Source of the DNA: Obrimoposthia wandeli | Lineage: Eukaryota | Assembly: GCA_977020255.1 (NCBI GenBank) | Contig: CDROCS010000506.1 | Location: 868,001-932,000 of the forward strand | DNA length: 64,000 nt | Reading direction: 5' to 3' | Program-made: the position numbers and the translations under genes | The notes under the pieces: model-generated | Told to the model about the DNA's origin: nothing | Databases searched by the model: none | What the model saw: the letters and a program-made list of their open reading frames with translations, nothing else | Shown: piece after piece, positions 1-64,000 of the stretch | Numbering within the stretch: position 1 is the first letter of the stretch | How the letters are laid out: every line of letters begins with the position of its first letter

Positions 1-229
1 ATATCCAGCGCGCACCTTCTTTTACCACTTCTTCTTTAGTACCACTCCATGTCGCATCAAAGATCATCCAATCTAATAGCGGTGGGATTGTAGTATAGAT
101 AAAGTAAATACCTAGCAGTGTTAACAGCGTATTAGGAATAGTAGAAAATAAATTCTCTCGTAACCAGAATACCAACCCCTTACTCGTCGAAGGTGCAGGT
201 TTGGCCTCTTTCATCGTATAAACAGCCAT
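1..229 (-). CDS. aapM: General L-amino acid ABC transporter permease, 5' part (runs off window)
   Basis: Read by hand from ATG at 229: MAVYTMKEAKPAPSTSKGLVFWLRENLFSTIPNTLLTLLGIYFIY...; starts 1 nt after the aapQ stop; matches the AapM N-terminus. Confidence 0.85.
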   Translation of the reverse strand, partial: MAVYTMKEAKPAPSTSKGLVFWLRENLFSTIPNTLLTLLGIYFIYTTIPPLLDWMIFDATWSGTKEEVVKEGARWI

Positions 230-230
230 A

Positions 231-1415
231 TTATCTTCCTTTAATTTCCATTTTTGCATTAACCCAGTTCAGCAGCAGTGAAATAACAATACTGAAAACA
301 AGATACACGGCCATCGTCATTAAGATAATCTCAATAGCCTGCCCGACTTGGTTAAGCGTCGTCCCTGAGAACAAGGTAACAATTTCTGGATAACCAATTG
401 CTGTAGCCAGTGATGAGTTTTTCACTAGGTTAAGATATTGGTTAATAACCGGTGGGATAATCACGCGTAATGCTTGCGGTAAAACGACTTTACGTAAGAT
501 CACATGTTCTTTTAAGCCTAATGATTTTGCCGCTTCTTTTTGACCTGGAGGTACAGCTTCAATCCCCGCTCGTACAGCTTCAGCAATATAGGTTGCGGTA
601 TAGATACTTAACGCAAAGATAAGCGCAAGTAACTCTGGAATAATGGTGATCCCGCCTTTGAAGTTAAAGCCTTTTAGCGCAGGATATTCAGCACTGATAG
701 GTTGACCGGTAAGGAAAAATACTAATAAAGGAGCTGCAACAACCATAGCCAAAGATACTTTCACTAATGGAAATTCTTCGCCTGTTAAGTCATGACGTTT
801 AGTCGCCCATTTACTCAAAAAGACCACACTAATACAAGCCAGTACAAATGCGATAAGAATAAAACTACTGCCTGATTCAAAGATTGGATCAGGTACGATT
901 AAGCCACGGTTATTAATAAAGATAGAATCAAAATAAGAAATACTTTGACGCGGACTCGGCAGCGCAGCAAGTACCACGTTATACCAAAACAAGATCTGCA
1001 ATAAAATAGGGATATTACGGAAAGTTTCAATGTAAACCAGTGACAATTTAGCAATTAAATAATTAGACGATAGACGACCAATACCAACCATTAGGCCAAT
1101 AATCGACGCGAGTACAATACCAATAACACCCACGAGCATGGTATTTAAGATACCAACAATAAATACATCTAAAAACGTTGAGCTTGTATCATCATAAGGA
1201 ATAAGTGCTTGGCTGACACCAAAACCAGCTGTTTCGCCTAAGAATGAGAAACCTGTAGTGATACCCCTTTTTGCTACATTATCAAACATGTTGTTAACGA
1301 AGTAAAAAATGCATAAAACCACAACCACTAAAGAAAGCACTTGGAAAATAATTGCGCGATTTTTGGGGCTGTTAAATAAACCGCTGGAGCTTGGGGGGAG
1401 TTTTGAATTATTCAT
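231..1415 (-). CDS. aapQ: General L-amino acid ABC transporter permease
   Basis: 394 aa polytopic protein; ETFRNIPILLQ and AEAVRAGIEAV (EAA loop) motifs; downstream of aapJ. Confidence 0.9.
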   Translation of the reverse strand: MNNSKLPPSSSGLFNSPKNRAIIFQVLSLVVVVLCIFYFVNNMFDNVAKRGITTGFSFLGETAGFGVSQALIPYDDTSSTFLDVFIVGILNTMLVGVIGIVLASIIGLMVGIGRLSSNYLIAKLSLVYIETFRNIPILLQILFWYNVVLAALPSPRQSISYFDSIFINNRGLIVPDPIFESGSSFILIAFVLACISVVFLSKWATKRHDLTGEEFPLVKVSLAMVVAAPLLVFFLTGQPISAEYPALKGFNFKGGITIIPELLALIFALSIYTATYIAEAVRAGIEAVPPGQKEAAKSLGLKEHVILRKVVLPQALRVIIPPVINQYLNLVKNSSLATAIGYPEIVTLFSGTTLNQVGQAIEIILMTMAVYLVFSIVISLLLNWVNAKMEIKGR

Positions 1416-1431
1416 AACAAAATAACCTTTT

Positions 1432-1452
1432 AAAAAAGGGGGCTAAGCCCCC
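1432..1452 (-). terminator. Intrinsic terminator/attenuator between aapJ and aapQ
   Basis: GGGGGC-TTA-GCCCCC followed by a T6 run on the minus strand. Confidence 0.7.
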
Positions 1453-1513
1453 GATATACTTAGGTCACTTCACATACCAACAGCTGATAACATGAAGCGA
1501 CTGAAGTATTAAT

Positions 1514-2527
1514 TTATCGAATTGGCATTGCGTACATTAAGCCGCCTTTATTCCATAAATTATTGAGGCCACGGTCAATATTAAGCGGTGAGTTTTTACC
1601 AACGTTATTCTCAAACATTTCTTCGTAGTTACCAACTTGCTTGACGATTTGGTAAGCCCAATCTGATTTAAGTCCTAAGTTTTCGCCAGCTTTACCTGAT
1701 ACACCTAATAAACGTTTAATAGATGGGTTAGCTGATTTCAATTGCTTATCAACATTGCTTGCTGTCACACCTAGCTCTTCAGCTTCAAGTGTTGCGAATA
1801 AGCTCCAACGAACTACGTTAAACCATTCATCATCACCTTGGCGTACAACTGGACCCAATGGTTCTTTAGAAATAATATCAGGTAGTACAACGGCTGATTT
1901 AGGATCATCTAACTTAATTCTTAAACCATATAACTGCGATGCATCAGAGGTAACTGCGTCACAACGACCTTTTTTGAATGCATCAATTGTTTGACCTGAT
2001 GTATCAAACGTCACAGCTTTATATTCCATGTTGTTTGATTTGAAATAATCCGTTAGGTTAAGTTCGGTTGTTGTACCTGCTTGAATACAAAAAGAAGCAC
2101 CGTCTAGCTCTTTCGCTGACGTCACACCGAGATCTTTGTTTACTAAGAAACCTTGACCATCGTAATAGTTAACACCGGCAAAGTTTAAACCCAGTGATGT
2201 ATCACGCGTTGCAGTCCAAGTAGATGCACGTGATAACAAGTCAATCTCGCCACTTTGTAATGCTGTAAAACGTTCTTTCGCAGTCAGTGGGATAAATTTA
2301 ACTTTCGATGCATCACCTAATACCGCAGCGGCAACTGAGCGACAAAAGTCAACGTCGATACCTTTCCAAACACCCTTTGAATCGGTTGCTGAGAAACCTG
2401 GGATCCCTGTAGAAACACCACAGTTCAGTACGCCTTTTTTCATTACTTGCTCTAACGTAGCAGCATTAACTAAATTGGGTAGTGTTGATGCTAGACCTAG
2501 TATTAAAGCTATTTTTGTAACCTTCAT
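1514..2527 (-). CDS. aapJ: Amino acid ABC transporter periplasmic binding protein
   Basis: Signal peptide; GVLNCGV, GIDVDFC, RFTALQSGEIDLL, ISKEPLGP, GGLMYAMPIR motifs of AapJ/BztA. Confidence 0.92.
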   Translation of the reverse strand: MKVTKIALILGLASTLPNLVNAATLEQVMKKGVLNCGVSTGIPGFSATDSKGVWKGIDVDFCRSVAAAVLGDASKVKFIPLTAKERFTALQSGEIDLLSRASTWTATRDTSLGLNFAGVNYYDGQGFLVNKDLGVTSAKELDGASFCIQAGTTTELNLTDYFKSNNMEYKAVTFDTSGQTIDAFKKGRCDAVTSDASQLYGLRIKLDDPKSAVVLPDIISKEPLGPVVRQGDDEWFNVVRWSLFATLEAEELGVTASNVDKQLKSANPSIKRLLGVSGKAGENLGLKSDWAYQIVKQVGNYEEMFENNVGKNSPLNIDRGLNNLWNKGGLMYAMPIR

Positions 2528-3150
2528 ATTAATTTCCTTGTCTATTATTATTATTGTAATGTTGGTTTTAGTTGGCTAACTAGCCAGTTAAAAAGAGTTG
2601 TTTTCTCTGTTTCCTAAACACAAAATAAGCATAAGGCAATTTTTATATAACATCTATGAAGCAACAACTGATTAACAAAAGCATTGGTAAGTATTAGACA
2701 CTCGTCACGAATTTAACACTAAATTAACATTAAAAGCCGTGTTTCAGGTGAATTATACTTTGTGGTTATTCACTTTAAGGCTTTTATCCATATTAAATTC
2801 TATAATGAAAACTAATTAACTATAAAATATGACATCGAACTCATCTGGTACTTTATTACCAAAGCTAATCTAATCCGCTGATTTACAAAGGCCCTAGAGA
2901 TTAGATGAACTTGTATCATTACGCTTAGCCAAGATGAGTTAAAATAGCCATGAGAAAAGGTCGCCATCATTTACCGTCTATATTGCGGAAAATTTTCGAC
3001 GATATCGATTAATACTCCTCCGATGAGGACCAGTTATATTTTGTTGCGGAGTTCACATAACAAGATAACTAATCGAAGGAAACGAGGTGAGTAGTTATCA
3101 CTATATAAGTAGCTTTCTCAATTGAAGCTAAGAAACACTGTCAGATAAAA

Positions 3151-3459
3151 TTAAATGACCAGCTTTAAATAATGTTTTCGCCCAAATGTAGCGAAAAGTG
3201 TAGAACCAAAAAGCACTAATAGTGGGTTGTGTGAAAAAGCATTTTTTACGGTGATGGCACCATGGGAGAGATCTTTGGTATGAATTGGCTGGCTAGAACA
3301 CCAACTGAGTTTGGCTTGCAGAGTTTGAGTATTGTCGGGGACATCGATAACAAAGCGTTGCCCACGTTTGACGTAAGTAATGAATTCACCGTCGGCATAT
3401 AATTTATAATCACGCACAGCATCGAGTAATTGCGCTGGTCTGTATATCCATAATTTCAT
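3151..3459 (-). CDS. Small hypothetical protein with hydrophobic C-terminus
   Basis: 102 aa ORF, GGATGA SD upstream; beta-rich N-terminus with LSWCSS motif. Confidence 0.7.
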   Translation of the reverse strand: MKLWIYRPAQLLDAVRDYKLYADGEFITYVKRGQRFVIDVPDNTQTLQAKLSWCSSQPIHTKDLSHGAITVKNAFSHNPLLVLFGSTLFATFGRKHYLKLVI

Positions 3460-3684
3460 TTCACATCATCCTTAATGTAAAGTTTGTAACTGGTGTCGTG
3501 CATTAATACCCCAATATAGCAATGTCAGCAAACGAAGTTATGAAAGAAGTACTAATTACCGGTTTATGTTGTATAATTAGCACGGTGAAATTAATTGCTT
3601 TTTAACTCTACAATTTATTTGATTAATAGAGGTTGATACGTCTACGACAGCTTAAATAAGTCGCCACCTACCAACCCAAGGTTC

Positions 3685-4385
3685 TTTGACGGTGTGCTTG
3701 CTAATACGATTTCACGAATACAAACATCTCGTAAGCCAGCAGGGCAAATTACTGCTCGAGCAACATCTGGCCTGGTGCTAAAATGCTTTCCCTTGTTTCT
3801 TTTCAAGATTCGTAGTTTGCTTTACTTTCATTTGATGTTGTGTGTGACAACAATTCAGTTTCAACAGCCCCCGGTGCGATAGTGATAACATACATCCGAC
3901 ATACGCTACTCTTCACGCACATTTCAGCACGCTTAAACAAATTTAATTAAGTAAGCAGCGTGTGCGCCGAATGTTTTACGACCTGCAACAGAGCTGATGT
4001 TAATGATAGTACCTGTGTTACGTGCTTTCATTGGCGCAAGAACTGCTTGCATGCCGTTTAATAATGCAATGACGTTAACGTCGAACATCGTTTTGAATTC
4101 TTCAGCAGGCTGAGTATCGATTTGGCCTAGTAACATCATGCCAGCGTTATTAATTAACAGATCTGCTGGACCGTATACCGCTTCCGCTTTAGCAAGTGCC
4201 GCGTTAAATTCAGCGTGTACTGTTAAGTCTACTTTTTCACATAAACAGTTTGGTAAGTCTAGCGCTTCTAATTTTTCAACTCGACGAGCAACTAATAATA
4301 ATGGGTGACCAGCTGCGCTTAAACGTTTTGCTGTAGCTTCACCAATACCTGAACTTGCGCCTGTAATAACAACTAATTTTTTCAT
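3685..4385 (-). pseudogene. Short-chain dehydrogenase/reductase, 3' third degraded
   Basis: TGASSGIG and NNAG motifs intact; catalytic YxxxK broken (YLIK then stop at 3933); downstream fragments NVREE, ITIAPGAVETELLSHTTS, DVARAV, VCIREIVLA occur in shifting frames with stops. Confidence 0.85.
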
Positions 4386-4667
4386 TGTATGCTCTCTATT
4401 TTTTAGAATAATATTTGATGATTATTTTTAATAACAATTAAGATTAAACGACAGCGATTAGCTGCGCACTCAATGACTACATAGTGAATGTATCGCGTCT
4501 ATTAATGTTAGACCTAAGCACTCTTGAGCGGATGAAGAGAGTATATAGAAATGACTATTGTTGATATATACACAATAAAGAACATAACTGTTACGCTTTA
4601 AGCTACAATGAGATTCGTAGATCTTTTATCTATTATCCTACTCAACTTAATCTCTATAGGCACAGCA

Positions 4668-5504
4668 ATGCAAAGTAGCTCATCTCTTGCCGACATCCGT
4701 GCGTTTGTCACTATTGCAGAACAAGGTAGCTTTACTAAAGCCGCTGAAGTATTACAGTCATCTCGTGCCCACGTATCGCGTCAACTTGCTCAGCTCGAAC
4801 AACAACTCGGTGTGCAACTGATTATTCGCACGACACGCGCCCAACGATTGACGCCAATTGGCGAACAATTTTTTCAGCAATGCCTTACATCATTACAAAC
4901 CATCAACCAAGCAGTTATAGCAGCGAAAGACGATACCGAACAATTACAGGGTAGTATCTGCATCAACTGTGTTGGCGGTGTGATAGGCGAGGATATTCTG
5001 GCAAACATTATCAGTGAATTTAATTTACAGTATCCTGATATAGAGGTTGAACTGGACTTTAGTAGCCCACGCGTTGACTTGATTTCCGAGGCATTTGATT
5101 TAGTTGTGCGTATGGGGGAATTAGAAGATTCAGGATTAGTGGCGAGAAAACTCACTGATATTAAAGTGCAGGTATTAGCCAGTCCTGATTATTTGGCTAA
5201 ACATCCTGCCATTAAGCACCCTAAAGATCTGGAACAACATAATTGTTTAACTGGCAGTATCAAACGTTGGCGCTTTCATCAAAAATCAGTGCAACACAAT
5301 AATGCCCCGATACATGAATTAGACATTAACGTTAAAGGTAACTTTAGCTGTAAAAGTGGTCGAGCACTGATTAATGCCGCCAAGAGTGGTAATGGCATTG
5401 TCCGTTTACCTGAACTGTATTGTGAAGATGAAATTAACGACAATACCTTATCATCAGACAATACTTTAGCTGCGGCACTTAACTTTACGGAAGCCGGCGA
5501 TTAA
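4668..5504 (+). CDS. LysR-family regulator with aberrant C-terminus (possible pseudogene); divergent from the SDR
   Basis: HTH (GSFTKAA...VSRQLAQLEQQLG...RTTR) and substrate-binding domain; start taken at ATG 4668; C-terminal remnants YQPAR (5514-5528) and IDFIC (5536-5550, +1 frame) lie beyond the stop. Confidence 0.8.
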   Translation: MQSSSSLADIRAFVTIAEQGSFTKAAEVLQSSRAHVSRQLAQLEQQLGVQLIIRTTRAQRLTPIGEQFFQQCLTSLQTINQAVIAAKDDTEQLQGSICINCVGGVIGEDILANIISEFNLQYPDIEVELDFSSPRVDLISEAFDLVVRMGELEDSGLVARKLTDIKVQVLASPDYLAKHPAIKHPKDLEQHNCLTGSIKRWRFHQKSVQHNNAPIHELDINVKGNFSCKSGRALINAAKSGNGIVRLPELYCEDEINDNTLSSDNTLAAALNFTEAGD

Positions 5505-5749
5505 TCTCTCATGTATCAACCAGCACGCTATACTGATTGATTTCATTTGTGGCGGCAGAGTGATGCCCCTATATATGCAGATGACGGCAGATTTCTTACT
5601 ATCTACACTCGAGCCTCTGATTGTCAATAACACCGCACTTAAGATTGATGCTTTTATTTGTGAAAAAATTCAAACTACTTTTAGTTTTGATTTCAACGAT
5701 CGTATATTATGGATGTATACATAGAGCGCTAGGATAAATGCAATGCCAC

Positions 5750-6250
5750 CATAACGGACCTAGAACATAGAAGTTCCACTATAGGTGGTATACCAGGACT
5801 GCCTGATTTGTATCAAATTCCGACATAATGCTCCTCTCGTCAATATTCAATTGTGATGTAAAACTGTTGAACTCCGTAGGTATAATCCCAGTTCCTAGCT
5901 GAGTTAAATAATCATCGACAGACATACAATCTGGTTATCCTAAACTTTCAAACCTGTTGAGTGAAAGGACTACTGAATCTATAACTGTCGCCAAAACCAG
6001 CTAACTGGCTGCCAATCGCAGTAGCAGTTAACTAACCAACTGGAGCTTTACTGCAAATGCATGATATTACCCTATAACTAAGGCCAGTCGTCTCTAATTG
6101 CACTCGTACAAACACCTTTAGAATTCAAAATTAACAAATTTAGGAATTGCGGTTGCAGCCATACTCCCAGCACACAATATATCGACAATAATAACCAATA
6201 ATCAATCAGAATTATAAAACCATTCCACTTCGACGATTCGATATTTCAAT
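5750..6250 (-). pseudogene. Degraded type IV (MshA/MshB-like) pilin gene
   Basis: Minus-strand fragments NGF..., VLGV, AATAIPKFVNF (6127-6159) and C-terminal PPIVELLC (5765-5788); AGAGGA SD at 6252-6257; many stops and frameshifts. Confidence 0.6.
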
Positions 6251-6435
6251 ATCCTCTACGCTGCGCACGAGGTATTTAAGCCCCACATCTAATATGTTCA
6301 AGTTAATTTCAAACATTTCTAAATGTCGCTACACAGCTATAAACACCCAGAACGTCAAATCATTATGTACAATACGAATATGATTAGAAATTCTAGTAAA
6401 AAAGTCGATAAGGTGAATACAACACGTGATCGAAT

Positions 6436-6477
6436 TGTGATTAAGATCAATTAATCAAAAACTATCTAGTTCATACT
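6436..6477 (+). promoter_or_regulatory. glpA promoter: overlapping FNR/CRP-type site plus -10
   Basis: GTGAT-taag-ATCAA (6437-6450, 1 mismatch to FNR consensus) nested in TGTGA-N6-TCAAT; CATACT at 6472-6477 puts the site centre near -41. Confidence 0.6.
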
Positions 6478-6514
6478 TATAAGTAGTTAATTGAGCTGCA
6501 TATATGGATGAATT

Positions 6515-8167
6515 ATGGGAAAGGTAACCCGTTTCAATACCGAAGTATTGATAATTGGCGGTGGCGCGACAGGCACCAGTATTATGCGCGATTGCGCATT
6601 ACGTGGCATCACATGCATATTACTTGATAAAGGTGATATAGCTTCAGGTACCACAGGTCGTAACCATGGCCTATTACATTCCGGCGCGCGTTATGCGGTC
6701 ACCGATGGTGAATCAGCTCGTGAGTGTATCCAAGAGAATAAGATCCTCAAGCATATCGCCAGTCACTGTATTGAAGAAACCAACGGATTATTTATTACCT
6801 TGCCAGAAGATGATCTGGATTTTCAACATACCTTCATGACGGCTTGCGCAACAGCCGGTATCGACACGCAAAGATTGACGCCACAACAAGCAATAGAACT
6901 TGAACCAAACGTCAATCGCAGTCTACTTGGTGCAGTCAAAGTGCCCGACGGCACACTCGACCCTTTTCGTTTATGTGCATCCAATGTATTAGATGCTAAA
7001 AATCATGGCGCGCAATTACTGACTTATTCAATGGTGCAATCCTTGATCCGCATTGGCGATCGCATCATCGGCGCTAAATGCCTTAATACCCGCACCAACG
7101 AACAGTTTGAAGTGTATGCCCAAGAAGTGATTAATGCAGCCGGTATTTGGGGCAAGAACATTTGTCACTACGCCGACCTTAATGTGCAGATGCTACCAGC
7201 CAAAGGCTCACTATTAGTATTCGAACACCGCATTAATGATCTGGTTATCAATCGTTGCCGTAAACCTGCCGATGCCGACATTTTAGTACCCGGTGATTCA
7301 ATCTCACTCATTGGTACTACTTCAGAAGAAATTGATTACAACGATATAGACTCACTCAAAATCAGTGAAAAAGAAGTCAATATCTTAATTGAAGAAGGCG
7401 CTAAACTCGCGCCAATATTGGCACAAACTCGTATTTTACGCGCTTATGCAGGCGTACGACCACTTGTTGATGTCGGCGGTGGCGATGGCCGTAATATCAG
7501 CCGTGGCATAGTGTTACTCGATCACCAGCAGCGTGATGGACTTGCGGGCTTTAGCAGTATTCTCGGCGGAAAATTAATGACCAGCCGATTAATGGCTGAA
7601 ATGACCACCGACCTTGTAGCAAGCAAGCTAGGTAATATCAACAGCTGTACAACCCATTTACAGCCGCTACCAGGTTCTGTGATTAAGACTGGAAACAACA
7701 AAAACAAATCTAAACAAGCGGTATTCACCACCACAGCGGCAACCCACCGTCACGGTGAAAATGCAGTTGCGAGTTTTGACCAAAGCACTAAAGGGAAATC
7801 CATTGTTTGTGAATGTGAGATGGTTTCTGTGGGTGAAATTGAATACGCCATTAAGCAGTTAGATGTGACTAACTTGGTGGATTTACGCAGACGTACCCGC
7901 CTCGGCATGGGATCATGCCAAGGTGAATTGTGCACCTACCGCGCATCCAGCCTGTTTTGTGATTTTGGCAATTGCAGTGGTTATGAATCAAGTAAGTTAT
8001 TAATGCAGTTCTTTGAAGAACGTTGGAAAGGTATTAAACCAGTGTTATTTGGTGACGCATTACGAGAAGCAGAATTTACCTATTGGCTCTATGAAGGCCT
8101 GTTTGGTGCAACAGATATTAACAAGCTCGGTGAGAAACAAGAAGATAAGGATTATTATGAAATTTGA
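6515..8167 (+). CDS. glpA: Anaerobic glycerol-3-phosphate dehydrogenase subunit A
   Basis: IIGGGATG FAD motif, GTTGRNHGLLHSGARYA, C-terminal CECE...RRTRLGMGSCQG. Confidence 0.96.
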   Translation: MGKVTRFNTEVLIIGGGATGTSIMRDCALRGITCILLDKGDIASGTTGRNHGLLHSGARYAVTDGESARECIQENKILKHIASHCIEETNGLFITLPEDDLDFQHTFMTACATAGIDTQRLTPQQAIELEPNVNRSLLGAVKVPDGTLDPFRLCASNVLDAKNHGAQLLTYSMVQSLIRIGDRIIGAKCLNTRTNEQFEVYAQEVINAAGIWGKNICHYADLNVQMLPAKGSLLVFEHRINDLVINRCRKPADADILVPGDSISLIGTTSEEIDYNDIDSLKISEKEVNILIEEGAKLAPILAQTRILRAYAGVRPLVDVGGGDGRNISRGIVLLDHQQRDGLAGFSSILGGKLMTSRLMAEMTTDLVASKLGNINSCTTHLQPLPGSVIKTGNNKNKSKQAVFTTTAATHRHGENAVASFDQSTKGKSIVCECEMVSVGEIEYAIKQLDVTNLVDLRRRTRLGMGSCQGELCTYRASSLFCDFGNCSGYESSKLLMQFFEERWKGIKPVLFGDALREAEFTYWLYEGLFGATDINKLGEKQEDKDYYEI

Positions 8168-9506
8168 TAGCATCATTATCGGCGGTGGTATCGCCGGTTA
8201 TACCGCAGGCTTACGTTGCCTTGAAGCTGGATTAAAGACAGCGATTATTTCTAATGGTCAAAGCGCCCTGCACTTTTCTTCAGGCTCTATCGATCTGCTT
8301 TCACATACGCCAACAGGTAAGGCTATTCGTAATCCAGCGGCTATTTTCAATAAATTTACTCATGAGTTCCCAGCTCACCCATACAGTAAAGTCGGTAAAG
8401 AAAACGTCTTTGCATCCATGCAATGGTATAAACATTTACTCACTAACGCGGGTATTCCATTACAGCAGCAAGACAATGGTGATAATCACCTGCGCATAAC
8501 ACCACTTGGCACGTTAAAGTCGACTTGGTTGTCACAACCTTATGTACAACAGCTGCCAATGCGACTTAACGAGCATGACATCAAACGTATTGTCGTGGTC
8601 CAAATTGATGACTTCCGAGACTTTAACGCTAAGATGGTCACCGATAATTTAGTGCAAATACCCGAATTTGAAGGTGTTGAAATAACCCACGCCAATGTCG
8701 CGATTGCAGGATTTTCTGGGCTTAAACGCAACGCTTGTGAGCTGCGCTCTATTGATATCGCCCGTATCTTAACGAACGACAGTGAAATCAAAGCCCTTGC
8801 AGATAAGTTATTAACTGTCGCAACCATTAATGATGTCGTTATATTACCGGCCATCACAGGTAATGGCTTAGGTCTTGAAACCCTTAATAAGTTGCATGCA
8901 CTAACCAACTTAACCTTTCACGAAGTACCGACCATGCCACCGTCAATGTTAGGTATTCGCCTAGAAGAAACCATGATTGATTTGTTTATCAAAGGTGGAG
9001 GTATGTTATTAAAAGGCGACCAAGTCACCCATGGTGATATAGCTAAAGACAGTAGTAACAATGATGAATTAAGCCTTAAACGCATTTATACCCGTAATTT
9101 GGAAAGCATGCCGTTATCCGCCGAACATTTCATTTTTGCATCCGGTAGTTTCTTTAATAAAGGCCTTATTGGTCATCATGACAAGTTACAAGAACCCGTG
9201 TTTGATTTAGACATGAACAGCTTTGAGCAACGTAGTACTTGGTACAACCCACAGTTTTTTTCGGCTGACTCACAACCGTTTTTATCATTAGGTATCAAGA
9301 CGAACCAAACCTTTAATCCGATGCTTAAAGGCAAAACGATCAACAACCTATTTTGTGCAGGTTCTAACTTAGGTGGTTACGACCCAGTGGCAGAAGGCAG
9401 TGGCAGTGGCGTAGCAATTAGTACCGCTTATCATGCCGTCAATTTGCTATTACAACATAGCCATAATAGCCATTCTCAAAATATCACCAGCGATAGCTTG
9501 GCATAA
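8157..9506 (+). CDS. glpB: Anaerobic glycerol-3-phosphate dehydrogenase subunit B
   Basis: Start at ATG 8157 (MKFDSIIIGGGIAG) overlapping the glpA end; GQSALHFSSGSIDLL, PTMPPSMLGIRL, GSFFNKGL. Confidence 0.95.
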   Translation: MKFDSIIIGGGIAGYTAGLRCLEAGLKTAIISNGQSALHFSSGSIDLLSHTPTGKAIRNPAAIFNKFTHEFPAHPYSKVGKENVFASMQWYKHLLTNAGIPLQQQDNGDNHLRITPLGTLKSTWLSQPYVQQLPMRLNEHDIKRIVVVQIDDFRDFNAKMVTDNLVQIPEFEGVEITHANVAIAGFSGLKRNACELRSIDIARILTNDSEIKALADKLLTVATINDVVILPAITGNGLGLETLNKLHALTNLTFHEVPTMPPSMLGIRLEETMIDLFIKGGGMLLKGDQVTHGDIAKDSSNNDELSLKRIYTRNLESMPLSAEHFIFASGSFFNKGLIGHHDKLQEPVFDLDMNSFEQRSTWYNPQFFSADSQPFLSLGIKTNQTFNPMLKGKTINNLFCAGSNLGGYDPVAEGSGSGVAISTAYHAVNLLLQHSHNSHSQNITSDSLA

Positions 9507-9518
9507 AGGAGCAATACC

Positions 9519-10727
9519 ATGGATTTAGTATCAACACGTTTTGAAAAATGTATTAAGTGTACCATCTGTACCGTGTACTGCCCTGTTGCCAAAGCCAATC
9601 CTAATTACCCAGGACCAAAAGAATCAGGCCCTGATGGTGAGCGCCTCAGGATCAAAAGCCCTGAGTATTATGATGAAGCATTAAAGCTGTGTACCAACTG
9701 TAAACGCTGTGAAACGGCTTGTCCGTCCAACGTCAATGTCGGCGATATTATTGCGGTGGCACGTGGTAAGTTTGAGAAGAAAAAAATAAATCCTAAATTA
9801 ATGCGCGATTATATTTTAAGTCATACGGATTTGTTCGGCTCACTATCAACACCCATCGCGCCCTTGGTTAATAAGATCACAGATTCAAAGATCATCAAAA
9901 CCATCATGGATAAAACCGTGGCGATTGATAAGCACAAATCGTTACCTAAATACTCATTTGGTTCGTTTCGCCATTGGTATAAAAAACAAGCCAATACGCA
10001 ACTACAGTTCGAGCGCCAGATCAGTTATTTTCATGGCTGCTATGTTAACTATAACAACCCACAACTGGGCAAAGATTTAATAAAAGTACTCAATGCCATG
10101 AATATTGGCGTGAAGTTATTGAAGAAAGAAAAATGCTGCGGCGTGCCACTCATCGCCAATGGTTTTCATGACAAAGCCCGTAAGAATGCCGAATTTAATG
10201 TTAAACACATGACAGAGGCTGTAGAACAATTTAATACCCCGATTTTATCGACATCATCAACTTGTTCACTGACTTTAAAGCAAGAATACCCGCATGTATT
10301 AAAAGTAGATAACAGTAAGATTTCGAATAAGCTTGAGTTCATTACGTCATTTATATTACGTGAATTTATGAACGGTAATATGCCTGAATTAAAGCCTGTC
10401 AATAAAACCATTGTGTATCATACGCCGTGCCATTTAGAACGCAGTGGCTTGGCTATTTTTACTATCGAATTGTTACGTACGATCCCTGGATTGAATGTCA
10501 TTGTACTTAACAGTGAATGCTGTGGTTCTGCTGGTACTTATGGTTTTAAGAAAGAAAACTATGACGTGTCGATGAAGATAGGTAAAGGCTTGTTTGAACA
10601 GATAAAACAGAGTGATGCTGACTTTGCGATCACCGATTGTGAAACCTGTAAATGGCAAATTGAAGAGAACAGTGACTTAGAAACTATCCATCCGGTAAGT
10701 TTATTAGCACAATGTCTAACTGATTAA
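9519..10727 (+). CDS. glpC: Anaerobic glycerol-3-phosphate dehydrogenase subunit C
   Basis: Two 4Fe-4S motifs (CIKCTICTVYCP, CTNCKRCETACP) and two CCG domains. Confidence 0.96.
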   Translation: MDLVSTRFEKCIKCTICTVYCPVAKANPNYPGPKESGPDGERLRIKSPEYYDEALKLCTNCKRCETACPSNVNVGDIIAVARGKFEKKKINPKLMRDYILSHTDLFGSLSTPIAPLVNKITDSKIIKTIMDKTVAIDKHKSLPKYSFGSFRHWYKKQANTQLQFERQISYFHGCYVNYNNPQLGKDLIKVLNAMNIGVKLLKKEKCCGVPLIANGFHDKARKNAEFNVKHMTEAVEQFNTPILSTSSTCSLTLKQEYPHVLKVDNSKISNKLEFITSFILREFMNGNMPELKPVNKTIVYHTPCHLERSGLAIFTIELLRTIPGLNVIVLNSECCGSAGTYGFKKENYDVSMKIGKGLFEQIKQSDADFAITDCETCKWQIEENSDLETIHPVSLLAQCLTD

Positions 10728-10755
10728 TGGAGTGAAGAATTAAGCATAATAATAC

Positions 10756-10820
10756 ATTAGCTTTTCTAATCCTGATGACAAATTTATTTCGCTATAAAGA
10801 TAGATAATAATAGCTATAAT
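10756..10820 (+). promoter_or_regulatory. Candidate activator-dependent promoter with LysR-type palindrome
   Basis: ATTAG-N5-CTAAT at 10756-10770; TATAAT at 10815-10820; no good -35. Confidence 0.45.
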
Positions 10821-10843
10821 GCAGTTAAAACGGAGGGTTAGAG

Positions 10844-10885
10844 ATGATTAAATTAGATTGTCTCTTTCTTGTCGCACTTAGATAA
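10844..10885 (+). CDS. Candidate 13-aa peptide MIKLDCLFLVALR
   Basis: GGAGG SD at 10832-10836, ATG 10844, TAA 10883-10885. Confidence 0.35.
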   Translation: MIKLDCLFLVALR

Positions 10886-10907
10886 ACTAATTAAAAAGGT
10901 AATTATT

Positions 10908-11015
10908 ATGACAACTCAATTGATCAGCAACTTCATCACCACTATGCTAACAAAAGTTGTAGCATCTTACGGTCGCTCATTCGTAGAACTGTATAACCGC
11001 GATAATAAGTTATGA
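10908..11015 (+). CDS. Candidate 35-aa small protein MTTQLISNFITTMLTKVVASYGRSFVELYNRDNKL
   Basis: AAAAAGGT SD, ATG 10908, TGA 11013-11015; amphipathic-helix pattern. Confidence 0.55.
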   Translation: MTTQLISNFITTMLTKVVASYGRSFVELYNRDNKL

Positions 11016-11022
11016 AGATAAT

Positions 11023-11062
11023 ATCTGTCAGTAACGAGTCTATTCGATCGCTACTGACAGAT
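11023..11062. terminator. Hairpin between convergent small ORF and dbpA
   Basis: ATCTGTCAGTA ... TACTGACAGAT inverted repeat; short U tails. Confidence 0.55.
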
Positions 11063-11073
11063 GCATTTAACGA

Positions 11074-12468
11074 TTAATCGTTAAATGAACGTACGATCCA
11101 AGCTCGGAATGTACGACCTTTCAATTTACCTTTACCAATCTTCTGTACAGCCGCTTTCGCCACTTTAGTATCAACAGCAACATAGGCACAGTTGTCAAAC
11201 AGTTGGATTTTACCCACTAGCTTTCCATCAATACCGTCTTTACCAGTCAATGCACCAAGAATATCACCAGCACGTACTTTCTGCTTTTTACCACCATCAA
11301 TACGGATACATTCCATCGGTGGCACCATTGGTGTTTCGTTTAAAACACTTTCTGGTGGTAATGCTTCTGGTGTGATCATACCAAAACGATCTTCAAGCTG
11401 TGCAACTTGATAACCTTCTTTATCATCAAATAAAGTACAAGCAAACCCTTTACTACCAGCACGGCCAGTACGACCAATACGGTGAACATGTATTTCGCTG
11501 TCGTGCGCAACGTTGAAATTAATTACCGCATCTAACGACTCAATATCCAGACCACGAGACGCAACGTCAGTAGCAACAAGAACAGAAACACTCTTCGTTG
11601 AAAAACGTACTAGCGCTTGGTCACGATCGCGCTGCTCTAAGTCACCATGCAATGCAATGATGCTAAAGCCAAAGTGACCTAATTCATCTGCAACATCTTG
11701 CACGTCTTTCTTAGTATTACAAAAGATAACCGTTGATTCAGGTTTGTGCTGTAGTAACAAGCCACGTACTGTATCTAAACGTTCACCAAAGTTTTTTACT
11801 TTATAGAAATGCTGTTTGATAGAGCTATCGTCATGTGTCGATGCTACTTCAACCATTTCTGGGTTCTTCATTATTTTCGATGCAATTGCTTCAATCTTTT
11901 TCGGGAACGTTGCACTGAATAATAATGTTTGACGGTCGCTTGGTGCTTTCTCAACAATTGCGTCAAGTGCATCTTGGAAACCCATTTCTAACATACGGTC
12001 AGCTTCATCAAGTACAAAAGTAGTTAGATTATCTAATCGTAACGTGCCTTTCGTTAAATGATCTAATACGCGACCTGGTGTACCAACAATAATATGTGCG
12101 CCGTGTTCTAATGAACCGATTTGTGGGCCAAATGGCATACCACCACACAATGTAAGTACTTTAATGTTATGAATACCACGTGCCAGTTTACGAATTTCTT
12201 TCGCTACTTGGTCAGCAAGTTCACGTGTAGGGCAAAGTACTAATGTTTGAATACGGAAACGTTCTACGTTTAAACGCTGCAATAAACCTAAACCAAAGGC
12301 AGCTGTTTTACCTGAACCTGTTTTACCTTGGCCAATTACATCGTTACCAGCAAGAATACTCGGTAAGCTTTGTGCTTGGATAGGTGTCATCTCGGTATAA
12401 CCGAGCGTATCTAGATTAGAGACAAGCTCTGGACGTAAATTTAGAGAAGAAAAATTAGTTTGGCTCAC
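11074..12468 (-). CDS. dbpA: ATP-dependent RNA helicase DbpA
   Basis: [20 protein letters not shown] motifs; C-terminal DbpA RNA-binding domain (IDGGKKQKVRAGDILGALT). Confidence 0.93.
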   Translation of the reverse strand: MSQTNFSSLNLRPELVSNLDTLGYTEMTPIQAQSLPSILAGNDVIGQGKTGSGKTAAFGLGLLQRLNVERFRIQTLVLCPTRELADQVAKEIRKLARGIHNIKVLTLCGGMPFGPQIGSLEHGAHIIVGTPGRVLDHLTKGTLRLDNLTTFVLDEADRMLEMGFQDALDAIVEKAPSDRQTLLFSATFPKKIEAIASKIMKNPEMVEVASTHDDSSIKQHFYKVKNFGERLDTVRGLLLQHKPESTVIFCNTKKDVQDVADELGHFGFSIIALHGDLEQRDRDQALVRFSTKSVSVLVATDVASRGLDIESLDAVINFNVAHDSEIHVHRIGRTGRAGSKGFACTLFDDKEGYQVAQLEDRFGMITPEALPPESVLNETPMVPPMECIRIDGGKKQKVRAGDILGALTGKDGIDGKLVGKIQLFDNCAYVAVDTKVAKAAVQKIGKGKLKGRTFRAWIVRSFND

Positions 12469-12504
12469 AGTACATACCCTTTAAATTTCGATAATAAATA
12501 AAAC

Positions 12505-12536
12505 AAAAAGGGCAAGCTCCGAAGAACATGCCCTTT
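12505..12536 (-). terminator. Terminator of the csp gene
   Basis: AAGGGCATGTTC-TTCG-GAGCTTGCCCTTTTT on the minus strand; cUUCGg tetraloop. Confidence 0.8.
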
Positions 12537-12607
12537 ATACTTAAACGTTTCGATTTATCATCAATTCATTTAAGTTAAACAATCTTAGTGACTATTAATT
12601 CAAAGAA

Positions 12608-12814
12608 TTAAAGTACTACGATGTTTTCCGCTTGAGGACCTTTTTGGCCATCAGTAACGTTGAATTCAACTTTTTGGTTTTCTAAAAGTGTACGGAAACC
12701 GTCACTTTCGATAGCGCTGAAGTGAGCAAACACGTCAGGACCGTTTTCTTGTTGAATGAAACCGAAACCTTTAGTTTCGTTGAACCATTTTACTGTACCC
12801 ATGATTTTAGACAT
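12608..12814 (-). CDS. Cold-shock protein (CspA family)
   Basis: [15 protein letters not shown] (RNP1), VFAHFSAI (RNP2); 68 aa. Confidence 0.96.
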
Positions 12815-12956
12815 AATAGAATCCTATTTGTAATTATAAGTGGCAAATGCCGGTGTTGCTGGAAGTGTTACTACTTACTTATGATCAAACAGGACGAGGT
12901 ACTAAAAAACTTCGAAATGGAATTCATTCATAAAACTAACCTTAAAGCTGCGGCTA

Positions 12957-12984
12957 ATTATATAGACTTAAGTTTTAGTGTCAA
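12957..12984 (-). promoter_or_regulatory. sigma70 promoter of csp, giving an approx. 135-nt 5' UTR
   Basis: TTGACA-N16-TATAAT on the minus strand; long leader typical of cold-induced csp mRNAs. Confidence 0.75.
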
Positions 12985-13165
12985 CAAAGTTGTTTCTAAT
13001 AAAACTAGATAAGTAAGCTACAATTATCTAGTTTGCACTTGAGCAACCTATCATGTACCCTGCAGCACCGCTGTTATACTTAGCACTAGTGCATCATCAT
13101 CGCGCTTAATAGTTGCAGATAGTAGTAGCACATAAATAGCAATCACATAAATAAAGAGACACTAT

Positions 13166-14533
13166 ATGAGTTTTACCGACCTCGGTTTATCCGCACCAAT
13201 CCTAAAAGCTGTAGCAGAAAAAGGCTACGACACACCATCGGCAATTCAAGCGCAAGCAATACCAGCTGTACTGTCAGGTAGGGATCTAATGGCTGCGGCA
13301 CAAACAGGGACAGGTAAAACAGCTGGTTTTACTCTACCTATTTTAGAAATACTAAGTAAAGGCCCGCGTCCACGTGCGAATCAAGCGCGTACGTTAATCT
13401 TAACACCGACACGTGAATTAGCAGCTCAAATCGCCGAGAATGTTAATGTATATAGCAAGCACTTAAATTTAACGTCAACGGTAGTATTTGGTGGTGTTAA
13501 GATCAACCCACAAATGGCACGTTTACGTCGTGGTGTTGACATCTTAGTTGCAACTCCAGGTCGTTTATTAGATTTATATAACCAAAACGCAATTCGCTTT
13601 CACCAATTAGAAATCTTGGTGCTAGATGAAGCTGACCGTATGCTTGATATGGGTTTCTTACGTGATATTCGTAAAGTCCTTGCAGTATTACCAAAAAATC
13701 GCCAAAACTTATTATTCTCAGCAACCTTCTCTGATGATATTCGTCAACTTGCTAAAGGCTTAATCAACGATCCAGTTGAAATCTCAGTAACGCCACGTAA
13801 CGCAGCGGCTAAATCTGTTGAACAATGGATGCACCCTGTTGATAAGAAGAAAAAGCCACAGTTATTAACGCACTTGATTAAAGAGAACAACTGGAAACAA
13901 GTATTGGTATTTACCAAGACTAAGCACGGTGCGAACAAATTAACGAAACACTTAGAAGAGCAAGGCATCAATGCTGCAGCAATTCACGGTAACAAGAGCC
14001 AAAGTGCACGTACTAAAGCACTAGCAAACTTCAAATCAGGTGAAGTAAGAGCACTTATTGCAACTGATATTGCGGCTCGTGGTATTGATATCGAACAACT
14101 ACCACAAGTAGTTAACTTCGAATTACCAAATGTACCAGAGGATTATGTTCACCGTATTGGTCGTACCGGCCGTGCTGGCGCTGAAGGTACTGCAATCTCA
14201 TTCGTTTGTCAGGACGAAATGAAAGAGCTAGTAGCAATTGAACAATTAACTCAAAAACACCTTGAACGTGTTGTTGTAGACGGTTTCGCACCAATGGATT
14301 CATTCCCGACTACACCGGGTATCCGTCCACCAAAAGCGAAACAACCTAAGAAAGAACATCAAGACGGTCAACGTTCAGCTGAAAATTCACGTGGTCATAA
14401 GCCGGCAAGTAAAAACCGTCGTCACACTGGCCAACGTAGTGCAGCCGCTCCAGCTGCAGCAAACCCATCAGCAAATAAAGGCAACCGTCGTCGCCCAGCG
14501 GGTTCTGCAAACAGCAGCACAAACGCGAAGTAA
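13166..14533 (+). CDS. rhlE: DEAD-box RNA helicase, RhlE type
   Basis: [30 protein letters not shown]; basic low-complexity tail. Confidence 0.88.
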
Positions 14534-14568
14534 TAACGATTGCACAGGCTATAACCATATGGCCTGTT

Positions 14569-14613
14569 AGCACACAGCCTTAATGAGAAATTTAACTCAT
14601 AAGACTGTGTGCT
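14569..14613 (+). terminator. Long hairpin downstream of rhlE
   Basis: AGCACACAG...ATGAG/CTCAT...CTGTGTGCT nested inverted repeat. Confidence 0.5.
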
Positions 14614-14793
14614 TCATTAACATCCTCTTTCAAGATACGTTAATCCATTTCAATCCATCTTCTGCAGCGCACGTGATCAATCCTCCCTGTTTACCATTAC
14701 TTTACATTTATTTAATCATTTATTACTGGTTAACATTATTATTTACGCCCTTATTTGTTAGAATATTCGCTCTTCATTCAAGAGCAAAAATAA

Positions 14794-15309
14794 ATGCAAC
14801 TACAACAAATAGACAAAGTCCGTTATCGTAAACATTTAAACATGGCGAGTGTCGTGGCGACCGCAGTATTAATCGCTTTTGCCTTAGTTTATGGCCAAGT
14901 CTTGATCCATTTTTTTGCGGCAGCTGACGGTAATAATTTCAAACTCAATTTAGCGGGTGTGGTGCTGGGAGTGCTTAGCTTATTGATTGCATTTAACCTT
15001 GTTCGCAAGCATCCATATTTAACCGAAGTCATGTATGTATGGGATCTAAAACAAGCAAACAACAAGATTTATCGCAAGCTTCATCACATCAAAACCGCGT
15101 TAGCAAACAGTGATAATACCAATATAGCGGCGATCACTATCCTGCATTACTATTACGCCGCATCAAAGCAGCAATATAATCTCGATAACAATACATTGAC
15201 CATGGAAGCTTTAACGGCAGATATCGCCAAGCTGGACAGCCTAATCACGGCAAGTAACTTAACCATTTCGGTTGATGACTACAATTCAGACCTTTTAAAA
15301 CAATTTTAA
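14794..15309 (+). CDS. DUF3087-like membrane protein
   Basis: MQLQQIDKVRYRKHLN, two hydrophobic helices, EVMYVWDLKQ..NKIYRK, DDNTLT-like motif; family assignment from memory. Confidence 0.75.
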   Translation: MQLQQIDKVRYRKHLNMASVVATAVLIAFALVYGQVLIHFFAAADGNNFKLNLAGVVLGVLSLLIAFNLVRKHPYLTEVMYVWDLKQANNKIYRKLHHIKTALANSDNTNIAAITILHYYYAASKQQYNLDNNTLTMEALTADIAKLDSLITASNLTISVDDYNSDLLKQF

Positions 15310-15532
15310 ATTGTATATCGCTGAATATCAAAAAGCAGGTGCAGCTGTCCTTGGAATAAATACGGTCCTTGAAATTAAAGTAGTTGCGCCTGTTTTTAGA
15401 ATAAAACCTCGATAAATTCACCGAAGTTTAGATTTTCATCGCTTTAATCTAAATTAATTTTATAGAAATGCAAAAAAACAGCCTAAATGCCACCTTATAG
15501 CCAGCTATCTCTTTTTTGTTCCCAAAAAATCA

Positions 15533-15548
15533 TGATATACTCCGCGCG
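15533..15548 (+). promoter_or_regulatory. Extended -10 promoter with GC-rich discriminator for fusA
   Basis: TG-A-TATACT followed by CCGCGCG. Confidence 0.55.
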
Positions 15549-15580
15549 AATCTTTACATAAATAAATTATAGAGAACATA

Positions 15581-17668
15581 ATGGCTGATTTATCAAAATA
15601 CAGAAATATCGGGATCTTCGCTCACGTTGATGCTGGTAAAACAACAACAACTGAACGTATCCTAAAACTTACTGGACAGATCCACAAAACTGGTGAAGTA
15701 CATGACGGTGAGTCAACTACAGATTTCATGGAACAGGAAGCTGAGCGCGGTATTACTATTCAGTCAGCTGCTGTAACATGTTTCTGGGACAATCATCGTT
15801 TTAACGTTATTGATACTCCTGGACACGTTGATTTCACAGTTGAAGTTTACCGTTCACTTAAAGTACTTGACGGCGGTATCGGTGTATTCTGTGGTTCTGG
15901 TGGTGTTGAACCTCAGTCAGAAACTAACTGGCGTTATGCGAATGACTCAGAAGTTGCGCGTATTATCTTCGTAAACAAATTAGACCGTATGGGTGCTGAT
16001 TTTTACCGCGTTGTTAAACAAACTCAAGACGTACTAGATGCTAACCCACTAGTAATGGTTCTACCAATCGGTATCGAAGAAGATTTCGTTGGTGTTGTTG
16101 ACCTTCTTACGCGTAAAGCACACATCTGGGATGATTCAGGTCTTCCAGAAAACTTCGAAATCTCTGATGTTCCTGCGGACATGGTAGAGAAAGTTGAAGA
16201 ATACCGTGAGCTATTACTTGATACTGCACTTGAGCAAGATGATGAGCTATTAGAAGCTTACATGGAAGGTAACGAACCTTCTATTGAAGAAATCAAACGT
16301 TGTATCCGTAAAGGTACACGTACAATGGACTTCTTCCCAACATACTGTGGTTCAGCATTCAAGAACAAGGGTATTCAATTAATCCTTGACGGTGTTGTTG
16401 ATTATCTACCGAGCCCAACTGATGTTGATCCTCAGCCGCTTACAGATGAAGAAGGCGAGCCAAACGGTAAATTTGCACTTGTATCGACTGAAGAAACATT
16501 TAAAGCATTAGCATTTAAAATCTCTGATGACCGTTTTGGTGCACTTACTTTCATCCGTATCTACTCAGGTACGTTGAAAAAAGGTGATACTATTCTTAAC
16601 GCTGCTACAGGTAAAACTGAGCGTGTTGGTCGTATGTGTGAAATGCAAGCTGATGATCGTAACGAATTAACTAGCGCACAAGCTGGTGATATTCTTGCAA
16701 TCGTAGGTATGAAAGGTAACGTTCAAACTGGTCACACTTTATGTGATCCGAAAGATCCTATCATCCTAGAAGCTATGGTATTCCCAGAACCAGTAATCTC
16801 TATCTCTGTAACACCAAAAGATAAAGGTTCTACTGAGAAAATGGGTATTGCGATCGGTAAAATGGTTGCTGAAGATCCAACTTTCAAAGTTGAAACTGAC
16901 CAAGATTCAGGCGAAACAATCCTTTCTGGTATGGGTGAACTTCACCTAGACATTAAGGTTGATATCCTTAAGCGTACATACGGCGTTGATCTAGTTGTTG
17001 GTGCTCCTCAGGTTGCTTACCGTGAAACTATTACTCAAGCAATTGAAGATAGCTACACGCATAAGAAACAATCTGGTGGTAGTGGTCAATTCGGTAAGAT
17101 CGATTACCGTATCAAGCCTGGCGAACCAGGTACTGGTTTCGTATTCACATCAACTGTTGTTGGTGGTAACGTACCTAAAGAATTCTTCCCAGCTGTAGAG
17201 AAAGGCTTCAAGAGCTTGATGGATACTGGTGTTCTAGCTGGTTTCCCAGTACTAGACGTTGAAATCGAATTATACGATGGTGGCTTCCACGCAGTGGATT
17301 CATCAGCTGTTGCATTCGAACTTGCTGGTCGTGGCGCATTCCGTCAATCAATCCCGAAAGCTGGCGCACAGTTAATCGAACCAATCATGAAAGTTGACGT
17401 ATTCACGCCAGACGATCACGTTGGTGACGTTATTGGTGACCTTAACCGTCGTCGTGGTATGATCGCTGGTCAAGACGCTGGTAACACTGGTGTTCGTATT
17501 AAAGCTGACGTACCTCTTTCAGAAATGTTTGGTTACATCGGTTCACTACGTACAATGACATCTGGTCGTGGTCAGTTCTCTATGGAGTTCTCACACTACA
17601 ACCCTTGTCCAGCTAACGTAGCTGAAGGCGTTATCGCTAAAGTTAAAGAAGACAACGCTAAAAAATAA
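15581..17668 (+). CDS. fusA: Elongation factor G, stand-alone paralog (not in an rpsL-rpsG-fusA-tuf operon)
   Basis: [29 protein letters not shown]; 695 aa; strongly biased codon usage. Confidence 0.95.
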
Positions 17669-17692
17669 GTAATTATTTTTAGTTAATCTTCC

Positions 17693-17728
17693 TAACCCCA
17701 GTTATGCAAATAACTGGGGTTATTTTTT
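17693..17728 (+). terminator. fusA terminator
   Basis: TAACCCCAGTTA-TGCAAA-TAACTGGGGTTA followed by T run. Confidence 0.85.
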
Positions 17729-17770
17729 GCCTGAAAAACAGTAAATACTCACCTTGCCAAATCACAGGCA

Positions 17771-17812
17771 AAAAAAAGCACCAAGACCATGAAGCCTTAG
17801 TGCTTTATTTTT
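17771..17812 (-). terminator. roxA terminator
   Basis: AAAGCAC...GTGCTTT stem with A7 on the plus strand. Confidence 0.6.
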
Positions 17813-17844
17813 ACGCCGAACCTAAGCTCGACATATATTAATCA

Positions 17845-18990
17845 TTACTCAAAGTGCCAGTAACCTAAGTTAATCCATTCAATCAATTGCTGACCGAGTA
17901 CTTTATCTTCCATTAATACTTCAAGTTCTTTGGCTGTCAACTCAGTGGTATTACATAGCGTTTGCACGCTTGCAGCAATACTTGCATCAAAGTCATAACG
18001 CTCGCCATCAATGAAACAGCTCGTTGGCATCTCAGGGAAGTATAATGTCTTTAGACCATTCACTTTACGTAAATAAGATTCCATACCGATTTCATCAACT
18101 ACGATAGCGTAATCAGCAATGTAACCACCTTCTGGTGCAACTAAATCGAGTTCGTGTGCAGATTCACTGTAATGACGGCCAAGGAAATCATGCATAACGC
18201 TTTTATCAGCCATTAATGATGTCATGATGTCTGTTAGACCTTGCACTTCACTTGCTTCGATAGAACCGTGTTCAGCACGTGGTTTTAGGTTTTTATCGCT
18301 ATAACGAACAAACTCTTTTTCTTGTTGTAATAAGTAATCACCAAAATCATTTAGCAATTCTTTTTGGTCTTGGGCGCGGAAACCTACTGAGTAGTTAATC
18401 GCTTCGCCAACAGCATAACCTTCATGCGGTGCATAAGGTGGGATATATAAAATATCACCTGGTTCTAATACTGTATCAATAACCGCATCAAACGCTTCAC
18501 AGTGCTTTAATGCGCCGTTCGCAGCAAACTCTTGAGGATTCATATCCTGAGCACCAACACGCCAATGACGCTTGCCTAGGCCTTGAATAATGAATACACA
18601 GTAACGGTCTACATGCGGGCCTACGCCACCTGTATCAGTGCTGTAAGAAACCATTAAATCATCAAAGCGCCAGCTTGGAATGAAGTTAAAAGTATTGGCC
18701 AATTCAGCAGAAGGTTCGTGCCAATGGTTAATCGCTTGTACTAAGATAGCTGAACCATCTTGTTCCATACGTTCAAACTCAGTGAAAGGACCACATGCAG
18801 CCTGCCACTTGTCTTCTTCACGCCATACCATGCGCGATGTAATCTCTTCTTCCATCGCTAAACCAGCGATTTCATCCGGGCTAATTGGATCGATAAAATC
18901 CTTGAATCCCGCTTTAATCAACAGTGGTTTTTTCTGCCAATAGTTTTCCATGAAGTCAGCAATATCAAGATTTAATTTATACATAGTCAA
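17845..18990 (-). CDS. roxA: JmjC/cupin ribosomal protein uL16 arginine hydroxylase (RoxA/YcfD)
   Basis: FMENYWQKKPLLI, WRFDDLMVSY, GGVGPHVDRY (HxD), LEPGDILYIPP..PHEG, YSVGFRA. Confidence 0.85.
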   Translation of the reverse strand: MTMYKLNLDIADFMENYWQKKPLLIKAGFKDFIDPISPDEIAGLAMEEEITSRMVWREEDKWQAACGPFTEFERMEQDGSAILVQAINHWHEPSAELANTFNFIPSWRFDDLMVSYSTDTGGVGPHVDRYCVFIIQGLGKRHWRVGAQDMNPQEFAANGALKHCEAFDAVIDTVLEPGDILYIPPYAPHEGYAVGEAINYSVGFRAQDQKELLNDFGDYLLQQEKEFVRYSDKNLKPRAEHGSIEASEVQGLTDIMTSLMADKSVMHDFLGRHYSESAHELDLVAPEGGYIADYAIVVDEIGMESYLRKVNGLKTLYFPEMPTSCFIDGERYDFDASIAASVQTLCNTTELTAKELEVLMEDKVLGQQLIEWINLGYWHFE

Positions 18991-19051
18991 CCCGTAATAA
19001 GTAATCGAAGTAATAGAGCGCGTATCATAGGTATTTCCCCGATAATAGCAA

Positions 19052-19090
19052 CAAAAAAAGCCCTATAGAGTTTATTGCTACAGGGCTATT
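19052..19090 (-). terminator. Terminator of 19118-19873
   Basis: AGCCCT...AGGGCT stem with A7 on the plus strand. Confidence 0.6.
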
Positions 19091-19117
19091 TAAATTACTT
19101 TTGATTAGAAACAAAAG

Positions 19118-19873
19118 CTAAGCAGCTTCAGATACATAAACGTCAGGAAAGTAGACAGCTCTAATTAACTGAGATTTCATTTCATCGTTCAGTAATACAT
19201 GCAGTTCATACATAATGCTAATAATGCCGCCGCGTAAATCATTCACTTTTGCTGCAAGCTGTTTAGCAGATAAAGTCTCAGGCTTACTTGCGTTTGCATT
19301 ACACTCTGCCAATTGCGCGGTAAATAATGCCCAAGACTTGTTGTTGATATCCACTGCTTTACCAGTAGTGAATAAAGGCACCCATTGGCTGATTTTATCT
19401 TCTAGAGAAATACTCTCGTCTTCAATATCAATCACGTCTGCACTATCAACATTGTAAGCTTGTGCTTTAACCGATAAATATGACGTCAAAGAGGCGAATA
19501 ACTTGGTTATGCAAGCAGAGTAAGCGGCATAACCAGCTGCAATATCAGCACTATTTATCGCTACATCTCGAGACTCCAATGCAGAGTCAAACTCACCTTG
19601 GTAATCATTGGCATTAAGAATACCTTCACCGCTGACGTATACTTTGCTATCTAAGGTGTTTTCAACAAAAGGTACCGTGAAACTCCAGTTGCGGGTATCT
19701 GTAACTAAACGCTTAAAGGGGTGTTTATTTTCTTCAAACCATTGCTCGATGATTTTATTCTTTAGGCCATCAGTTAAATCTCTATTGGCGTGATCACTGT
19801 ATTTCACTAAATCTAAAATAAGTTTCTTCGCTTGTTTCTCTGCAATGTTTACTCTTACTTTTAACACTAACAA
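19118..19873 (-). CDS. Hypothetical protein (251 aa)
   Basis: Long ORF with GAAGGAG SD and its own terminator. Confidence 0.8.
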   Translation of the reverse strand: MLVLKVRVNIAEKQAKKLILDLVKYSDHANRDLTDGLKNKIIEQWFEENKHPFKRLVTDTRNWSFTVPFVENTLDSKVYVSGEGILNANDYQGEFDSALESRDVAINSADIAAGYAAYSACITKLFASLTSYLSVKAQAYNVDSADVIDIEDESISLEDKISQWVPLFTTGKAVDINNKSWALFTAQLAECNANASKPETLSAKQLAAKVNDLRGGIISIMYELHVLLNDEMKSQLIRAVYFPDVYVSEAA

Positions 19874-19983
19874 CTCCTTCGTGCTGTTTAACGCCTATTA
19901 CTGACGTGCAGCGTGATATTTTTTGACATTTCATCATCAACATTTTTGTCAGTGTTTAATTTAAAAACAGCTGACAGATACTA

Positions 19984-20030
19984 AAAAAGCCCCGTGAATA
20001 TTATATAAAATAATTTTCACGGGGCTTATT
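19984..20030 (-). terminator. ccm operon terminator
   Basis: AAGCCCCGTGAA...TTCACGGGGCTT inverted repeat with A run on the plus strand. Confidence 0.8.
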
Positions 20031-20048
20031 AACAAACACTAATAAGGC

Positions 20049-20087
20049 ATTACTACATAGCTATTACTACATAACTATTACTACATA
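20049..20087. repeat. Three copies of ATTACTACATA, 14-bp period
   Basis: Copies at 20049, 20063 and 20077. Confidence 0.85.
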
Positions 20088-20105
20088 AATAGTGCCTAGT
20101 ACCAG

Positions 20106-21401
20106 TTAACGACTCAAATTAAGCGTCACTGCACGAGCGTCGCCTTCATTAAGCGTCACAATATTAGAGTTGATGTCATCTTCTTTCGTCGTCACATCCG
20201 AATCTTGAGAAAGCTTAGCGCTGACTTTAATCGATGGGAATTGCGACATCTTCATTTGCGCCATCATTGCATCACTATCAGATAAAGTGATCGTTAATGG
20301 GAACGTTGGGTCCATGATACGTTTAACTGCAAGCGGTGCTTTAGGGCCCGCAGCGGCTTTCACGTAAACATACAAGTAACCTTTCATTTCAGCTTGGTCA
20401 GCAGTAATCGTGATCGTTACTTGCTCATTGCCCGCAACTGCGTCACTTGTCACTGCACTCGTTTCTGTACTTGTTGCCACAGGACGACTATCAACTGACG
20501 ATGCCGCATTGTTAGCCACAGGTGCAGAACCGTCTTTCGCTGCAATCTGTTTACGTGCGTATTCAATACTACCTTCAATCATTTGCAAACGATCTGGCTG
20601 GCCAGCAAGTAACGGTAACATACGTTGCCATTGCTCGATTGCGCCAAGGTAATCTTGATTTTCTAATGCCATGAATGCAGACGTCGATAACACTTCGATA
20701 TCGTCAGGTTTCTCTTGTTTAAGATCCATCAATATTTTACGTGCTAGGTTATTCTGATCTGGATCGTCGCTCAGCATTAATGCTTGTGCATAACCCGTTA
20801 CAATTGACGTATCCATCGGTGCTAGTTTATAAGCTCGGTCCATCGCAATGAATGCTGCGTTTGAATCACCTAGGGCAACGTTTAAACGACCCAGTAATAA
20901 CCAACCAAATTCATTATCTGGTTCAGCCATCATCTTAGTGCTTAATGCCAGTTTAAAGTCAGAGATCTCTTGATCTGTCACTTTATCACCTTCATTCATC
21001 ACACGATTAGTTAACTCTGGTAAGCGTGAATATACGTCTTCCCAGTTAGCTACTTGGTCACGAGCACCTAACGTCAGGTAAACAGACACAGAGAAAATAA
21101 CTAAGAATGCTACACCCGAAATCCAGATGAATGGCGAGTTCGCAGTACTTACTTTTTCCACTTTCTCGTCAACAACGTCATCTAATAGACCACGTTGCAT
21201 TTCATCAATAAACTCTTCGCTTTTGTCTAACAAACCCTGATCTTCATCGTCAGCTAATTCACTGATACGACTTTTATACAGGTCTTTGTTTAACTGGTCT
21301 CGTGTCGCGCCTGTTAATTTATTGTCACCCGTAACAGGGATCACAAATGCCAGCGCGGCAGCAATAACCAATACAATACTTACTATCCAAAATAACAACA
21401 T
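20106..21401 (-). CDS. ccmI: Cytochrome c biogenesis protein CcmI
   Basis: N-terminal TM helix, NKDLYKSRISEL, TPR region, C-terminal PLAVKRI..FPLTITLSDSDAMM domain. Confidence 0.92.
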   Translation of the reverse strand: MLLFWIVSIVLVIAAALAFVIPVTGDNKLTGATRDQLNKDLYKSRISELADDEDQGLLDKSEEFIDEMQRGLLDDVVDEKVEKVSTANSPFIWISGVAFLVIFSVSVYLTLGARDQVANWEDVYSRLPELTNRVMNEGDKVTDQEISDFKLALSTKMMAEPDNEFGWLLLGRLNVALGDSNAAFIAMDRAYKLAPMDTSIVTGYAQALMLSDDPDQNNLARKILMDLKQEKPDDIEVLSTSAFMALENQDYLGAIEQWQRMLPLLAGQPDRLQMIEGSIEYARKQIAAKDGSAPVANNAASSVDSRPVATSTETSAVTSDAVAGNEQVTITITADQAEMKGYLYVYVKAAAGPKAPLAVKRIMDPTFPLTITLSDSDAMMAQMKMSQFPSIKVSAKLSQDSDVTTKEDDINSNIVTLNEGDARAVTLNLSR

Positions 21402-21402
21402 G

Positions 21403-21870
21403 CTATTTCTCGCTATCTTTTAAAATTTTGGCCAAACGGTCTTTCTCCGCACTCGTTAACTCTTCATCGAGTTCATCAGTTTTAACACTGATTTTACGAC
21501 GACTGTTACGAACGATGATCAAACCACCAAACAAGACAAATAAACCAGGACCAACCCATAAAATGGCGGTGCCTAAGGTTACGGGCGGTTTGTATAAAAC
21601 AAAGTTACCAAATCGATCAATCCAATAAGTGACAATCTGATCTTCATCCTGACCTTCAATCACCATGTTATAGGTTTTTTGACGCATATCTTTGGCTATC
21701 GAGGCATTCGAATCAGCTAGGTTATTGTTTTGACACTTAGGGCAACGTAACTCTGCCGTTAATGTTCTAAACAAAACCTCTTGCTCTTCAGTCTCAAAGT
21801 CATAAACATCAATAACCGCCGCCACACTGAAACTGAGCATTAAAGTCATTAATACGAATAATTTTTTCAT
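21403..21870 (-). CDS. ccmH: Cytochrome c biogenesis protein CcmH
   Basis: LRCPKCQN motif. Confidence 0.95.
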   Translation of the reverse strand: MKKLFVLMTLMLSFSVAAVIDVYDFETEEQEVLFRTLTAELRCPKCQNNNLADSNASIAKDMRQKTYNMVIEGQDEDQIVTYWIDRFGNFVLYKPPVTLGTAILWVGPGLFVLFGGLIIVRNSRRKISVKTDELDEELTSAEKDRLAKILKDSEK

Positions 21871-21879
21871 CTTAAATCC

Positions 21880-22428
21880 TTATTTTAACTGCTCATAAAC
21901 AGCTTTCAGCTCACCATTCCAATTACGCGGGTTAATATCACCCACGTGCTTGAATTGAATAATGCCTTTACTGTCGATGAAAAAGGTTTCAGGCGCGCCG
22001 TAAACACCAAGATCAAGCCCTAGCATGCCATCAGGATCATAAAGACTGATCTTATATGGATTATCTAACTCTTCTAACCATCTTAACGCTTTTGAACGCT
22101 CGTCTTTGTAGTTCATACCGACAATGTAAACACCGTCTTCAGCAAGTTCATTTAAGTACTTATGCTCGGCGTAACATGTTGGGCACCACGTCGCCCATAC
22201 ATTTAATAACATAGGCTTGCCTGATAGCACGCTTTTATCATGCTGCAGTTCAGGTTCTACTAAATCGTTTAATGCAAACTCCGGAACAGGTCGACCAATG
22301 AAGGTCGACTCTAGCACGGTAGCGTCACGAAATAAGCCAATGTAAAGGAACGCAGAGACACATAAGAATACAATCAAAGGTATTAGTCGTGTCATTAACT
22401 GGTTCTTTTTTTTCACATCATTAGTCAT
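21880..22428 (-). CDS. ccmG: Thiol:disulfide interchange protein CcmG/DsbE
   Basis: WATWCPTC, GVYGAPETF. Confidence 0.95.
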   Translation of the reverse strand: MTNDVKKKNQLMTRLIPLIVFLCVSAFLYIGLFRDATVLESTFIGRPVPEFALNDLVEPELQHDKSVLSGKPMLLNVWATWCPTCYAEHKYLNELAEDGVYIVGMNYKDERSKALRWLEELDNPYKISLYDPDGMLGLDLGVYGAPETFFIDSKGIIQFKHVGDINPRNWNGELKAVYEQLK

Positions 22429-22442
22429 TATGCTTATCCTAA

Positions 22443-24407
22443 TTATTGCGCTTTCGCTGCACCTTTATTCACAAAACGATAACGGCGATCAGATACAGCT
22501 AACAAGCCACCAATAGACATAACTAAACCACCCCACCAGATGAAACGAATGAAGGGTTCGTAGTAAATACGAATTGCCCACGAATCATCAGCAAGTTGTT
22601 CGCCAAGTGCGATGTAAAGGTCACGCGTTACGCCCCAGTCAATCGCGGCTTCAGTCATTGGCATGCTACGTTGTGCAAAGTAGCTGCGTTTTTCGGCCTT
22701 CATAACAGTTTCAAACTTACCGTCTTTACTGATATTAAATACCGCTTTATAACCTTCGTAATTCGAACCATTAGCTTCACCAATACGCTCAAATTCAAAT
22801 AAGTAATCCGCAAAGACAACTTGATCACCCGGTAACATACGTAAGTCTTTTTCGATTTTGTAATTCTGGGTTGCAGAAATACCAATCAACATCATCGCTA
22901 AACCAATGTGACCAAGCACCATAGCCCAATGACTACGACCTAGTTTGGTTACACCCTTAGCAAAACTATGACGATGCGTAGCGCGGATATACACTTCTAA
23001 CGAACTGGTAATAATAACCCAGAATGCTAATGCGAAACCAACCACGGCAACAATTTTAATCTTATCCGCAAAGATTGCAGGTAGTGCGATCGCTAATGCG
23101 ATACTCGCTACGGCAATGACTGCTAACTGCTTAAACAGTGGACGTAAATCTGCTTCTTGTTTCTTCCAACGTAATAACGGTGCAACACCCAAGGCAATTG
23201 CAAGCGGGATAATCATATAGAAGAAAATATTATTAAAGAATGGTACACCGATTGAAATCGAGCCCATACCTAACTCTTTATGTACGAGTGGTAACAAGGT
23301 ACCAATCAATACAACAAGTAATGCTGCAATTAATAATACATTATTCATTAACAAGAATGTTTCACGAGAAAACAGACTGTATTTACCACGACTCTTAATC
23401 TCTGAACCTTTCACTGCATAAAGCAGTAATGAACCACCAACAACCGCAATTAAGAAGGCTAAAATAAACAAACCACGAGCAGGATCAGAAGCAAATGCAT
23501 GCACAGAAACCAATACACCCGAACGCACTAGGAACGTACCTAGTAAGCTTAAACTAAATGCAGAGATAGAAAGTAACACTGTCCATGATTTGAATACACC
23601 ACGTTTCTCACTCACTGCGAGTGAATGAATCAATGCAGTACCGGCAAGCCAAGGCATAAACGATGAATTCTCTACTGGATCCCAGAACCACCAACCGCCC
23701 CAGCCAAGTTCATAATAAGCCCACCAACTACCGAGTGCGATACCACCTGTTAGGAATACCCAAGCGATAAGCGTCCAAGGACGTGACCAACGAGCCCAAG
23801 CAGAATCAAGACGACCCGCCATCAATGCCGCAATGGCAAAAGCAAACGCAACAGAGAAACCAACATAACCCATGTACAACATTGGCGGATGGAAAATCAA
23901 ACCAATATCTTGTAGTAATGGATTTAAGTCATTACCGTCGAGAGGTAAGTAAGGCAAGGTACGATCAAATGGATTTGACGTTAACAAGATAAACAAGTTA
24001 AAGCCAATCGCAATCATCCCCATCACAGACAGTACGCGTGCGAGGGCTACCTTTGGAATACCACGGCTAAATACCGCAACAGCAGCCGTCCAAATAGCGA
24101 GGGTTAAAGACCACAGTAGTAATGACCCTTCATGACCACCCCATACCGCAGATATTTTATACTGTATTGGTAACAATGAATTTGAGTTAGTTGCAACATA
24201 ACCAACTGAAAAATCATCAGTTGCAAATGCGTACGCTAATACTGCAAATGACAAGCTCATTAGCAAGAACTGCATAATGGCTAATGGCTTAGCGCTATTA
24301 ATCATACCAGGATGATTAATCTTCGCGCCAATAAGTGGATAAATTGCCAGCAAGAACGACAGAGCCGTTGCGACAATTAAACTAAAATGTCCTATTTCAG
24401 GGATCAT
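22443..24407 (-). CDS. ccmF: Heme lyase CcmF
   Basis: WGGHEGSLLLW, WGGWWFWDPVEN, SVHAFA. Confidence 0.97.
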   Translation of the reverse strand: MIPEIGHFSLIVATALSFLLAIYPLIGAKINHPGMINSAKPLAIMQFLLMSLSFAVLAYAFATDDFSVGYVATNSNSLLPIQYKISAVWGGHEGSLLLWSLTLAIWTAAVAVFSRGIPKVALARVLSVMGMIAIGFNLFILLTSNPFDRTLPYLPLDGNDLNPLLQDIGLIFHPPMLYMGYVGFSVAFAFAIAALMAGRLDSAWARWSRPWTLIAWVFLTGGIALGSWWAYYELGWGGWWFWDPVENSSFMPWLAGTALIHSLAVSEKRGVFKSWTVLLSISAFSLSLLGTFLVRSGVLVSVHAFASDPARGLFILAFLIAVVGGSLLLYAVKGSEIKSRGKYSLFSRETFLLMNNVLLIAALLVVLIGTLLPLVHKELGMGSISIGVPFFNNIFFYMIIPLAIALGVAPLLRWKKQEADLRPLFKQLAVIAVASIALAIALPAIFADKIKIVAVVGFALAFWVIITSSLEVYIRATHRHSFAKGVTKLGRSHWAMVLGHIGLAMMLIGISATQNYKIEKDLRMLPGDQVVFADYLFEFERIGEANGSNYEGYKAVFNISKDGKFETVMKAEKRSYFAQRSMPMTEAAIDWGVTRDLYIALGEQLADDSWAIRIYYEPFIRFIWWGGLVMSIGGLLAVSDRRYRFVNKGAAKAQ

Positions 24408-24418
24408 TGTAAACTACC

Positions 24419-24898
24419 TTATTTGGTTTCGTTTCCGTATTCAGGTTTCATATGCTTAATACCTTTAATTGCTTCAGCAACTTCGGGTGGCATATATTCT
24501 TCATCATGTTTCGCAAGTACTTCAGATGCAGCAATCACATTCGCTGACTTTAATACGCCCTGCGCCACAATACCTTGCCCTTCACGGAATAAATCCGGCA
24601 AGATACCTTCGTATTCCAATGTCACTAAACCGCCGTTATCATCGCTTAACACGAAGCTAACTTTAAGGTCTTCCATATTACGCTTAACAGTTCCAGGCAT
24701 CACCAAGCCACCAATACGCAAGCGCTGGCCGATTTCAGGTTTGATTTTATCTTCACCTAGCCCTTCAACAAGTTGACTCGGTGTATAAAATAAATCAATG
24801 TTCTGTTTTAATGCATAAAGAACAAGGCCTGTCATACTACCTAAGCCAATAATAATCACTAACGCTATTAATAAGCGTTTTTTACGTCTTGGGGTCAC
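24419..24898 (-). CDS. ccmE: Heme chaperone CcmE
   Basis: [22 protein letters not shown] (heme-binding His); GTG start. Confidence 0.96.
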
Positions 24899-25101
24899 AG
24901 CGTATTCTCCATTTTTTCAGCAGCGCGCATACGTTCAATACGCTGATGCTTATTTTTAATTTCATCAATAATTTGGCGACGTTTTACAATCGTAGCAACC
25001 GTTAATGAGCCTAATGTTAGCAGGCTAAAAGCAACCGCAAGCCAGACATAAAAACCATAACCACCCATTGCTAAAAAAGCTGAAAAGCTATCAAATTGCA
25101 T
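24895..25101 (-). CDS. ccmD: Heme exporter protein CcmD
   Basis: [12 protein letters not shown] motif, TM helix, basic tail. Confidence 0.93.
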
Positions 25102-25102
25102 G

Positions 25103-25843
25103 TTACTTGTCCTCGATAAATAATTTTTTCACCCAAGGTCTGTGCGACTCGCGGGTAATTAATTCATTCCTAAAACGCATCAAGGTCAAGGTACCAAACA
25201 GTAAACCGAAGCCTAATAAGTTAATCAGTAAAGGCCACAGCATATCAGTATCCATTGACGGCTTATCGAATTTACTAATCGTGGCTTTTTGATGTAATGT
25301 GTTCCACCACTCCACAGAGTAATGAATAACGGGTAGGTTAATCACACCAACTAACGCAAGAATACCAGCAGCACGACCAGCAAGTAGCTTGTCGCTAAAC
25401 GCGCCATAAATAGCAATAACGCCAAGGTATAAAAATAATAAGATAAGTTCTGATGTTAAACGTGCATCCCATACCCACCAAGCACCCCACATAGGTTTAC
25501 CCCATACAGCACCAGTAAATAAAGCAATAGCAGTAAAGACAGCACCAATTGGCGCAATCGCAGCAACAGCCATATCGGCCATTTTAAGTTGCCATACCAA
25601 ACCAATGAAGGCAGCAATTGCCATGCTTAAATAAGCCCCCATAGATAATGATGCAGCAGGTACGTGTAGATAGATGATTCGGAAACTATCGCCTTGTTGA
25701 TAATCAGCGGGCGCAAATACAAAACCCCAAACCATACCGATTGTCAGTGATATAGCACTAAAAATTGCAAACCAAGGCAGCATTTTACCGGCTAAGTTAT
25801 AACTTTTTTCTGGTTTTGCATAAGGATGCAGCCATTTCCACAT
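25103..25843 (-). CDS. ccmC: Heme exporter protein CcmC
   Basis: WGKPMWGAWWVWDARLTSELIL (WWD domain). Confidence 0.97.
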   Translation of the reverse strand: MWKWLHPYAKPEKSYNLAGKMLPWFAIFSAISLTIGMVWGFVFAPADYQQGDSFRIIYLHVPAASLSMGAYLSMAIAAFIGLVWQLKMADMAVAAIAPIGAVFTAIALFTGAVWGKPMWGAWWVWDARLTSELILLFLYLGVIAIYGAFSDKLLAGRAAGILALVGVINLPVIHYSVEWWNTLHQKATISKFDKPSMDTDMLWPLLINLLGFGLLFGTLTLMRFRNELITRESHRPWVKKLFIEDK

Positions 25844-25941
25844 AGTAAACTCTCTACATTAATAACGGCTCAATTATATGAACCTAAACAGTGATTGAAA
25901 CTAACTTTACTTTTCTTTAATTAAAAGCTTTAACTAACGAT

Positions 25942-26610
25942 TTAACTCAGGCTAACCCGCAATGATGCAGCGATAGCAAACGGTGATAAAGTAACCGATG
26001 CAGCCAACATAGCACCTAATATAGCAACAGGGCCGGCATACGACACACCAAAACTCGCCGCATCAATCGCACTGGTTGCAAAAATTAATACGGGAATAAA
26101 TAACGGTAGGATCAATAAACTTAATAATACCCCACCTTTACGTAAGCCAACAGTCAATGCCACACCAATCGCGCCGACAAAACTCAGTACTGGCGTACCA
26201 AGTAACAGGGTAATAAACGTCGCCGTAAACGTATTCGCATCTAATGATAAAAACACCGCTAACAAGGGTGAGACAAGCAAAATAGGTAAACCAGTCAGTA
26301 GCCAATGCGCCACAACTTTCGCGGTAACGATCACCCCCAATGGCGTGTTCGTTAACATTAATTGCTCTAATGAACCATCAAGGAAATCATCGCGGAACAA
26401 ACGCTCCATCGATAATAACGCCGATAATAATGCCGCAACCCAAATAACCCCAGGGGCAATACGTAATAACAGGTTTGGCTCTGGGCCAATGCCTAATGGG
26501 AAAAGCGTAATAACAATAATGAAAAACCACAATGGGTTTAAGATATCTGATTTACGGCGAAAGGCTGTCATGAGTTCGCGTTTAATCACCTGTATAAAAA
26601 CAGCAAACAT
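25942..26610 (-). CDS. ccmB: Heme exporter permease CcmB
   Basis: LFRDDFLDGSLEQL, LLILPLFIPVLIF. Confidence 0.96.
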   Translation of the reverse strand: MFAVFIQVIKRELMTAFRRKSDILNPLWFFIIVITLFPLGIGPEPNLLLRIAPGVIWVAALLSALLSMERLFRDDFLDGSLEQLMLTNTPLGVIVTAKVVAHWLLTGLPILLVSPLLAVFLSLDANTFTATFITLLLGTPVLSFVGAIGVALTVGLRKGGVLLSLLILPLFIPVLIFATSAIDAASFGVSYAGPVAILGAMLAASVTLSPFAIAASLRVSLS

Positions 26611-26611
26611 A

Positions 26612-27244
26612 TTAATACTCAGTTAAGTGTTGACGGGTTAAGATGATCTTACGTAAGCGCCCTGCTGAGAACTGTAGATCTTGATGCGTCGTTAATATCA
26701 CGCTGCCACCATTATCTGCATGCGCTAAGAATAAACTCTCTAAGACTTTCACACCATTTTTATCAATCGCGGTAAACGGTTCATCTAAGATCCATAATTT
26801 CTGCTCAGATAACCACAAGCGTGCTAACGCAATACGACGTTGTTGGCCCGCAGAAAGATGACAAGCGAGTTGGTCTTCATAACCAGCAAGACCGACTTGG
26901 GCAAGTGCTTCCCAAATCTTATCTTTAGCGACAGGCGCGTGCATAGCATGGTAGAAAAATAGGTTTTCGAAAGCGGTGAGTTCTGCTTTTACCCCAGGTA
27001 AATGACCAAGGTAGAGTAAATCTTGATGATAGTTTTCACGGTCTTCTAAGGTATCAATGTGCTGCCAAAGGATATGGCCATCTGCGGGTGATGAGAGTCC
27101 GGCTAATAAACGCAGTAGGCTTGTTTTACCTACCCCATTAGGGCCTTCAATTTGAATCATTTCACCTGTAGAGACGGTGAAACTCAGATCTGAAAATAAC
27201 ACGGTATCTTCGCGTATACAGCTTAAATTAACGACTTCTAACAT
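26612..27244 (-). CDS. ccmA: Heme exporter ATPase CcmA
   Basis: GPNGVGKT, LSAGQQRRIALARL, LDEP. Confidence 0.96.
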   Translation of the reverse strand: MLEVVNLSCIREDTVLFSDLSFTVSTGEMIQIEGPNGVGKTSLLRLLAGLSSPADGHILWQHIDTLEDRENYHQDLLYLGHLPGVKAELTAFENLFFYHAMHAPVAKDKIWEALAQVGLAGYEDQLACHLSAGQQRRIALARLWLSEQKLWILDEPFTAIDKNGVKVLESLFLAHADNGGSVILTTHQDLQFSAGRLRKIILTRQHLTEY

Positions 27245-27347
27245 ACTTTTTTATACTTCCAACAGCAACCTGCAAGAATATTAACATATTCCGGCTTTAA
27301 GCATAATTAAGCAACATCAATTAAGCGGTCAATTATAGAATTAAATG

Positions 27348-27761
27348 TTACTTTTTATGGAAATTAAGGAGTAGTTCTGCTTCAGCACGTGGTAGTTCGC
27401 ACTCACGCATAATTTCTTCCAACGTTGCACCGAGTTCAACCAACTTAACCGCACGGGTGTAAAATCGGCTATCAGGATCTTGCTGATCTTGAGTCGTCAT
27501 CTCTTCTTTCATTTCGTCTTGTTGGAATTTAGTTTGCTGTAGTTCCGATGCGACCCCCTGAATTGCACCACCTAAATTAACATTAGATGTACTCAGTTCA
27601 ATAATGCGTTTTTGCAGAGAGTCACTTGATTTAGATAAGTGCTTTAGTAGTAGACTATGGGTGGCCTGTAGTTTAGTTAACTTACGAAATAATACAACAC
27701 AACCAATAATCGCAGCAATTGCCACAGTCAATGCAGCACCAGACAAAATCAAAGCAAGCAT
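27348..27761 (-). CDS. DUF2802-like membrane-anchored protein
   Basis: Start at ATG 27761 (GAAGGA SD); YTRAVKLVELGATLEEIMRECELPRAEAELL motif. Confidence 0.85.
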   Translation of the reverse strand: MLALILSGAALTVAIAAIIGCVVLFRKLTKLQATHSLLLKHLSKSSDSLQKRIIELSTSNVNLGGAIQGVASELQQTKFQQDEMKEEMTTQDQQDPDSRFYTRAVKLVELGATLEEIMRECELPRAEAELLLNFHKK

Positions 27762-27788
27762 ATTGAGTCCTTCAATAAAATAGCAATC

Positions 27789-27824
27789 AAAAAAGCACTG
27801 TAACAATCATTACAGTGCTTTTCT
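27789..27824 (-). terminator. Terminator after cheW
   Basis: AAAGCACTGTAA...TTACAGTGCTTT with A run on the plus strand. Confidence 0.75.
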
Positions 27825-27845
27825 AGATAGAAATGAGTATTAAGC

Positions 27846-28334
27846 TTATAAACCGCTTAATTCATCCCACTCTTCATCACTCAAAAACTTATTCAAATCA
27901 ACAAGAATAAGTAATTCGCCTTCACGGTTTGATACACCCTGAATGAACTTAGCGCTCTCATCAGTACCAACACTCGGCGCCATATCAATTTCTGAAGAAC
28001 GTAAATAAACAACTTCAGCAACACCATCAACTAAAATACCAATGACTTGTTTTTCAGCTTCGATGATCACAATACGTGAATTTTCGCTTACTTCTGATGG
28101 CATCAAACCAAAACGCACACGGGTATCGATCACGGTAACAACATTACCACGTAAATTAATAATACCAATTACGTAATTTGGCGCACCCGGTACTGGAGCA
28201 ATTTCTGTATAACGCAGTACTTCTTGTACTTGCATAACGTTAATACCGTAAATTTCATTCTCAAGTTTGAATGTAACCCACTGTAGTACTTCATCTTCAG
28301 ATGCATTTTCACCAAGATTTCGAGACTGACTCAT
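27846..28334 (-). CDS. cheW: Chemotaxis coupling protein CheW
   Basis: QWVTFKL..E.YGINVMQVQEV, GIINLRGNVVTVID. Confidence 0.96.
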   Translation of the reverse strand: MSQSRNLGENASEDEVLQWVTFKLENEIYGINVMQVQEVLRYTEIAPVPGAPNYVIGIINLRGNVVTVIDTRVRFGLMPSEVSENSRIVIIEAEKQVIGILVDGVAEVVYLRSSEIDMAPSVGTDESAKFIQGVSNREGELLILVDLNKFLSDEEWDELSGL

Positions 28335-28350
28335 GTTTTATTTCCTTCTA

Positions 28351-29415
28351 CTATTGCCCATGAATATTGATGCCATTATCCAGCAATTTAATCATTTCGG
28401 TTACATGTAATAATACGCACATACGTGATTTAACCATGCCAGCTAACCAAGGTCGACTACCAGGTGTACTTCGCCATTTAATATCAATACTATTTAAAGT
28501 TTCAGTACCATGCAGCGTTTCGCAGCCCAGTACCCAATTTGATTCGCTAAGTTGGATTTGATATTTATAATCTATCGCCCCCATATTCTGTTCAGGCATC
28601 ACCCATTGTGCTGTATCAACAACACTCAACTTTTTATCTCGGTGTTGCATGATGCCTAAATACCAATCCGGTTTACCAAATAAGCTATTTACCGTATCGG
28701 CTTGATGAATGCCACCAAGTTCTGTCAAGGGTACAGCAAAGGTAACCCCTGCGACCTCAAAAAACAGCGCTTGGAAGCGTTCTTCTAATTCAATGTTTTG
28801 CCATTCGACAGCAGGTTCTTCATCAGCCTCAACGACAACATTTGATACAGCATCTAGATTACTATTACTTTCAGTACTACTGATACCATTATCAGTAGTA
28901 ACGCTATCTTCGATAACATCAGCTTCAATAGCCGCAGGCACTAACGCCACATCAACTACATCGACTACATCGACTGCATCAATGGCAGTATCGTTGGTCA
29001 TATCGACAGCTGGAGCAGTAATCGTTTCCGCTTCTATTGCAATATGTTGATGGTCTAGTACGGATAAGTCCATATCAGCTAAATCGATATCAACCACAGA
29101 ACCTAATAACTGGTCTAAGTCGCTTATGCTGCCAGAACCATCAGGCTCTGGTATTTTAAATTCACTCATGACTGCAACAGCTACGTCAGTCAATACCGGC
29201 TGTAACTCACGCTGTAATTGTGTATCAGCTTCAGCTATCGTGTTAACAGCGAGCACTGTTTCTGCGTGCTTTGTATCCATATGTTTTGTATCAACGTGCA
29301 CTGTATCAACGTGCTTTATATCAAGACTTACTTTTGGTGCGTCTTCCACAACAGGTACAGATAACATAGATGAAAAATAATCATCTAATGCAGAATGTGT
29401 TTGGTGCTTATCCAT
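28351..29415 (-). CDS. parP: CheW-like polar array anchoring protein (Vibrio ParP type)
   Basis: Start at ATG 29415 overlapping the ParA stop; acidic linker; C-terminal FQALFFEVAGVTFAVPL...RPWLAGMV domain. Confidence 0.78.
   Translation of the reverse strand: MDKHQTHSALDDYFSSMLSVPVVEDAPKVSLDIKHVDTVHVDTKHMDTKHAETVLAVNTIAEADTQLQRELQPVLTDVAVAVMSEFKIPEPDGSGSISDLDQLLGSVVDIDLADMDLSVLDHQHIAIEAETITAPAVDMTNDTAIDAVDVVDVVDVALVPAAIEADVIEDSVTTDNGISSTESNSNLDAVSNVVVEADEEPAVEWQNIELEERFQALFFEVAGVTFAVPLTELGGIHQADTVNSLFGKPDWYLGIMQHRDKKLSVVDTAQWVMPEQNMGAIDYKYQIQLSESNWVLGCETLHGTETLNSIDIKWRSTPGSRPWLAGMVKSRMCVLLHVTEMIKLLDNGINIHGQ
29257..29316 (-). repeat. 4 x 15-bp coding repeat (KHVDT VHVDT KHMDT KHAET)
   Basis: tgtttctgcgtgctt / tgtatccatatgttt / tgtatcaacgtgcac / tgtatcaacgtgctt. 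Confidence 0.85.
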
Positions 29416-30199
29416 ACAGTCGTTCCTGTTGTTTTTCGATTGCCAACAAGTCTTGCAGTAATGCGCCATAGGCAGCAACACCGCGGCTACTACGTGAATA
29501 CATAGAAGGCGGCATATGCTGTAAGCTCGCATTTCTAAATTGGGTATCTACAGGGATCACGGCACGCCAAACATGCTGACTGTAGTTTTGTTGCAATGTC
29601 TGCAGCGATACTAATGATGCTTTCGTACGACGGTCAAACATAGTCGGGATCACCGTATACTGAAATTTATTCGTGCAACTACGTTGCATAATTTCAAATG
29701 TTTTAACCATACGGTCTAACCCTTTCAAGGCTAAGAATTCCGTTTGTACAGGCACTAAAATACGATCACTACTTGCCAGCGCATTGACCATCATTACGCC
29801 TAGTACTGGCGGGCAATCAATAATAACAAAGTCATAATCACCGACCACTAAACTAATGATGTTTTTAAGTATCAATCCCATACCATCACGATGACCAAGC
29901 GTTCTATCTAAAGTCGCCAACGCCATTGTCGCGGGTAATAAATTAATACCGTTATAAGGTGTTTCTATTGTCGCATTATGTATCAATGCGGCATCAAGCG
30001 TAGGGGCGACAAAAAGATCAAATAATCCGACCGTTAAGTCATCACTGTCATAATTGAGATAGCTGGTTAAGGATGCGTGAGGGTCGGTATCAATTAATAA
30101 TACGCGTTGCCCTTGCTCTGACAGTAACCCAGCCAGCGTAATGGCAGTGGTTGTTTTCCCAACCCCACCTTTTTGATTAGCAACAGTCCAAACGTTCAA
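29408..30199 (-). CDS. ParA-family ATPase of the chemotaxis operon (Vibrio ParC-like)
   Basis: NQKGGVGKTTT, DTDPHASLT, IIDCPP; located between cheB and parP. Confidence 0.9.
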   Translation of the reverse strand: MNVWTVANQKGGVGKTTTAITLAGLLSEQGQRVLLIDTDPHASLTSYLNYDSDDLTVGLFDLFVAPTLDAALIHNATIETPYNGINLLPATMALATLDRTLGHRDGMGLILKNIISLVVGDYDFVIIDCPPVLGVMMVNALASSDRILVPVQTEFLALKGLDRMVKTFEIMQRSCTNKFQYTVIPTMFDRRTKASLVSLQTLQQNYSQHVWRAVIPVDTQFRNASLQHMPPSMYSRSSRGVAAYGALLQDLLAIEKQQERLYG

Positions 30200-30224
30200 C
30201 TTTACCTACCTTCTCTACGTGTCT

Positions 30225-31529
30225 TTATCGACAACCGACTTCAATATTAATGCGCTCTGCTATTTGTAGCAGGTTAATTTGCTCATCAGCTAATCCAGCA
30301 TTAACAATTGCTTGCGGCATACCATATACAACGCAAGATTGTGCATCTTGTGCCCATATTGTACTACCATGTTGTTTAAGTAATTTAGCGCCTTCTCGAC
30401 CATCAGCGCCCATGCCCGTTAATACAATCCCTAACACTTTATCGCGATATGATTTAGCTGCAGAGCCAAAGGTTATATCAACACTTGGTTTATAATTAAT
30501 ACCTTCTGGGCTTTCAATTACTTTTAACGTTAAACCACCCGCTTTACTTTCGATCAAGACTTGCTTACCACCCGGCGCTAAATAAGCCACTCCAGGCTGT
30601 AAGCGATCACCGTGCTGTGCTTCCTTTACCGTGATTTGGCATAAGGTATTTAATCGCGCTGCAAATGCCGAGGTAAATGTAGCTGGCATATGTTGAATCA
30701 GCAAAATAGGCAACGGGAAATTCTGGCGTAACGGTGTGAGTACGTTTTGCAATGCAACAGGGCCACCAGTCGAAGAACCGATTGCCAACAAAGCATATTT
30801 TTTACCTGATGCACGTTTAAGCACACGGCTTGCTGTTGGTAAAGCACGTGCTTCAGACGGACTATTATCAACATGATGCGTTTGACGAGAATCTAACGAA
30901 CTTAACGTATTTAAACGATTAGAGTCCGCAGTATGTCGAGCAAGGGGCGGCGTATGAATACGATTATCAGAAGTGCTATGGTTAACGGCGCTATGAGTAA
31001 TAGCCGATTTATTAGCAGTACTATTATTAATCGTGCTATTGCGCGTTAACGTAGGCGTCGGAATCGAACTTCTTATTGGTGCTGTATTCGTTGCGGTAGT
31101 ATTTACGCTGCGTGGCGTTCTCAATACACTACGTCGCTTACTAATTTCTTTAATATTTTGTTGTAATAATCTAACCGCTTCTGCTTTGTCTTTAGCTATA
31201 TCTTCAAATTTTTTCGGCAGGAAGTTAGCGGCTCCAGCCTCTAAAGCTTCCAGCGTTGACTTTGCGCCTTGATGCGTCAATGACGAAAACATTAAAATCG
31301 GTGTTGGAGTCTCTTTCATGATCACTTTCACCGCTGAAATACCATCAAGCACAGGCATTTCAATATCCATGGTGATCACATCGGGACGTAACGATTTTGC
31401 TTTAGTAATAGCCTCTTCGCCATTTACAGCTGTATCAATAACTTCCATTTCTGGATCTGCATTAATGATTTCACTTACTCTACGTCTGAAAAAACTAGAG
31501 TCATCAACGACTAAAACCTTTATTTTCAT
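30225..31529 (-). CDS. cheB: Chemotaxis methylesterase CheB
   Basis: Receiver domain; [19 protein letters not shown]. Confidence 0.96.
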
Positions 31530-31599
31530 CTGATCTATCTACTTCAATATGTCTACATCAATGTAAAAGCACACAGGGGTTTCCCCCTGCATCAACAAA

Positions 31600-33735
31600 T
31601 TAACGTTTTGCGTAATGATTTAAGAGACTTGGGATATCTAAAATCAATGCAATACCACCATCACTGGTAATTGTCGCACCAGCCATGCCTGGTGTACCTT
31701 GTAATAAGTTGTCTAACGCTTTAATCACAACTTCTTCTTGACCAATCAGACTATCAACAACGAAACCAACTTGCTTGAGGCCTAATTGTACAATAACCAC
31801 ATGGCCTAGTCCGCGCTCACTGCGAGCCTCAGACTGAGGGTCCATTTTAGTTAACCAATCCTGTAGATAGAATAACGGTATCGCTTTTTCTCTCACGATA
31901 ATCGTCAGTTGCTTATCCACAATATGGGTTTTATTTAGATCAAGATGGAATATTTCATTTACGCTCGTTAATGGTAACGCGAAGATCTGCTTACCCACTT
32001 CAACCATTAATGTCGGCAAAATAGCCAGTGTTAGCGGCACTTTAATAAAGATTGTCGTACCAGTACCCAGGTTTGAATCAATCGAAATAGTACCATTAAG
32101 CTTACTAATACCGGTCTTAACAACATCCATACCAACACCACGTCCAGAGATATCTGAAATCTTCTCTTTGGTTGAGAAGCCGGGTGCAAAAATAAGGTTG
32201 TATGCTTCATTATCCGAAATGCGTGCCGCTGAATCAGCGTCCAGCACACCACGGTCAATCGCAATTTGTTTTAATCGTTCAGCGTCCATACCGGCGCCAT
32301 CATCAACGATTTTCAAACTAATATGGTCGCCTTCTTGTGAGGCAGATAAGGTAATATTACCTTGTCTAGGTTTACCATTTTTCTCACGTACGTCTGGCAT
32401 TTCAATACCGTGATCCACCGAGTTTCTCACTAAGTGAACCAGGGGATCCGCAAGTGCTTCCACTAAATTCTTATCTAAATCTGTTTCTTCACCAACCAAT
32501 TCAAGATTAATGTCTTTCGCTAAAGTACGTGCTAAATCACGTACAACACGGGGGAAACGACCAAATACTTTTTTGATTGGTTGCATCCGTGTTTTCATTA
32601 CTGCGCCTTGTAAATCAGCAGTAACCACATCAAGATTAGACACAGCTTTAGTCATGTCTTCATCATTCGTTGAAATTCCCAAGCTCACTAAACGGTTACG
32701 AACAAGTACTAACTCGCCCACCATATTCATGATTTCATCCAACGTACGAGTATCAACACGTACTGTTGATTCCGCTTGTGGTTTGGCTTTTTTATCGGTT
32801 TTTGCTGCTGGCTCATTCGCTTTCGCAACGGCTGCTTTGACTGGAGCAGCGACAACAGGTGCAACAGGTGTTGCTACCGCAGTTGCTGTTACAGGTGCTA
32901 CTTGAGCTGGTGCTGCCTGAGCAGTAACGACAGGTGCAGCGACTGCACTTGGTGCATTACCTTTACCATATAGCTCATCAAGTAGATCTTCAAAATCAAC
33001 ATCGCTGATGTCTGCTGTATTACTACTCGCTACCGTTGGCGTTGGCGTTGGCGTTGGCGTTGCAATACTATGCTGACCAACACCATGCAAATCATCAAGT
33101 AATTTTTCAAATTCATCATCAGTAAAATCGACATTTGAACTTACCGGAGTGATCACAGCAGTAGGTTTACTTGCTGCAACATTAACTGCTGTAGGCGTAC
33201 CACCTTGACCATGTAATTCATCAAGTAATTTTTCAAATTCGAGTTCTGACATGCCATCAATATCAGTGCTACTAGCAACTGAAGAGACGGGTGTCGGGAT
33301 ATCTGCAACAACAGGCGCTTCAATCACAGCTGCTGGTGCAGATTCAGGTTGAGTAAGCAAATGTAGTTGATGAATTAATGCCGCATCTGCTGCAACAAGA
33401 GGCTCTCTTTGCTGAATTGCGACAAACATTTCGTTTACGCAATCCAATGATTTAAGAATAACATCCATTAATTCAGGTGTTACTGCTCGAAGTCCATTAC
33501 GTAGGCTATCAAATACGTTTTCAGCACCGTGGCATATATCAACTAAATCTGATAATGCTAAAAACCCGGCGCCACCTTTAACGGTATGGAACCCCCTAAA
33601 GATTGCATTTAGCAATTCTGAGTCTTCTGGACGTTTTTCTAAATCAACGAGTTGCTCAGAGAGTAATTCTAGTATTTCAGATGCTTCAATCAGGAAGTCC
33701 TGTAGAATATCTTCATCAACATCAAAGCCCATCAA
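31600..33735 (-). CDS. cheA: Chemotaxis histidine kinase CheA
   Basis: FRGFHTVKGGAG (Hpt), HLVRNSVDHGIE, SGRGVGMDVV, C-terminal CheW domain. Confidence 0.97.
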   Translation of the reverse strand: MMGFDVDEDILQDFLIEASEILELLSEQLVDLEKRPEDSELLNAIFRGFHTVKGGAGFLALSDLVDICHGAENVFDSLRNGLRAVTPELMDVILKSLDCVNEMFVAIQQREPLVAADAALIHQLHLLTQPESAPAAVIEAPVVADIPTPVSSVASSTDIDGMSELEFEKLLDELHGQGGTPTAVNVAASKPTAVITPVSSNVDFTDDEFEKLLDDLHGVGQHSIATPTPTPTPTVASSNTADISDVDFEDLLDELYGKGNAPSAVAAPVVTAQAAPAQVAPVTATAVATPVAPVVAAPVKAAVAKANEPAAKTDKKAKPQAESTVRVDTRTLDEIMNMVGELVLVRNRLVSLGISTNDEDMTKAVSNLDVVTADLQGAVMKTRMQPIKKVFGRFPRVVRDLARTLAKDINLELVGEETDLDKNLVEALADPLVHLVRNSVDHGIEMPDVREKNGKPRQGNITLSASQEGDHISLKIVDDGAGMDAERLKQIAIDRGVLDADSAARISDNEAYNLIFAPGFSTKEKISDISGRGVGMDVVKTGISKLNGTISIDSNLGTGTTIFIKVPLTLAILPTLMVEVGKQIFALPLTSVNEIFHLDLNKTHIVDKQLTIIVREKAIPLFYLQDWLTKMDPQSEARSERGLGHVVIVQLGLKQVGFVVDSLIGQEEVVIKALDNLLQGTPGMAGATITSDGGIALILDIPSLLNHYAKR
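33035..33062 (-). repeat. (GTTGGC)4 in-frame microsatellite encoding TPTPTPTPT in the CheA linker
   Basis: Seen directly. Confidence 0.9.
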
Positions 33736-33743
33736 TATCTCCC

Positions 33744-34499
33744 TTAAAATCCTAAACTTGATAATAAATCATCAACATCATTTTGGCCGTCTACCACATC
33801 AACACGTTCACTCGCGTTCATGATCGGACCTTCAGCCTCAATACCACTTATTTCTTTAATCTGCTCTGTTGATTTGCTTAATGGTTTTGCTGCTTCACCA
33901 AACATCGTCAACATTTCAACTAATTTAACTTCAACTTCTTGCACTAGATTAATCACACGACGGATCATTTGACCTGTTAAGTCTTGGAAATCTTGTGCCA
34001 TTAGAATTTCGGTTAAGTACTGTCTTAGGCTATCGGCATCAGAGACAGAAACTTGAAGGAAATCATCTAATAAATTACAAAGTTCTTTAAATTGACCGAG
34101 TTGCAAATCTCGATTCATCAAGCTCTTCCAATTTGGCATCACTTGTTGAATACGATCGTTAAAACTATCGGCAATTGGCAAGCAAGCTTCAACGGCATCC
34201 ATAGTTCGGTTTGCCGCTTTATCCGTCATTTCGATCACGTAATTTAAACGCTCTCTCGCATCAGGAAACTCATCGTTAGCTAAACTTTCAATACGTGTAT
34301 CTAATTGGAAGTCTTCTAATGAATCATGAAGTTGGCGCGTTAACACACCGACTTTATCAAACAGAGCATCGGAACTTGTATTTTGAATATCGGTGATGAT
34401 TTCATTGGCCATTTCAATCTGGTCACACTCTAACAGTGCAACCAATTCTTTAGCTTTTTCTAATGAAATCAAAGATTCTACTTTTTCACTCATGCGCAT
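33744..34499 (-). CDS. cheZ: CheY-P phosphatase CheZ
   Basis: LTRQLHDSL, AQDFQDLTGQ, QNDVDDLLSSLGF. Confidence 0.96.
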   Translation of the reverse strand: MRMSEKVESLISLEKAKELVALLECDQIEMANEIITDIQNTSSDALFDKVGVLTRQLHDSLEDFQLDTRIESLANDEFPDARERLNYVIEMTDKAANRTMDAVEACLPIADSFNDRIQQVMPNWKSLMNRDLQLGQFKELCNLLDDFLQVSVSDADSLRQYLTEILMAQDFQDLTGQMIRRVINLVQEVEVKLVEMLTMFGEAAKPLSKSTEQIKEISGIEAEGPIMNASERVDVVDGQNDVDDLLSSLGF

Positions 34500-34505
34500 C
34501 CCTGA

Positions 34506-34889
34506 CTATTGAATTCGTTCGAAGATCTTCTCTAATTTTTCTTTTAATGTCGCTGCTGTGAATGGTTTGATAATGTAGCCATTTACGCCTGATTGTGCAG
34601 CTTCAATAATCTGTTCGCGTTTCGCTTCAGCCGTAACCATCAATACTGGAATATGGCAAAGCGCTTGATCTTTACGGATCTCTTTAAGCAGATCAATACC
34701 TTGCATGCCAGGCATATTCCAGTCAGTGACAACAAAGTCATAATCGCCATTTTTAAGCATAGGTAACGCGGTGTTACCGTCATCAGCTTCGTAAGTATTA
34801 CTAAAACCAAGATCGCGCAATAAGTTTTTAATGATACGTCTCATCGTAGAAAAATCATCAACGATAAGAATTTTAATTTGCTTTTTCAA
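34506..34889 (-). CDS. cheY: Response regulator CheY
   Basis: [24 protein letters not shown]; start placed at TTG 34889 after GGAG (ORF track gives 34901). Confidence 0.95.
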
Positions 34890-34989
34890 GTTGTTCTCCA
34901 AAATAAGTAATTACAATATTTACCGGTCCTGATTCCCATAAATATATTACTTCAATATTCAGGTACTGAATAAATAGTACCAATTAAAC

Positions 34990-35715
34990 TTAATCATCAA
35001 TCCAAGCGTGCATACGTGCTTTAACACGATGCATTGCTTGACTGTGTATTTGACTTACTCGAGATTCACTGACACTAAGCACTTCCCCGATCTCTCTTAG
35101 GTTTAACTCTTCATCGTAATAAAGCGATAAAACTAAGCATTCTCTTTCCGGTAATGTTTTAATGCAATCTGCTAGTGCTTGCTGAAAACGTTGGTCAGAA
35201 AAGTCGGCACAAGGGGTACTTGATTTACCTTCATAAGCTGAATAAGCGTCTTCATTACTTGCAGTCAGATCCTCGACCGCCAATATATGCCCACTGTTAA
35301 CATCCATCAACATACTATGGTAGTCGGCCAAGCTAACGCCTAACTCTACAGCAACATCGGTATCTTTTGCGTCCGTTCCCGTGTGTTTCTCGATACGATC
35401 GATGGCCGACGCAATATCGCGACCATTTTTATGTACCGATCTTGGTACCCAGTCTCCACGTCTCATTTCATCTATCATTGAGCCGCGAATACGAATACCA
35501 GCATAGGTTTCAAAACTAGCACCTTTAGTGCCATCAAAATTGCGCGCAGCATCCAGTAACCCAATCATACCTGACTGGATTAAATCATCTAACTGAACAC
35601 TCGGCGGCAAACGTAGAAGCAAGTGATGGGCAATTCGTTTTACTAAGAAACCGAATTGCTCAACAGCCTGCTTCTGTTGCGACTGGATGCTAGTGTAAGG
35701 GGATGCCTTATTCAC
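34990..35715 (-). CDS. fliA: Flagellar sigma factor sigma28
   Basis: DDLIQSGMIGLL, YAGIRIRGSMIDEMR, SESRVSQIH. Confidence 0.97.
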   Translation of the reverse strand: MNKASPYTSIQSQQKQAVEQFGFLVKRIAHHLLLRLPPSVQLDDLIQSGMIGLLDAARNFDGTKGASFETYAGIRIRGSMIDEMRRGDWVPRSVHKNGRDIASAIDRIEKHTGTDAKDTDVAVELGVSLADYHSMLMDVNSGHILAVEDLTASNEDAYSAYEGKSSTPCADFSDQRFQQALADCIKTLPERECLVLSLYYDEELNLREIGEVLSVSESRVSQIHSQAMHRVKARMHAWIDD

Positions 35716-35716
35716 T

Positions 35717-36592
35717 TCAATCTTCTACCCTGGCTTTGTTCTCAAACAGATTCTCAATGAAAAACTCTAGATGACCACCGGCTCTATTCGGTACCGGCCA
35801 AGTAGCAGCTTTACTTGCCAATGCTCTAAACGCAAGTGACGCAGGTGCTTTTGGAAACGCCTCTACAACCACTTTTTGTTTACGCACAGCTTGACGAACA
35901 CTGTTATCAAACGGAATACAAGCAACAAGTTCTAATGTTGCATCTAAAAATCGGTCGGTGACACGTGTCAGCTTAGTAAATAGTTCTTGGCCTTCACGTA
36001 AACTGCGTACCATATTGGCAACAATCTTAAAACGATGAACACCGTGCTCTTTGGATAATAATTTTATTAACGCGTAAGCATCAGTAATCGATGTCGGTTC
36101 ATCACACACCACCATCAAGATATCTTGAGAAGCACGGCAAAAACTTAATACCATGTCCGAAATACCGGCGGCAGTATCGACTAATAACACATCGATAGGA
36201 GTCTTCAACTCACCAAAAGCACGGATTAAACCCGCGTGTTCTTGCACCGATAACTCCACCATCGAGCGCGTACCCGATGTTGCAGGTGCGATCAAAATGC
36301 CATTTGGCCCTTCAATCAAAATATCGTCTAATGTGCATTCACCCGATATCACGTGAGAGATATTTTTGTGTACACGTAAACCAAGTAAAACATCGACATT
36401 TGCCAATCCGAGATCGGCATCTAAAACCATCACTCGCTTGCCTTGAGCCGCGAGTGCTACTGCCATGTTCAGTGTTACGTTAGTTTTACCTACGCCACCT
36501 TTACCACCTGAAACGGCAATAACTTTAACTTTTTTGTTATTACTCATTTGTCTTAGACCACTTGCTTGATCGAAAAAATTATTTTTATTCAT
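35717..36592 (-). CDS. flhG: Flagellar number regulator FlhG (MinD-like)
   Basis: GGKGGVGKT, DADLGLANVD, EPTSITDAYALIK. Confidence 0.95.
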   Translation of the reverse strand: MNKNNFFDQASGLRQMSNNKKVKVIAVSGGKGGVGKTNVTLNMAVALAAQGKRVMVLDADLGLANVDVLLGLRVHKNISHVISGECTLDDILIEGPNGILIAPATSGTRSMVELSVQEHAGLIRAFGELKTPIDVLLVDTAAGISDMVLSFCRASQDILMVVCDEPTSITDAYALIKLLSKEHGVHRFKIVANMVRSLREGQELFTKLTRVTDRFLDATLELVACIPFDNSVRQAVRKQKVVVEAFPKAPASLAFRALASKAATWPVPNRAGGHLEFFIENLFENKARVED

Positions 36593-36594
36593 TA

Positions 36595-38091
36595 CTATTT
36601 ATCATCGCCTAACCAAAAATGGGTGTCGTTTTGTTCTTCACGTGTATCTCTGTTGAGTACAGTACTCACTAACTGCTGTGCATTAGCTGAATCTATATCT
36701 TCAGGTACTCTCTGCCCATTGGTAATATAAGCAATCGGCAGTTGATGTTGTATTAATACACTTAAAATTTCACCGAGACTTAAACTTTCATCCACTTTAC
36801 TTAGAATACAGCCCGATAACGGAATGTGGTGAAAATGCTCAAGTGTTTCTTGTACGACCCTACGTTGTGCGGTTGCAGGAACAACTAAATAGTTACGAAT
36901 CACGACTTTTTCATTATTAACTAATGTCTTTAACTGTTCAGATAAACGCGTATCGCGCTGACCCATACCAGCAGTGTCAATCAAAACTAAACGCTTACTA
37001 CGTAATTGATACAAGTATTGTGCCAACTCCGCATCATCACGTGCAACCTTAACGGTACAGCCCATTATACGGCCATAAGTCGCTAATTGTTCGTGTGCAC
37101 CAATACGATATGTATCAGTTGTGATCAACGCGACATTCTCAGAACCATGTAACATGGCAAATTTTGCCGCTAGTTTGGCGATGGTTGTCGTTTTGCCGAC
37201 CCCCGTTGGACCAACTAAGGCAACGGCACCGCCTTTACTTAAAATATCATCTTGTGCAATCAGAACGTTATCGATCAATAATGCTTGAATTTGATCCCAT
37301 GCGGATTCAATTGAACAGTTTTCTGCCACACAATTGGCCAACTGATCGGCTATTTCTTCAGCGAAACCAATCTTAACCAAATGCTTAATCAACATAGCAC
37401 GAATAGGTTCGTTACGTTCAACTTCCTGCCACTGTAAGCCTGAGACTTGATGCTCAAGCAACTGGCGAATTGAAGCCAGTTCTGCTTTCATTGCGCTAAT
37501 GTCTTGTTGGTTATCTGTTTTTGGCGCAGTTGACTCAAACGGCTTATAGCCATTTTTCTGTGGCTGCTTAGCCATACCATCACGCATTTCGTTTTGTTCT
37601 GCGAGTGTAGCTGGCGCAGATTTTGGTGGCTCAGCGAAACGTCGGGGCACAGGTTTCTTCAAAAAGCTGGTATCCCAGCTATTTTCTTCAGCGCTGCTGT
37701 CTTCATTCTTTATTGCTTGCGACATCTGTTGTTTATGTTCTTGCTGACGTGCCAATAAGCTCGCTAATGAATCCGTTGGTTTTACCATTTTTTCGGGTTC
37801 AGCTTGCTGGGACATTTCACTCGTCATTAACTTTTTGAAACTAAATTTAGATGCCGATAAATTGACGGAGTCTTCAGAAAGTTGACGATTGTTCTTATTC
37901 TTTACAGGTGTTTTTTCCGCTGCAGGTTCCGGTGCTGCGGGCTGACTTTCAGAGAAATCCACAGCAGCAACGATCTCGATGCCACCAGTGACCTTTTTGT
38001 TAGACATAATTACAGCGTCAGGCCCAAGAACCTCTTTGACTTCAGCCAATGCCGCTCGCATATCTTTGGCAAAAAAGCGCTTTATTTTCAA
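36595..38091 (-). CDS. flhF: SRP-type GTPase FlhF
   Basis: MKIKRFFAKDM, GPTGVGKTTT, DTYRIGA, DTAG, SKVDE. Confidence 0.96.
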   Translation of the reverse strand: MKIKRFFAKDMRAALAEVKEVLGPDAVIMSNKKVTGGIEIVAAVDFSESQPAAPEPAAEKTPVKNKNNRQLSEDSVNLSASKFSFKKLMTSEMSQQAEPEKMVKPTDSLASLLARQQEHKQQMSQAIKNEDSSAEENSWDTSFLKKPVPRRFAEPPKSAPATLAEQNEMRDGMAKQPQKNGYKPFESTAPKTDNQQDISAMKAELASIRQLLEHQVSGLQWQEVERNEPIRAMLIKHLVKIGFAEEIADQLANCVAENCSIESAWDQIQALLIDNVLIAQDDILSKGGAVALVGPTGVGKTTTIAKLAAKFAMLHGSENVALITTDTYRIGAHEQLATYGRIMGCTVKVARDDAELAQYLYQLRSKRLVLIDTAGMGQRDTRLSEQLKTLVNNEKVVIRNYLVVPATAQRRVVQETLEHFHHIPLSGCILSKVDESLSLGEILSVLIQHQLPIAYITNGQRVPEDIDSANAQQLVSTVLNRDTREEQNDTHFWLGDDK

Positions 38092-38135
38092 CTTATCATC
38101 CTTAGTACTGTTCGCTACTGTAATTTATTAACGCG

Positions 38136-40235
38136 TTATTGACCGACAACACTGACAATTCTAATCTGCTTATCATCAGGTACTTCTTGGTACGACAATA
38201 CCCGTAATGATGGAATTGAGAATTTCACAAATTTCGCCAATGTTGACCTTAATACCCCAGACGTTAATAAGATTGCTGGTTGCCCTGCTAGTTCTTGATT
38301 TTGTGCAACTTCAGCTAATGACGTTTGCATACGTTCTGCTAACCCAGGTTCAATACCAGCACCTTCACTACCGGCAGCCTGCAAAGACTGATGTAATATT
38401 TGCTCTAATTCTGGTGCCAGTGTCACCACTGGTAATTCGCTATCGATACCATTAATGTCCTGCACTATCATACGGCGTAAGCTGACACGACAAGCAGAAA
38501 TAAGTACTTCTGGATCTTGTGTTTTAGTGCCGTATTCAGCCATCGTTTCGACAATGGTGCGTATATCTCGAATGGGTACGTTATCATGTAATAGCCCTTT
38601 TAGTACTTTCACTACCACACCTAGTGGTAAAATCTCAGGCACTAAACTTTCAACCAACTTCGGATGCGTTTTTGCTAACACATCTAATAAGTTCTGCACT
38701 TCTTCATAGCCGAGTAACTGCGACGCATTATTTAGCAGTAATTGACTCAAGTGTGTCGCAACAACCGTAGCCGAGTCAACCGCTGTATAGCCCAAGGTTT
38801 GCGCTTGATCACGCTGTTGCGGGTTGATCCACAACGCGGGTAAACCAAAAGCCGGATCGATGGTTGAAATGCCATCAATTTTACCGTAAACCTGACCTGG
38901 GTTAATCGCTAACTCTTTATCATGGAAGATTTCAATTTCGCCATTTGATACCCCCATAATGTTAATACTATAACAATTTGGTGGTAGGTCTAAGTTGTCA
39001 CGAATATGTACCGCGGGTACCAAGAAACCTAATTCTTGCGATAATTTTTTACGCACACCTTTAATACGATTTAATAATTCGCCACCTTGGGTCTTATCAA
39101 CCATAGGAATAAGGCGATAACCCACTTCTAAACCGATAGTATCAACTGGTTTTACATCATCCCAGTCAAGATCTTTTTGATCATTAATATTCGCTTTTAC
39201 ATCTGCATCTTCTGGAAGCACATCTGCACTTTTTTCACGTTCTGTTTGTTTTTTCATTAACCACCAAGCCCAACCACCAGTGATTAAACCAAAGCTAATA
39301 AAAGCCAGATGCGGCATACCCGGTACGATACCCATCACCGTCATAATCACGCCAACAACCGCTAACGCTTTCGGATTAGCAACCATCTGACTGCTAACTT
39401 GTGTCCCGAGTTTTTCATCTTTATTCTGACGGGTAACAATAATCGCCGCAGCAATAGATAACAACAATGACGGAATTTGCGCAACCAGACCATCACCAAT
39501 CGTCAGTAATGTGTAAATTTTACCCGCTTCCGAAAAACTTAAATCATGCTGCGAAACACCGATGATAAGACCACCGATAATATTGATAAATAAAATCAAT
39601 AAACCGGCAACCGCATCACCTTTTACAAATTTACTGGCACCATCCATCGAACCATAAAAATCAGCTTCTTCAGTCACTTCTGCACGGCGCTGTTTGGCTT
39701 GCTCTTGATCAATAATGCCCGCGTTTAAATCGGCATCAATCGCCATCTGTTTACCTGGCATCGCATCCAAGGTAAAACGCGCGCTTACTTCCGAGATACG
39801 ACCAGCACCTTTGGTCACTACCGCAAAGTTAATAATCATCAGGATCATGAATACGATCAGACCCACCGCCAAATTTCCGCCGATCACCACAGAACCAAAA
39901 GCGTCAATCACTTTACCGGCAGCATCACCACCATTATGGCCTTCCAATAATACCACTCGTGTCGAGGCGACATTCAGGGCTAAACGCAGTAATGTTGCAA
40001 TTAACAGTACGGTCGGAAAGGCTGCAAATTCAAGGGGTTTATTTACATATACCGAAACAAGTAAAACTAATAACGACAATGCGATATTAAAAGAAAAGAA
40101 GATATCTAACAGGAATGCAGGTATCGGTAATACAACCATACCTAACGTAGCGAGTACCACTATCGGGGTGCCGATATTTTCTAGCGCGACCGCTCTTTTA
40201 CCCCAGATTTTGGATAGATGTGTTGCTACTTGCAT
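38136..40235 (-). CDS. flhA: Flagellar export gate FlhA
   Basis: EVSARFTLDAMPGKQMAIDADL, FYGSMDGASKFVKGD. Confidence 0.97.
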   Translation of the reverse strand: MQVATHLSKIWGKRAVALENIGTPIVVLATLGMVVLPIPAFLLDIFFSFNIALSLLVLLVSVYVNKPLEFAAFPTVLLIATLLRLALNVASTRVVLLEGHNGGDAAGKVIDAFGSVVIGGNLAVGLIVFMILMIINFAVVTKGAGRISEVSARFTLDAMPGKQMAIDADLNAGIIDQEQAKQRRAEVTEEADFYGSMDGASKFVKGDAVAGLLILFINIIGGLIIGVSQHDLSFSEAGKIYTLLTIGDGLVAQIPSLLLSIAAAIIVTRQNKDEKLGTQVSSQMVANPKALAVVGVIMTVMGIVPGMPHLAFISFGLITGGWAWWLMKKQTEREKSADVLPEDADVKANINDQKDLDWDDVKPVDTIGLEVGYRLIPMVDKTQGGELLNRIKGVRKKLSQELGFLVPAVHIRDNLDLPPNCYSINIMGVSNGEIEIFHDKELAINPGQVYGKIDGISTIDPAFGLPALWINPQQRDQAQTLGYTAVDSATVVATHLSQLLLNNASQLLGYEEVQNLLDVLAKTHPKLVESLVPEILPLGVVVKVLKGLLHDNVPIRDIRTIVETMAEYGTKTQDPEVLISACRVSLRRMIVQDINGIDSELPVVTLAPELEQILHQSLQAAGSEGAGIEPGLAERMQTSLAEVAQNQELAGQPAILLTSGVLRSTLAKFVKFSIPSLRVLSYQEVPDDKQIRIVSVVGQ

Positions 40236-40270
40236 TCGAAGACCTCAAAAAATTATGCTCGCTAGTATAA

Positions 40271-40287
40271 AGCAATAATCATACCGA
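40271..40287 (-). promoter_or_regulatory. sigma54 promoter of flhA
   Basis: TCGGTAT-GATTA-TTGCT; GG-N10-GC spacing. Confidence 0.65.
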
Positions 40288-40334
40288 TGGCAAAAGCATT
40301 AGCAGTCTTAGTGCAAAATGGCACTGAAATAGTA

Positions 40335-41465
40335 TTAATATTTCAAATCATCCGGTATATCCATGGCTTTAGGCAATGGTTTAGGACGATTACCTTTACG
40401 CTGCTTAAACTGTTCAAGTTGATAGACATAAGCAAGTATCTGAGCCACTGCAATAAACAAACCTTCAGGGATGGGATCATCAATCTCGGTAGAGTGATAA
40501 ATAGCACGTGTTAAAGCCGCTGACTCCAAAATAGGCACTTGATGTGCTTTGGCCATTTCTCGAATACGAAATGCAGCGTGATCAACACCTTTAGCCACGA
40601 CTTTAGGGGCTGAGCTCCCCGATTTATCATATTTTAACGCGACAGAATAATGGGTCGGGTTGGTAATAATTACATCCGCATCAGGGACATTTCCCATCAT
40701 ACGACGCTGTGATACCTCCATCTGCATTTGTCTTATCTTGCCTTTTAGCTGTGGATTACCATTCACATCTTTCATTTCGTCTTTGACTTCTTGTTTGGTC
40801 ATGCGCAATTCTTTGGCATGCTTCCAATATTGATATGGTACGTCTATGGCGACAATGACAATCAAAGAGGCGCAAAGCCAGATAAAAACATCGGTCAAGA
40901 AGGTTAACGATTCAATAATCGAGATATGTAATGGCTGAAGGCTAAACTCCATGATTTGTAAAAATTCATTTTTTAGCACCATCAAGGCAATGGTCACTAC
41001 GACCGCAACTTTGGCAATTGATTTAATCAATTCCACCATTGCTTGCGGGCCCATCATTCTTTTAAGACCCGCTTTAGGGGACATTTTAGATGCTTTAGGG
41101 CGAATTGATTCACCACTAAAAACCACCCCACCCATCATGATATTACCGATAATACCAGCAAGGAAACCGATAATCATGATGCCGAATATAGGCCAAAATA
41201 ACGGTTTAATACTCACTTTCACAATTTCAATCAAGATTTCAGGGTTGAAGACTTCTTCACGTTCAAGTTTAAAAAGACGGGTCATATTGGTAACAAGCGC
41301 ACGTGCTAATGCATCACCAAAAGCTAAAAAAGCTGCACCTGTCGCCGTCAGTACTAAGGTGGTTGCCAATTCTTTCGAACGAACGACCTGACCTTTCTCC
41401 CTGGCTTGGGTGAGCTTTTTCTCGGTGGCGTCTTCGGTTTGTTCTTGACCGTCTTTTTCAGCCAT
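40335..41465 (-). CDS. flhB: Flagellar export protein FlhB
   Basis: TEDATEKKL, NPTH autocleavage site, PKVVAKG. Confidence 0.97.
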   Translation of the reverse strand: MAEKDGQEQTEDATEKKLTQAREKGQVVRSKELATTLVLTATGAAFLAFGDALARALVTNMTRLFKLEREEVFNPEILIEIVKVSIKPLFWPIFGIMIIGFLAGIIGNIMMGGVVFSGESIRPKASKMSPKAGLKRMMGPQAMVELIKSIAKVAVVVTIALMVLKNEFLQIMEFSLQPLHISIIESLTFLTDVFIWLCASLIVIVAIDVPYQYWKHAKELRMTKQEVKDEMKDVNGNPQLKGKIRQMQMEVSQRRMMGNVPDADVIITNPTHYSVALKYDKSGSSAPKVVAKGVDHAAFRIREMAKAHQVPILESAALTRAIYHSTEIDDPIPEGLFIAVAQILAYVYQLEQFKQRKGNRPKPLPKAMDIPDDLKY

Positions 41466-41500
41466 GAGGAAATACCTTTATCCTAATGTGATCAATAGCG

Positions 41501-42286
41501 CTAATATGCGCAAGCATTATTAAGTAACGAACAAATCAGTTCAGCGGCTCTTTGCCATTGCGCATCAAAGTGGAACATAAAGCTCTTTAATGATAAATAA
41601 ATAATAAATAAACCCGCGACCATACCCACCGCAAAACCTAAACTGAATACGTTTAACTGTGGCGCCGCTTTGGTCATCACACCAAATGAAAAGTTAATCA
41701 CCAGCATAGCAACAACCGCCGATAATGACATACTCAACGCTGCTGCAATCATCACCGACATCCAGCCAGCGATTTCATAGTATTGTATTGCAACCAAACC
41801 GGATTCCGATACGGGTAAGGTCTCAAACGATTTAACCACTGTTTCGATCATAAACAAATGACCGTTAACAGATAAGTAAACCAGCGTACCTAATAAAATA
41901 TAGATTTGGCCGATCACCGGAGACGTCTGCCCCGAACTCGGATCAGCCATAGAGGCAAAACCTAAGCTGGTTTGCATCGCAATAATTTGTCCCGCAACAA
42001 CAAATGTTTGAATCAACATCAAAGTCACAAAACCAACCGCGATACCAATCAAACTTTGTTGCAGGATTATCATAAAACTGGTTAACGAAAACAAGTCAAC
42101 ATTTGGCATCGGCGGTAATATGGGCGCCACCATGGCAGTTAAAGCGAGGCAATAAAATAACCGGATCATAACAGGCGTCGTTTTGGCACCACTGACGATC
42201 ATCACCATCACCATGCCTGATAGGCGAGCAAACGGCCAAATATAACTGGCCATAAATGTCATGATATCAGCCGACAGAATTTCCAC
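41501..42286 (-). CDS. fliR: Flagellar export protein FliR
   Basis: AGQIIAMQTSLGFA, KAAPQLNVFSLGF. Confidence 0.95.
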   Translation of the reverse strand: MEILSADIMTFMASYIWPFARLSGMVMVMIVSGAKTTPVMIRLFYCLALTAMVAPILPPMPNVDLFSLTSFMIILQQSLIGIAVGFVTLMLIQTFVVAGQIIAMQTSLGFASMADPSSGQTSPVIGQIYILLGTLVYLSVNGHLFMIETVVKSFETLPVSESGLVAIQYYEIAGWMSVMIAAALSMSLSAVVAMLVINFSFGVMTKAAPQLNVFSLGFAVGMVAGLFIIYLSLKSFMFHFDAQWQRAAELICSLLNNACAY

Positions 42287-42289
42287 TTA

Positions 42290-42559
42290 TTACCCTACAA
42301 CTTGTGGCACTTGCAGCATCATATTGGTGAAAAATTCCATTAATCGACCAAAGCCCCAATGCGCACCATAAATCAGTGCCAATAAGGTAGCAATTAAACG
42401 TGGTAAGAAACTCAGTGTTTGTTCATTAATCGACGTTGCGGCCTGAAATACAGAAACGACTAAACCAACCAGTAATCCGGGCACAACAACAGCACATACC
42501 AGCAGCAATACTGTCCATAATGCTTGTCGAAATATATCTACAAAGACTTCAGGTGCCAT
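42290..42559 (-). CDS. fliQ: Flagellar export protein FliQ
   Basis: VFQAATSINEQTLSFLPR. Confidence 0.96.
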   Translation of the reverse strand: MAPEVFVDIFRQALWTVLLLVCAVVVPGLLVGLVVSVFQAATSINEQTLSFLPRLIATLLALIYGAHWGFGRLMEFFTNMMLQVPQVVG

Positions 42560-42673
42560 GCTGATCCCTATTCCTTATTAACGAACTTGTTAATCCGCCG
42601 ATTAACCGACTGATGAACCTACTAATGAAGTTATGTGAGTTTTGGTACAAGTAAATATGCATAAAGAGCGTCG

Positions 42674-43420
42674 TCATAAACCAAAACTAGTTGCAAGCGT
42701 ACCCATAATCAGGCTCCAGCCATCAACCAGTACGAATAACATCAGTTTAAAGGGTAAAGAAACAATCATCGGCGATAGCATCATCATACCCATTGCCATC
42801 AAGATACTCGCCACAACCAAGTCAATAATCAAAAAGGGAATAAATACCATAAAACCAATTTGAAATGCCGTTTTTAACTCACTCGTTACAAAGGCAGGAA
42901 TCAATACTCTAAAAGGCACCTCTTCAGGCGAATCAGCTTCAACCTTAGCAATGCGCATAAAAGTATCAATGTCGGTGACACGCGTCTGCGCTAACATAAA
43001 TTGTTGCATCGGCAGTTTTGCTTGATCAAAAGCTTGTAGCGAGGTCAGCTCTTCATTTAAATAAGGCTGCAGGGCATTATCATTGATGCGTTCGAATACG
43101 GGCGACATAATGAAAAAAGACAGGAATAAGGTAATACCAACTAACACTTGGTTAGACGGACTTTGCTGCAGACCCAGCGCTTGACGTAAAATAGACAGCA
43201 CAATGATAATACGAGTAAACGAGGTCATCATGATTAACGCGGCAGGGATAAAACTCAGCGCCGTCATCATTGCTAAAATTTGCAAGGACACCGAATACTC
43301 TTGCGAACCATCGTCGTTGGTGATGAGTTTCACCGCCGACATCACCGAGTTATCAGCCCATGCTGCTGAGGTAAATAATACCAATAGCAAGGCGACTAAG
43401 ATCGTAAACTTACTTTTCAT
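42674..43420 (-). CDS. fliP: Flagellar export protein FliP
   Basis: [32 protein letters not shown]. Confidence 0.97.
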
Positions 43421-43733
43421 TATGCGATTTCATCATTTGGGCTAATTTAGTAGCAAATGGATTGAGCTCTGGCTGATCATTTTCCAGTGGCTGCGGTAAT
43501 TCTTTAAGCAAATTAATTTGTTGTCCAGTGACGCCGACAAGCACTTGTTCGTTGCCTACCTTTATCACCATAATACGTTCTTTAGGCCCCAATGGTAACG
43601 TCGCAACAACCTGTAGTTGTTGGTGATTACTACCAAAAACACGCGACTTTTTAGCAATCCAAGCTAACATCAAGATAACCGCAAGAACCACCAGCAATGA
43701 TAATAGCCATTGCAGCATATCGAGATCGTCCAT
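43410..43733 (-). CDS. fliO: Flagellar protein FliO
   Basis: TM helix then [15 protein letters not shown]; between fliN and fliP. Confidence 0.9.
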
Positions 43734-43734
43734 A

Positions 43735-44118
43735 TTATTTAAGTTTCTTAATACGTTCAGTTTGGCTGATAACGTCAGTTAAACGAATACCAAATTTGTC
43801 ATTAACAACAACTACTTCACCGTGAGCGATAAGCGTACCATTGACCATCACATCAAGCGGCTCACCGGCAATACGGTCAAGCTCAACAACAGAACCTTGG
43901 TTTAGCTGTAATAAATTACGAATACTAATTTTACTACGGCCAACTTCCATAGATATCACAACCGGAATATCAAGAATACTGTCTAATTTTTGTTGATGCT
44001 CTGATGTAAATGCATTGTCATCATTATTAAAATCTTCTAATTCAGTCGCTTCAACATGGCTTTGCTCTGCCATTGCAGCTGCCCAGTCATTTGCCATCTG
44101 ATCTTGATCTGCACTCAT
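43735..44118 (-). CDS. fliN: Motor switch protein FliN
   Basis: LDIPVVISMEVG, GEPLDVMVNG..IAHGEVVVV. Confidence 0.96.
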   Translation of the reverse strand: MSADQDQMANDWAAAMAEQSHVEATELEDFNNDDNAFTSEHQQKLDSILDIPVVISMEVGRSKISIRNLLQLNQGSVVELDRIAGEPLDVMVNGTLIAHGEVVVVNDKFGIRLTDVISQTERIKKLK

Positions 44119-44127
44119 TTCGAACCC

Positions 44128-45174
44128 TTATTTTTCATCGTTGTCATCAGCTAAATTCAATAAACCACCACGTAATGCTACATGGTCGATATCAGATTTA
44201 GTTAAATTACTTACTTTCAGTTTTTTACTAATCTTCACCGCTACATTATCTTTATTGCGACCGAGTTTGGCTTTATAACTCGGTAAGTCTTCAATAAAGA
44301 CTGTGAGCTCTTCAGGCATATCAACCGGGATGATATCACCGGCTTTTAACTCCATGATTTGCCCTAGCGTTAGCTCGGTTTCAAGCAATCGCGTGCTAAG
44401 CTCGACGGGTACATCTAAGATCTCTTCTTGTAATGCCGAACTCCAGCGCTCATCCGTATCTTCTTTATCACTTTGCACACCCGCATCAAGTAATTCACGG
44501 ATCGGCTCTAACATCGAATACGGCATAGTAATATGGAAATCACCACCACCACCATCAAGCTCGATATGGAATGAACTCACTACCACAACTTCAGTTGGGC
44601 TAACAATATTCGCCATCGCTGGGTTTACTTCCGAATCAAGGTATTCAAATTCTGAATCCATGACTGGCGCCCAGGCTTCATGATAATCTTCAAATACTAT
44701 CTTCAGCAACATTTGAATAATTCGGCGTTCTGTTGGGGTAAATTCACGCCCTTCAATTTTGGCATGATAACGGCCATCGCCACCAAAGAAATTCTCAACC
44801 AAAATAAACACTAAACGTGCTTCCATGGTCACTAACGCGGTGCCTTTTAAGGGTCTAAAGCGCACCATGTTTAAACTCGTCGGTACAAACAATGTATGTA
44901 CGTACTCGCCGAACTTAAGCATCTGCACGCCATTAATTGATACTTCAGCAGTACGACGCATCATATTAAAGAGGCTGATCCGCATGTGACGCGCGAAACG
45001 TTCATTAACCAACTCCAGCGTTGGCATACGACCACGCACAATACGGTCTTGCGATGAAAAGTCAAAATCAACAATACTGGAGCTGTCTTCGACGGTGTCA
45101 AACTCATCTTCTTCGACATCATCGACACCATGTAATAGCGCATCAATCTCGTCTTGGCTTAATAAATCACTCAC
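44128..45174 (-). CDS. fliM: Motor switch protein FliM
   Basis: MSDLLSQDEIDALL CheY-binding peptide, RGRMPTLE. Confidence 0.97.
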   Translation of the reverse strand: MSDLLSQDEIDALLHGVDDVEEDEFDTVEDSSSIVDFDFSSQDRIVRGRMPTLELVNERFARHMRISLFNMMRRTAEVSINGVQMLKFGEYVHTLFVPTSLNMVRFRPLKGTALVTMEARLVFILVENFFGGDGRYHAKIEGREFTPTERRIIQMLLKIVFEDYHEAWAPVMDSEFEYLDSEVNPAMANIVSPTEVVVVSSFHIELDGGGGDFHITMPYSMLEPIRELLDAGVQSDKEDTDERWSSALQEEILDVPVELSTRLLETELTLGQIMELKAGDIIPVDMPEELTVFIEDLPSYKAKLGRNKDNVAVKISKKLKVSNLTKSDIDHVALRGGLLNLADDNDEK

Positions 45175-45181
45175 AAATAAC

Positions 45182-45688
45182 CTATTGCATTACAAAACCG
45201 GAAAACAGGATTTTTTCAATCGCTGCAACGCCGGTATATTTTGTCAAAATGTCGTTCACACTCGTTAATGAGTCCGAACGTACTAATTCTTTACCTTCAT
45301 AGGTAGCTAATTGCTGCTCAGTGGTGGCACTAAACACTTGCAGTAATGTACTTTCAACCAAGGGAATATTGGCTTTCGCTAATTCTTGATTATCACTGCC
45401 GCGAACCATTAGCTGTACTTTTATCTGCACCAGACGTTCACGCTTCAATCCAATAATATTAAATACAAAAGGACGAGGCATAGCGACATAATAAGCAGTC
45501 TGACTCGCTGACTTATCGACCGTTTTAGTGACAACTTCCGCACTTTCAGGTGCAGCATTGTCATCTCCTAACAAGAAAAATGCCGCCGCGCCACCCGCAA
45601 GTGCTAATACTAAAATAACCGCGATAATAATAATTTTCTTATTACCTTTACCACTGTCTTCTATTTTTAAATCTTTATCGTCGGCCAT
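45182..45688 (-). CDS. fliL: Flagellar basal body protein FliL
   Basis: Single TM helix, YYVAMPRPFVFN, ILFSGFVMQ. Confidence 0.93.
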   Translation of the reverse strand: MADDKDLKIEDSGKGNKKIIIIAVILVLALAGGAAAFFLLGDDNAAPESAEVVTKTVDKSASQTAYYVAMPRPFVFNIIGLKRERLVQIKVQLMVRGSDNQELAKANIPLVESTLLQVFSATTEQQLATYEGKELVRSDSLTSVNDILTKYTGVAAIEKILFSGFVMQ

Positions 45689-45753
45689 TGTGGTCCTTAA
45701 ATCGAATAGTCTATTACGCTATATTTATACTGGTACGTCATTGATTACACAGC

Positions 45754-47280
45754 TTAGGCGTAAAAGTCTACGCCTTTCGCCGAGTCTTGCCAATGCTGAG
45801 TTGTCACAGGGGCTTCACTCTGTGATTCTATCGCGTAATTCGTTTCGTTATTGCTATTTTTTTGTCCGTTTTCTTGTCCTGATTGCTGAAATCCAGATTG
45901 CTGTTGCCCACTGTCAGCTTGTACCTGTGTATCACCCAGTGTTATGCCTTGTTGTTGAAGCATTTCTCTTAATCGCGGCATTTGTTGTTCAAGTAGATCT
46001 CGACTTTGATGATTCTGCGCTTGGATTGTCACATTTATCTGATCATTTTGCACAACCAATTTGATATTCATACTACCCAATTCTGCTGGGTCTAGACGAA
46101 TTGTCGCCGTTTGTAATTCTTTACCTGCCATGATGGCTATTTTTTCATTTAATTCTGAACTCGCGAGATTGTTATTAAGATTAACGCGCTTCTCTAATAC
46201 TTGCTGTTCAGCGTCAGTTAATACCGGCGCCTTTGCCAAAGTACGAGTGGTTTGATCTAACAATTCCGGTTTACGTGCTGACTCCATAATTTGCGCAAAG
46301 TCGAGTTGTTCAATCGGTTCCGCGGCAGTGCCATTCAATTGATCTAGCGCTGAATTGTTACTCTTTACTGCAGCGCTGCTGATTCCAACGGCCATCGCAT
46401 TGGTTTGCCCAAACGGTGTGTTTTTCGCCAGCCCTGCTTCACCTAAACTTGTAGCTAAGCTTGGTTTTCCAGCTCCATCTAATAGCTCATTATCACCAGA
46501 GCCATCATTAGAACTATCACTAAAATTATCACTAAAACCAGCACCATTCATTACATCGCCAGTAGACAATGAATCATTTTTCGCAGAACGGGTGTTATTG
46601 TCCGTCAGGCCTGCAACTGTCGACATACCTGCTAATGTTGACGCTGTTAGCGTATCGATTGGACCTGTCTTTTCTGTAGAGCTACTCTCTAACGAGGGTA
46701 AATCAGTCATGCCTGTTGATGAAGCTGTGGCTGTGGCTGTGGCTGTGGCAATATTCGCCCCTTCTTCTGCTAAAGGCAATTCGTTACCGTTATTTTTAGC
46801 ATCAGCTACTGGGTCACCTGCTGACGATTGCCCCGCTTCACTCACTGCATTACCTTGCAACAGCATAGATGATTGACCAAGACGCGCTAAAAAGTCATCA
46901 CTGCTTTCACCTTTTAACGAACTGTCTGCTCGACTCATGGTACTTAACTCATCGCCAGCTATCGCTGCAACGTCATTCGTGTTATCCGTTAAGCCAGCGT
47001 CAACGCCCTTATCAATACCATCATCAATGCCATCGTTAATATTGTCGCTAGCACCAAGCGTAGCAGTCTTGTCCGTTTTAACGGTGCTGCTATCAAGGGG
47101 CGTTTTATTATCATTATTAAAGAGAGAAAATAATTTAGAGAAGCTACTTTCAGCAGAACTCGACTCACCATCACCCGCAATATCGGCAGCAGCATCGCCT
47201 TTGACATTCTGCGTAGACGATTTGTTATTCGCCGCCTGCGTCTCTGTCATTGCTGTTGATTTTAGTAGAGAGAAAGTCAT
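45754..47280 (-). CDS. fliK: Hook-length control protein FliK
   Basis: Low-complexity N-terminal region; IRLDPAELGSM..., LEQQMPRLREML, VDFYA C-terminus. Confidence 0.93.
   Translation of the reverse strand: MTFSLLKSTAMTETQAANNKSSTQNVKGDAAADIAGDGESSSAESSFSKLFSLFNNDNKTPLDSSTVKTDKTATLGASDNINDGIDDGIDKGVDAGLTDNTNDVAAIAGDELSTMSRADSSLKGESSDDFLARLGQSSMLLQGNAVSEAGQSSAGDPVADAKNNGNELPLAEEGANIATATATATASSTGMTDLPSLESSSTEKTGPIDTLTASTLAGMSTVAGLTDNNTRSAKNDSLSTGDVMNGAGFSDNFSDSSNDGSGDNELLDGAGKPSLATSLGEAGLAKNTPFGQTNAMAVGISSAAVKSNNSALDQLNGTAAEPIEQLDFAQIMESARKPELLDQTTRTLAKAPVLTDAEQQVLEKRVNLNNNLASSELNEKIAIMAGKELQTATIRLDPAELGSMNIKLVVQNDQINVTIQAQNHQSRDLLEQQMPRLREMLQQQGITLGDTQVQADSGQQQSGFQQSGQENGQKNSNNETNYAIESQSEAPVTTQHWQDSAKGVDFYA
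46724..46747 (-). repeat. (GCTGTG)4 in-frame microsatellite encoding (TA)n in FliK
   Basis: Seen directly. Confidence 0.9.
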
Positions 47281-47325
47281 AGTTAAGCCTGAATGTCATC
47301 AATAAGAAGTTATAGTAAATACAAC

Positions 47326-47341
47326 TGCAAAATTCACGCCA
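47326..47341 (-). promoter_or_regulatory. sigma54 promoter of fliK
   Basis: TGGCGT-GAATT-TTGCA. Confidence 0.8.
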
Positions 47342-47361
47342 GATTATGCTATTACGTGCGT

Positions 47362-47808
47362 TTAGCGGTTATTTTTACGCTTGAAGTATTGGAAGTTAGA
47401 AAACTCATCCAGCTCTTTTTGCTCGCGGCGATGTTCGACAAGTTGCGCTGCGGTTTTACGCTTATCCAACAACAAGCCTAAGGCATCACGTTTCTTACGG
47501 ATCTCCATCCAATCCAGATGCTTGTTTGTGACTGTTTGCTGGATATTATCCAACGCCTGCTTTTGCTCAAATTCGGCGAGTTCTAGTTTTTTCATGAAGT
47601 TATGATAGTGCGCATAACTATCACCCGAAATACCTTCGGCACCTTTGTCAGTAAATTTCTGCAAGTATTGTTTACGATAATCACTTAACTGCTGCATTTG
47701 AGTATGATAACGCACTGCATCTTGCTTAATCATCGCATAGACTCTTGAGGCATTTTTTTCTTGTTCTTCAAGCTGTTGGTAGACACGCTCTAATGCGGTA
47801 TTAGACAT
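47362..47808 (-). CDS. fliJ: Flagellar export chaperone FliJ
   Basis: 148 aa coiled coil between fliI and fliK; EQKELDEF. Confidence 0.92.
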   Translation of the reverse strand: MSNTALERVYQQLEEQEKNASRVYAMIKQDAVRYHTQMQQLSDYRKQYLQKFTDKGAEGISGDSYAHYHNFMKKLELAEFEQKQALDNIQQTVTNKHLDWMEIRKKRDALGLLLDKRKTAAQLVEHRREQKELDEFSNFQYFKRKNNR

Positions 47809-47826
47809 ATTATTGACACTGTTTCA

Positions 47827-49164
47827 TTATGGCAGCGCTACACCTAAATGTGGGGCGATTGCGGTCAGCATTTCTTCACATTGTGAAAACGGAATAACTT
47901 CTTTCATTCCTTGCTGTAAGAATTGGTCCATCGCTGGTTTTAAGCGAATGGCGCGGTCAATTTTAGCATCGGCGCCTTGATTATATGCACCAATAGCCAC
48001 CAGATCTTTATTCTGTTGGTATAACGAATACGCTTGCTTAAAACCACGTGCGGCGGCTTGATGAAAGTCACTGGTTACCATCGGCATAACACGACTAATC
48101 GATTTCTCAATATCAATCGCAGGATAATGCCCAGCGTCAGTTAACTCTCGTGATAATACAATATGACCATCCAAGATTGCGCGTGATGCATCAGCAATCG
48201 GATCTTGTAGATCATCGCCTTCGGTCAGTACGGTAAAGAATGCGGTGATAGAGCCTTGCTCATCACTGCCGTTACCTGCACGTTCCACCAGCTGCGGTAA
48301 TTTTGCAAATACCGATGGTGGATAACCTTTAGTCGCCGGTGGTTCACCGACAGCTAAGGCAATTTCACGTTGTGCTTGGGCAAAACGCGTCAACGAATCC
48401 ATCAGCAGTAAAACATTTAAACCTTGGTCACGGAAATATTCCGCAATGGCCAATGCGGTTTCACAGCCTTTCAAACGCATCAAAGGGGAAGCATCAGCAG
48501 GTGCTGCAACAACGACTGAACGCGCACGTCCTTCGTCACCAAGGATCTCTTCAATAAATTCTTTTACTTCTCGACCACGTTCACCAATCAAACCAACGAC
48601 AACTACATCGGCAGTAGAGCCCCGTGTCATCATGCCTAACAGCACACTTTTACCGACACCAGAACCAGCAAACAGTCCCATACGCTGGCCTTGGCCTACG
48701 GTAAGCATAGCGTTAATGGCTTTAACACCGACATCAAGTGGCTTGGATATTTGTTTACGTGACAGTGGATTAATACGTTTGGCAGTAAAAGACGTGGTTT
48801 GCCCGGTAATGATCTCGCCTTTACCGTCAATCGGCTTGCCGACACCGTCTAATACTCGCCCAAGTAATTCCATGCCAACCGGAATACCTTGAGTTTCATT
48901 AAGCGGGGTGACTTTGGCGCCGGGAATAATGCCAGTGACTTGTTCACTGGGCATTAAGAATAATTTGTCACCATCAAAACCAACAACCTCGGCATCCATC
49001 AGCCCGTTATCGGTTTCGACAGAACACAAACTGCCAATCGCAGCGCGGCAACCAACAGCTTCGAGCGTCAAGCCAACAACACGTGTCAACTTGCCCGCGA
49101 CAGTTGGTTTGTTTGCCAAGGAGTCCGTTTTTAATTGTTGTAATCGACTAAGGAGCTCGGTCAT
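47827..49164 (-). CDS. fliI: Flagellar export ATPase FliI
   Basis: [30 protein letters not shown]. Confidence 0.97.
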
Positions 49165-49964
49165 TATGCGCCCGGTTTATTAGCAATAAGGAATTGACGC
49201 ATCATCTGTTTGATACGCTGTTCCATTAATAATTCAACCGAAGAAACTTCGTTATTAATAACCAAATCACCTTGTTTCATCATCGGCTCCGAGATTAATA
49301 CCCAACCACGTTTCTCACATTCTTCCGCAGCGTAGTATTCATTAATCACGGCTAAATCATCAGGATGCAATGTAATGGTAATTTTTTGTTCCAGCACAGG
49401 TAACGCCGCCAGTGCTAATTTTAATGTTTGTAGCAATATGTCGTGATTAAAAGTGACTTCGGTTTTAATTAACTCTTCCGCTAAGCCTGTAGCCACACGA
49501 ATTAATTCACTTTCAACTTCACTATTAACGGCAGCTAAAGGCGTATGCATTTGCGTTTGCAATTGTTCCCAAGCTGTCGCCTTTTCTATGATTTGGTGCT
49601 GACCTTCTGCCAGTCCTTGTGCGAGACCTTGCGCAAGCCCGTCGGTTTCGCCTTGGCTAAGCCCTTCAGCTGTACCACTCGCTAAACCATCTTGGTAACC
49701 TTGTTCTTTGCCTTCAGCAAAACCATCGTCATAAGCCGCTTGACGTATTGCATCAAGCTCTTCAGCCGTCATCGGCTGAGGTTCAATCTCTTCAACCTGT
49801 TCATGACTCGGTTTACCTTCATACCAGTCATGCTTCATACCTAGCGCATTAGTATTAAGCGCTGCAGCTTGAGTATTCTCAAATTCAGGTAAATACCAAT
49901 CTTCTATTTGGTGTTCATCTGAACCTTCAAAAGCAGGAATATTGTGTTTTGAGCTCTCTGTCAT
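49164..49964 (-). CDS. fliH: Flagellar assembly protein FliH
   Basis: GxxxG repeats ([13 protein letters not shown]...), LHPDDL. Confidence 0.95.
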
Positions 49965-49991
49965 CGGGATATTCCATCAACGGAAATGTGC

Positions 49992-51035
49992 TTACAAGAA
50001 GTCATCACCACCGCCTCCGCCTAACATAATGTCACCACTGTCAGCTAAGCGACGCGCAATAGATAAGATCTCTTTCTGCGCAGATTCAACTTCACTAACG
50101 CGGATAGGACCCATTGCTTCGAGATCGTCTTCCAACATTTCAACTTGACGTTTCGACATGTTTTTAAAGATCTTATCTTTGAGCTGATCATCAGCACCTT
50201 TCAGTGCTTTTTGGAGTTGCTCTTGGCTCACTTCACGCAGCAAGGCTTGAATGCCACGGTCATCAACATCGATAAGATTTTCAAATACAAACATAAGGTC
50301 TTGGATCTGCTGACTGATCTCTTCGTCTGACTCACGAATAGCATCCATTAACTGACCTTCAATATTGGTATCGAGGTAGTTCATAATATTAGCAGCAGCT
50401 TTCAGGCCACCCATTTTCGCAGCTTGAGCACCAGATTGACCAGCAAACTGTTTCTCCATGATCTCGTTAAGTTCATGCAGTGCCGCAGGTTGTACTTCTT
50501 CAAGGTTAGCAATACGCATCATTAAGTCGATCCGTACTTTATCTTGGAATTGCGATAAGATCTCAGCTGATTGTTCAGGTTCTAAATAAGACAATACAAT
50601 GGTTTGGATCTGAGGATGCTCATTATGAATGATATTCGCTACCTGACGTGCATCCATCCATTTCAGTGAATCAAGACCTTTAGCGCCACTACCCATGATG
50701 ATTTGATCAACCAGGTTACCGGCTTTATCTGCACCTAACGCCGCAGTTAAGGCATTACGTACGAAGTCTTCGCTGCCGACACCAATGTTAGTGAACTTTT
50801 GGATATCATCAATAAACGCACGATGTACACCAGCCACTTTAATTTGTGAAAAATCTTTCATCGATGCCATCGCCATACCCAAGCGCTGTACTTGTTTTGG
50901 CTCTAATTGACGAAAAATAGTCGCCGCATCACCTTCATTCAGGCTCAGCATTAATATTGCTGAACGTTCAATACCAGTTAAAGTGCTCGCATCGAACTTA
51001 TCGGTCGTTGCTACTTGTTTGTTCGAATTAGGCAT
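49992..51035 (-). CDS. fliG: Motor switch protein FliG
   Basis: EHPQIQTIVL, MFVFENL, MGPIRVSEVE. Confidence 0.97.
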   Translation of the reverse strand: MPNSNKQVATTDKFDASTLTGIERSAILMLSLNEGDAATIFRQLEPKQVQRLGMAMASMKDFSQIKVAGVHRAFIDDIQKFTNIGVGSEDFVRNALTAALGADKAGNLVDQIIMGSGAKGLDSLKWMDARQVANIIHNEHPQIQTIVLSYLEPEQSAEILSQFQDKVRIDLMMRIANLEEVQPAALHELNEIMEKQFAGQSGAQAAKMGGLKAAANIMNYLDTNIEGQLMDAIRESDEEISQQIQDLMFVFENLIDVDDRGIQALLREVSQEQLQKALKGADDQLKDKIFKNMSKRQVEMLEDDLEAMGPIRVSEVESAQKEILSIARRLADSGDIMLGGGGGDDFL

Positions 51036-52737
51036 CTTCTATCATCCATTCTTTTATCACTAATGCAGTTAAGTCAGGTTCGTTGGCAACCAGTGCACGA
51101 ACCGCTTCTAGCAAGTCTTCATCTTTATGTAAATTAGGTAATTGCAAATGACCACTGCGCATCGCAAAGTCAGTATCACCATCGCTATCTGCGGTAAGTA
51201 ATTGCATGTCTTCATCATTTTCAATTGCGCTAATACCTAAATCTAAATCTTCTTTGCTTTCTTCTGGTTCGTTGTTAATTAAACGCTTAATCATAGGGCG
51301 AATAATCGCCATGATTAATACCATAATGACAATCAAACTTGCGACAATACGAAGTGCGCGCCAAAACCACTCTTCTTCCCAGATAGGTAAATCAGCCATC
51401 GCTGCTAATTCAGGACGATTAAACGGGATAGCAACAACTTCTAAGCTATCACCACGATTAACATTGAAACCAACACCACCTTGTAATACACGGCGAATAT
51501 TAGCAATCTCAGCTTGGCTACGCGGTTCTCTTACCAAGGTACCATCTGCACCAGTACTGTTAATGTAATCGACAGCAACCGAAACACTTAAGCGTTGAAT
51601 AACACCGGTTTGTGATTTGGTATGACTGATGGTGGTATCGAGCTCGTAGTTTCGAGTTGATTCTTTTTGCGACTGACCAATGGGACGTGCTGGAGCATTA
51701 CCCGCGCCCGCTTCTTCTGGAATATCAGCATCCAATGGCGGTTGATTGGTTAATGCGCCTGGAATACCTTGATTACCATTACCCAGTGATTGACGTTCAA
51801 GTATCATTTCACTACGGATTGCCGGTAAATCAGGGTTAAAGCGTTTCTGTGTTTGTTCCGTCACGCTAAAGTCCATAGATACATCAACTTCAGCGGTATA
51901 GTTATTTACGCCCAAAATAGGCATAAGAATAGAATCAATTTTTTCACGGTACTCACGTTCGTGATTTTTGACCATCTCAAATTCGCGGCGACCTTTTGCA
52001 GCCGTCATGTCTTGGTTACCCGAGTTCAACAGGCGACCATTTTGATCTGTTAGTGTCACACGCGTTGGCTCTAACCCCTGCACAGCAGACGCAACCAACT
52101 GCACCATAGAATCAATATTTTCTTGAGAGAGAGCACCACTATTACGAACCGTTAATATCACCGTAGCACTGGGTTTCTTTTCGCGTTTCGCAAATACATT
52201 TTCTTTCGGGATCGCCAGTAGCACCTGTGCTTTTGACACATGTTTAAATTCTTCTAATGCGCGTGATATTTGACGTTCTCGACCAAGTTTTAAACGCTCA
52301 CGTTCAACCCGTTGACTGACACCAAAGCCCATATCTTTCATTAAGATATCGTCACCTTGTAATTCTGTCGTCGCTAATCCAGAACGGCGTAAATTAAGCT
52401 TAATGTCTTGATATTGTTCTGCAGGCACAGACACAGTATCGCCATTAATTTTATATTCTATTTTTTGTAGGTCTAAAAATTCGAGTGTTTCAATGAGTTC
52501 AGCCGTTTGGAATGTGCCTAACGGACGCATTTCTGGTTCTTTACCCCAGAGTAAAATAAATACCACTAAGGTTAGCGAGATCGCTAATGCAAGTATTAAA
52601 ATTATTTGGCGTAAGATATCAGCATTAGAAAAGAAACCAAATGCAGAGCTTTTTTGCTCATTTTCATCTAATTGCGCTAAATCATTACCCATATCGTTAT
52701 TGTTTGCGATACCTGTATTTGAAGCTGTATCAGCCAC
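51028..52737 (-). CDS. fliF: MS-ring protein FliF
   Basis: Two TM helices, KKPSATVIL, AIRSE, RNYELD. Confidence 0.96.
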   Translation of the reverse strand: MADTASNTGIANNNDMGNDLAQLDENEQKSSAFGFFSNADILRQIILILALAISLTLVVFILLWGKEPEMRPLGTFQTAELIETLEFLDLQKIEYKINGDTVSVPAEQYQDIKLNLRRSGLATTELQGDDILMKDMGFGVSQRVERERLKLGRERQISRALEEFKHVSKAQVLLAIPKENVFAKREKKPSATVILTVRNSGALSQENIDSMVQLVASAVQGLEPTRVTLTDQNGRLLNSGNQDMTAAKGRREFEMVKNHEREYREKIDSILMPILGVNNYTAEVDVSMDFSVTEQTQKRFNPDLPAIRSEMILERQSLGNGNQGIPGALTNQPPLDADIPEEAGAGNAPARPIGQSQKESTRNYELDTTISHTKSQTGVIQRLSVSVAVDYINSTGADGTLVREPRSQAEIANIRRVLQGGVGFNVNRGDSLEVVAIPFNRPELAAMADLPIWEEEWFWRALRIVASLIVIMVLIMAIIRPMIKRLINNEPEESKEDLDLGISAIENDEDMQLLTADSDGDTDFAMRSGHLQLPNLHKDEDLLEAVRALVANEPDLTALVIKEWMIEDA

Positions 52738-52759
52738 AGCAGTACTCCTTTACCCGAGA

Positions 52760-53089
52760 TTAAACAGGCATGCTCATTATTTCTTTATAGGATTCGATCA
52801 GCTTGTTGCGAACCTGAACCGTAGCGTCGAAAGCCACCCCAGATTTTTGCGAGGCTATCATAACATCACTTAGGGATACACTGCGATCACCTTGATCGAA
52901 TCGAGTGCGTAAATCGCCTGTAGTCTGTTGTAATCCGTTCACATTATCCATTGCTTGCTGCAACATATCACCAAAATTAGCCGATGTCGTGCTTGGCGCT
53001 TTGACGGCTGTTGGATCGACTTCAAATTTAGTCGCTTGTAACGACATGCTTTGCATTTCAGAGTAAAGATTATTGGCTGCGATGTTCAT
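52760..53089 (-). CDS. fliE: Hook-basal body protein FliE
   Basis: DVMIASQKS...VQVRNKLIESYKEIMSMPV. Confidence 0.96.
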   Translation of the reverse strand: MNIAANNLYSEMQSMSLQATKFEVDPTAVKAPSTTSANFGDMLQQAMDNVNGLQQTTGDLRTRFDQGDRSVSLSDVMIASQKSGVAFDATVQVRNKLIESYKEIMSMPV

Positions 53090-53104
53090 TGATTATCCTT
53101 GGTT

Positions 53105-53118
53105 GTCATATTTTTGAC
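53105..53118. promoter_or_regulatory. Putative FlrA/FleQ box in the fliE leader
   Basis: GTCA-tatttt-TGAC, matching the FleQ-type GTCA-N6-TGAC palindrome. Confidence 0.55.
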
Positions 53119-53150
53119 CTACTCGACTAATTTTATCACTAACCAAATAA

Positions 53151-53166
53151 AGCAATTGTTATGCCA
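53151..53166 (-). promoter_or_regulatory. sigma54 promoter of fliE
   Basis: TGGCAT-AACAA-TTGCT. Confidence 0.85.
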
Positions 53167-53167
53167 A

Positions 53168-53201
53168 CAAAAAAGGCCGCAATTTCAACAAATTACGGCC
53201 T
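53168..53201 (-). terminator. flrC terminator
   Basis: AAGGCCG...CGGCCTT stem with T6 on the minus strand. Confidence 0.75.
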
Positions 53202-53222
53202 TACAATAAAACTCAATGTTAA

Positions 53223-54647
53223 TTAAGCGGGGATTTCAATTCCTTGCTCACGCATTTTTGCTAATTTATAACGTAACGTGCGTGGACTAATACCGAGTTT
53301 CTCTGATACGTCCTTACGCACGCCGTGACAACCAATCAAGGTTTCCAGAATAATTTGATATTCTTGCTGACGTAATTCATTACCTAAAGGTTCTGTTGGC
53401 ATAGCTACACTACGCGCTGGTATAGTGACACTGCGGGCAGGTATTTCCGTCTTAACCTGCAGTTGTGGTGCCACGCCATCATCCATGGAAAGGGTAAAAT
53501 CGGCAGCCGAAAAATCTTCTAAAATCAGATCTTCTGTCTTAACCTGCCCATCAACCGCTAAAATCATCGCGCGTTGAATGACATTGTCTAATTCACGGAC
53601 ATTACCAGGCCAGTGATAGATCTGTAATTTGGTTTTTGCGCATTCAAGTAATTCCAATGTCGGAATATTATTTTGCTTACAGTGCAGTTTCAATAGATGC
53701 TGGGCAATCGGTAAAATATCGCCTTTGCGCTCCGTCAATGGTAACCAAGCTAATGGAAATACATTTAAACGATAATATAAATCTTCTCTAAAATCACCGT
53801 TCGCTACCGCTTGCTTCATATTACGGTTACTGGTGGCAATAACGCGCACATTCAGTTTAATGGTTTTACGGCTACCGAGTCGTTCCACTTCACGTTCTTG
53901 TAATACCCGCAATAGTTTCACTTGCAGGGCTAAATTCATCTCGGATATTTCATCCAGCAAGATAGTACCGTTCTGCGCTTGTTCAAACTTACCAGGGCAC
54001 GCTTGGATAGCACCTGTAAATGCGCCTTTATCATAGCCGAACAACGTCGCTTCAAGCATATTATCAGGGATTGCCGCGCAGTTAATAGCCACATATGGAC
54101 CATCAAAACGCATCGAGTTATCATGAATATAACGCGATAATACTTCTTTACCTGTACCACTTGGACCTGTCACCATCACGGTAGCATCTGACTTTGCAAC
54201 TTTACGCGCCAAGTTTAGTAACTGCTCAGTTTTTACATCGCCATAACAAGGCGTACGTTTAACTACTTTTTGTGCTGGTACATAACGACCAACCTGATTA
54301 ATCAATACTTCAGGTGAAAACGGTTTACCGATGTAATCCACCGCACCATTACGCATAGCCGTGACAGCATCATCAACTTTGGCATACGCCGTCATCAACA
54401 ACACAGGTAAATCAGGATGCTTTTGTTTAATGTTGTGCAGTAATGTTAACCCGCTCATACCGCCCATTTGGACATCACTCACGACCATATCATAGGTTTT
54501 TTTAGCTAATGCAATCAGTGCGCTTTCGCCACTATCAACTTCATCACATTCGTAACCAGCCATTAATAAGGTATCAACCAAGGCTTCACGAAGACCTAAA
54601 TCATCTTCAACAACAAGAATTTGAGAATGGGACATACTATTATCCAC
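53223..54647 (-). CDS. flrC: sigma54-dependent response regulator FlrC (FleR)
   Basis: Receiver domain, GPSGTGKE, GAFTGA, C-terminal HTH. Confidence 0.93.
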   Translation of the reverse strand: MDNSMSHSQILVVEDDLGLREALVDTLLMAGYECDEVDSGESALIALAKKTYDMVVSDVQMGGMSGLTLLHNIKQKHPDLPVLLMTAYAKVDDAVTAMRNGAVDYIGKPFSPEVLINQVGRYVPAQKVVKRTPCYGDVKTEQLLNLARKVAKSDATVMVTGPSGTGKEVLSRYIHDNSMRFDGPYVAINCAAIPDNMLEATLFGYDKGAFTGAIQACPGKFEQAQNGTILLDEISEMNLALQVKLLRVLQEREVERLGSRKTIKLNVRVIATSNRNMKQAVANGDFREDLYYRLNVFPLAWLPLTERKGDILPIAQHLLKLHCKQNNIPTLELLECAKTKLQIYHWPGNVRELDNVIQRAMILAVDGQVKTEDLILEDFSAADFTLSMDDGVAPQLQVKTEIPARSVTIPARSVAMPTEPLGNELRQQEYQIILETLIGCHGVRKDVSEKLGISPRTLRYKLAKMREQGIEIPA

Positions 54648-55695
54648 CTATTACCATTGGTTGCGGTTCTGCTACACGATGTAGCGGTACGATTATACTA
54701 AAACTACTGCCTTCACCTTCAGTTGAGTCTAACTTCAGACTGCCATGGTGGGCTTTAACGACACTTTGCACGACAGCAAGGCCAAGACCTGTACCTTGTG
54801 ATTTAGTGGTAAAGAACGGTTCTAAAATTTGTGCTTGCATATGCTTGGCGATACCTGGGCCATCGTCTGTCACAATAATAGCCACATCGTCATCACCAGA
54901 ACGTACTGCTGATATAGCCAGACTTGCGCCTTGACCACAAGCATGCAATGCATTCTGTATTAAGTTACCAATCGCACTAGAAAGCGCGTTGCGATTAGCT
55001 AAAATCAATAAATCTGGTTCTGGCAGTGTCACTTGCATACAACTGTTAGTCTGCAACATCATCGCTTCACTCCCCGCTTGCACTTGGACTAATAGGTTTT
55101 GTAGCGAAATCTCTTCAACCACTAAATCATTACCTGTGCGTGCAAACAGCAGCATGTCATTCACTTGGTTTTCTAAATCATTAAGGCGTTGAATAAGTTT
55201 ACTTTGAAAACGCTGTCTTGAAGCCGGCGGTAAGTTCGGATTAGCCAGATTTGAGCCATATAATAACGCGGCCGATAATGGCGTACGAATTTGATGTGCT
55301 AGTGACGCGACCATACGTCCCAATGACGACAATTGCTTCATATGACTAACACGTTCTTGTAAATGACGGGTATAGGTTAAGTCCGTCAACATAATTAACT
55401 GTCCAGGCTGAGAACCTAGCGTGGTAATAGAAAGCTGCACTTTACAGCCATTCTTCAACGAAACCTCATGACCATCGTCTTCTTTCGGAGTAAAAGCACG
55501 TTGAATAACATCCATCCAGCGCGCTCCCATTAGCGGCTCACCGAGTAACTGAATAGCCACTTTATTGACTTCAATGACAATACCGTTGCCATCAAGAATG
55601 ACCAACCCAGACGGCAGTGCTTCTACTAACTTTTCGCTACGATCTTTGTGTGCTCGTAGTGCTGCTAATTCGCCGGGATAAGATTCTTGTACCAT
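54640..55695 (-). CDS. flrB: Sensor histidine kinase FlrB (FleS)
   Basis: PAS domain, LAHQIRTPL, FFTTKSQGTGLGL; no TM helix. Confidence 0.93.
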   Translation of the reverse strand: MVQESYPGELAALRAHKDRSEKLVEALPSGLVILDGNGIVIEVNKVAIQLLGEPLMGARWMDVIQRAFTPKEDDGHEVSLKNGCKVQLSITTLGSQPGQLIMLTDLTYTRHLQERVSHMKQLSSLGRMVASLAHQIRTPLSAALLYGSNLANPNLPPASRQRFQSKLIQRLNDLENQVNDMLLFARTGNDLVVEEISLQNLLVQVQAGSEAMMLQTNSCMQVTLPEPDLLILANRNALSSAIGNLIQNALHACGQGASLAISAVRSGDDDVAIIVTDDGPGIAKHMQAQILEPFFTTKSQGTGLGLAVVQSVVKAHHGSLKLDSTEGEGSSFSIIVPLHRVAEPQPMVIGG

Positions 55696-55734
55696 GGTAG
55701 TACTCCGCTAAAAAATTGACTCACGCATACATAA

Positions 55735-55750
55735 TGCATTTAGTGTGCCA
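55735..55750 (-). promoter_or_regulatory. sigma54 promoter of flrBC
   Basis: TGGCAC-ACTAA-ATGCA. Confidence 0.8.
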
Positions 55751-55805
55751 ATAAATTAAACTTCGTAATAGCTTGTTTTAAAATACAATATAATCATTAG
55801 AAACG

Positions 55806-55835
55806 AAAAAGCCCAACATGATGTTGAGCTTTTTG
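55806..55835 (-). terminator. flrA terminator
   Basis: AAAGCTCAACAT-C-ATGTTGGGCTTTTT on the minus strand. Confidence 0.7.
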
Positions 55836-55888
55836 TTTAGGTATTTGACTTAGACGTTCTACCTGAGTCTTTTATACAGGTTTATTAT

Positions 55889-57358
55889 TTAAGCTTCTTT
55901 TTGTAATCCATACTTACGCATTTTTTCAACCAAGGTTGTGCGGCGCATGCCCAGTTGGTCTGCAGCTCGTGCAACAACGTGTGCTTGTTGATCTAACGCT
56001 TGCTTGATCATATCAATTTCAAATTCAGCTAACATCTCTTTCAGGTTAACACCTGTTTCTGGCAAGCTGCTCGGCATCGAGAAAAAGCCATCTTCTTGTG
56101 GTTCTTCTTCTACGTTAGCAAAAATTTCATCACTGAACATCGCCGAGATAGCATCACGCTCGGCTAACTCACTGGGTATATCAGGGCTATGCACCTGACT
56201 TTCACCATCGTCATTATAACGATATTTAGCGGGTAACTCACCAATATCAACAATATTACCTGCCGTCATGATAAGCAGGCGTTCAATCAGGTTGGATAGC
56301 TCACGGACATTACCAGGCCATGAATGCTGCATTAACGATTCCATCGCCCGCTGGGTAAATAAGATCGTAGCATCATGCTCTGCTTCATGGCGACGTAATA
56401 ACTCTTGAATCAATAATGGAATATCATCAGGACGCTCACGCAGTGCAGGGCTTTCAATTGGAAATACATTTAAACGGTAAAATAGATCTTCACGGAATTC
56501 ACCGTCGGTGATCATTTTTTCTAAATTTCGGTGTGTTGCTGCAATAACCCGTACATCGGCTTTAATTGCTTTACTGCCACCCACGCGCTCAAAGACACGT
56601 TCTTGTAATACGCGTAATAATTTTACTTGCATTGGTTGTGGCATATCACCAATTTCATCAAGAAATAATGTGCCGCCACCCGCGAGTTCAAATCTGCCTT
56701 TACGGGCAGAAAATGCACCTGTAAATGCGCCTTTTTCATGACCAAATAATTCACTTTCTAACAATTCAGCAGGGATCGCGCCGCAATTGACCGGTACAAA
56801 TGGGCCATCGCTACGTGATGAGGCATCATGGATTGAACGGGCAATCACTTCTTTACCCGTGCCGGATTCACCCAATACTAATACGTTTGCGCCCTTGGTC
56901 GCTACTTGCGTGATCAAGTGACGGACACTCTGAATTGCATCACCACGACCAACCAATTGCTTAATCAACGCTTTTGATGCTGAAGGTGATTGACCGAGCT
57001 TACTCGACACACATTGACGATAAGATTGGCAACGTCCGAGTAACAGTGTCAGTTGTTGATAAGATAAAGGCAGTTCGATATGACCGATTAAGTTACCTTG
57101 ATCTGATGCTTTACCTTCTGTACCAAAGGTTAAAAATGGGTTCATTGGATTGGCATCAAGTAACGCAGATAAATCCTTTTCTGAGTAACAGTCTGAAGAA
57201 ACTATCACGCTGTTTGCCGCAAGATCGATCTTCGCACTAATGTCGAAATGAGAATCGTAACTCTGCCAGCCTTCGCCAAGAAAAGACAAGATTGTTTCTA
57301 AATTTTGTCTGCGTTCAATATTCTCATCAATTACAAAAACTGACTTAGTAGTATCCAT
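55889..57358 (-). CDS. flrA: Master flagellar regulator FlrA (FleQ)
   Basis: Degenerate receiver (FleQ domain), [17 protein letters not shown] ending [13 protein letters not shown]. Confidence 0.93.
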
Positions 57359-57656
57359 ATTACAGCCTGTGCTAAACCTTACTTAAACTTAAAAGAGTTA
57401 ACCACTTTAACTATTAACGAGTTCATCGCTAATCGTCAAGGTGTGTCAAAAACTAACATCCGCCAATTAATTGACATGGGTATAGTACACATTCCTAAAT
57501 CAAGATGAAACAGTCACAAGAATTAATTATAAGGTGGGATAAAGATAGTCAGTGCTATATCACAATATCGACAGACTGAGCCGCAGATTATAACAAGCCA
57601 GTATTATAAGTAAGCGCATGAAACTTAACTGACCTCATGCGCTATCTAATTAGCCC

Positions 57657-58586
57657 TTAGCCTTCACCAAACTCCTCTTTCAGCTCAACGACTTGGTAAT
57701 GGCTGCCATTAAGCCCCCAAAATTCAGGTAATGTCGTTGCCACCGCTATCGATGACCAAGTACCGACAATCAAGCCAATAAACATCGCCGTAGAGAAACC
57801 ATCCAAAGGACCGCCTCCCAATAACCACAAAGCTGAAACCGTCATGAGTGTTGTACCAGATGTCACCATAGTACGTGATATCGTCGCCGCAATAGCTTCG
57901 TTGTTCGCATCCGCTATCGCTAATGTCGGTTTTAAAATAAGTAATTCACGGATACGATCACCAATGATAATCGAGTCATTTAATGAATAACCGATAATCG
58001 CCAGTATCGCCGCAAATACCGTCAAGTTAAACTCAAGTTGCAATGCCGCAAATACGCCAAGCACAAACAGCACATCATGCACCAAAGCAAATAGCGCACC
58101 CGACGCTAGACGCCATTCAAAACGATAACTTAAATACGCCATGATACATAACATCGACACGAGTAGTGCTAAGCCACCTTGATCCGCTAATTCAGCGCCA
58201 ACTTGAGAACCGACGATGCTGGTATTTAATACCTCAATATTCGATCCTAATGGTGCCAGTACGTCTCTCATATCGGCAATGCTCACACCAACGGCAGGCT
58301 CTGCATAACGTAATATCCAACGTCCTACTTCCCCGCCTTCAATCACACTGACATTTTGATCTAATGCCGATTGTAATAGTGGTGATATCTCACTCATGGT
58401 GATACTCGGATCAAGTTGTACTTCAGTGATCACACCGCCAGTAAAATCAAGTCCCCAGTTCAAGCCATTAATACTAATGAAGGCAATCGAAATTAGCATA
58501 AAAACAATTGAGATAGCGCTACTGAAATAACGTAATTTACTATATTTATTACTGTTTTTAATATTTGTCATGTTGATAGTCATCAT
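57657..58586 (-). CDS. secF: Protein translocase subunit SecF (second paralog, SecF2-like)
   Basis: GLDFTGG, IGYSLNDSIIIGDRIRE, ISRTMVTSGTT. Confidence 0.93.
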   Translation of the reverse strand: MMTINMTNIKNSNKYSKLRYFSSAISIVFMLISIAFISINGLNWGLDFTGGVITEVQLDPSITMSEISPLLQSALDQNVSVIEGGEVGRWILRYAEPAVGVSIADMRDVLAPLGSNIEVLNTSIVGSQVGAELADQGGLALLVSMLCIMAYLSYRFEWRLASGALFALVHDVLFVLGVFAALQLEFNLTVFAAILAIIGYSLNDSIIIGDRIRELLILKPTLAIADANNEAIAATISRTMVTSGTTLMTVSALWLLGGGPLDGFSTAMFIGLIVGTWSSIAVATTLPEFWGLNGSHYQVVELKEEFGEG

Positions 58587-58588
58587 AC

Positions 58589-60427
58589 TTATACCTTCAA
58601 GTCATGACGAGTATCACGACCCCATATTTTATTAATTAAAGCGCGTGATACGATGATCCCAGTAAACATACTGGTCAAAATACCTAAACCAAGTGTTAAC
58701 GCAAAACCTTGCACAGGTCCTTGGCCAATTGAATACAACACCACGGCAATAATTAACGTCGTAATGTTAGCGTCAACGATGGTACCAAAAGCACTGTCAA
58801 AACCACTGTTAATCGCTTGTGCAAAGCTACGACCTTCGCGTAACTTGTCTCGAATACGCTCAAACACCAGTACATTGGTATCCACAGCCATACCGACAGT
58901 CAGTACTAACCCGGCAATACCTGGTAACGTTAATACCGCACCAGGGATCAACGCTAATAAACCAAATAGCATGATGACATTAGCCAGCAAAGCAACGTTA
59001 GCCACCCAGCCTAATCGGCGATACCACAACGCCATAAATACCAACGTCATTCCTAAGCCAAGTGCCAATGCTGAAAAACCGTTCTGAATATTCTCGGCAC
59101 CCAGTGAAGGACCAATTGTTCTTTCTTCAACAATAGTGACAGGCGCAGTCAACGAGCCCGCGCGAAGTAATAGCGCTAATTCTTGCGCATCAGCCATGTT
59201 ACCCGCCCCAGTGATCCTGAACTGGCTACCAAGTTGTGCTTGGATAGTCGCAACACTAATCACGTTATTGGTTTTTTTAGTTGAACCATCGATATTACGG
59301 CTGTATTCACTGTAGAGCGTCGCCATTGGCTTACCAATATTGTGCTTGGTAAAGTCAGACATTTTCTTGCCGCCGGAATTATCTAAGGTGATATTGACTT
59401 GGGCTGCGCCCATTTCCCCGACACTAGCTCGCGCATCAATAATATGCTCGCCACCCAATATGGCGTCACGGGCAATACGTATTGGTGCACCATCATTATT
59501 GCTGACGACCATGCTGCCGCTGCTGATTGATTTAAGCTCATGAAACGCAAGACTGGCTGTCGCGCCAATCACATTTTTAGCGGTAGCCGGATCTTGTACT
59601 CCCGGTAATTCAATACGAATACGATGCTCACCTTGGCGCTGTACCATCGCCTCGGTAATACCTAACTCAGCAATACGACTGCGCATGGTTTGTAAGTTCT
59701 GCTGCACAGTAAGATTGACGATATCGGTTTTTTCAGCTTGCGGCATACTCACTTCAACGAACAATCCCGAGCTTTGCGTTACTTTCCATTGTGGATAGGT
59801 CGTTTCAATCTGTTTTAACAAGGCAACTTTAGCTTCATCTGTTGGTAAGTTCAGTTGCAGGCTATTTTCATCGTTGATATTGATCCTAACGCCACGCAGA
59901 CCCTGTTCACGAAAATCAAGGCGCAAATTATCCAATAACTGCTGTGCTCTGATATTGAATACCGGTTCCATATCAACATCTAGCAAGAACTGCACACCAC
60001 CACGAAGATCTAAGCCTAGCTTGATCGGCTTCAGCCCCATGTTTTGCAACCAAGATGGCGCAGCTGATACCAAGGCTAAAGTAATATCATCATCCGCAGG
60101 TAAAATGCTTTCAAGTATCGCCTTAGCACGGGTTTGAGTGCTAGCTTCTGCCAGTACAATAGTGGTTTTATCACCTTCTTGATCGATACGCGTCACCGCA
60201 ATATCGTTATTTTCAAGGGTTTGCTTTAGCGTATGGATAGCTGTTTTTTGTGCTTGTTGGTGATTAATTTGCAGCGCTGGATATTCGCCATATAAAGTCG
60301 GAATAGCACTGAGTAACATCACTAAAAGTGTGCAGATTAAGACAACATATTTCCAACCTGCATAATGGTTAAGTAACTTACGTTGTACTTTGGTATTTGA
60401 TTTTTTTGTCATGTGATAACTGTCCAT
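58589..60427 (-). CDS. secD: Protein translocase subunit SecD (second paralog, SecD2-like; no yajC upstream)
   Basis: LGLDLRGGVQFLL, RIRIELPG, EERTIGPSLG, GMAVDTNVLVFERI; start at ATG 60427 or TTG 60430 after GGAGAGAAGG. Confidence 0.94.
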   Translation of the reverse strand: MDSYHMTKKSNTKVQRKLLNHYAGWKYVVLICTLLVMLLSAIPTLYGEYPALQINHQQAQKTAIHTLKQTLENNDIAVTRIDQEGDKTTIVLAEASTQTRAKAILESILPADDDITLALVSAAPSWLQNMGLKPIKLGLDLRGGVQFLLDVDMEPVFNIRAQQLLDNLRLDFREQGLRGVRININDENSLQLNLPTDEAKVALLKQIETTYPQWKVTQSSGLFVEVSMPQAEKTDIVNLTVQQNLQTMRSRIAELGITEAMVQRQGEHRIRIELPGVQDPATAKNVIGATASLAFHELKSISSGSMVVSNNDGAPIRIARDAILGGEHIIDARASVGEMGAAQVNITLDNSGGKKMSDFTKHNIGKPMATLYSEYSRNIDGSTKKTNNVISVATIQAQLGSQFRITGAGNMADAQELALLLRAGSLTAPVTIVEERTIGPSLGAENIQNGFSALALGLGMTLVFMALWYRRLGWVANVALLANVIMLFGLLALIPGAVLTLPGIAGLVLTVGMAVDTNVLVFERIRDKLREGRSFAQAINSGFDSAFGTIVDANITTLIIAVVLYSIGQGPVQGFALTLGLGILTSMFTGIIVSRALINKIWGRDTRHDLKV

Positions 60428-60470
60428 CAATGCCTTCTCTCCATATCAAAATAGATATAGAGCTTTGATG
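60425..60470 (-). promoter_or_regulatory. mRNA hairpin sequestering the secD SD and start codon
   Basis: CAUCAA-AG-CUCUAUAUC-UAUUUU-GAUAUGGAG-AGAAGGCA-UUGAUG: 9-bp stem covering GGAG plus a 6-bp stem covering the AUG. Confidence 0.7.
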
Positions 60471-60642
60471 TATAACGATTTACATAAGATGGTTATATAA
60501 GGCGTTTATATACAATACAGGCATATTGGTGATTAACTTGCGTATAGATCCTGACAATAACGTAATATAACGCGTGTGTAGCAAGGATAAATAGGCAGAT
60601 AAAGGTAACAAAAATCAGTATGTTTAATACTTACATTTCTGT

Positions 60643-61155
60643 TTAAACAGATGTCATCACAGTGGGGTATTGGCGGTGAGAATATAATAAATTACAGTCT
60701 TTCCAACCTGATATACGTGATTTAGAAGAGGAAGTATGGGTTAACCAGTATTGCTCAAAATTAAAGTTTATCGCATAGCCGATCACAAAAGACGGTGATG
60801 GCGGAATCGATAATTCAATCTCGACTTGATAGTCTGGTTCAGGGTTATTTAGCAGTAAACGTCCGGCACTGCTGTAACGGGTCGTTTCCGTTAAAGCAAA
60901 TTCATAATTATGACGTGTTTTAGATGAAATTGGCGGTTGTTCTGACTCACCGCGATCTTGGCTAACGTTATTATCTTCATTCGCAGACACAAGCAGAGAT
61001 GCTGGTGAAAATGATGACTGCTCTATTATCGATTGTGTTGCCGATTGTGTTACTGATAGTGCTTTCGATACTTCGACCTGCGTACTAGCCTGAGCATTAA
61101 AGCCCACAACCATAATAAAAAGCAGAGTAAAGCATCGTACAAACCGAGCTAACAT
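60643..61155 (-). CDS. vemP: Secreted VemP-like translation-arrest (secretion monitor) peptide
   Basis: Signal peptide ending AQA; 170 aa; C-terminal RISGWKDCNLLY aligns with the Vibrio VemP arrest motif RIxGWKETNAMY; directly upstream of secD2F2. Confidence 0.8.
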   Translation of the reverse strand: MLARFVRCFTLLFIMVVGFNAQASTQVEVSKALSVTQSATQSIIEQSSFSPASLLVSANEDNNVSQDRGESEQPPISSKTRHNYEFALTETTRYSSAGRLLLNNPEPDYQVEIELSIPPSPSFVIGYAINFNFEQYWLTHTSSSKSRISGWKDCNLLYSHRQYPTVMTSV

Positions 61156-61242
61156 AGAACATAATCAATCATAAAAGATAATGGCATATCATATATCACT
61201 ATTGTTTAAACAGACAAGGATTATTTTAAACGTCAGAAAGCA

Positions 61243-61273
61243 AAAAAGGCTTACCGTTAGGTAAGCCTTTTTC
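61243..61273 (-). terminator. Terminator after the solo tRNA-Leu
   Basis: AAAAGGCTTACC-GTTA-GGTAAGCCTTTT. Confidence 0.85.
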
Positions 61274-61279
61274 TAAATT

Positions 61280-61365
61280 TGGTGCCCGAGGCCGGAATTG
61301 AACCGGCACGCCTATTAAGCGAGGGATTTTAAATCCCTTGTGTCTACCGATTTCACCACTCGGGC
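61280..61365 (-). tRNA. tRNA-Leu(UAA), solo copy
   Basis: GCCCGAGTGGTGAAATCGGTAGAC...TTTAAAA loop, long variable arm, encoded CCA. Confidence 0.95.
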
Positions 61366-61409
61366 TGAGTGATAAACTGTTAAGCTGCTGCCTAACCGGA
61401 TATGCGCTT

Positions 61410-61437
61410 ACTTTACCTGATTATGATATTGAGTCAA
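61410..61437 (-). promoter_or_regulatory. Stable-RNA-type promoter of the solo tRNA-Leu
   Basis: TTGACT-N16-TAAAGT followed by GCGC discriminator. Confidence 0.7.
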
Positions 61438-61867
61438 TATAAAATATTAAACATAAATCAAATGGTTGAAAATAAGCTCTATTTGTTCACTTATCATCTA
61501 GCCATCATTAGAAACAATCCTAATATCATAACCATCAAGGGAATTGGCTGAACGGTTTTAAACATCGCACTTATAATTACGTTACTCTATTACTGGTAGC
61601 TCATTGCGCAGGAATGCTCTTCAAAAAGTAACCATCGACAAACTCAAATTGACTATCAATTAACCCCATCGCAGATTTGAAATTAACATTTGTGACAATA
61701 TCACTTTCAACAGAATTGTAGAGTGGATAGCCTCATTCTATGTATAGCCTTGTTCATCCGCAGAATTAACAAAAGAATCCCTTTGGTAAGTATCCCACGT
61801 TGCTGAATGTATGAGGTAACCATTGAGTATGAGAGATTATATGGTTAACGTTCACTAAATTACAGGC

Positions 61868-61900
61868 ATAAAAAAACCAGCTATAAGCTGGTTTTTTTAT
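61868..61900 (-). terminator. Terminator of the tRNA array
   Basis: ATAAAAAAACCAGCT-ATA-AGCTGGTTTTTTTAT. Confidence 0.9.
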
Positions 61901-61907
61901 AAAATAT

Positions 61908-61993
61908 TGGTGCCCGAGGCCGGAATTGAACCGGCACGCCTATTAAGCGAGGGATTTTAAATCCCTTGTGTCTACCGATTTCACCACTCGGGC
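61908..61993 (-). tRNA. tRNA-Leu(UAA)
   Basis: Identical to the other Leu copies. Confidence 0.95.
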
Positions 61994-62063
61994 ACTGAAT
62001 TCTTTGTAAAGTTTATTCGTTCCAGTGCAGAACCAACAAACTTGCTCTTTCAAGCTTTAATCA

Positions 62064-62137
62064 TGGAGGCGGGTCCCGAAGTCGAATCGAGGTCCACGGA
62101 TTTGCAATCCGCTGCATAGCCACTCTGCCAACCCGCC
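62064..62137 (-). tRNA. tRNA-Cys(GCA)
   Basis: GGCGGGTTGGCAGAGTGGCTATGCAGCGGATTGCAAATCCG...; U73 discriminator; encoded CCA. Confidence 0.95.
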
Positions 62138-62224
62138 ATATACTGCGATGACAAATTAATTGTTAACACAGAGCGCTAATTTTACATCTTAGCCAGATAT
62201 ACTATTGCTAGTATTAGTAATAAT

Positions 62225-62310
62225 TGGTGCCCGAGGCCGGAATTGAACCGGCACGCCTATTAAGCGAGGGATTTTAAATCCCTTGTGTCTACCGATTTCA
62301 CCACTCGGGC
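62225..62310 (-). tRNA. tRNA-Leu(UAA)
   Basis: Identical copy. Confidence 0.95.
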
Positions 62311-62380
62311 ACTGAATTCTTTGTAAAGTTTACTCGTTCCAGTGCAGAACCAACAAACTTGCTCTTTCAAGCTTTAATCA

Positions 62381-62454
62381 TGGAGGCGGGTCCCGAAGTC
62401 GAATCGAGGTCCACGGATTTGCAATCCGCTGCATAGCCACTCTGCCAACCCGCC
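62381..62454 (-). tRNA. tRNA-Cys(GCA)
   Basis: Identical copy. Confidence 0.95.
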
Positions 62455-62542
62455 ATATCCTGCCATCACAACTTTCGTTGCTAATACAGGTTGCTAATTT
62501 TACATCTTAGCGAGATATACTATTGCTAGTATTAGTAATAAT

Positions 62543-62628
62543 TGGTGCCCGAGGCCGGAATTGAACCGGCACGCCTATTAAGCGAGGGATTTTAAATCCC
62601 TTGTGTCTACCGATTTCACCACTCGGGC
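62543..62628 (-). tRNA. tRNA-Leu(UAA)
   Basis: Identical copy. Confidence 0.95.
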
Positions 62629-62698
62629 ACTGAATTCTTTGTAAAGTTTATCCGTTCCAGTGCAGAACCAACAAACTTGCTCTTTCAAGCTTTAATCA

Positions 62699-62772
62699 TG
62701 GAGGCGGGTCCCGAAGTCGAATCGAGGTCCACGGATTTGCAATCCGCTGCATAGCCACTCTGCCAACCCGCC
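62699..62772 (-). tRNA. tRNA-Cys(GCA)
   Basis: Identical copy. Confidence 0.95.
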
Positions 62773-62824
62773 AAATTTTATTTCTACATCTATATATTTA
62801 ACGTTATATCTAACAAAAAGAAAT

Positions 62825-62910
62825 TGGTGCCCGAGGCCGGAATTGAACCGGCACGCCTATTAAGCGAGGGATTTTAAATCCCTTGTGTCTACCGATTTCA
62901 CCACTCGGGC
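62825..62910 (-). tRNA. tRNA-Leu(UAA), first in the array
   Basis: Identical copy. Confidence 0.95.
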
Positions 62911-62978
62911 ACAGAATTCTTTTTACATAAGATCTAAGCTGTTTTAATTAAACTGCTTTAGCCCCTATGTGCTGACGC

Positions 62979-63006
62979 ATTCTACAGACCTAAAAAGCAG
63001 AGTCAA
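62979..63006 (-). promoter_or_regulatory. Promoter of the tRNA array
   Basis: TTGACT-N16-TAGAAT followed by GC-rich GCGTCAGC. Confidence 0.8.
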
Positions 63007-63138
63007 CATCCTTTTAATCCCATTGATTAAAACGTTTACGTTTCGACCTAAACAGTTTGTTTTTTAGCTAAAAGGGATTAAATATCACCGTAATAACGAG
63101 ACCTTATCAAAATAGCATCTCGTTATTAAAAATGAAAT

Positions 63139-63717
63139 TTAGTCTTCGCTAGTTAACTCGCCCCATGCCGCTGCAAAGTACTGCACCATAGAAATAACCG
63201 TTAATACCATCGCGGCATAAAAAACGAGATAAGCAAGGTAAACCATCCAAGGGCCTTGTTGCCAAATGAAGCCACCGAGTGCCATCATTTGCAAACTGGT
63301 TTTCCACTTACCGGCATTACCAACCGCAACGTCAGCGCGCTTACCAAGATCAGCCATCCATTCACGTAAACCTGAAATAGCTAATTCGCGACCAATCATA
63401 ATCAGAGTTGGGATCATGATCCATAATGCGCTGTGCTCACCAACAGTGGCAACGATACGGTCGTGATCACCAGCAACCATGACTAACGCCGTGATCACCA
63501 TGATTTTATCTGCAACAGGATCGAGGAATGCGCCAAGCTTACTTGATACATCCCAACGTCTTGCTAAATAACCATCAAGGTAATCGGTTACGCCAGCAAT
63601 AAAGAAGATCCAAGCGGCAATATAAAACGAATTTTCAATTGGTAAATAAAACGCGAGAACAAAAAAAGGAATTAAAATCACGCGAAACAAAGTTAAAATA
63701 TTGGGTATGTTTTTCAT
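63139..63717 (-). CDS. pgsA: Phosphatidylglycerophosphate synthase
   Basis: Start at ATG 63717 (MKNIPNILTLFR); DYLDGYLARR..S.LGAFLDPVADK motif. Confidence 0.95.
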   Translation of the reverse strand: MKNIPNILTLFRVILIPFFVLAFYLPIENSFYIAAWIFFIAGVTDYLDGYLARRWDVSSKLGAFLDPVADKIMVITALVMVAGDHDRIVATVGEHSALWIMIPTLIMIGRELAISGLREWMADLGKRADVAVGNAGKWKTSLQMMALGGFIWQQGPWMVYLAYLVFYAAMVLTVISMVQYFAAAWGELTSED

Positions 63718-63766
63718 TATTCTCATGCTTTTTAAATTAAATCCCCTATATAGTCCTATATCTTGC

Positions 63767-64000
63767 TTATTGATGCAACGAATCATAAATTTTTTCTGCC
63801 AAATCAATACTGATACCTGGTACTTTTGCAATTTCTTCACGACTTGCGCGACCTAATTGCTGTAATCCACCCATAAACTGCAATAATACTTGGCGACGTT
63901 TAGGACCAACCCCTGGAATGCCTTCCAAAGAACTCGTCCGTTTCACTTTATTACGACGAGCCCGATGCCCGGTAATGGCAAAGCGGTGAGACTCATCACG
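63767..64000 (-). CDS. uvrC: Excinuclease ABC subunit C, 3' end
   Basis: [13 protein letters not shown]...[16 protein letters not shown] (HhH2); upstream of pgsA as usual. Confidence 0.93.

What the first reader, a model, noticed from the sequence alone, without database searches (positions are those of the whole stretch)
10756..11062. Self-contained micro-operon of two tiny peptides with a LysR-type activator site
Seen in the gap between glpC and dbpA, missed by the ORF track: perfect palindrome ATTAG-N5-CTAAT (T-N11-A, also ATTA-N7-TAAT) centred about 64 nt upstream of a start site implied by TATAAT (10815-10820); no -35; GGAGG then a 13-aa ORF (MIKLDCLFLVALR); AAGGT then a 35-aa amphipathic ORF; then a closing hairpin. 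Known: LysR recognition sites sit near -65 of activator-dependent promoters (GcvA-type motif). The first SD lies in an AAC-GGAGG-GTT mini-hairpin resembling a CsrA site. Inference: an unannotated regulated small-protein operon or dual-function sRNA.
Basis: partly seen in the sequence, partly recalled or inferred. Interest (0 to 1): 0.7.

Follow-up and report, generated by a model that had tools for sequence, protein, structure and literature searches.

The report
Small protein gene with GcvA-type promoter
The gap between glpC and dbpA holds a real, unannotated gene for a 35-residue helical protein whose promoter looks like that of the glycine-responsive small RNA GcvB; the same gene and promoter layout recur in Moritella, Aliivibrio, Photobacterium and a further unnamed group, which points to an unrecognised small-protein member of the glycine (GcvA) regulon.

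Summary
Comparison with relatives splits them into real and incidental.

**Real:**
- The 35-aa ORF (10908-11015) is intact in all 8 Moritella genomes that carry the element. All its indels are in frame, and pairwise dN/dS is about 0.06-0.8 (mostly 0.1-0.4).
- A profile search found 25-39-aa homologues in 34 of 401 genomes of the same order.
- In all 33 loci examined, an ATTAG-N5-CTAAT box (0-2 mismatches) lies 43-45 nt upstream of a -10-like hexamer.
- That box is the published GcvA consensus, centred at -65 of E. coli gcvB. It sits at the same spacing in the gcvA-gcvB regions of Moritella, A. fischeri and one further relative.
- The closing hairpin is conserved. It probably serves as a two-way terminator shared with dbpA.

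**Not supported:**
- The 13-aa ORF has an ATG in only 3 of 8 species and indels that are not multiples of three. It overlaps a conserved 5' stem-loop.
- The GGAGG "SD / CsrA site" is not conserved either.

**Verdict:** this is a self-contained small-protein gene, probably activated by GcvA. No match was found in Pfam, NCBIfam, Rfam or the papers searched. The protein's function is unknown. No RNA data could be obtained, so transcription is inferred.

The parts
10756..10770 (.). GcvA-type recognition box ATTAG-N5-CTAAT (box 1), centred about -65 of the inferred start site
   Evidence: Perfect match. Arms conserved and spacer variable in 8 Moritella species. The same box sits 43-45 nt before the -10 in 33 of 33 homologous loci. 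It is identical to the published GcvA inverted repeat at -65 of gcvB (PMC5002191).
10782..10799 (+). Conserved block in the -35/-40 region (ATTTATTTCGCTATAAAG). Candidate weaker activation site for the LysR-type protein, in place of a -35 hexamer.
   Evidence: Largely conserved in the 8 Moritella copies, nearly invariant in its 3' half, while the spacer after it diverges. Related 'ATTTTTnnCGTTTG' blocks sit at the same place in other homologues and in gcvB promoters. Only 6 of 10 positions match the box consensus (my reading).
10815..10820 (+). -10 hexamer TATAAT. The start site inferred at 10827-10829 has not been measured.
   Evidence: Invariant in 8 of 8 Moritella copies. 44 nt after box 1, the same spacing as in gcvB promoters.
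10835..10870 (+). Conserved 5' stem-loop of the leader, followed by a U-rich stretch.
   Evidence: RNAalifold consensus on 8 species and single-sequence folds. The change ATG to ATA is matched by G to A on the other arm.
10844..10885 (+). 13-aa ORF: not a conserved coding sequence
   Evidence: Start codon present in 3 of 8 species. Indels of 20-36 nt that are not multiples of three.
10877..10891 (.). Second, near-perfect box (CTTAG-ATAAA-CTAAT) just before the ribosome-binding site. Moritella-specific, role unknown.
   Evidence: One mismatch. Conserved in 8 of 8 Moritella copies and perfect in G012. Its distance to box 1 varies with leader indels, so strict DNA-loop phasing is unlikely.
10895..10899 (+). 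Shine-Dalgarno AAAGG of the small ORF, 8 nt before the ATG
   Evidence: AAAGGT invariant in 8 of 8. GGAGA/GAGAGA at the same place in the other homologues.
10908..11015 (+). Small protein gene, 35 aa (28-39 aa in relatives), with conserved core Y-x-R-x-F-V-E-L-Y
   Evidence: Intact in 8 of 8 Moritella copies. Indels of 12, 24 and 33 nt, all in frame. Third codon positions vary most (26 of 35, against 16 and 13). Pairwise dN/dS about 0.06-0.8, mostly 0.1-0.4. 34 of 401 genomes carry a homologue. Single helix, pLDDT 89.
11023..11062 (.). Conserved hairpin, 14 pairs in the main stem (18 predicted pairs with the weak outer extension). Probable two-way terminator shared with convergent dbpA.
   Evidence: one pair of the main stem changes on both sides (G-C to A-U) and the rest are nearly invariant. 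Retained in strain JT01, which has lost the ORF. No U-run on the + strand. On the - strand the tail is AUAUUAUCUUCAU (read from the sequence).
11064..11087 (.). 24-nt palindrome spanning the dbpA stop codon
   Evidence: Conserved in all Moritella genomes compared, including those without the small gene, so it belongs to dbpA and not to the element.

Best explanation
The glpC-dbpA gap holds an autonomous, unannotated gene for a 35-residue, single-helix, amphipathic protein. Its promoter has a good -10 and no -35. It depends on a LysR-type activator bound at a 15-bp ATTAG-N5-CTAAT box centred near -65, most likely the glycine-responsive GcvA. This is the same layout as the gcvB small-RNA promoter.

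The transcript would start near 10827 and carry an 81-nt leader with a 5' stem-loop. It would be translated from AAAGG/ATG at 10895/10908 and end at a hairpin shared with the convergent dbpA gene.

- Shown: the ORF evolves as a protein, and the box/-10 layout is conserved across several genera.
- Inferred: that GcvA binds the box, that glycine induces the gene, and where the transcript starts and ends.
- Speculative: that the protein binds and tunes a transporter or enzyme of glycine, one-carbon or purine metabolism, as other small proteins do for their regulons.
For: Coding:
- The ORF is intact in all 8 Moritella species that carry the element. Its only length changes are in-frame (12, 24, 33 nt).
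- Synonymous changes dominate: pS reaches 0.76 while pN stays at or below 0.28.
- The C-terminal 15 residues are almost invariant.
- Profile searches in six frames found homologues in 34 of 401 genomes of the order, and in named A. fischeri ES114, P. profundum, P. damselae and P. aquimaris.
- The 21 cydA-purL-type copies show many synonymous differences under a conserved peptide.

Promoter:
- In 33 of 33 loci a box with 0-2 mismatches lies 43-45 nt before a -10-like hexamer.
- The consensus and its -65 position match the published GcvA sites of gcvB (PMC5002191; PMC3658693).
By my count it is 45 nt before the gcvB -10-like hexamer in Moritella, A. fischeri and G089.

Autonomy: the gene sits in different neighbourhoods, namely glpC/dbpA, cydA/purL and others, always with its own promoter and hairpin or terminator.
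Against: - There is no transcript, start-site or translation evidence.
- The box is no more frequent genome-wide than a control pattern, so the case rests on position and conservation.
- Moritella's own gcvB box has one mismatch (ATAAG).
- Another LysR paralogue (42% identical to GcvA) could bind instead.
- The + strand hairpin lacks a U-tail.
- Nothing constrains the protein's function. It has no Pfam, NCBIfam or atlas match, and its neighbours differ between lineages.
- Five of 13 Moritellaceae genomes lack the element (one of them only 2.7 Mb) and JT01 keeps only a relic, so it is dispensable.
Confidence: 0.72

Rival explanations
1. Dual-function RNA: the transcript encodes the small protein and also acts as a base-pairing or protein-binding regulatory RNA.
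For: The Moritella leader has nucleotide-level conservation beyond what coding needs: the 5' stem-loop and box 2/UAAACUAAUUAG. In the cydA-purL lineage most of the 21 copies keep a near-invariant 3'UTR hairpin GTTTTG-TTAGCG-CAAAAC before a canonical terminator, while synonymous sites of the ORF vary. The promoter is of the gcvB type.
Against: No RNA element is shared between the Moritella-type and cydA-purL-type transcripts. There is no Rfam match. Moritella lacks a U-tailed terminator for Hfq. The predicted pairing with GcvB is no better than for shuffled sequences.
Confidence: 0.25
2. The gene is real, but a different regulator recognises the box (another LysR-type paralogue or an unrelated AT-palindrome binder), so the gene is not part of the glycine response.
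For: Moritella genomes encode a second GcvA-like protein, 42% identical. LysR boxes are degenerate (T-N11-A). The Shewanella study reports a GcvA motif that differs from the E. coli one listed at the time (PMC3223726).
Against: The box equals the 15-bp consensus derived from 150 gcvA-gcvB regions. It occurs beside gcvA itself in the same genomes, with the same 45-nt spacing to the -10 where counted. A similar box precedes kbl-tdh, which makes glycine from threonine.
Confidence: 0.15
3. One reading: a micro-operon of two peptides (13 aa then 35 aa), with a CsrA-type site at the first SD.
For: In the window and its two closest relatives (G006, G008) a 13-aa frame with ATG is open and preceded by GGAGG or CGAGG.
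Against: The ATG is ATA or CTA in four relatives and the region has diverged in G012. Indels are not multiples of three. GGA is lost in G006 and G002, and the G-run shifts in G010 and G012. The region is explained by a conserved stem-loop.
Confidence: 0.07
4. Type I toxin-antitoxin locus: a small toxic peptide with a structured leader, controlled by an antisense RNA.
For: Small helical peptide and structured 5' leader. A promoter-like site on the - strand (CTGACA-18-TATTAT, 11031 to 11002) would give an RNA antisense to the ORF's 3' end. The element is patchily distributed and lost in some strains.
Against: The peptide is charged and amphipathic, not a transmembrane helix (mean hydrophobicity 0.05). 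It is single-copy in most genomes searched and at the same place in every Moritella genome that carries it. It is under purifying selection across genera, with a metabolic-type activator promoter. The antisense 'promoter' lies inside the dbpA terminator hairpin, and one such hit is fewer than the 4.3 expected in shuffles.
Confidence: 0.04
5. No gene at all: chance ORFs in an AT-rich 3' spacer of glpC and dbpA.
For: The region is 31-35% G+C, where short ORFs and AT palindromes arise easily. No database names it.
Against: In-frame-only indels, dN/dS below 1, and homologues with the same promoter layout in other genera and other neighbourhoods.
Confidence: 0.03

Closest known systems
gcvB promoter / GcvA-activated promoters (E. 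coli gcvA-gcvB, gcvTHP)
   Same: A 15-bp ATTAG-n5-CTAAT inverted repeat centred at about -65, a weaker element nearer the -35, and a poor or absent -35 hexamer (PMC5002191). The same spacing to the -10 is seen in the gcvB promoters of Moritella, A. fischeri and one unnamed relative.
   Different: It is not divergent from gcvA, and it drives a protein-coding transcript instead of an untranslated RNA. Moritella copies carry a second box downstream of the start site. Binding by GcvA is untested.
SgrS/SgrT and AzuCR/AzuC (small proteins encoded on regulon-specific short transcripts). Comparison from my own knowledge and from the reviews listed.
   Same: A short, stand-alone transcript under one metabolic regulator encodes a helical protein of fewer than 50 residues. 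Such proteins act by binding a transporter or enzyme of the same pathway. In Moritella the gene happens to sit beside glpABC, whereas AzuC acts on GlpD.
   Different: No sequence relationship was tested or claimed. The partner protein is unknown. The glp neighbourhood is not conserved in other carriers, so it is probably coincidental.
VcdRP/VcdP of Vibrio cholerae (PMC8672173, listed)
   Same: A small protein (29 aa) of the same bacterial order on a short transcript with a metabolic role. It is a precedent for unannotated genes of this size.
   Different: As I recall the paper, it is CRP-controlled rather than GcvA-controlled. The present family was not found in V. cholerae or in four other Vibrio species searched.

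Membership tests
GcvA-dependent (LysR-type) promoter | 15-bp inverted repeat ATTAG-n5-CTAAT (contains CTAAT and T-N11-A) | tested here: met
   Perfect at 10756-10770. Consensus taken from PMC5002191 and PMC3658693.
GcvA-dependent (LysR-type) promoter | Box centred near -65 of the transcription start | tested here: inconclusive
   The box is 44 nt before TATAAT, which gives -64 to -66 if transcription starts 7-9 nt after the -10. The same 43-45 nt holds in 33 of 33 homologous loci and in the gcvB promoters counted. No start site has been measured.
GcvA-dependent (LysR-type) promoter | Second, weaker repeat near -43/-35 (activation site) | tested here: inconclusive
   The conserved block 10782-10799 lies there, but only about 6 of 10 positions match.
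GcvA-dependent (LysR-type) promoter | The same box is used at the gcvA-gcvB region of the same organism | tested here: met
   On the same contig (C506:1503233-1504126, gcvA) the intergenic region has ATAAG-AAAAA-CTAAT 45 nt before TATAGT, followed by a GcvB-like RNA with the GU-rich stretch. The box is perfect in three other genomes.
GcvA-dependent (LysR-type) promoter | GcvA binds the site and expression responds to glycine | not testable with these tools
   Needs a gel shift or footprint, and a reporter in a gcvA mutant with and without glycine.
Protein-coding small ORF | Reading frame, start codon and SD kept across species, with purifying selection | tested here: met
   Homologues in 34 of 401 genomes.
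Protein-coding small ORF | Evidence of translation | not testable with these tools
Two-cistron leader-peptide operon (13 aa + 35 aa) | The first ORF is conserved as a coding frame | tested here: not met
   ATG in 3 of 8 species, and indels that are not multiples of three.
CsrA binding site | Conserved GGA in the loop of a short hairpin | tested here: not met
   GGAGG changes to CGAGG, GTAAG or AGAGG. In the consensus fold several of these G residues pair in the base of the 5' stem-loop.
Type I toxin | Hydrophobic membrane-spanning peptide plus a conserved antisense or overlapping RNA | tested here: not met
   Mean hydrophobicity 0.05 and net charge +2. The only antisense promoter-like site lies in the dbpA terminator and is within chance.
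Known RNA or protein families | A match to an Rfam, Pfam or NCBIfam model | tested here: not met
   Nothing above chance. No usable atlas hit.

The most novel reading that the evidence does not exclude
The protein is the post-translational arm of the glycine circuit. It would be induced by GcvA together with GcvB and would directly bind a glycine or amino-acid transporter, or an enzyme of glycine, one-carbon or purine metabolism, much as SgrT complements SgrS. In the cydA-purL lineage the same transcript also carries a conserved 3' RNA motif, which would make it a new dual-function RNA of the GcvA regulon.
Probability: 0.3. Interest if true: 0.8.

Novelty: new member of a known kind. Interest (0 to 1): 0.62.

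Why it matters
GcvA and GcvB form one of the best-studied amino-acid control circuits. To my knowledge its described direct GcvA targets are gcvTHP, gcvA and the GcvB RNA. A conserved small protein driven by a gcvB-type promoter would add a protein effector to that circuit.

It is directly testable in tractable hosts: A. fischeri ES114, and possibly Shewanella if that attribution holds. It also shows that regulator-box plus small-ORF co-conservation can recover genes that annotation misses. Only a handful of unnamed, often mis-started calls of this family exist among 1.8 billion protein representatives.

Tried and rejected
- **Rfam:** scans of the window region and of five homologous loci found only chance snoRNA-like hits.
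- **Protein family and atlas searches:** Pfam, NCBIfam and the ESM atlas gave nothing.
- **GcvB pairing:** the predicted duplex between GcvB and the leader is not better than for shuffled leaders (z from -1.6 to +0.6), so I dropped the idea.
- **Long leader hairpin:** the alternative pairing 10848-10863 / 10880-10895 is not kept in relatives, because loop changes are uncompensated.
- **Genome-wide box counts:** the perfect box is at control level, so no regulon can be read from counts alone.
- **Box upstream of glpA:** the 1-mismatch box at 6383-6397 is not conserved in relatives.
- **Literature:** searches for the peptide motifs and for GcvA plus small protein found no description of this gene.

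Full report
**Setting.** The window is part of contig C506 of a 1.35-Gb mixed assembly. C506 is a multi-megabase bacterial contig. Its GlpC is 92-96% identical to that of Moritella strains.
- glpC (9519-10727, +) and dbpA (11074-12468, -) converge on a 346-nt gap.
- The gap is 31-35% G+C.

**Observation.**
- the perfect palindrome at 10756-10770;
- TATAAT at 10815-10820, with no -35 (one search finds no consensus promoter on the + strand);
- GGAGG at 10832-10836;
- a 13-aa ORF at 10844-10885;
- AAAGG at 10895-10899;
- a 35-aa ORF at 10908-11015;
- an inverted repeat with arms 11023-11037 / 11048-11062.

**Comparison within Moritella.** Eight species carry the element, counting the window, always between glpC and dbpA. 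DNA identity to the window is 70-91%.
- Strain JT01 keeps only a relic of the ORF's 3' end plus the hairpin.
- PE36 and DT_65 have a roughly 100-nt gap with a different hairpin.

The alignment separates the features sharply.

*The 35-aa ORF is a gene.*
- Its ATG and the AAAGGT before it are invariant.
- The frame is open in all eight copies, at 28-39 aa.
- The only length differences are in-frame: 12, 24 and 33 nt.
- Third codon positions vary most (26 of 35, against 16 and 13).
- Pairwise dN/dS is about 0.06-0.8, mostly 0.1-0.4.

*The 13-aa ORF is not a gene.*
- ATG is present only in the window and its two closest relatives. The others read ATA or CTA there, or have diverged (G012).
- The region takes 20-36-nt indels that are not multiples of three.
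- Its sequence conservation is explained by a 5' stem-loop (10835-10870) recovered by RNAalifold and by single-sequence folds.
- In the consensus fold three G residues of the GGAGGG run pair in the base of that stem. The motif is not kept in several species, so neither an SD nor a CsrA site is supported.

*Other conserved elements.*
- The palindrome arms, a block at 10782-10799 and TATAATGCAGT are conserved, while the sequences between them drift. This is the pattern expected of a promoter.
- A second near-perfect box (10877-10891) precedes the SD in all eight copies.
- Its distance from box 1 changes with leader indels.

**Beyond Moritella.** A profile of the eight peptides was searched in six frames in 301 genomes of the same GTDB order. 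It picked up weak hits that turned out to be 25-26-aa ORFs sharing the core Y-[KR]-R-x-F-V-E-[LM]-Y.
- After adding them, the profile found significant hits in 34 of 401 genomes.
- It also found hits in named A. fischeri ES114, P. profundum, P. damselae and P. aquimaris.
- It found none in five Vibrio, two Salinivibrio and two Psychromonas genomes.
- HMMER against 1.8 billion representatives returned nine small-protein clusters. All are unnamed, and several have wrongly extended starts.
- Pfam, NCBIfam, Rfam and the ESM atlas have nothing.
- Full-text searches for the peptide motifs returned no paper.
- AlphaFold2 on the alignment gives one helix (residues 2-34, pLDDT 89). The conserved core has a hydrophobic moment of 0.60.

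**The promoter.**
- In every one of the 33 loci examined, an ATTAG-N5-CTAAT box with 0-2 mismatches lies upstream of a -10-like hexamer. The gap is 44 or 45 nt in 32 loci and 43 nt in one.
- By my estimate from base composition, a match with at most one mismatch would occur by chance in about 2% of 320-nt upstream regions.
- The literature gives this exact 15-bp inverted repeat as the GcvA site. A comparison of 150 gcvA-gcvB regions found two ATTAG-n5-CTAAT repeats centred at -65 and -43 of the E. coli gcvB start. This extends the CTAAT and ATTA-n7-TAAT motifs footprinted by Wilson et al. (PMC5002191; also PMC3658693).
An 'ATTTTTnnCGTTTG' block follows it, as at the small gene in the same genomes.
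- In Moritella, on the same contig as the window, and in A. fischeri, the gcvA-gcvB region carries a one-mismatch box 45 nt before the gcvB -10-like hexamer. G089 has a perfect box at the same 45-nt spacing. In Moritella and A. fischeri a GcvB-like RNA with the GU-rich stretch follows.
It remains biochemically untested.

**Autonomy.** The neighbourhood differs between lineages:
- glpC/dbpA in Moritella;
- other neighbours in the Aliivibrio-type loci.

The cydA-purL carriers are probably Shewanella. cydAB is SO3286-85 there, and the adjacency of purL is from my memory. The gene always travels with its own box, -10, leader and hairpin or terminator.

**The 3' end.**
- The Moritella hairpin is conserved. 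One pair of its main stem changes on both sides (G-C to A-U) and the others are nearly invariant.
- It lacks a U-run on the + strand. On the - strand it is followed by a U-rich tail.
- It survives in JT01 without the ORF. It most likely terminates dbpA and is shared by the small gene.
- The other lineages have canonical terminators.

**Mechanism proposed.** GcvA bound at box 1, and probably at the weaker block near -40, recruits RNA polymerase to a -10-only promoter when glycine is present. The short mRNA, stabilised by a 5' stem-loop, is translated into a helical amphipathic protein.

By analogy with other regulon-specific small proteins (SgrT, AzuC, VcdP; my knowledge), that protein would bind and tune a partner in glycine, one-carbon or purine metabolism or transport. 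This last step is speculation, because no data constrain the partner. An added RNA-level role is possible, especially where the 3'UTR motif GTTTTG-TTAGCG-CAAAAC is conserved.

**Limits.**
- The genomes from the genome search are unnamed, so the distribution is given by named test genomes only.
- The box alone is not enriched genome-wide.

Noticed in passing
L151-L174 (cydA-purL-type loci), 20-130 nt after the small ORF's stop: A short hairpin, GTTTTG-TTAGCG-CAAAAC, is kept nearly unchanged in most of the 21 copies, just before a canonical terminator, while the ORF's synonymous sites vary. This suggests an RNA-level function (a dual-function RNA?).
   Followed up: partly
L118 (G089:C2, box at locus 1501) and L117 (G178, box at 1501): A perfect GcvA-type box plus the 'ATTTTTnnnGTTTG' block and a -10, beside a conserved 289-aa gene (possibly MotY-like, my guess from its N-terminus), with no ORF downstream. 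This is a candidate further GcvA-dependent small RNA.
   Followed up: no
L131 (G017:C1, box at locus 2001): A GcvA-type box lies between a TetR-family gene and what look from their N-termini like kbl-tdh (threonine to glycine). It fits a glycine regulon.
   Followed up: no
window 6383-6397: A one-mismatch box lies 44 nt before TAAGAT, about 130 nt upstream of glpA. It is not conserved in L002-L008, so it is probably chance.
   Followed up: yes
window, whole: There are 12 boxes with at most one mismatch against 3.5 expected from shuffles. Most lie inside genes. The excess is unexplained.
   Followed up: no
L002:5210-5393 (Moritella sp. JT01); L003 and L004: JT01 keeps a degraded piece of the ORF's 3' end plus the hairpin, which indicates gene loss by deletion. 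PE36 and DT_65 have a different hairpin in a roughly 100-nt gap.
   Followed up: partly
G000 contigs C5015, C1209, C506, C4913, C253; C3840:154273-154344(-): The assembly holds several bacterial genomes: five GcvA orthologues lie on five contigs. A second copy of the small ORF lies on another contig.
   Followed up: no
L175, L176 (P. damselae); L177, L178 (P. aquimaris): These Photobacterium genomes carry two copies of the small ORF each, the second weaker. The copies were not inspected.
   Followed up: no
window 11002-11031, - strand: A promoter-like site, CTGACA-18-TATTAT, is antisense to the ORF's end. It lies within the terminator hairpin and within chance expectation.
   Followed up: partly

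What the first reader, a model, noticed from the sequence alone, without database searches (positions are those of the whole stretch)
60643..61155. Hypothetical 170-aa ORF is a VemP-like secretion-monitoring arrest peptide controlling a second SecDF
Seen: a cleavable signal peptide (MLARFVRCFTLLFIMVVGFNAQA) and a C-terminal segment SRISGWKDCNLLYSHRQYPTVMTSV (60717-60643), directly upstream of a secD-secF pair that lacks yajC. Known: Vibrio alginolyticus VemP is a secreted peptide whose arrest motif (HRIxGWKETNAMYVALNxQF) stalls the ribosome when export is poor and induces SecDF2; SecDF1 is Na+-driven and SecDF2 H+-driven. Here R, I, G, W, K, N and Y are conserved but the last residues (SHRQYP vs VALNSQF) are entirely different. 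Inference: a divergent arrest peptide with a different PTC-proximal sequence, gating an alternative-ion SecDF in a non-Vibrio-looking genome.
Basis: partly seen in the sequence, partly recalled or inferred. Interest (0 to 1): 0.85.

Follow-up and report, generated by a model that had tools for sequence, protein, structure and literature searches.

The report
VemP-family secretion monitor before Moritella secDF
The small gene is a Moritella member of the known VemP family of secreted peptides, which stall their own ribosome to switch on the neighbouring protein-export genes secD and secF; close Moritella relatives are already listed as VemP in a published table, so this is a sound but largely known call.

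Summary
A 170-aa ORF (60643-61155, minus strand) has a typical Sec signal peptide. Near its C-terminus it carries RISGWKDCNLLY, an exact match to the published VemP family consensus RxxxWKxxNxxY. It lies 215-230 nt upstream of secD-secF, with no yajC in the window.

Homology goes beyond the motif. The only significant PDB match is the VemP nascent chain (E 0.0023 for the single sequence, 2.7e-5 for a profile). The genome is a Moritella.

Fujiwara et al. 2024 (Nat Commun 15:2711, Suppl. Data 3) already list several Moritella orthologues, with the same SHRQYP tail, as VemP. Family membership is therefore published, but it is neither discussed nor tested there.

The six residues nearest the peptidyl-transferase centre do differ from V. 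alginolyticus. In 32 Moritella-type sequences, Pro sits exactly at the position aligned to the VemP P-site (W+13) in 30. It is encoded by three synonymous codons and is always followed by six more residues.

The leader has three conserved helices, and the last masks the secD ribosome-binding site. How a stall about 140 nt upstream opens that helix is unresolved.

Ion specificity and a second SecDF could not be tested.

Side find: Serratia has VemP-like genes upstream of yqjA-mzrA instead of secDF.

The parts
60643..61155 (-). vemP-like ORF, 170 aa (stop codon 60645-60643)
   Evidence: It has 30 orthologues in Moritella and marine metagenomes, all annotated 'hypothetical'. The best PDB hit is the VemP nascent chain.
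61087..61155 (-). Sec signal peptide, residues 1-23. n-region with R4 and R7, hydrophobic core C8-F19, and A-Q-A before the predicted cleavage site.
   Evidence: Read from the sequence and conserved in the orthologues. Fujiwara's table records signal peptides for family members by SignalP/DeepTMHMM. No signal-peptide predictor was run here.
60877..60879 (-). Arg93 codon, aligned to VemP Arg-85 (the residue that delays arrest release in V. alginolyticus)
   Evidence: HMM alignments pair t-r-y with q-r-w. The role of Arg-85 comes from PMC7793623. The Arg is present in 12 of 14 aligned orthologues.
60664..60717 (-). Putative arrest motif, R147-P164: RISGWKDCNLLY (family-wide part) plus SHRQYP (Moritella-type PTC-proximal part). 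The Pro164 codon is 60666-60664 and equals W151+13.
   Evidence: R, S, G, W, K, D, N, L, Y, R and P are invariant or nearly so in 32 sequences. Pro is encoded by CCC, CCA and CCT. The P-site rule W+13 comes from Fujiwara's script.
60646..60663 (-). Six-codon tail after Pro164. Semi-conserved, and of constant length in all 32 orthologues.
60607..60643 (-). Leader helix H1. An A:U-rich hairpin that starts at the last base of the stop codon.
   Evidence: RNAalifold consensus and pair counts. 98.9% of cells are paired, with one-sided changes only.
60539..60597 (-). Leader helix H2 (60597-60591 pairs with 60545-60539). It encloses a region of variable length.
   Evidence: Three of seven pairs show changes on both sides. 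There is one C-C mismatch in this window.
60424..60529 (-). Leader helix H3. AUGCCU (60524-60519) pairs with AGGCAU (60435-60430), and CC (60529-60528) pairs with GG (60425-60424). It covers the SD-like AGG and GG just upstream of the secD start.
   Evidence: Two pairs show compensatory changes (GC/AU; AU/UA/UG). 93% of cells are paired.
58589..60427 (-). secD, of the vemP-linked (NF009545) type. The start is probably ATG 60427 or ATG 60412; the TTG at 60430 is only the longest-ORF start.
   Evidence: Scores 988 bits, against 646 for E. coli SecD (cut-off 728) and 927 for the V. penaeicida vemP-linked SecD. Identity is 56% to V. penaeicida and 41% to E. coli.
57657..58586 (-). secF
61188..61217 (-). 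Promoter-like site (TTGTCT, 18 nt, TATGAT) between the tRNA-Leu terminator hairpin and the ORF
   Evidence: This is a consensus match only; the number of such sites in the region does not exceed the shuffled expectation.
61241..61365 (-). tRNA-Leu(UAA) (61280-61365) followed by a GC-stem hairpin and T-run (61267-61242). Together they separate the ORF from upstream transcription.
   Evidence: The hairpin was read directly; the terminator scan did not list it.

Best explanation
The ORF is the Moritella orthologue of VemP, a Sec-monitoring 'arrest peptide'.

Proposed mechanism:
1. The peptide is made with a signal peptide and exported through SecYEG.
2. While the last part is being synthesised, the segment R147-P164 sits in the ribosomal exit tunnel and stops elongation. 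The stop is most likely with Pro164 in the P site (the position aligned to VemP Gln156), or with Pro164 in the A site.
3. Pulling by the working export machinery (SecDF with PpiD in Vibrio) releases the stall.
4. When export is weak, the stall persists and raises expression of the downstream secD-secF.

Shown here: family membership, selection at the peptide level on the motif up to Pro164, a conserved RNA helix that masks the secD ribosome-binding site, and RNA contigs that join the ORF, the leader and the secD 5' end.

Inferred, not shown: the arrest itself, its site, its release by export, and the way the stall opens the masking helix.
For: - Exact match to the published family consensus RxxxWKxxNxxY.
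- The VemP nascent chain is the only significant PDB hit.
- The alignment extends to the Arg-85 equivalent.
- Across 12 Moritella-type loci the order is the same wherever the contig reaches: ORF, secD, secF, fleQ-like regulator.
- Published classification of Moritella orthologues as VemP.
- Pro at W+13 in 30 of 32 sequences, kept through three synonymous codons.
- SecD is of the same NCBIfam type as Vibrio vemP-linked SecD, and differs from the yajC-linked E. coli SecD.
- The conserved leader structure has 93.9% of cells paired, against 48% or less for slid controls, with compensatory changes in the SD-masking helix.
- In marine metatranscriptomes one contig spans 60152-61061 (ORF, leader, secD 5' end). 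Depth on the ORF and leader is 5-10 times that on the secDF body in two libraries.
Against: - All six PTC-proximal residues differ from V. alginolyticus VemP, where L153, N154 and Q156 are critical or important. Arrest competence therefore cannot be taken over by homology alone.
- No experimental work on any Moritella VemP was found.
- The SD-masking helix lies about 140-240 nt downstream of the presumed stall site.
- A direct pairing of the ORF 3' end with the secD start region is predicted in this window only. Start-region accessibility rises from 0.16 to 0.50 when the stalled ribosome is modelled. The pairing is not conserved in relatives and is no stronger than shuffled controls.
- Contig depth is a poor measure of expression.
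Confidence: 0.8

Rival explanations
1. It is a VemP homologue and does arrest, but it controls secDF through transcription attenuation, Rho access or mRNA stability in the long conserved leader. This would resemble tnaC-tnaA logic, rather than direct melting of an SD-masking stem by the stalled ribosome.
For: - The stall site and the SD-masking helix are far apart.
- A strongly conserved block begins exactly at the stop codon.
- The spacing from Pro164 to the stop is fixed at six codons in all 32 sequences.
- RNA contig depth drops 5-10 fold between the leader and the secD body.
- Equilibrium folding shows no conserved coupling between the stall and the start region.
Against: - The established V. 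alginolyticus model is translational: an SD held in a stem-loop.
- Intergenic distances of 155-316 nt are normal in the family, including Vibrio, so distance alone is no argument.
- H1 is A:U-rich and not a typical intrinsic terminator, and the scan finds no terminator in the leader.
- The folding test also fails on most Vibrio loci, so it has little power.
Confidence: 0.2
2. It is a degenerate VemP relative that is still secreted but no longer stalls the ribosome, because the PTC-proximal half of the motif has been replaced. On this view secDF is regulated otherwise.
For: Seventeen of the 19 residues of the V. alginolyticus stalling window matter for arrest. Moritella differs at about 11 of them, including all six nearest the PTC.
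Against: - The divergent tail is itself under strong purifying selection in Moritella: S/A, H/Q, R, x, Y, P, with Pro kept through synonymous codon changes. A decayed motif would not show this.
- A similar S-Q-R-L-Y-P tail recurs in an unrelated secDF-linked family member (P0043).
- Linkage to secDF is kept in every Moritella-type locus where the contig reaches downstream of the ORF.
Confidence: 0.08
3. The system is a homeostatic feedback on the cell's main or only SecDF, like SecM-SecA, and not a switch between a Na+-driven and an H+-driven paralogue.
For: No second secDF or yajC is present in the window, and nothing in the sequence reveals ion specificity. Moritella are obligate marine psychrophiles, for which low-Na+ episodes are less obvious (own knowledge).
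Against: - The SecD belongs to the same NCBIfam type as the Vibrio vemP-linked SecD2.
- E. coli housekeeping SecD falls below that model's cut-off.
- yajC-secDF is near-universal in Gammaproteobacteria (own knowledge), so a housekeeping copy elsewhere in the genome is likely.
Confidence: 0.2

Closest known systems
Vibrio alginolyticus VemP (PDB 5NWY chain s; Ishii et al. 2015; Su et al. 2017, PMC5449182)
   Same: - Signal peptide, and a spacer of about 120-130 residues.
- An Arg-85 equivalent (Arg93).
- RISGWK-x-x-N-x-x-Y in the same register.
- A short tail after the aligned P-site.
- Position upstream of a yajC-less secD-secF.
- HMM-level homology.
   Different: - The residues aligned to V151-Q156 are S-H-R-Q-Y-P, so critical L153, N154 and Q156 are replaced and the aligned P-site residue is Pro.
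- The lower-tunnel Trp is at W-14, not W-19.
- Six codons, not three, lie between the aligned P-site and the stop.
- The leader is 215-230 nt long, and its SD-masking helix is formed with an internal leader segment.
Moritella entries of the VemP set in Fujiwara et al. 2024 (for example Moritella sp. PE36 WP_157517758.1 and M. dasanensis; Suppl. Data 3)
   Same: - Orthologues, 66-78% identical (tblastn best segment).
- The same SHRQYP tail and the same gene order.
- Already labelled 'VemP' with the P-site at W+13.
   Different: - This window is a different Moritella genome. Its nearest named relative is Moritella sp. F3, at 86% identity.
- It has Cys at W+3, and Thr rather than Ala after the Pro.
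- The published entry is a table row only, with no experiment or discussion.
E. coli SecM, and the RAPP-like ('RQH') arrest peptides such as uDF_RQH_Enterobacterales of Alteromonas (PMC10987492)
   Same: Secreted monitoring substrates upstream of a Sec gene. A proline at the stall site is essential to the arrest, and an SD-masking stem-loop is present in the leader.
   Different: No R-A/G-P-P or G-I-R-A-G-P motif here, and only a single Pro preceded by Tyr. There is no sequence homology. The tunnel part of the motif is VemP-like.
hCMV uORF2 arrest peptide
   Same: Su et al. superpose its C-terminal helix on the upper helix of VemP. Its last residue, bound to the P-site tRNA, is Pro, as the Moritella alignment predicts.
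   Different: It is eukaryotic, it stalls at termination, and it is unrelated in sequence and function.

Membership tests
VemP family (as defined by Fujiwara et al. 2024) | Consensus RxxxWKxxNxxY near the C-terminus | tested here: met
   R147-I-S-G-W151-K-D-C-N155-L-L-Y158. The criterion is quoted.
VemP family (as defined by Fujiwara et al. 2024) | N-terminal localisation signal (Sec signal peptide) | tested here: met
   Residues 1-23 have a positively charged n-region, a 12-residue hydrophobic core and an A-x-A site. The signal is conserved in orthologues. This was judged by inspection; no predictor was run.
VemP family (as defined by Fujiwara et al. 2024) | Small ORF directly upstream of secD/secF on the same strand | tested here: met
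   The same arrangement is seen in 11 related loci.
VemP family (as defined by Fujiwara et al. 2024) | Sequence homology to V. alginolyticus VemP (same cluster) | tested here: met
   PDB VemP chain E 0.0023 and 2.7e-5. Moritella orthologues are in the published cluster.
V. alginolyticus-type VemP arrest motif (H138-Q156) | PTC-proximal residues V-A-L-N-x-Q, with critical L153, N154 and Q156 | tested here: not met
   The aligned residues are S-H-R-Q-Y-P. The motif residues come from PMC5449182. This feature defines the V. alginolyticus motif, not the family as published; tails vary widely across the family.
VemP family (function) | Elongation arrest at the aligned P-site, released by export | not testable with these tools
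   This needs a toeprint, a peptidyl-tRNA assay or a reporter. Indirect support: conservation is highest up to Pro164, then falls to semi-conserved.
VemP family (function) | Leader stem-loop that hides the secD ribosome-binding site and is opened by the stalled ribosome | tested here: inconclusive
   A conserved SD-masking helix H3 is present and shows covariation. Coupling to the stall site is predicted only in this window, not in relatives. The same test is weak in Vibrio.
VemP-SecDF2 switch | A second, yajC-linked SecDF1 in the same genome, with different ion use | not testable with these tools
   Only the 64-kb window is available, and it holds no second copy. SecD is of the vemP-linked NF009545 type. 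No sequence marker of ion choice is known to me.
SecM | FxxxxWIxxxxGIRAGP motif, upstream of secA | tested here: not met
   The motif is absent and the downstream gene is secD. The motif is quoted.
RAPP-like (RQH/ApdA/ApdP) arrest peptides | C-terminal R/Q/H-A/G-P-P or R-A-P-G | tested here: not met
   The tail is S-H-R-Q-Y-P-T-V-M-T-S-V, with no di-proline and no R-A/G-P.

The most novel reading that the evidence does not exclude
The Moritella-type VemP may be a natural hybrid. It keeps the VemP tunnel element (RxxxWKxxNxxY) but replaces the PTC-silencing helix end by a Tyr-Pro stall. That would make it mechanistically closer to the proline-dependent arrests of SecM, RAPP-like peptides or hCMV uORF2.

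It may also pass the signal to secDF through a relay in a conserved three-helix leader, or through transcription attenuation, instead of direct melting of an SD stem. That would explain the strictly fixed six-codon spacing between the Pro and the stop codon and hairpin.
Probability: 0.3. Interest if true: 0.55.

Novelty: new member of a known kind. Interest (0 to 1): 0.3.

Why it matters
For annotation, a 'hypothetical protein' in Moritella genomes can be named a VemP-family Sec-monitoring leader peptide. Its secDF can be named the vemP-linked (SecDF2-type) copy.

For the arrest-peptide field, the case shows that only the tunnel half of the VemP motif is family-wide. The six PTC-proximal residues are lineage-specific but strongly selected within a lineage. 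This sits uneasily with the alanine scan in V. alginolyticus and can be tested directly.

The unresolved link between the stall site and a distant SD-masking helix is a second concrete question.

The Serratia relatives upstream of yqjA-mzrA suggest that VemP-type monitors were re-used for genes other than secDF. Searches restricted to sec/yidC neighbourhoods would have missed this.

Tried and rejected
1. Pfam and NCBIfam have no model for the ORF, so family assignment rests on HMM searches and the literature.

2. Direct melting model. The minimum-energy fold of this window pairs codons 164-168 with the secD start region (z = -2.9 for the whole fold). However, the duplex is no better than shuffled sequence (-15.1 against -14.2 +/- 3.3 kcal/mol). 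It is absent in the closest relative L018 and has no conserved register. I rejected it as a conserved mechanism.

3. Accessibility modelling with the ribosome fixed at Pro164 or at the stop gave no consistent gain across 12 Moritella-type loci. Across 7 Vibrionaceae loci the gain was seen only in some, so the test has low power.

4. An Rfam scan of the leader found nothing except the tRNA.

5. The promoter/terminator scan found no terminator in the leader.

6. Looking for a second secDF or yajC:
- There is none in the window.
- The scan's earlier notes hold nothing under those words.

7. The primary papers Ishii 2015 (PNAS) and Mori 2018 (JBC) are not held. Details of the V. alginolyticus stem-loop therefore come second-hand from PMC5449182.

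8. SecM and RAPP-like families were considered and rejected on their motifs.

Full report
**What is there.** On the minus strand, 60643-61155 is a 170-aa ORF with an ATG start. Residues 1-23 form a textbook Sec signal peptide: Arg4 and Arg7, a hydrophobic core from C8 to F19, and A-Q-A before the predicted cleavage site. The C-terminus reads S146-R-I-S-G-W151-K-D-C-N155-L-L-Y158-S-H-R-Q-Y-P164-T-V-M-T-S-V170.

Downstream on the same strand lie secD and secF. secD has PF13721, PF21760, PF22599 and PF02355, and scores 988 bits on NF009545. secF scores 258 bits on TIGR00966. A sigma-54 FleQ-type regulator follows.

Upstream lies a tRNA-Leu(UAA), the last of an array of eight tRNA-Leu and tRNA-Cys genes. 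After it come a GC-stem hairpin with a T-run (read) and a weak promoter-like site. There is no yajC and no second secDF in the window.

**Organism and orthologues.** All close homologues are 'hypothetical proteins' of Moritella species or of marine metagenomes, at 43-96% identity. The window is therefore from a Moritella.

In 12 Moritella-type loci the gene order is conserved wherever the contig reaches: ORF, secD, secF, fleQ-like gene.

**Is it VemP-like beyond a short motif?** Yes.
- phmmer of the single ORF against all PDB chains returns the VemP nascent chain of the stalled-ribosome structure 5NWY as top hit. E is 0.0023 and the alignment covers residues 53-159.
- A profile of 14 orthologues gives E 2.7e-5 and nothing else.
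- The alignment puts Arg93 on VemP Arg-85, the conserved residue that delays arrest release in V. alginolyticus.
- The same profile, run exhaustively against 1.84 billion representative proteins, finds 71 clusters. Nearly all are 120-230-aa proteins that end in R-[IL]-[SGA]-[GA]-W-K-[ED]-x-N-x-x-[YF] plus 5-12 variable residues.
- A genome scan with the profile recovers Photobacterium, Vibrio and Enterovibrio loci where the ORF precedes secD.

**Already published.** Fujiwara et al. 2024 (PMC10987492) define the VemP family in three steps. They take the MMseqs cluster around V. alginolyticus WP_017819886.1, remove sequences lacking the 'consensus RxxxWKxxNxxY-like motif', and remove those lacking a localisation signal. 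This leaves 339 sequences.

Their script places the P-site 13 residues after the Trp. Their Supplementary Data 3 lists Moritella sp. PE36 WP_157517758.1, whose tail is ...SRISGWKDSNLLYSHRQYPAVITSV, as 'VemP / uDF_VemP_Enterobacterales' with the P-site at that Pro.

The stored part of the table has at least four Moritella rows, and 'SHRQYP' occurs three times in it. No paper in the library discusses or tests a Moritella VemP. The family call for this ORF is therefore sound but not new. What is left is the divergent half of the motif and the regulatory wiring.

**The divergent half.** The aligned residues are:

| V. alginolyticus VemP | Moritella ORF |
|---|---|
| R139 | R147 |
| W143 | W151 |
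| K144 | K152 |
| N147 | N155 |
| Y150 | Y158 |
| V151-A-L-N-S-Q156 | S159-H-R-Q-Y-P164 |

In V. alginolyticus, 17 of the 19 residues H138-Q156 matter for arrest. N154 stacks on U2506, and the L153A and Q156stop mutations reduce stalling.

Within Moritella the replacement tail is itself strongly conserved. Across 32 sequences:
- S/A at W+8, H/Q at W+9, and R at W+10 (31 of 32).
- W+11 is variable (Q, L, V or E).
- Y at W+12 (31 of 32) and P at W+13 (30 of 32).
- After that, conservation falls (A, T, D or R at W+14).

Pro164 is encoded by CCC, CCA or CCT in different loci, and the Leu, Ser, His and Arg codons also vary synonymously. Selection therefore acts on the peptide. All 32 sequences have exactly six residues after the Pro.

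The same kind of tail occurs outside Moritella. P0043 has S-Q-R-L-Y-P-H-S and is also upstream of secD-secF. P0049, P0087 and P0095 also have Pro at W+13.

A Pro at the stall site is reminiscent of SecM and of RAPP-like peptides. It also recalls the hCMV uORF2 peptide, whose C-terminal helix Su et al. superpose on VemP's and which ends with a P-site Pro. Whether Pro164 is in the P site or the A site cannot be decided here.

**The secDF.**
- NF009545 (cut-off 728 bits) scores the window SecD at 988.
- It scores the vemP-linked SecD of V. penaeicida at 927.
- It scores the yajC-linked E. coli SecD at 646, which is below the cut-off.
- Identity is 56% to the V. penaeicida protein and 41% to E. 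coli SecD.

So this is the vemP-linked (SecDF2-type) lineage. Whether the genome also has a yajC-secDF1, and which ion either copy uses, could not be tested.

**The leader RNA.** The stop codon is 215-230 nt from the secD start. ATG 60427 is preceded by an AAGG at good spacing. ATG 60412 is the start used by RefSeq for PE36. A 1-nt deletion in one MAG separates the two frames.

An alignment of 12 loci shows three strongly conserved blocks. RNAalifold puts them into three side-by-side helices:
- H1 (60643-60607) starts at the last base of the stop codon.
- H2 (60597-60591 with 60545-60539) encloses a segment of variable length.
- H3 pairs AUGCCU (60524-60519) with AGGCAU (60435-60430), and CC with GG (60425-60424). 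It covers the SD-like purines just upstream of the start.

Of all cells, 93.9% are standard pairs, against 37-48% when partners are slid. Five pairs show changes on both sides, two of them in H3. The structure was derived from this same alignment, so the slid control is lenient. H3 is thus a good candidate for the SD-masking stem expected from the VemP and SecM models.

**Coupling of the stall to H3 is not explained.** A ribosome with Pro164 in the P site covers mRNA to about 60650. H1 begins at 60643, and the 5' arm of H3 lies about 140 nt further on.
- In this window the minimum-energy fold pairs codons 164-168 with the secD start region. Modelling the stalled ribosome raises start-region accessibility from 0.16 to 0.50.
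- That pairing is absent in relatives, including the closest one, and is no stronger than shuffled sequence.
- The same modelling is also inconclusive for most Vibrionaceae loci.
- The exception is V. penaeicida. There an 8-nt anti-SD (CCUCAAUA) follows the stop codon directly and pairs with UAUUGAGG at the secD start. That is the textbook design.

Long spacers of 79-316 nt are, however, normal for the family. Relay through H1 and H2, kinetic folding, or attenuation and mRNA-stability effects all remain open.

**Transcript evidence.** In two marine metatranscriptomes carrying a near-identical Moritella, one contig runs from 61061 in the ORF through the leader to 60152 in secD.
- Word depth is 39 and 21 on the ORF and leader, against 3-5 on the secDF body.
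- The neighbouring tRNA is at 500-1000, which argues against DNA carry-over.

This fits co-transcription with a step down after the leader. Contig depth is a crude measure, however, and a contig does not prove a single transcript.

**Verdict.** It overstates novelty, because Moritella orthologues are already in the published VemP set. It also goes beyond the evidence on ion specificity and on the existence of a second SecDF. The divergent, proline-ended PTC-proximal segment and the distant SD-masking helix are real, and both can be tested by experiment.

**Side observation.** The profile scan also hit Serratia sp. Ag1. A conserved clade of about 145-aa 'hypothetical proteins' occurs in Serratia and Chania.
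- They have a signal peptide, and a tail R-[IL]-G-G-W-K-[ED]-S-N-[IM]-L-Y-R-G-[ST]-L-T-Y-H-S that is conserved to the last residue.
- They lie not before secD but between exuR and yqjA (a DedA/VTT-domain gene), which is followed by mzrA. The MzrA product is a SecD-TM1 domain protein.
- No paper in the library links VemP or arrest peptides with yqjA.
- A further relative in a 5-Mb genome (L023) has no sec gene nearby at all.

Noticed in passing
L009:3656-5299 (Serratia sp. Ag1); L026 and L027:3001-4630 (Serratia quinivorans-type): A conserved Serratia/Chania clade of VemP-like ORFs. Each has a signal peptide and a C-terminus R-[IL]-G-G-W-K-[ED]-S-N-[IM]-L-Y-R-G-[ST]-L-T-Y-H-S. The ORFs lie between exuR and yqjA (DedA/VTT domain), which is followed by mzrA (SecD-TM1 domain), and not upstream of secDF. 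This may be a VemP-type monitor re-wired to yqjA-mzrA. No literature link was found.
   Followed up: partly
L023:3501-3935 (CP028897.1, a 5.0-Mb genome): An 'orphan' VemP-like ORF (P0080, tail ...WKESNALYKSQITYHI) with no secD/secF within 3.5 kb. Only two tiny ORFs and LysR/MFS genes lie downstream.
   Followed up: no
window 60408-60643: The vemP-secD leader contains three blocks that are nearly invariant across Moritella: a block immediately after the stop codon...AAGTTAATCACCAATATGCC...; and GGCATTGATGGACAG-N-ATCAAATGA. None matches an Rfam family. The first block starts exactly at the stop codon, and the distance from Pro164 to the stop is fixed at six codons in 32 sequences.
   Followed up: partly
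window 61280-62910: A tandem array of eight tRNA genes on the minus strand alternates tRNA-Leu(UAA) and tRNA-Cys(GCA), with a period of about 320 bp. It lies between pgsA and the vemP-like gene.
   Followed up: no
window 60152-61061 versus 57600-60150: In two marine metatranscriptomes, contig depth over the vemP-like ORF and leader is 5-10 times that over the secD/secF body. In one library the high-depth contig ends at 60481, just upstream of the secD start.
   Followed up: partly
L010:4445-4600 (Vibrio penaeicida): The eight bases right after the vemP stop codon (CCUCAAUA) are a perfect complement of UAUUGAGG at the secD ribosome-binding site 140 nt downstream. This is a clean example of the direct-melting design that the Moritella leader lacks.
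   Followed up: no
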